The translations under genes were made by a program, and so were the position numbers. A DNA stretch of 64,000 nucleotides, taken from the NCBI GenBank assembly GCA_012295275.1, contig CM022674.1, positions 9,796,001 to 9,860,000 of the forward strand, written 5' to 3'. The stretch is from Chrysomallon squamiferum. Lineage: Eukaryota > Animalia > Mollusca. The notes under the pieces are model-generated. The model was given only the letters and a program-made list of their open reading frames with translations, ran no database searches and was not told the DNA's origin. Shown here in pieces: positions 1-64,000 of the stretch (within the stretch, counting starts at the first letter, position 1; the number at the start of each line of letters is the position of its first letter).

Positions 1-591
1 CTCGGTCTTGGTGTGTGGAAATTAAAGATAAACGGCTAATTAAATAGCAAACAGAAAATACCTGAATAAAAAAATATTTGATGAAAAATATTTTATTACT
101 GATGGTTATTATGTTATTATGGTCAGCCATTACATAATTATAATGTTGAACGAAATGTCGACTTTCGATGTGTTGTTGCTTTTAGATAATAGCAAAGTAT
201 ATTTTATATTAATAATTATCCCCTTCAGTCAGTAAACATATTTAGTAAACAAGTCTTAAATGCGCACAAATACAGATATTACTTTTTTTTTTTTTTCTTT
301 TTTTTTTTTTTTAAATTATCTTTCTACAACATAATGTATAATATTTTAACAGAAATAACAATTAAACGTAATTTCTCATCACGGTTGAAATGACCTTAAA
401 TGACAAGTCATCCAGTCTAGGACATATCAAAGTTACTTATATTTACAGAAGCTATTAATAGAAAATTAACTGTGGCGAGAAATAAGTCGTACTAACTGAC
501 GAACACAAAACTAAATATTGATATACTATTTTTGTTCGTTTTTGCTTGTGGACAAACCATTTTTTTCTAAAGTATTAATATATTTTTTCTT

Positions 592-629
<38 letters not shown>

Positions 630-1153
630 CAGAAAAAGAGTGTAATACATAATTATAAAAAAAAAAATAAAATAAAGATAATGATTTATTTCTTTGAAGC
701 CGAGTTCTCGTCTGCTCTGTTGTACAATATTAGCAGCAAGGGGCGTGCCACACATCCTGAAAAGTTATATATAACATTGTTTACACATTCACAATATTAC
801 GCCTAGTTATCAAAAATTATTATTATTATTATTATTATTATTATAAATTAAAAGCTAAATATTAATAAATAATGAAATAAATTTAGAAACACGAGAAGAC
901 TGTTTTCAGTCGGAGATCGTTTTGACCCGGTGTCTGTAGAAAAATGTTTCCATTGTTCTCCCATCCCAGTCAGTGGAGACACTTATCACACATTTTCCTG
1001 TTAAAAGAAACAATGTCTAGTTAGCTCAGTCATAACATAAACTATTAGAACCAGACAGATAACTTTTGGAAGATAAGTACTTTCTGAAGCGTTGTTAACT
1101 TAAGCATCATCAACATGGTGGTGAGTACGTATTCCATGTACTGCTACCACTGT

Positions 1154-2762
<1,609 letters not shown>

Positions 2763-3536
2763 CACATACACACAAGATTTGTATACCTCACCTTGTAACA
2801 TATAAAGTTTCTTGATTACAAGGTTTGGAAATACTATATTCTTGAAGTAAGTATAGACAAAAAAGGACACTGAAACATTGAAACGGGTAACAAATGTATA
2901 AAGAGAATTATTAGTAATCATGAAAAACAACAACAATATATATGTACTATTATTATTAATAATAATACCATAGTTGTGACAGTAGTAACTATGGTAGTAT
3001 TATTATTAATAATAGCAGCGGTAGTAGTATGTTGTAACAATAGTAACTGTAATAAGTGTAGTTTGTAATTGTTAAAACATTAGTAGCAGCTGTGGTTGTA
3101 GTGGTAGTGGTATTAGTTGTTGTAACGTATTTTGGATACGTGTTTACTCAGGGGAGCTGTTTCCTTTTCCTCTACTCAGGTATAAAATACCACTGAAAAC
3201 AAAATGACATATATGTTAATTTTTAACTAATATGTTGTTTTTATTTATTTATTATTATTATTTTAATTTGTTTTACCCACTGTTAAATGTGCCACACACT
3301 CATGAAGAGAAATAATTTAAAATATATTTTACAAATTACAATTCTATTTGTATTGTTGATAAGTTTTCGCTAATAACAACTTAAAACAATGAAACGGTAA
3401 AGATTCAAATGTCTTTGGTCGTGACGTCATCAATTAGCTTGTAGACGAATATCTTCGTGTTACCCGAAAAAATGAATTGTGTGCCTTGAAAAATGCACAA
3501 GCGATTATGCACAAACAGTCATTATCTTATTTTCTC

Positions 3537-3577
<41 letters not shown>

Positions 3578-4392
3578 TTCTATGCAATAAAAGGAAAACA
3601 ATTACTCCATACTGCGGTTATCTTAATAGTTTATGACATCAAAGGAGTGTAACACAATAACCTGAAGCCACTGTTAGCACCGATACAGAGATTATAAAAT
3701 GTACGATTTGATAAATAACCCAAATACGGTTCACCTAGTTAAACAGAAAAGTTTTACAAATCAGATTTAAAGAAATATTGCTATCTGATTGGTATTAAAA
3801 TACAGCGGCGAGATACAAGTTAATAACTTGAATACATTTTTAAGCTCCTTCCCCCCTCCCCCTGAAAGTCCGTGCCTTATTGTTGTTTTTCGTGCGTTTG
3901 TAACTGGCTAGGCATTGCGTGAATACAAAGAAATGTATGTACAAGTATTCACGCAATGCTATGCTAACATTAGTATAATTATCTCTGTTTTTCTTTTTTT
4001 TTTTTTTTAATTATTATTATTAATATTATTTCTTTTTATCGTTTTATTTTTATTTTATTATTTTATTTATTATTTTTATCTTCTTTATTTTTAATTTTTT
4101 AAATTTATTATTATTTTTTATTTTTTTCATAGTAGCAGTAATGTAGTTTTAGCACTTGGATTTGTACTTGTAGTGGATATGGTGGTGGTAGTAATAGTAA
4201 TAGTAGTAGTAGTTATTGGTGTCATTTAGGAGAGAGATTAATTAGGATTTCGAAATTATATCATGTTTCAATGACTTTGCTAACTGAGCTATTTACTTAC
4301 TGTTATTTAACACACTTCTGAATGGGAGACTTTGTTTCTCTGATTTTATCGGAAGTTTCCGCTCTGCCTACTGACTGTCTTTTTCTTTCCAG

Positions 4393-4464
4393 CCTACTTA
4401 GAGATCCCGGATTTCCACATCCGTTTTAATGAGATACCTGCAGCAGTATCACACAGACACACAC
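4393..4464 (+). other. Putative non-coding 5' exon of the GPCR
   Basis: Bounded by ttttctttccag| and |gtaagt (4465). A matching acceptor ttattccag| at 5139 precedes the coding ATG. Splice signals only. Confidence 0.4.
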
Positions 4465-4659
4465 GTAAGTGTTAACATGGTTAAACGTTCTGTATGCTTC
4501 ATATAACTGAATAGTTTTAATATAGTTACAGCATTTTAATAGTACTTCATATCTTTTTAGTGTTTTAATAGTATTTAATATACTATTGAAACACTATAAA
4601 TATATTTAATGTACTGTTTTAATATAGTTATAATGTTTTAATACAGATGCAGTGTTTTA

Positions 4660-4810
4660 ATAAAAGTTAATAATATAACAGGGGTTTAACAATAGTTACA
4701 GTATTTTAATAATAGTTAATAATATAACAGGGGTTTAACAATAGTTACAGTATTTTAATAATAGTTAATAATATAACGGGTTTAACAATAGTTACAGTAT
4801 TTTAATAATT
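4660..4810. repeat. AT-rich ~49-bp tandem repeat (~3 copies) within a more degenerate array (~4500-4930)
   Basis: GTTAATAATATAACAGGGGTTTAACAATAGTTACAGTATTTTAATAATA repeated. Confidence 0.85.
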
Positions 4811-5239
4811 GTTAACATAGTAGCAGTCTTTTAATCGTAGTTAATATAGTTACAGTGTTTTTGTAATAATTAATATAGTAACAGGCTTTGATAATATTAT
4901 TTTAATAATGTTTAATATAGTATCAGTGTATTAATTAATAGTTGATATAGTTAGCTTTGCAACAGTTACATTATTTTTGTTTAAAGAAAACAATATCTGT
5001 CTGGTTATTTTGGTGACATGATATGTTTATGGTAAGTCACGAACATCTGATTTGTCACTGTGCAAGCTTATTACAGTTGTGAATAGTTATATAATTCAAT
5101 GTGCATATACACAATTCTTTTTGTATATTATTATTCCAGAATGAAGGAAAACAGTTACTAAAAAGGTTATACCGAAAGGAAACAAGCGAATGTTGTTGTT
5201 GTTTTTGAATCTGTATAAAACAGAAGTAAAGTTGAAGTT

Positions 5240-6985
5240 ATGTTAAAAGAGACGTCTACTGCAGAAAGTGTTATAGAAAGCCTTATTCTAATAATTATCT
5301 GGTTTTTGGCCTTCTTCGGAAATGTTTCACTATGGTTCATAATTCTGCGGACTCGCTCTTTGCGGGAACAGTCGTACCACATGCTTCTCATCCTGTCATT
5401 CGCAGACATCCTCGTGTCCGTCGTCAGTATTCCGTTCACGATTTTCACTGTTATAAAAGGTTACTGGGTGTTTTCCGGCGATATGTGCAAGGTGGTCGGG
5501 TTTCTTACCATGCTAACGTTGATTGCCAGTGTGATGTCGTTGGGAGTTATCAGTCTGAATCGTTATGTGAAAATCTGTAAGACTCGTTACTACCAACGAA
5601 TATACACAGGAAGAAATGTCATCTTCATTGCAATAGGTAAGTTGGGGAAACCATTTACATTTTTTTTAAATTTTTATTCTAATATTATTATTACTGATCT
5701 TCTATGTATATATATATATATCTATATACTGGCCCATGTATGAATGGAAGATGTAGAAACCGATAATTATAACAGTAACAGTAAAAGTTACGGCAGTAAT
5801 CATAGTAGTAGTTAGTACTAGCAGCAATAGTAGCAGCAACAGCAGCAGTAGAAGTAATAGTAGCAGCAGTTATTTTTAGTAGAACTGAAGCAGTGATAGT
5901 AATAGTAGTAGTAATAATAATACTAATAACAACAGTAATAGTATTCTTAGTAACAGTAGCAGGAGGAGGAGATAGTTACTAAGACTGGTATTAGGTTGTA
6001 TTAGTTTAAAATTTATTTTTGTCTTGCAGGTGTTTGGTGTTTATCATTTTTGCTTTCCACACCTCCGCTGTTTGGCTGGGCTGGATACACTTACATCCAT
6101 AAACAGTCATTCTGTTTCTGTGACTGGAAATCTTCTCCTTCGTACACAGTCTTCATGGTTTTCGTTTGTTTCGGAGGTCCGCTGTCAGTGATGACCTTCT
6201 GTTATGTTAAAATTCTCAAAGTGTTCAGGAAAAGTACAGAACGAGTGTTTGGGAAAACGATGTTCAAATCTACTCGTTCTGTGGGCAGAGTCAGCCCTGA
6301 CCCGTACACCGTGTCGCATGGGAAAATCAGCATAAGTCTCAAGTCGATTGTGTCTGTGGAGTTCAGTAATAAAGAAACTGTCAATGAACACGAGCAGGAG
6401 AAGCCGATTGTCAGTGAACAGGAGCAGGAGAAGCCGACTGTCAGTGAACACGAGCAGGAGAAACCGACTGTCAGTGAACACGAGCAGGAGAAACCGACTG
6501 TCAGTGAACAGGAGCAGGAGAAGCCGACTGTCAGTGAACACGAGCAGGAGAAGCCGAATCTGGACTTACTCACTGTGGACAGGTATTCCAAACAGTCTGA
6601 GTCGTTTCTTCGGCAATCGGCTGAGCTGCAGCGAGCTTCCCGCAGAAAGCGAGATGAATACGTGTTAGCTCTTTCTCTAATGTTTGTCATCGTCGTGTTT
6701 GTCATTTGTTGGTTCCCTTTTTGTGTAACCATGTTTGTTACTGTATTTTCCTCCAGTGAAGTGCCGCATTGGGCAAATATGTTCACCTTATTATTGGGTT
6801 ATGCGAACAGCTGCTGCAATCCATTTATATATGGGTTTATGAACAAACGTTTCAAAACGGGTTATCGTAGACTGTTTAGAAATGTTTTGTCTGCTTGTTT
6901 TGAAAAGTATAAGGTTCCACTGGAAGATTCGTCTGGTGATGATGCAACGACTTACAATCATGGTAGGTCGACAGTGAAATCGTAG
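5240..6985 (+). CDS. Class A (rhodopsin-like) GPCR, melatonin-receptor-like NRY motif; 2 coding exons, ~450 aa
   Basis: Exons 5240-5636 (ATA G|gtaagt) and 6030-6985 (ttgcag|GT GTT TGG) join in phase 1. Motifs: TM1 GN, TM2 LSFAD, TM3 end SLNRYVKIC, TM4 W..S...PPLFGW, ECL2 Cys, TM6 CWFPF, TM7 NSCCNPFIY. Ligand class cannot be assigned from sequence alone. Confidence 0.93.
6377..6556 (+). repeat. In-frame coding minisatellite, 6 x 30 bp (TVSE[H/Q]EQEKP), in GPCR intracellular loop 3
   Basis: Unit ACTGTCAGTGAACA[C/G]GAGCAGGAGAA[G/A]CCG starts at 6377, 6407, 6437, 6467, 6497 and 6527. Confidence 0.97.
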
Positions 6986-7134
6986 TCAGCATCTACTCGT
7001 AACAGCTTTGACAAAATTATATTTATTAAAATACAGTTTTCAATCTTTGAAAAGCAAAAAATAAAGTCTAAATTTTGTTAAATAAGTTTTCAAGATTTAA
7101 GCCTTTTAGTTATTTATTTATTAATATTCTATTA

Positions 7135-7177
<43 letters not shown>

Positions 7178-7196
7178 TATTATTATTATTTACTTG

Positions 7197-7264
<68 letters not shown>

Positions 7265-8148
7265 TGTTAATTTACGTTGACACTGAAATTGTAAGAATAA
7301 AAAATGTAGCCATGTTTCACAATATAAGTATAAAAAAGACATTCCTGATATTAAAAAAGTGTATTTAAAGTTTACGCTTGATAGCACATTTAACTTGTCT
7401 TATCACTGTGATATTTTTATCTGTATCCAATCATCAGCTTGTAAAGTTTAACTATTTCTCGTCCCAGCCAGTTCTCCGCAATAATAAGAGCCATGGCATG
7501 TACTGTCCTGGCTGTGGAACGAGGCATGTAAAATATTGCATAGTGTACATCGGAAAAATTAGCCTATATATTATCTATATCGGGATTTTGTTCTCTCTTT
7601 ATTTGAATTGTCGTTACAGCCGACGCCAAATATTCGTAACATAAGTGAAATTAAATATTTTACTTTCTTTCAAACTTTGCTAACAGTGAAAGAACCTCAC
7701 GAGATGATACACGTTTTCTTTCTTTCTTACTTGATTTCTTACTTGATATTAGTGAGTTGGTATCTCCTGATTCTGTCAGGGGCGTTAGCACATTTCTGTA
7801 ACTTAATGAGGGAGAATTACTTCAGTGTAATTTATTTATCAAAACATAAAGAAAGAACAGGCACAGCGAAGGAGATAAATGTTGTGTGTAAATGTTATTT
7901 ACTCTGAAGCAAACTGAAACTAGTTTAGTAAACACTACAGATGTATATGTATATAAAATATTTAATGATATTTCTTTTAGTAAAATATGAAGTTATTTCT
8001 GTTTATTAAAGTTAAACAATTTATAAATATTTCTTTCTGTTATTAATACTATAATTTTAACATTTAATTTGTTTTACAAAGTACACGTGATAAAGCACAA
8101 AAATTGTAAAATAATTATTGTAATGTATGTGTGTGTGTGTATAAGTGT

Positions 8149-8184
<36 letters not shown>

Positions 8185-8515
8185 GTTTTTAGTCAGTGAT
8201 TTTCATGAATTACATTATGTACATATTGAAAATGTCAAAGTCGTGCAAAACTTTTATTGTGTTACATAAAAATTACGAATGTGAATTTTATTATTATTTT
8301 GTAACTATATTAACTTCAGTTTCTAAGAGTAATTAATGTAAGTTTCCTAAATAAACGGCAAGAAGATAAACAGGATCAGATTTGTTTGTTCCAGTTCGAG
8401 CAGTGACAGTTGCTTCATGATTTCTTGTTTATGGAAATCTGTCTGCACCTCATTCAATAGGTCTTTCTGTCCGATGCCATGTAACTGTTAGTATTAAAAT
8501 TTACTGTCGTAAACC

Positions 8516-9340
8516 ATCTGGTTTATACGAGCACGTTTAACATACATCACTCTAGTTTATACAGACACATTTTACATACAGAACACTAGTTTATACAGAC
8601 ACATTAAACATACATCACTCTAGTTTATACAGACACATTTAACATACCGTAAACTAGTTTATACAGACACATTTAACATAGAGAACACTAGTTTATACAG
8701 ACACATTTAACATACATCACTCTAGTTTATACAGACACATTAAACATACGTACACTAGTTTATACACATTAAACATACAGTACACTATTTCATCCAGACA
8801 CATTAAACATACGTACACAAGTTTATACAGACACATTAAACATACGTACACTAGTTTATTATACAGACATTAAACATACGTACACTAGTTTATACAGACA
8901 CATTTAACATACGTACACTAGTTTATACAGACACATTAAACATACGTACACTAGTTTATACAGACACATTTAACATACGTACACTATTTTATACAGACAC
9001 ATTAAACATACGTACACTAGTTTATACAGACACATTAAACATACGTACACTAGTTTATACAGACACATTAAACATACGTACACTAGTTTATACAGACACA
9101 TTAAACATACGTACACTAGTTTATACAGACACATTTAACATACGTACACTATTTTATACAGACACATTAAACATACGTACACTAGTTTATACAGACACAT
9201 TAAACATACGTACACTATTTTATACAGACACATTAAACATACGTACACTAGTTTATACAGACACATTAAACATACGTACACTAGTTTATACAGACACATT
9301 AAACGTATAGTACATTGGTTTATACAGACACCTTTAAGAT
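8516..9340. repeat. 33-bp minisatellite array A
   Basis: Unit ACTAGTTTATACAGACACATTAAACATACGTAC repeated more than 20 times. It produces the 11-aa periodic ORF at 9135-9455. Confidence 0.97.
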
Positions 9341-9659
9341 ACAATAAATTAGTTTGTACAGATATAATAACATACGGTAGACTGGTTTGATAATGTTTGT
9401 AATACTTGGCGTTCTGCCTGGCTAATTCAGATATTACTTGATCTTTGTTAAACAAATCGTTTCGTCTGACATTTGACTCGGCGTTCAGATCAAAAACTAA
9501 TCAGTAGACAGAATAAGTTAGCTACCAACAAAGACATATCAGATACCAAACCCTGTGAAGTCTGTTATTTAAACATTACAGTTTCGTGTAGAACAGATAA
9601 CTGAAACCTGCTATTTCAAAATGTGTATTGATCGGTAACTGCTGTTATGTTCTTGTATA

Positions 9660-9662
<3 letters not shown>

Positions 9663-9749
<87 letters not shown>
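9663..9749. repeat. (CT)n microsatellite
   Basis: Directly visible. Confidence 0.97.
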
Positions 9750-9752
<3 letters not shown>

Positions 9753-10216
9753 ACACACTCACTCTCTGAAAACGAATAATAGTTTAGTTTTTATTTGCTA
9801 ATGATACTCACATAACTTAATGACCCAATATATCCAGGCTTAATTTATGGACGGACCAATATTTTACAAGGGGTACAACTCTTGATAGGTTGATTAATTA
9901 CAGGCAGTTATTTTCTCCTTTTTGTAAATCAATGTAAAGAGACGCATCCTGTAAATAAGTAATGTATGCATGTGTGTTTGTGTTCATGTGTTTCTGTGTA
10001 TGTGCCTGTAATCGTGTAGTCGTGACGGGATGCGTGTTGATGTATAAATGGTTGGAGGACAGGTGTGACAGTCCTGTGATTGTGTAACTGTGCCCTGAAC
10101 AGCGTCACTGAACCTTTAGCGGATGTAAACACCTTTCACAATTTATTAAATTGATTGATCGCCTAACCTTTGACCTTTAGTGATGCGAAGAAACAGGCTG
10201 AGTGCGAATTACATTT

Positions 10217-10254
<38 letters not shown>

Positions 10255-10558
10255 ATTTCATTAAATAATGGTCTAAATGTAGTGGACACTCTTAGACAGA
10301 AATAAAAAAAAAAAATTCTCAAATAAGTCCGTTAAGTAATTGCATTTAAACAGGAAGTAAACAAGAGAAGAAAATTGTTAGTTGTGTGCAGTCCTCTGTC
10401 GATGATGAAATGAAATTGCCAAGTGCGTCATTACATTTCAGATTTAATAAATCAGAACCAGTCAGCACGTTGGTAGTTCGAGACATCAGTGGTCTACACG
10501 TGTGAGCCGTGTCATGTAACTAAATGCTTATCAGTTCGAATGTGACTGGCTGCATACC

Positions 10559-10625
10559 CAGTGGCGTGCACAGGGAGGGTGGCGAAGGGGCGGTGGCCCT
10601 GGGCATCTAAATGGGGGGCATCCAA
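10559..10625 (+). mobile_element. Possible terminus of a hAT-like DNA transposon
   Basis: Abrupt GC-rich CAGTGGCGTGCACAGGGAGGGTGGCGAAGGGGCGGTGGCCCTGGGC of the kind seen at hAT ends. I found no partner inverted terminus. Confidence 0.35.
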
Positions 10626-11040
10626 TCAGAGAAAAGAACTTAATAAATGTGGTTGATTTATATTTAAAACGAATAAAGTGTTTATTTTATGTTCATCTGT
10701 ATTCATATATTCAAAATATCTTCCTTTCTCATATTTATACTAGGCCTTACACTTGAGTCTTTGGGGCATTCAGTCAAGGAGTTAACCCCGGGAATCACCA
10801 GAACTCTGCACGTGGTTAAGCCATAATTGGTCTCATTTCCAGTTTGTCGCAACAACTCGTCTACCAAATTCCTGATTACATCTGTATTTAAAGAACCTGG
10901 CCTCTTCATGGTCACACAAATTTTGATTATAGATGGACAATGGTTTATTTATCAATATGTTCTCCATGGCCTCCAGAGTATACAAGAAAATGTTTTTAAA
11001 TCAAAAATCAAAAAAGAAAATCACACTCATCATTCCGAGA

Positions 11041-11900
11041 ATGGCTGGTTTATAGAACGTAGAATTTGTGCAGTCAAATCGTGGAAAACAACGAGTTTTG
11101 TTAGATGATTATACGTAAAGTTGAAATCGCGTTAATGAATAAATCACATGCTGGAGATGCACCAAACGACCCTGTGTCGACAAGATCACCACAGTTGCTG
11201 GTTTTGTTACAAACAGCTTTGGCCATGACCATCCTCCGAATATTGAAACTACGGTCAAGTTTGTTAGTAGAGAAAGACAGCGCCACCCAGCAGTACCCAG
11301 AGCTGTGAATTCAACGATTACCTGGTGACGACATGGGTGGACGATGATGCAAAATTTCCTCTTCGCATGTGGAATCATTTCACCAATGCTGGCTCAAGAA
11401 CGAACAAAAATCTGGAAGGTTTCCATTCGCGAGTCAACAGGCTGCTTCGTCATCGACATCCAAACCTGTACAGATGTGTGGACTTGATCAAGGGGATAGA
11501 GAAATGCGAAAGAGCAAAGTTGGATGCTGCAGCTCCACCACCTCCACCGGGGAAGAGAGTCTACCAGGATCTCGACAGTAGAGTCAGTCGCCTCAAGCAG
11601 CAGCTCACTGACAGAACCAAAACTCTCTTGCAGTACCTGGACGCCATTGGTCACCTCAGTAATTACTTTCTGCAAAATAATTTGTTTAGTTATTTATAGA
11701 CATTCACTACATTTAGTACATGGATTATTTCGACATTTGTCATATTTGATTACTTTATGCCATAAATGACATCCACACCATTTTACAATAATAATTGGAA
11801 CAGATCATTGTAATAATTGAGGTAACGACATGCGTGTCAGTCAGACCACTGTTGTTGTTTTAACAGTTCGACCAACTGGGAACTCGACAAAACGGGAAAA
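11041..11900 (+). mobile_element. Decayed, internally deleted MULE (Mutator-like) transposase: FLYWCH domain plus C-terminal part
   Basis: Frame from ATG 11041 reads EFVQSNRGKQRVLLDDYT*S*NRVNE*ITCWRCTKRPCVDKITTVAGFVTNSFGHDHPP (FLYWCH pattern with stops). About 60 nt later comes EFNDYLVTTWVDDDAKFPLRMWNH...RTNKNLEGFHSRVNR...HPNLY, a typical MULE C-terminal motif. Short TCGAC..AACTGGGAA repeats at ~11866-11898 may be subterminal. Confidence 0.85.
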
Positions 11901-12504
11901 GCGTTAACTCAATTCTGCCACGTGTTATCATAATTTACCTTAAACTAAAATCAGACTCTGTTTATTTGATAACGTAAACGATTATCACGTACCGAAATAT
12001 CAAATACACATATACCCCTATACCCAACCACACCCATCCCGACACCCATACATAAAAATAGTGAATGACTTAAAACTTCATAAAAAAAATATTTAAAAAT
12101 AAAATAAAAAAAACAAGTATGTGTGTCTGTGTGTGTGTGCGCTTAAAAAAATAAAAATGACAAAGAAGGTAAAAATCTCTATTTTTTTTTGTTCTTCTTC
12201 TTCTTATTATTATTATTATAATTACGTAACCTATAAGAAAACATGGAAACTAGTCCAAATTAGCACTGACAGTTATTATCAAGAGACATTAATCTGCCAA
12301 TAAGCTGTCCACAGTTATGACATATTTTATGAAAACTGACACGGAAAGCCTCAGGTAAATAAAAGTGAATAAAACAGGTAAAGCATAGTTCATATTAAAG
12401 GTAAAGATATATTTTAAAAACTCAGTTTGTTGTTTTATCCATAACACGCTCCCAGTCTTTGTTAATAACACTTTTTTTCAATCGTTTTGTTTTAAAACAA
12501 CCGT

Positions 12505-13625
12505 TAACACTGGTTTATAAATACACTGTTAACATACAGTACACAACTTTATACAGACACGTTTAATATTCTATACACTATTTTATACACATACATTTAA
12601 TATTCAGTACACTAGTTTATTCAGATATATTTAATATACACCACCAGATTTTACAGACCCATTAAACATACAGTACAGACATATTAATCATACAATACAC
12701 TACTTTAAACATACTTATTAAACTTACAGTACACTAGTTTATACAATCTCGTTAATCATACAGTACACTAGTTTATACAGACACATTTAACATAGACTAC
12801 AATAGTTTATACAGACACATTTAACATAGAGTACAATAGTTTATACAGACACATTTAACATAGAGTACAATAGTTTATACAGACACATTTAACAGAGTAC
12901 AATAGTTTATACAGACACATTTAACATAGAGTACAATAGTTTATACAGACACATTTAACATAGAGTACACTAGTTTATACAGACACATTTAACATAGAGT
13001 ACAATAGTTTATACAGACACATTTAACATAGAGTACACTAGTTTATACAGACACATTTAACATAGAGTACAATAGTTTATACAGACACATTTAACATAGA
13101 GTACAATAGTTTATACAGACACATTTAACATAGAGTACACTAGTTTATAGAGACACATTAAACTTACAGTACACTAGTTTATACAATATCGTTAATCATA
13201 CAGTACACTAGTTTATACAGACACATTTAACATAGAGTACAATAGTTTATACAGACACATTTAACATAGAGTACACTAGTTTATACAGACACATTTAACA
13301 TAAAGTACACTATTTTATACAGACACATTTAACACAGAGTACACTAGTTTATACAGACACATTAAACATACAATAGACTAGTTTATACAGATACATTTAA
13401 CACAGAGTACAATACTTTATACAGACACATTAAACATACAATAGACTAGTTTATACAGATACATTTAACACAGAGTACAATACTTTATACAGACACATTT
13501 AACATAAAGTACAGTAGTTTATACAAACACATTTAACATACAGTATGCTGGTTTAAAGAGACACAACTAACACACAATAGAATACATAACATTAAACGTA
13601 GAGTACACTGGTTTATACAGACATA
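12505..13625. repeat. 33-bp minisatellite array B (same family as array A)
   Basis: Unit TAGTTTATACAGACACATTTAACATAGAGTACA[A/C] repeated about 30 times, same orientation as 8516-9340. Confidence 0.97.
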
Positions 13626-14796
13626 TGTAACGACTGTAAAAGAAATAATAATAATTTTATTCATTAATAATCGATGGTCGGTGTTTGCTCTGCCTCTCTT
13701 TGTGTGAGTCTCTTTCCCTGTTTGTCTGTCTGACAGTCTGTTTAGTTTTCTGTCTCGCTCTTTTTTTTTCTCGGCGTGGTCTCTGTATAACTGCTGATCT
13801 TTTGTCTGTGTATTTGTGTCCGCTTTCTATGTGTAGATGCATGAAAGTAAACCACATATGTATTGAGCACAACTATTCCATCCCTGATAAAGTGTTTTAA
13901 TTTCTCTGTATGTGTATGTAGTGTGTGAATGTGTTTGTATGTACATGACTGTGTGTGTATTTGTATGTGTGCATAAAAATTGAGAAATTAATAATCATAA
14001 CGATAATAACAACATTAATAGAAAAACAAACAATAACATATTAATAATAACAATAACAATAATAATAATAATAATAACAATAATAATAATAATAATAACA
14101 ACAAATAGTAATAACAAATAATATAATAAAATAATAATAATAATAATAACAACAATACATGTGTATAGCTAAACTACGTGAGCTTACGTCAAACCTAAAT
14201 ACAAAAGAATGTTTGAAGTTTGACTCAGCATTAATAAGCCGTGTTTCGAGAAAAGAAAACGCTTTAAAAGCTTCAGTGGCCGTTATAATAACATGATACA
14301 TTGCTACTAATTACCTGGTTTGTGATAACAGACCAGCAGCTGACCCTAGGGCATTCCTTGGATACCGGACTGACCTAGTGAGCCTTAATCATAAGTGAAA
14401 TACCAATTAGTGTTCATCTGTAGTTCAGTGTAATTACTCGTTTCTTACCAGCACACAGCTCCACTCACTCGTCCTTCATTCGTCTGTACTCTCATCTTTT
14501 TCACTCGTTTATTTATTTATTTATTTATTTATTTAATGAGAAAATGAAGACTGCTGGCGATAACAACACGTGAAAAGACTTGGTGTTTTACAATGGATAT
14601 ACGGTTAGGATGGCTTTTTAACACGGTAAGTTTGCTTCACCTATTTAGAGAGGTGTAATTTTAAAGTGACTATAAAAGTAATTTTTATACTGTACACCAC
14701 TTTCTCGTAATGGCTGAAGGAGGGGCCTCGGTATCACACATTAAAAGTTTTTCTTTACTTTATAATACTGTATCGTGTATATATGAATGTTATGTA

Positions 14797-14832
<36 letters not shown>

Positions 14833-15334
14833 TTGTGTGTGTGATTAACAACAAGGAGAAAATGATAATAACAGTCCCGATAACAACTACAGGGGTACAA
14901 CAACAACAACAACAATAATAATAATCATGCTGGTTTGTGTAAAAAGACATAAAGATAACAATTAGTCGTAAGAATAATTACTGCAGCTTTACACACATAC
15001 ACCATTAACATCTCGTTTTACAGGAAAACGTAAATAAAAATAACTTTTATAACAACTAATGTTATCTCCGAATTTATCTTTTTCACAGTCAAACTAATTA
15101 TTTCTGAAATATTTACTTCAAAATGTTTTTATTTGGCGGCAAGCGAAATTGATGACATCTTGTTTACGAATTCCACTACTTCACATTTTCATATACAAGC
15201 AATAAATATTAGTTTTATTAATGACTCACTTGTGTATTTTGATCTCTCTTCCGTGTTGTGTACAAAATATATTTAACAATAACATCATTTCTAAGACCAT
15301 GTCCATAAATTACGTTGTTTTTCCACCGGTTATT

Positions 15335-16260
<926 letters not shown>

Positions 16261-16860
16261 AAATTCTTTATCATTATTACTCCTATCACTAGTACTATCG
16301 TAATATTACCGCCTAAAATATTATTTTTATTCTGAGATTTACTACTACAGTAACTCCACCACCACCACTCCTACTACTACGATCAAAACTACAAACACTA
16401 CTATTATGACCAGAAATACTGCATTATTAGTATTTCTGCTATTACTATTACTACTGCTACTACTGCTATTATTACCACTACTACTACTGCTGCTGCTGCT
16501 GCTACTGCTACTATTACTACTGCTATCAGCACTTCTGTTACCTTAGTTATTAGTTATACTAGCAATACTGTTACAACTGCTGCTATTATTATAATAACTA
16601 CTACTGTTACTGTTACTACGACAGCTTCTGTTAAAATACTCATCAGACATTAGATTTATCTACTTATAAAATTTATACACAAATTACATATGATATATTT
16701 GTGTGCAGTTTGCATCTCTAGATTTTTGCAAATTATTTTTAATTTCTTTTAATGATTTTTTCATTTTCTTCAAATTTGTAATTTTTTTTTATTTTTTTTT
16801 CAGTGCTATAACATATGAACTGGATGTTTGATATTTATTCAACATCTAACACCAGTAAAA

Positions 16861-41641
<24,781 letters not shown>

Positions 41642-42700
41642 TGTTAAACCAGACAGTATTTTAGTTTTGTACATAACCTAGATAAATAAATACAGTCAAT
41701 GATTATCTTTAATAACCGATTGCACATGATTAGTCTGAGTATGCGAATGAATCAACGTGAAATAGCTGCTCTTTGAATTGAGTGGTTAATACCTTAAATA
41801 CAGCAAGAAATGTCACTTAGTAGCAAAATATTTGTTTCTAACTAAACAAAAACCCACCCAGAAACCCCATGTAAACATATATTTGATTTCCTTGCTGAGT
41901 TATGGTATTTTGTTTTGTTGTTTTTTCTTCTTTTTTTTTTGTATAACATTTTTTTACCAGTAAAACGAAGAAGAAAAAAAATTTAAACTTTATGTACATT
42001 AACATTTTTCATGTCAGTTTTATAGCTTTGGTTCTAGAGTATGGATACTAAGTTATTCTAAAATGGAAATGATTTTCTCTATAGTTATAATTATTTATTA
42101 TGTCATTCCATAAATACATAATAATGTGTACTTGTAGAAATTGTTTCTTAAAATAGTTTTGCAAAAATATTTGTTCATGACCAATATTTAACAAACGTGC
42201 AATAAATCATATTTTAACTATGCATAACAAATAAAATGAGAAAACAAAACCTGACACTTTTAACTATTTATTTTATTATATAATTTTAATAGAGCTTATC
42301 AAAATAGAAATTTTTTATTTAAATTTTATATTCCTTTTCACATTAACAAAAACACAAATGTAATATTTTTTAAATCACCACAACCCCCAAAAATATATTT
42401 TAAGCTGGAATGCTGATTTGAAAATATTTTTGTAACAGTTAATTACTGTCATTTGTGACTGAACTAAAACATTTCAGTCAATAAAAATTAGTTGGAACAG
42501 CACAATCCACAAAAATATGTTTATCCAAATTGTTTTTAAAGACAACAAAGAAAAAAAAATCTGATGAGTTGATATAATTCATGGACAGCTTTAAAGCTCA
42601 ACAAAAATAACAATTGTTGTTCAAATACCTCAATACAGCCATAAATTAATCAATGAGATTACTGAATAAATACATATAATATCTATCTTGTTATTTCTCG

Positions 42701-45700
42701 TCATCTACATTTCCATGCATTCATGTTCAGCGAGTCGAGATGTTTCACTTGACTTGCCTTCCACCTGAACCACACAAGACCAATGATGACACAGAAAACA
42801 GCCTCGATGTAGTAACCATCTACAGAAGTCACACAGCGCCCACCTGACAAATGACAATTCTGAAAACACAATTTTAACTCATAATTTATTTACTCTGAAA
42901 CTTGTCCAATAATGTTTGGAAACTTCTGTATTGAAACAAATGTACATGTATGTTACAGATGATGAGAGAAAAAATCTGCTGCTACATCTGTCTGTTCCTG
43001 TTTTAACTATTCTTAAATCTTCAGAAATGAATTATAAACATGGATTCAAGTTAATATGTTTATTCAGATCAAGTGAAAAGTGCTAAGGTTTTAGGATTTT
43101 ACAAATGTTCACCTTTAACTCCTCTGCTGTATTACAACTTCTTTCAGTTCTCGTGCATGTCTTCCATGTGAGAAAGTCTACAAGTGACAGGGCAAGCGTA
43201 CTTGGCCAGTTACCTCCTGTAAACATTAATACAAACAGTTAATTTATGAAATTATAAATATAAAGACCACCAATTTAAAATTTGAAATTAAATGTAAAGA
43301 GGAATATATTTTTTAAATCATTAAAAAGGAATAATATTGAAAATAATCTTTTTATCAGCAAAAAGTAAAAATATTTTGGAGTGAACGACAAACTGATCCA
43401 TCCGGTAGTGAAAATGCCTGTTATTAATAACAATAATTAAAAAAAAAACCTGTGCAAACTGAAGAATTAATTTTACTGTGGTGTAGATTAGAAAGAAAAA
43501 AATAATAAAAAGAAATAATAATAATTTTAGTTTACCTAAGTTGGCAAGAGTATTTAACAAAGTCATGTAAGTTCCACCAATAGCTGGATCACTGATCTTT
43601 GCTGCAAACGCCATTGTAGCAACAAACATACTGTAAACAAATACCTTAAAAACAAACAAAACAACAAACATACTGTAAACAATTACCTTAACAACTATAC
43701 TGTAAACAAATACCTTAAACAAACAAAACAACAAACATACTGTAAACAAATACCTTAAAAACAAAACAACTATAGTGTAAACAAATACCTTAAAAACAAA
43801 CAAAACAACAAATATACTGTAAACAATTACCTTAAAAACAAAACAACTATAGTGTAAACAAATACCTTAAAAACAAACAAAACAACAAATATACTGTAAA
43901 AAATACCTTAAAAACAAAACAACTACAGTGTAAACAAATACCTTAAAAACAAACAAAACAATAAATATACTGTAAACAAATACCGTAAAAACAAACAAAA
44001 AAATAAATATACTGTGTAAACAAATACCTTAAGAATGAACAAAACAATAAATATACTGTGTAAACAAATAACTTAAGAACAAACAAAACAACTATAGTGT
44101 AAACAAATACCTTAAAAACAAACAAAACATAAATATACTGTAAACAAATAACTTAAGAACAAACAAAACAATAAATATACTGTAAACAAATACCGTAAAA
44201 ACAAACAAAATAACAGATGACACTGAAAACATGTGACAACATTTAATGTACTAGCAATTAAAATATTAAAAAGTAATGAAAATTTGTAAAGTAACCTATT
44301 TCCATAATATCTCTAAATTGTTTGACAGAAATTTTTCAAAATGTTTTTTCTTTCAAATATTAAAAGTTACTTATTTATTCTATTTTGCTATAATTATTAT
44401 TATATGTAATTTTTCTGTAAAAGAAAAAAGGTTTTTGTAAAGCTAAATCCACTAAATGTTCTGACTGAAAGTATTAAAAGAGCTTACCTGATGAACTGCA
44501 TAAATGACAAGAATAACAGCGTAGAAATACCAAGGAAATTCTCCTGGTACAACCTGAACTTTGTTTGCCCAGTACACACACAATGCATACACTATACCTA
44601 GCAAAACTCTGCAAAATAAAAACAAAAAGAAAAATGAGATTATAAAGTGAATTATTTATTAAAAAATAATTTATTATAATAATATGAAATGTTAAAAAAA
44701 GAAACTGTGTAACAGACATAAATATTAAATTATAATTTATTAATAAATATGTAGATATGTATAATACTGAAAATCAACCATAGTGTTATTAAAATTTTAA
44801 TACTTTTTAAATTTCAACGTTTGTTAAAAAACAAATAAAATAATGAGTGCAGAACAAAAGTTACTAAATGCTGGGTGAATCTTCTTATATCATTGATATG
44901 TAACTCAGGAATGTCTAATGATAAAAAATTAAAAAAATTAAGATAAACTGACACATTGTTGCCAGAAATTGAATACTAAGTGATCATTTTTTTTTTTCTC
45001 TTAAAGTTAAATATCCAAAGAATTAAAAGCAATATGTAATCTACAGTTGTGAAGAATCAGTGTAGTTTTAGCAAGTAAAGTTATCTGTCACCTGTATGGC
45101 ATGGCTTTCAGGAACACATTGAGTGGTCGTGGACCTGCAGTATACTTGCTGATGATCAGTGCTAGAATTATCTGAAGAGGAACCATAGGAACAGCAAACA
45201 AAGCCAGAGTTTCCTTCCTTACTCCTGCCTCAATCAGCTTCAAACCAGTGAGAGCATCAGCAGCTGTAAATCCAATCTGTTCACAACATTAGAATAATTT
45301 TAAATACCTGGACCTTTTTAAAATAATCTAAAATTCAATATCTTCAGTTATAACATATATAAATTAAGGAAGAGAAAAAAGAAAAAAATCCATGAGAATT
45401 GAAAAACGTATCTATAAAATATTATTATAAAAACTATTTATACAGTCATCTGTCATACCCACAGACATCTTTTATACACTGAACATTCAAAAATAATACT
45501 ATTTATTACACAATTTAAATATGTAAAAATGTGTTTTCTTATTTAAAATTGATGTTTACCACTGAATGCATGTTTTCAAAATAATATATAAATGATATAT
45601 ACTGGATTGGAACAAAAACAATAGCATTTTTTAAGAGAAATTCAAAGACACTATTTAGATATTTCTACATAATTTTATTCAACCACACGTGCCATTTTGT

Positions 45701-47471
45701 TCCACTACATTTCACCATCTTTGAGACATGTAAAAATGTACTTACTTTACAGGTGAGGAGTATAAAACAGTAAGACATGACTGAGGGAAGCCGCATAACT
45801 CTGTACAGCGTCTTGTACGTGTTTATTATTCCCTGATCTGGATCAACATCTGGATCATGGGTTTCACTTTTAAATATCCAAACCAGGGTTGTAGTTACAA
45901 AAAAAACAATTCCCCAGAAATAAAGGAAACCTAAAAATAAAAATGATATGTAATAAGTGTTAGTCGTAATTTCTGAATTGTAACTTGAATATTTATATTA
46001 GTGAATTTATTTATTTTTCTTCTGCAATTATCACTGATGTGTACACATACACACAGACAACTATGCATATCATATCAATATTAATTAAAATTATTAAAAT
46101 AAATAACAAATCCTACATGCTCAGGTTCTGTACATCCTGACATAAATACAAATATAAATATTTTAGACTAATAAAGACTATGAGTATTAAACAGAGTACA
46201 AACCTGCCAAAGTGACAAGTCCTACATCCTCAGGTTGAGATCTCAGATATCTATTACAGAACTCTGCTGATTCCAGGGCCAAAAATACAACGTTGCCGAG
46301 AAAATAGCCAGCAGTTTGACCTGCAGAATTACATGTACTCGCCCATCCAACATTTTTCCTATAATTTAACATTAGCAGTAAAAGAAACAGCTTATCATGA
46401 AGTAAATCAGCCAAAAGTTATTATATTCGCAAAACACAATCATTCATATAATTTACTAGATAAGTGTAACTACTACAGAAAAGACGACATCACTGAAACT
46501 ACTTGTACAGGCTGTACTTTCAGTAAATGAAAACTTTTTATGGGATTATTGTAATATTAACAAATAATTTATAAGATTGAAATAATAAAATTTAAAATTC
46601 TAATTAGTATGTTATTTTAAACATTTTATTTAAAAGATATCTTTGGTATCCTAACATTTAAATTTTTAGAAAAAAAACTTTGTTTTAATTTAAAATAATA
46701 ATAATGTCAAATTAACTGAATTCATCTCTAAACGAATTAGGCAATCGTACACATTCTGTTAGGAATTTTTTATTTCTGGAATGGCATAAGCTTCCTGATT
46801 TTGATATTTTATTGTGTTTTGGGGTTTTTTTAATAAAAAGAATTTGAAAAATATACAAAATATATATTTTTTAACTAACTGTAAACTCACCTAGATAACA
46901 TGGTCAGTGCCCAACCATCTACAGCTATATCTTGAGTAGCAGCAAGGAAATTCAACATAAAGAAAATTGATGTCAACAACAAAATATTAACTGATGCACT
47001 TTGGTCTGAATCTCCAAGCACATCAGTCACATGACCTGACAACACAAACATGAATATTCCAATGAGATACTGAGTGGGAACCAACCAAGTTTTTCTCCGT
47101 CCAAAGTACATGCTGTATATGGAATCAACAAGTGGTGCCCAAATCAGTTTCAGACTGAATGGCCAGTAAACGAAGCTGAACACTGCCTGCTCCTTATAGC
47201 TGACCTTTCTACTGGAAAGTAACATGGGAATACTCCCTGCCAGGCCAAGAGGAATTCCCTGTAGTACATACAAAAACATAAGTAAAGCAATACTTCCATA
47301 GTCACCTTTAAGTGAGCCATTATGACGATGGTGAATTTCATCATCATCACCATCGTGGACAACACTGGCTGACATTGGAATGTGTGGATACACAGCGTTT
47401 GTTTCTAGATCAGGCTCCTGCACATAGACAGCACTTCGTCTTCTCACAGAGTTTGAGTTAGTGTTTGACAT
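42701..47471 (-). CDS. SLC33A1: Acetyl-coenzyme A transporter 1 (AT-1), 8 coding exons, ~532 aa
   Basis: Exons 47471-46891, 46358-46204, 45930-45746, 45276-45092, 44608-44488, 43644-43536, 43216-43113, 42859-42701 are all GT-AG and phase-consistent. Motifs LYVLQGIPLGLAGSIP, WPFSLKLIWAPLVDS, FLAATQDIAVDGWALTMLSR, NVGWASTCNSAGQTAGYFLG, SDPAIGGTYMTLLNT, DGYYIE. Confidence 0.97.
43620..44210 (-). repeat. ~15-copy 27-44-bp tandem array made of the SLC33A1 exon 6 splice acceptor plus the first exon bases
   Basis: Minus-strand unit TTTTGTTTGTTTTTAAG|GTATTTGTTTACAGTATGTTTGTTG. The last copy is the predicted real intron/exon junction at 43645/43644. Confidence 0.95.
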
Positions 47472-48655
47472 TTTTTTTATTAAATGACTTAAAGTCTGTG
47501 CTAGCTTGATTAATTTCAGTTTGAATAATTTTAACATGAAATGTAAACAATCAGGCACCTTTTAACTGGCATCATGTTGTATCTGAAAGTAAATAATTAA
47601 ATTATTAAAATAACTGTTTATTATTCATCCTGCAAAGATGTGAAAAATACAAATCACATAAACTGAAGATTATTATGCATGTCTGAAGATAAGTATCTGG
47701 GAAACAAACTCACTGCCAGCTCACTATTGATCTTTGAGCAGACTTTATTTATAATTTGTTCTGCTGTGAAACAACCAGTGACCTACTTTGTTCTAATCAT
47801 AAAATAACACAAAACAAACATATCAGCAGCATCAAATAAAATACATATTTTTATCTGGCAGTGAATTACCAGAACTGATCAAATAATGTGTTTTCATTCA
47901 TCATTTATTTCATACAATGATACTTTGTAGCTAATGAGTCACCTCTGAATATTAAAACACTTTTGAAGGATTATATTTTACTTTTTATGATAAAAACTAT
48001 GAAGAATGAACTTTGAACATTGTGATATTCATGTCAGCATTCATAAAAATATATATTTTTTAAAATTACCATTCTTTATGACTGAACACATTTCTGTGAT
48101 TAAATTATGAATTATATATAATCAATGGTTCCCACTACCTGATCACATTACATTTTAAATCAACCATTGTTCTGATGCTTGTTTGATCACGACTAATTGT
48201 TTAAGTATCATACAAAGAGAAAAAATATATATTCATATACGAATATTCACTTATACTGCAGTGTGCATAAGCCTGGAAAAAGTAATATATGTCTGCTATA
48301 ACTTATAAGGAGAAAACTTTCATACCACTTGCCAGTAACATGATAATTTACTTTTGTTTTTGTTTCTAATTTTTTTAATTACCATCTGAAAAATTAAGGA
48401 TGCTTATACTAATTTAATAACTGCTACTAGTAGTAACTCAACTACTTAACTCTTAACTCAGCAATAACTGCGTTTAGGAACGCTAAAACTAACTTGTAAA
48501 ACAATGTCAAAGGAGAAAATATTTTTATAAACAAAGACATTTCTTCACCATGAATATTAAAAATGACCTCGTATTATTAACGAAAACATTCTGATTGCAT
48601 ATGCTTCACTTTTAAAGTATATTCAAATGTACGCTATCACAACAACCGCTTCTAC

Positions 48656-48842
48656 CTATTTCAGCATCTGGTATAGACTGTAAACAAACGTGGCACACGA
48701 TCCATGGCCGGTGAAGGGAATTTACTCTAGCACTGGAAGGGACATTACTCTAATTCGATAGTCTTCTTTAATCGACGAATCACGTTTCGATACTTTCATC
48801 AGCTTCTGTGGTTCTGATGACATTCTAAGTTTCATTGTCATC
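48656..48842. promoter_or_regulatory. Putative compact bidirectional promoter / 5' UTR region of SLC33A1 (-) and SCO1 (+)
   Basis: Minus-strand donor AATAG|gtagaa at 48656/48655 could splice to the acceptor at 47583 upstream of the SLC33A1 ATG. SCO1 ATG is at 48843. CpG is locally enriched. Confidence 0.6.
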
Positions 48843-51800
48843 ATGGATGTTGTTGCGAGGCAGACGCTAAATCGTACCTGTTTTGGATGTTTCTTGAAGA
48901 TACATCCGTTATGTAATGTGAGGGTGCGACCACAGACAGTATGGGCAAAACGACTGCATTTAAACAAGGTCAGACAATAAAGAAAAATAATAAGTTTAAT
49001 TTTTAAACATTTTAAAGATTTATGGGTAAAAGTTATGCATAATACTTATAAACTTATTAGATGTAAAGAGCATTAAGAAAGAAGTGTTGTATAATTATGA
49101 AGTGTCATAACAGATTCTTTTGGTTAAGAAAAATAATATTTTTTAGAACATAAATATTTTTGTAAAATGTTTTCATCGAAAATGATTTTAAAATAATTTG
49201 TGAAAATTGTCTTACTAGTCATATCTAGAGTTGTTGTTGTTGCATAATACACATTATTATAATGCTAACGAACATTAAATTTTTTTTAATCGAGTTGGTT
49301 AAACATAATAATTTCAACTAAATAACATTTGGTAACTAGTCATTATGTCAGTTTCTGATTTTATGATAATCCATATGATAAAAAAAAAAAAAAATACATT
49401 TTGGTAAATTTTGACATTAATAATGATAAATAAGAAAAATATATAAAGAAAAAAAGAAAAATAATAATAATAAATAATAAAAGATTTAAATCAACAGCCA
49501 GCTTTTAAAATAAGTAAAATTTTAGATAAGCTTGTAATTAGTCAAATATATTCACAAAAAAGAATAAAAAAATTTAATCCTAAAGTGGATAAGTAGTATT
49601 TTTTTTTATTTGATCTTATTTTAAATAGAATTATTCAAGATTGCATTTTTTATTTTTCAGATTAAAATGGTTATGAGATATGAATGAGGTTATTCAAGTA
49701 TATATTTGTTAATGATTGATAAATATACTTTAGTTTACACTTCAGAAAATGAATGTGTATATTTGTCTTTCAATGACATGTAGTTGCTGACCTTGAACTT
49801 TATATAAATTCATATGACTTTTTGCCAGAAAAATAAACAAGAATTGAAAAACTTAACAATAATATATTATTATAAAAACTATTTATACACAGTCATCTGT
49901 CAAATTAAAAAAAATCTATATTACTCTTTATATTTTTAAAATTAACTTGTTACAGCTGATAAGTATATTAAAAATTACATTTAATATTTTGTTTTTTTCT
50001 TTTTCTTTTTAATGTTTTAGATAGAAAACCAGAAACCTCTGATGTCAAAGAATGGATCTCAAAATGGTGGAATTTTGAAATCTGTGCAAAGACGTTTCGC
50101 TTCTGAGAGTGCTCCACCAAAAAAAGACAAGAAAAAAACTCTAGTGGTATAATTAACTCAACAAAATAACCATCCAGCAGAAAAAGTTAACTTTAGTAAA
50201 ATAATTTACAGTATTCTTTGCTTTTTCTTGAAAAACAATATTTATCTGTATGATAATTTATTACAAACTGAATATTTGTCAATTTTATGATTAAGAATGT
50301 AACTGTATTTAACATTTACTGCAGCTTTAGCAACATTTTGTGTTTTTCAGCCTCTCACGTGGAAGAGTGTCTTATTTTTTGGAATTGTTGGAGGAATTTC
50401 ATATCTTGGTGTCCGATATGTGAGGAAAGAGAAAGAACTTCGTAAGAGTCAAATTTAATAAACAGTTGAAATAAAATTTTCTTTGTGATAAAGTTTAATG
50501 TTAAACAGTTGGATCTGTCTCTGTGATAAGTTTTGTGTCTTTGCTGTGATGATGCAATATTACAACTGTAACCTTTAAAGGGTGCCAGCAATGAGACAAA
50601 CAAAGTGATAAACATCCTTTCATTGTATTAAAATTTTATAAATCTATATTTAATTCTTCTTTTTTAAATTATATAAGTACTTTTTAATTATTTAAAAATA
50701 TATATATACTTATATATGTTATTAGGAGTCTTTATTATATGAAGTGCCAAACTCTGACCCGCATTACAAAATATTATTTTTGTTTGTAAATTGTTGTTAT
50801 AACTCAGTTAATTTTATTCATTTCCACAACTTTTCAAATAAATAAAAATGATTGACTCTTATAATAGATTTTAAAAACATTTTAAATTAAACTTTGAAAT
50901 CATCAGTACAGACATAAACTTTCCACAAAACAGTTTTTTAATATTTTCTTTTCAGAAATGGCACAGGAAAGAAGTAAATCTCTTGGTAAGGCAGCCATTG
51001 GGGGTCCCTGGGAGCTGACCGACCACGATGGTAAAAAGAGGACTAGTGCCGACTACCTCGGAAAGTGGGTTATCCTGTACTTTGGATTTACTCACTGCCC
51101 TGATGTGTGTCCAGAAGAACTGGAGAAACTAGTGGAAATAGTTAATACTGTTGGTATGTGTTAACTTAGTGTGCCAGATTTAAACACACAGACTTGAATG
51201 ATGTTATATTTTTCTTACATGATGAAGAATCTTTTGTTATGCTGTGAATATATTTATTTTCAAAAGTAGTTATTGGTGACATAATAATGGTTAAAAAAAT
51301 AATAATAATATTAATAATGAACAATCCACGAATCCACCAAAACAGATTAATTAATGTAAAATTTCTTAATTTATATACAAAGTGAATTAGTAATGGTCAT
51401 GGAAACTGATTAAGATTCTAAGAATAACGTAATAATTTTTAAATATTTATGTCTGTAGATGGTATGGAAGCTCTCCCCAATGTTACACCTTTGTTCATCA
51501 CAGTGGACCCAGACCGAGACACACCGAAGGTGATAAAAGAGTACTGTGCTGGTAAGGCAGACTGTTTTCACTGTTCACACTCTTTTATAATTTGAAAATA
51601 CCACATTTATTGTTTTAATTATTTTAATCTGTTTAATATTTACCAATCTGAATTCAAGAAACTTTTTTTTATAAAAATGAAACAGTGACAGCCAAGTCAT
51701 AGAGTTCTGATTTTGTGTGACTGTTTTTATATGTAGAATGTGGTGTTTCTGTGACTATGAGTGTATTATTCATCAATTAATTTTTGCTTCATGAAGATAA

Positions 51801-52473
51801 AAAATGTTGTTTTTTCTTGTAGAGTTTTCTCCAAAGCTGCTTGGATTGACTGGAACACAGGAGCAGATTGACAGTGTGACGAAAGCTTACAGAGTGTACT
51901 ACAGCATCGGGCCAAAAGACGAGGATAATGACTACATTGTATGTACTCAGTTTTAAAACAGTTCTCATTATTTATATTTTTCTTTTGCTCTGTGTGTGTG
52001 TGTGTGTGTGTGTATGTGCTTAAGTATTGTTTATCTAATACTCATGGAACTAGAAGATTCTTGTATTTTTAGAATTGTTTGAATGGAAGAGAAACGATGT
52101 TTGTTTTGATTAAATTATCACAACTTCAGCTGCCATAAAAATGTATTTGTTCTGTTGTTTATCATGTTGAAAGTATTTATATTGTCAATTTCATAAATAT
52201 TTTTTTTAACTAAGATAATATTAAGAATATTGTGTATTTTGAAAATGTATCTTAAACAAATAGGTTCATAAATTAATTAAAAACAAAGTTTGTTCTATCG
52301 ACTGCATTTGATTAATATTGTTATCAATGTTTCAGGTGGATCATTCTATCATTCTGTACTTAGTGAATCCAAAAGGAGAGTTTGTTGATTATTATGGTCA
52401 GAACAAGAATGCTCAAGAGGTGACAAACAGCATCATCATGCAAATGCATAGATACGACCAGATCCATAAATAG
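48843..52473 (+). CDS. SCO1: SCO1/SCO2-family mitochondrial copper chaperone for cytochrome c oxidase, 7 exons, ~295 aa
   Basis: Exons 48843-48968, 50021-50146, 50351-50441, 50956-51153, 51459-51551, 51823-51938, 52336-52473. Arg-rich presequence, one TM ([15 protein letters not shown]), [25 protein letters not shown] (CxxxC), [35 protein letters not shown]. Confidence 0.96.
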
Positions 52474-53966
52474 ATTTTTGAAACATTGACATTTATTATT
52501 ATTTAGTGATATGACTTTTTGTTTTAAACATTTAAAACAAGACTGGATCTTGTAATCCTAGAATGTCTTTTTTTTTGGTTTAATAACAATAACAGTGTAT
52601 ATGATTTCATGTTGTCATTGCCAGACGACTCAGTTTTGTACCTAAGTGTATTCCACAATCACTAATTACTATTACCATGTCACTATAAAAAATATTTTAA
52701 AATAGATGAAGATAAAAATCAGATCTATTGTTTAATGTACATAACTATTTTTTCAAAATATTGATGACTATGATAATCTATTTGCAGAAGACAGATTATA
52801 ATTATACAATTTATCATTTTACTTATAGAATACATGGTAAGTTAAAGAGGAAAAGAAATAATCATGTGATATATTGAATAGTGTACATTTTAAGTATTAA
52901 AAAAGATTTGTATCAGATTATAAATTTCATCATTATAGATATAAACATTGTAACAAATTTTTCAGTAATAGCCATACAGCATAGATTAACAAAATATAAA
53001 TAACTACACAATAAATCTCTGCTTTTATTTAGGACTTTCTTGTACCAATGATCTATATATCTGTATACTAATTAAATCACATTTTGTGCATTTGTTTTAA
53101 GAAATATAAAACATTTTTTAACAAATTGTGTTTGTTTGCTTCTATACACATACAAATACATCAGTTTATTGCATATGAATTTATTTTTACAGCTAATCAT
53201 AGTGTGTAAACATTCTAACATTAGTTTTAATTTTTGTGTGTAAATGTCAGTTACAACCCACCCAGCCAACCACTGAAGAAAACGTAACGGCAACCATTTT
53301 ATGCTTTTATCCACAACAAAAATAATTTTTTGAGTAGTATTGATCAGAAATTAGTAGCCCAAGTTGTTTTTTGTTATAAATTCATATCTGACATCAAAGA
53401 AAATGTTACCAATCATGTATACAGAGAAAATTTTAATTACAAAAACAAATTCAGTGCAGCTGAATGTACTTTTTAGAATTCTGAATATAGTGGCATTTAT
53501 TTTTGCTTCAACACAAGAGGATGCTGTTATTTAATGTGTGAAATTTCAGATACACTGAAAACTGGTTCAATGCAATGGCACAAAAGAAAAATAGAACATA
53601 ATTTTGCACGAGTTAAATTAACTTTGATTAGTTAAAACAGAGAGTCTCCATATTACTCTTTGGCCTTTTTGCACATTTTGTTAGACATTTAAACAGCCCA
53701 GTCAGATTAAATTTTTATTATTTAACCTATTTAGTTAAAACTGAGAATATTGTGTTGAATTCTCAACATTATAAAAAGTACTCAGGCTGATTCAAGTTTA
53801 ATTATTTTTCTATCCATGGGATAAAACAGAAAAAAAAACATGAAAAACAAATGAAGATAAAACTTTAACATAATCATTTACTACACAAAGTTTGGAACTA
53901 ATTCAAATTTTTATATGAAGAGAACAGTGCACACGAGTTGTTTGTTTTAATCTTTTTTTCAGTGTG

Positions 53967-58707
<4,741 letters not shown>

Positions 58708-59979
58708 AATGTACACTAGCGTTTACTAGTTTTAGCTTTCACGATAGCAAATACCAAACAAAATATATTTCGTTGTTGTTCTTGTCTGCAATTGTTGTAC
58801 TGTCTCTGCAGCTCCGCCTGCAAGCAGGAATAACACTGTTTGGCTACTGTGGTTTTTCATAAAGGTATTTATTAATTTATTTTACTTTATTATATTTTTT
58901 TTGTAACTATTTTATTCTGTTCGTGAGACTAATGTTCTAGCTTTACATAAATTATGTACCATTGACGAAGAAAGTGCTTATTCAGCTGGACTAAAATTAT
59001 TTAATTGTTAGAAAATTAAATACTACTACTATTAGAACTAGCACCTTTACTACTGCTATGTCTCTGTTAATTTTTCTCTTAAGCAAACGTTGTACCATTT
59101 GCTTTTATTAAAAATAGGCGCACCTCAGCAATTTATTTATGTATGTCAGTAGAAAAATACTTTCTAATTCATGGATTTTATTTCTTACGTTTTCCCCCCT
59201 CTCGTTATTAAATATTTGAATAATGTTATCCTCCGAGCAGGATATTTCTCAAACTGTCCATTAAAAAAAATAATCTGTTACTTTTTACCTAATTTCACTA
59301 ACTTGTCAAGTGTTATTTTGTAATATATTTTTATTTGAATTGATGATCTGAGCCATGAATTAAAACGGTATCAGCTTTGATTAGAAAAAGTATATAGCTA
59401 ACTGTTAATTTGGTTGAAGAAATAATAATAATAATAATAATGGTAATGGTAATAATAAAATCCTCTTTCTATCTATATCTTTCTCTGAGAGAGCTGGATT
59501 AGTTTGTTTTATCAGTACTGACAGGTAAATTAAGTATTATTAAGTGGAAATTGTCATTTTCCTCTAGCTTTGTTTCAAATGTTAGGAGAGTTAAAAATAT
59601 CCATCAGATAACAAATACCCGAATGGACTTTAGTCTGGTAGTGTCACAGAAACTTATTTTTTTTTTTTTTTTTTGTCCTCCCCGATTTATCAGTTCTTTG
59701 GAAGTCCACGGCAACCAAACTATTACACCTATTACATCTATCGAACGCCCGTCTGTGTCAACATGAACAGACGTTCATCGTCAAAACAGGATTGGTTACT
59801 TTTATTTACAATTATGTAATTACTATTACTACCAATACTACCACTACAACTTTAAACTTTGTTGTTTATAATAATAATAATAAAATCAAAGAATCTTTTT
59901 TTTTTTTTAATTTCTACCCCAGTTCATAGATACTGAACTGAAAAACGTCATTAGATTAACAATAAACAAGTAATTACAT

Positions 59980-60540
59980 CAAATATAAAAATATACAACA
60001 GCACTAAACTTCTCCACTAAATACAATATTTTATAATAAAATTAACTGCAAGTAATCGTACTAAATATTTTATACAATAAAAATGAGAAAACAATACAAC
60101 TAATATACAATATGATACAATTTAATGCGAGCAAGTAGTTACTTAAACATTTTATAGTATGACTAAATATTTTATTATACATTATTAGCGATCAAGAAAT
60201 CTTCTATATAAAATATTATACAATAAAATTGAGTAACTAATCATATTAAATACAACATTATACAAACAAAAGCGAGCAATAGTCCCACTAAATGAAATAA
60301 TCCAACTAATCTCACTAAATTATAATACAAAAAAGCTAGCAAATAATTACCCCACTAAAATGAGCAAGTAATCACACAAAATATTAAACTAAAATACAGC
60401 GTGATAGAATTTGAAGTAAAATACAATATAGTACAATATGAAACTGTTAATTTCATTAAAATACAATTTATTACAATATGAAACTGTTAATTTCATTAAA
60501 AATATAGTATAACAGAATTCAAATTATATAATCTAAAATA
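59980..60540. repeat. Degenerate ~41-44-bp AT-rich minisatellite
   Basis: Recurrent ACTAAATACAATATTATACAATAAAA..GAGCAAGTAAT variants; exact 30-nt repeat TACAATATGAAACTGTTAATTTCATTAAAA at a 41-nt period. Confidence 0.6.
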
Positions 60541-61194
60541 TAATTATTAAAATAAACACTATTTAAACAGTATTAATTGACATTGATAAGTTTCACAATT
60601 TTTTATTTTTGTAGTTTTATCATAATTATTATTACATCATCATCGTCGTCGTCGTTGTAGTAGTGGGCGTTATATTATTATTATTATTATTATTATTATT
60701 TGACATCGTATGGATTTATTTCAGTCAGAAATTTCATTCTTATTATATATTTTGTATTCATGATATAAAACGATATTCACCTAACCCCTCCTTACTTCGG
60801 CTGTTTGTTTTAAATTAGTCATTTGTTTGCCTGGCGACCACATATATTTAGCAAGGGTATATATTTTTACGTTGGCAGGGCTAAAGTCCATTTACTAATG
60901 TTTTGTTATCTTGGAATGTCAAAACGTCACCGCTGCCGATCGTTTTAAAAGCTGGAATGAAACCAGTTTTGACAAACAGGCTGTGACGCTGAACAGTTTA
61001 CATGGCTGGCTTCAACACTTCTCAAGATACTTGTAAGTAACTATCCGTAACTATATTACACCTGTTAAAAATATATTACGTTACTGCTGATGTGTTACTT
61101 GTGGCAGCTGAAGTTATAGGAAATCGTAATATATATTTCTTCAGTTAATTCATTTCGTCTTACAAACACGATCAGCATAATTATAATCATCGAC

Positions 61195-61235
<41 letters not shown>

Positions 61236-61372
61236 ATATGTTGTTATATTATTATTGTTGTTTACAGTGTTCAGCTAAAGTCTGCATGGGAATAAAACAT
61301 CTATGTGAAATAACTCAATTTATTTTCTACTAAAGAATAATAATTATTAGAAGATTTTAAAAGATTTCAGCA

Positions 61373-61994
61373 ATGACAGGTGTGTCAGTTTCTGTCATCG
61401 TCTTGTCGCTCTGCGTAGTTGTGGTTACTGGTCAGGCAGACTTAAACCACAGTATGACAATGGACAAACTTCCTATACGAGACAAGGCAATATACTTGGC
61501 GGACTACCTTATGAAGCATCCCGTTTTGTTTGGCCAAATAGAAAAAATCTTCTACGCAAGTAAGCCAATCCAAGAACAAGGCAGCAAAGGTCCTGGAGGA
61601 AAACTCTTACTGAACGCTGCACTGGACTATATGCCGTTGCTTCTTCAGAGTCCTGACTTTCTGGCAGACCTGAGTATCCTGGAGGACGAGATTAACAGAG
61701 TGAACCTCACTGACGTCATGATGTATCAGCAGTCGCACAATCTCAACACTTCTGATCCTCAGATGAAGAAGATGTTTTCTCAAGCGATGTTGGCTAGAGT
61801 TAACAAGCTGAGGACGATCAGGAGGATACTTATGCGCAAAAGCTTCCAAGATAGACTCGTTCGCCATAAGAACGACTCTGTTTCTGATCAGTGTTACGCC
61901 GAGACGATGGACTTCATGGACGGTTTGGTGGGAATTCAGATTCCAGACAAGTCCAATCCGTTTAACTTTAAAACTCTGCCCTGGGCTATCAAAA
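61373..61994 (+). CDS. First coding exon (copy A) of a putative NRF-6 / O-acyltransferase-like protein
   Basis: Acceptor atttcag|caATG; signal peptide MTGVSVSVIVLSLCVVVVTG; ends with SVSDQCYAETMDFMDGL...LPWAIK A|gtaagt, matching the start of the NRF domain (VS..C....L...WA..M.DA). Downstream exons are not in the window. Coding status is well supported; the family assignment is moderate. Confidence 0.75.
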
Positions 61995-62759
61995 GTAAGT
62001 CACACAAATTTTATCTTTACCTTATAAATTATTAAAACCTTTCATACCGTAGATGTGTTGTTGTCGTTACTGTTATTGTAATAGTATTTATTGTTATTGC
62101 ATTATTTATTATTTTTATTATCATTGTATTATTATTTTTATTATTATTATTAATATTGTTGTTGTTGTTGTTTGTTGTTGTTGTTGTTGTACTTTTTTCT
62201 ACTAGAAATATTTTTAATACAAACTCATAATTCAAAAATTAAATAACTGAAGAGATAAAACGCATTAATTAATGCTATATGTAATGATGACGAATTTATT
62301 ATCAAAACATTGGTATGTATATATATATATATATAGATAGATATTATTATTATTATTATTATTAAACATAGATAATCAAAGCTGATATCTACTGAGATAT
62401 ATATATATATATATATACTGTATAACCAAGTGTTTCTTGACTTCGATAGATTGAAATACAATATAATATTGAAGGATTTAAGTATTATAATTAGTATCTG
62501 AGGATTTTGAAACTTCTCCTTAAGGCATTATTATATTAAAATTAAAATTATTGGCTGTTAAAATGCATCCAGATAATCTACACAACGTACTATCAAGTTA
62601 TGCATGCAGGAACCAGTGTCTCATCTATATGCTCTCTGTATACTGTATAATGTGTATATGTATGTATGTGTGTGTGTTGTGTGTGTTTGTGTGTGTGTTT
62701 GTGTGTGTGTTTTGTGTGTGTGTGTGTATATATGTATATATAATGTGTGTTTGTGTATG

Positions 62760-62799
<40 letters not shown>

Positions 62800-63024
62800 A
62801 CATACACACATATTATACAGATATAAACAAAGCGGATAGATGTGACACTGGTTCCTTCATTTTCTATTCGAACATTATTAAAATAACAAACGTTACCCTT
62901 TTTATAATTTTATATCCTTATACTACTTTTATCTTTAAATCAAATATGAGGCATATATTTAATTATATATATATATATAGATCTGTATAATGTGTGTGTA
63001 TGTGTATATGTGTGTATATGTGTT

Positions 63025-63067
<43 letters not shown>

Positions 63068-63275
63068 TATAATGTGTGTGTGTGTCTGAGTATATGTATG
63101 AGTAGGCATATAAATCACTTGATCTTCTTATGCATGTGTATGTGGTCCAAGTTTTGCCATTCTTTCTTTTCATCTTTCTGTCTCGCTCTCTTTCTTTTCA
63201 TCTTTCTGTCTCGCTCTCTTTCTTTCTGTACATGTCGTGTGTACCTATGCGTGTATATTAGTGTTCGTTCGTTGT

Positions 63276-63307
<32 letters not shown>

Positions 63308-63622
63308 CTAAAGACCGTGTTCAGATATGTTCAGGATAATCTATTAGCAGATGAGGACAAAGTTCTTCCGAGATGTCCCAGTTGTTTTTCTATGTTACCG
63401 TGTTAGTATAAAAATACAGAATATCGTATCTGTGAAAACAAAGCTTGTGGTTTGCTGGTAGATAGTCCGATATTGTTTACATTATTATGCAGTAACCTGC
63501 AACTGAGAAATACAATTTTTAATCAGAGAAAAATTGTGATAATTATCTTTATTTAACAAGAAGTGAAGCAAACACAGGACTCGAAGATCGTATAAAGTAA
63601 AAACATCTTGAAATTTCCAAAA

Positions 63623-64000
63623 ATGAAAATGAATTATTTGTTTATAATGGTGTCTGTAGTTTCTGCCTGTTTCGTATTGATCGACGGACAGGCAGACTTG
63701 AGCAGCAACAAGACAATAACAATGGACAGGTTACCACTACGAGACAAAGCGATTTACCTCGCTGCTTACCTTGTTGACCACCCAGCTCTGTTCTCCCAGT
63801 TAGAAAACATCTACTCAGCCAGTCAGCCGCTGAGACAAGAAGCAAGTAAAAGTCCTGCAGGCAGTTTACTGAAGAATGCCATACTGGATTTGATTCCTGT
63901 TCTTCTTCAGAATAAGGAATTCCTCTCTGATTTGGCCGTCCTGGAAGACGAGATGAGTAAAGTGAATCTAACTGACGTGATAAGTTATAAGAAGATGCAC
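63623..64000 (+). CDS. Paralogous first coding exon (copy B) of the same NRF-6-like locus, truncated by window end
   Basis: Absent from the ORF track. Reads MKMNYLFIMVSVVSACFVLIDGQADLSSNKTITMDRLPLRDKAIYLAAYLVDHPALFSQLENIYSASQPLRQEASKSPAGSLLKNAILDLIPVLLQNKEFLSDLAVLEDEMSKVNLTDVISYKKMH; about 61 of ~103 aligned residues identical to copy A by hand count. Confidence 0.88.
   Translation, partial: MKMNYLFIMVSVVSACFVLIDGQADLSSNKTITMDRLPLRDKAIYLAAYLVDHPALFSQLENIYSASQPLRQEASKSPAGSLLKNAILDLIPVLLQNKEFLSDLAVLEDEMSKVNLTDVISYKKMH

What the first reader, a model, noticed from the sequence alone, without database searches (positions are those of the whole stretch)
61373..64000. Tandem paralogous signal-peptide first exons with no gene body between them: candidate variable-first-exon cassette for an NRF-6-like acyltransferase
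Seen: two intact reading frames 2.25 kb apart (61373 and 63623), each with its own ATG and a different signal peptide, followed by a homologous domain (~59% identity by hand, mostly conservative changes, no stops). Copy A ends at a strong phase-1 donor in the middle of a putative NRF domain (WAIK A|gtaagt). The 1.6 kb between the copies is microsatellite and AT-rich DNA in which I found no continuing exon. Known: NRF-6/OACYL proteins need many further exons for the rest of the NRF domain and the Acyltransferase-3 membrane domain; vertebrate UGT1A and clustered protocadherin loci use arrays of variable first exons spliced to shared constant exons. Inference: copy A must splice over copy B to a shared body, giving one enzyme with interchangeable lumenal N-terminal domains under separate promoters. 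I do not know of this arrangement being described for this family.
Basis: partly seen in the sequence, partly recalled or inferred. Interest (0 to 1): 0.85.

Follow-up and report, generated by a model that had tools for sequence, protein, structure and literature searches.

The report
Snail acyltransferase with duplicated N-terminal exon
A snail membrane acyltransferase gene carries two old, diverged copies of its signal-peptide exon side by side; RNA shows the first copy spliced to a next exon that is not found between the copies, so the second copy likely serves as an alternative N-terminus on the same enzyme, an arrangement known from other gene families.

Summary
Two homologous signal-peptide frames lie 2,250 nt apart (54% identical, dN/dS about 0.2), and no gene body lies between them. 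One RNA contig shows copy A spliced at the predicted donor (61994) to an exon reading M-F-D-A-M-G-K-P. That is the NRF-domain exon of mollusc NRF-6/OACYL acyltransferases, and it is absent from the window, so B most likely lies in the intron after A. The open question is therefore B, not A. B is intact over its 126 visible codons in two independent DNA runs. It had no contig in the single shallow RNA run, and its donor (about 64256) lies outside the window. An unnamed relative appears to carry the same pair, with the B-like copy broken. In other molluscs this exon also heads unrelated gene bodies. Best reading (0.5): a two-way alternative N-terminal exon on one shared enzyme body. Rivals: B heads its own product (0.22) or is a dying copy (0.2). 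Only two copies are seen, separate promoters are untested, and the architecture is known from other families.

The parts
61343..61994 (+). Exon A: at least 30 nt of 5' UTR, ATG at 61373, signal peptide (~1-20), helical lumenal domain (~21-170), first ~33 residues of the NRF domain; ends in phase 1
   Evidence: RNA contigs cover 61343-61687 and 61887-61994; 44% identical over 189 aa to the abalone NRF-6-like N-terminus; AlphaFold model mostly helical, mean pLDDT 68
61995..62000 (+). Splice donor of exon A, used in RNA
   Evidence: RNA contig leaves the DNA at 61994 with 60 loose letters in the frame M-F-D-A-M-G-K-P-R-G
61995..63622 (+). Start of the intron after A: microsatellites and AT-rich DNA, would hold B's promoter or acceptor; no exon of the gene body
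63623..64000 (+). Copy B: ATG, signal peptide and 5' part of the helical domain; open to the window end; donor expected near 64256 if as long as A
   Evidence: no difference inside the frame in DNA contigs of runs X5 and X6, no contig in RNA run X9
53967..58707 (-). PSMC2/RPT1-like proteasome ATPase gene, head to head with A; closes the array on the 5' side
   Evidence: exon frames, start codon; gene name recalled from the peptides, not from a database call

Best explanation
This is the 5' end of a gastropod NRF-6/OACYL-type membrane acyltransferase gene whose signal-peptide exon was duplicated in tandem; copy A is spliced to an NRF-domain exon absent from the window, and copy B likely serves as an alternative N-terminal exon joined to that same exon. 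Shown: two homologous frames, A's splice junction, and no body between the copies. Inferred: the next exon lies 3' of B, so A transcripts remove B with the intron. Transcripts that start at B would use B's own donor, the nearer one, and reach the same acceptor. The two products would share the rest of the NRF domain and the Acyl_transf_3 membrane domain. They would differ in signal peptide, a ~150-residue helical lumenal domain and the first ~33 NRF residues, which would change where the enzyme is expressed and perhaps which lipid substrate or partner it meets. Whether the choice is made by two promoters or by two acceptors behind a shared leader exon is open. B is likely the minor, dispensable form.
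For: RNA junction at 61994 in 1 contig of 1 RNA run. Its peptide matches the Gigantopelta aegis NRF-6-like body at 8 of 9 residues, the best score among the stored proteins, and its DNA is absent from the window with up to 3 mismatches. B was kept under purifying selection: dN/dS about 0.2. In simulated drift its frame stayed open in 178 of 1,000 runs at 0.1 substitutions per site (4 of 1,000 with indels) and in 42 of 1,000 at 0.2 (0 with indels). In an unnamed relative, A-like and B-like proteins sit on contigs of the same lengths (475,636; 545,507; 6,016 nt; same contig inferred from length). The B-like C-terminal piece ends W-A-I-N then S-K, the same read-through as A's donor, so B-type exons likely had the same phase-1 end. 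All full-length gastropod orthologues retrieved carry one such N-terminal module before the junction. Dead variable exons are common in vertebrate UGT1 clusters (PMC1885805, passages), so a broken copy in a relative fits.
Against: No RNA contig on B (one run at depth ~4, so weak). B's last ~85 codons, its donor and the next exon are outside the window. The relative's B-like copy is split in two at about A residues 133-142 in the two long contigs and ends there in the short one. It varies 2-9% between assemblies against 1-2% for the A-like copy. Among 82 stored proteins with the junction, no pair has an identical body and a homologous but different first exon. The 150 nt upstream of A and B are no more alike than shuffles (59 of 200 reach the score). 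Orthology of B to the relative's B-like copy is only moderately supported (93/94, not starred), and the same tree rejects A plus the relative's A-like copy as a clade (p-AU 0.011).
Confidence: 0.5

Rival explanations
1. B starts a different product. It would either splice to its own body, nested in A's intron or beyond the gene, or read through its donor to give a short secreted protein. A and B would then be two genes sharing a duplicated module, not one enzyme with two ends.
For: In Haliotis rufescens a 95% identical copy of this exon (196/206) heads a different body: a divergent NRF half plus EF-hands, on a contig of the same length as the acyltransferase. Related N-termini head a Ly6/uPAR body in a clam and a stalk plus membrane anchor in an oyster. 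First-exon-only gene models exist in Patella caerulea and Batillaria. It explains B's purifying selection equally well.
Against: It needs A's donor to skip a same-strand body with its own phase-1 acceptor. Those other bodies are gene models that I could not check against RNA.
Confidence: 0.22
2. B is a dying or dead partial duplicate. It worked for most of its history but is now silent, as its counterpart in the relative appears to be, and the gene has a single working N-terminal exon, A.
For: No RNA contig on B while A has two. The relative's B-like copy is broken at a point just beyond the part of B that the window shows. B has a long branch (0.33-0.34).
Against: 126 open codons with ATG and signal peptide, unchanged in two independent DNA runs. 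Loss of function must be recent, under about 0.1-0.2 substitutions per site. One shallow RNA run cannot show silence.
Confidence: 0.2
3. The adjacency is an assembly fault or the copies are joined to each other: either A's own body was lost or misplaced at the microsatellites between the copies, or A splices into B to give a doubled lumenal domain.
For: Bivalve relatives have internal repeats of the module. An in-frame AG exists inside B's signal peptide at 63660.
Against: A-like and B-like proteins sit on a 6,016-nt contig in a relative. The window has no N. The RNA joins A straight to the NRF exon. The AG at 63660 scores at the 53rd percentile of AG sites.
Confidence: 0.08

Closest known systems
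NRF-6 / NDG-4 / OACYL family (NRF domain PF20146 plus Acyl_transf_3 PF01757), mollusc clade with a long N-terminus: Haliotis XP_067659498, XP_046381394; Gigantopelta aegis XP_041377307
   Same: Signal peptide, pre-NRF helical domain, junction W-x-x-x | M-x-D-x-x-G-K at the same place. The C. elegans members are predicted acyltransferases tied to lipid transport and pheromone synthesis (PMC3919970, PMC12799122; passages).
   Different: Retrieved orthologues have one N-terminal exon per body; expansions seen in Mya and Ostrea are near-copies in both N-terminus and body. The G. aegis model begins with an unrelated 47-residue stretch, so it probably misses this exon.
Vertebrate variable-first-exon clusters: UGT1, GCNT2, clustered protocadherins
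   Same: A large exon with signal peptide and lumenal domain duplicated in tandem upstream of shared exons; birth and death of copies (PMC1885805, passages).
   Different: Only two copies seen and only one shown to splice; no shared upstream motif found; own promoters untested; different enzyme family, in a mollusc.
[quoted passage not shown]
   Same: Two homologous N-termini on one body: 39 of 236 human cases are N-terminal (PMC8373072, passages). sDscam-beta6 has just two cassettes with their own promoters (PMC4835542, abstract and sections 9 and 11), so the arrangement is known in invertebrates.
   Different: Not reported for NRF-6/OACYL or in molluscs in my searches.

Membership tests
NRF-6/OACYL acyltransferases | N-terminal signal peptide | tested here: met
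   hydrophobic N-termini in A and B ending at G-Q-A-D as in orthologues; by hydropathy and alignment only
NRF-6/OACYL acyltransferases | NRF domain (PF20146) | tested here: inconclusive
   no Pfam hit on A or B alone; A 174-207 aligns to the start of the orthologue's NRF domain, and the RNA junction continues with the NRF peptide; the rest lies outside the window
NRF-6/OACYL acyltransferases | Acyl_transf_3 membrane domain with the S-Y-H motif | not testable with these tools
   no body in the window, no genome held; present in the orthologues
Variable-first-exon cluster (UGT1/GCNT2/Pcdh type) | Two or more homologous exons in tandem with no constant exon between them | tested here: met
Variable-first-exon cluster (UGT1/GCNT2/Pcdh type) | Variable exons end at the same place and phase | tested here: inconclusive
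   A ends in phase 1; B's end is outside the window; the relative's B-like piece shows the same read-through
Variable-first-exon cluster (UGT1/GCNT2/Pcdh type) | Each variable exon is spliced separately to the same constant exon | tested here: inconclusive
   shown for A; no RNA contig on B
Variable-first-exon cluster (UGT1/GCNT2/Pcdh type) | Each variable exon has its own promoter | not testable with these tools
   contigs show no start sites; upstream 150 nt no more alike than shuffles; bivalve isoforms hint at a leader exon in this family

The most novel reading that the evidence does not exclude
A and B are the first members of a longer array of interchangeable lumenal domains, each under its own promoter, on one Acyl_transf_3 enzyme: a UGT1-like way of diversifying lipid or small-molecule acylation in a snail. 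The exon used is a phase-1 module of no known fold that molluscs have also attached to EF-hand, Ly6 and stalk bodies.
Probability: 0.12. Interest if true: 0.7.

Novelty: new member of a known kind. Interest (0 to 1): 0.42.

Why it matters
If B is confirmed, this is a natural domain swap on an enzyme family whose substrates are mostly unknown. Two N-termini on one catalytic body would let one test directly what the lumenal part of NRF-6/OACYL proteins does. It would add a mollusc and a new enzyme family to the genes with duplicated alternative N-terminal exons. It also suggests why gene models in this clade lose or orphan the exon (G. aegis, Patella). With two copies and one proven junction, it is not yet a UGT1-scale system.

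Tried and rejected
No genome is held, so I could not extend past 64000. A search for longer proteins with A found none among 548 candidates (weak); the near-length search found 1 of 72. Two scans of JGI metagenomes found no locus. The AlphaFold model of A (pTM 0.44) had no Foldseek match at E <= 0.001 and a best Z of 4.9 among 48,161 chains: no fold assigned, and no evidence that the fold is new. The Atlas gave no result. Three look-ups of earlier findings were empty. Run X8 and RNA run X9 laid nothing on B, and runs X1 and X2 laid nothing on exon A although the index says they hold it, so holes in these contigs prove nothing. In the search for same-body, different-first-exon pairs, 27 of 117 candidate pairs had first exons under 88% identical. 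Of these, 3 were different abalone species, 2 were Ostrea copies with bodies 94.6% identical, and 22 involved two oyster sequences whose bodies are 90.5% identical to the one reference checked. All were rejected. A strong donor at 59525 and AG sites upstream of both ATGs could mark a shared leader exon, but such scores arise by chance at this rate. Shared 9-mers upstream of A and B have E 0.62. Haplotype duplication was rejected on dS.

Full report
Observation. The window holds two homologous frames on the + strand: A from 61373 and B from 63623, the latter cut by the window end. They are 54% identical over 124 residues and 59% over the 102 mature residues, and no third copy exists in the 64 kb. 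DNA similarity is limited to the coding parts (66% over 318 nt). dN is 0.30-0.35 and dS 1.5-1.8, so the duplication is old and was under purifying selection. Independent DNA runs confirm both frames: X5 differs from A at one synonymous third position, and X5 and X6 show no difference in B's frame.

Family. A alone has no significant Pfam hit. A full HMMER search found 18 relatives at E <= 0.001; the named ones are all molluscs. The best full-length ones are abalone NRF-6/OACYL-like proteins with NRF at residues 174-304 and Acyl_transf_3 at 483-870. A matches their first 206 residues at 44-45%. So exon A encodes a signal peptide, a ~150-residue domain predicted to be helical (no fold match) and the first ~33 residues of NRF. 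Across orthologues this part changes faster than the body (75-88% against 88-91% among three abalones; 30% against 53% for abalone and limpet).

RNA. One RNA run holds the region. Two of its contigs lie on exon A, at 61343-61687 and 61887-61994, at depth about 4, and none on the flanking DNA laid. The second contig leaves the genome at 61994 and goes on for 60 letters that read M-F-D-A-M-G-K-P-R-G in frame. The peptide matches the G. aegis NRF-6-like body at 8 of 9 residues, which places the window in a gastropod near that lineage. The exon is not in the window, nor is any body exon. Unless the assembly is wrong, B therefore sits in the intron after A. This rests on one contig from one run. 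The same run laid nothing on B, which at this depth proves little.

A relative. Three unnamed assemblies hold an intact A-like frame (71% identical) on contigs of 475,636, 545,507 and 6,016 nt. B-like N-terminal pieces lie on contigs of the same three lengths, and B-like C-terminal pieces on the two long ones. I infer the same contigs from equal lengths; I saw no DNA, order or strand. The B-like N-terminal pieces share B's two-residue insertion and group with B (88/91, 93/94; neither starred). A plus B as a clade is rejected (p-AU 0.004). Against a simple picture, A plus the A-like copy is also rejected (p-AU 0.011), with A at the root on a zero-length branch next to a long outgroup branch, and B is as close to the A-like copy (62%) as to the B-like copy (58-60%). 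By identity A pairs clearly with the A-like copy (78-80% against 52-59%). The B-like copy loses homology at about A residue 133 and resumes at 143 in a separate frame that ends with the same donor read-through as A. The peptides after the break look like one inserted stretch read in two frames (inference; I recall such a peptide from a common gastropod repeat, not tested). The copy varies 2-9% between assemblies against 1-2% for the A-like copy. So the pair is likely older than the split of the two species, and the relative seems to have lost B recently. In the window's species B cannot have drifted long: its frame survives 0.1 substitutions per site in 178 of 1,000 simulations without indels and 4 of 1,000 with them.

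Mechanism. If B is transcribed and keeps its donor, the default outcome is a join to the acceptor that A uses, giving one acyltransferase body with two N-termini. That is my best reading at 0.5. The junction of A is shown; the place of the next exon, B's expression and B's junction are inferred. The upstream sequences are not alike. Dreissena models differ just before the signal-peptide ATG, which suggests a leader exon in this family, so A and B could be mutually exclusive second exons. The array is closed on the 5' side by a PSMC2-like gene whose ATG is at 58707 on the minus strand; the 3' side is unseen.

Rivals. The same exon heads unrelated bodies elsewhere: a 95% identical copy in H. rufescens leads a divergent NRF half plus EF-hands, a clam relative leads Ly6/uPAR domains, and an oyster relative leads a stalk and membrane anchor. 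B could do likewise, or be read through as a short secreted protein (0.22). B could be newly silent like its counterpart (0.2); the relative's break lies just past the part of B that the window shows. Assembly error or an A-to-B join is unlikely (0.08). No annotated mollusc isoform pair among 82 stored proteins with the junction shows the variable-exon pattern, so it is not a general trait of the clade as annotated.

Known systems. UGT1 and GCNT2 clusters have tandem variable first exons, each with a promoter, spliced to constant exons, with frequent pseudogene copies (PMC1885805, passages). Human genes hold 39 N-terminal tandem-exon substitutions among 236 (PMC8373072, passages). Chelicerate sDscam genes do the same in invertebrates, one with only two cassettes (PMC4835542, abstract and sections 9 and 11). 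C. elegans OAC/NRF-6 genes expand as whole genes and are tied to lipid transport and pheromone synthesis (PMC12799122 and PMC3919970, passages). Searches pairing the family or molluscs with alternative first exons listed nothing relevant (listings only; the library lacks most subscription papers, and I read no supplements). I do not file this as a proven variable-first-exon cluster: one defining feature is met, two are inconclusive and one is untestable.

Verdict. It is a likely new member of a known kind of gene architecture, with two copies seen. Interest 0.42.

Noticed in passing
window 53967-58707 (-): PSMC2/RPT1-like proteasome ATPase gene head to head with exon A, 2.7 kb apart (name recalled from the peptides).
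   Followed up: partly
window ~43300-47561 (-): Acetyl-CoA transporter 1 gene (Pfam Acatn, E 4e-45) about 14 kb upstream of the acyltransferase. It would supply lumenal acetyl-CoA, but the neighbourhood may be chance.
   Followed up: no
window 50898-51164 (+): Exon of an SCO1-like copper chaperone (C-P-D-V-C motif; name recalled).
   Followed up: no
window 5219-6985 (+): Two-exon rhodopsin-type GPCR with a short tandem peptide repeat between two membrane segments, probably in the third intracellular loop.
   Followed up: no
window 27692-30286 and 40643-41278 (+): An 864-codon frame with a PH domain and a further long frame that may belong to the same gene.
   Followed up: no
window 11271-11699 (+) and 54902-55419 (+): Frames that look like broken DNA-transposon remnants; the first has no Pfam hit, the second lies in an intron of the PSMC2-like gene. 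Identification recalled.
   Followed up: no
proteins P0003, P0016, P0018, P0008, P0009: The pre-NRF helical module has no Pfam family. It heads EF-hand, Ly6/uPAR and stalk-plus-anchor bodies and is repeated up to three times inside one frame in other molluscs: a candidate shuffled exon module.
   Followed up: partly
proteins P0028, P0005/P0024, P0007: Public gene models that seem to lose or orphan this exon: the G. aegis model starts with an unrelated 47-residue stretch; Patella SNE40_014374 and Batillaria BaRGS_022746 are first-exon-only models.
   Followed up: partly
window 59525: A strong GT donor between the PSMC2-like gene and A that could end a non-coding leader exon; within chance expectation.
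   Followed up: partly
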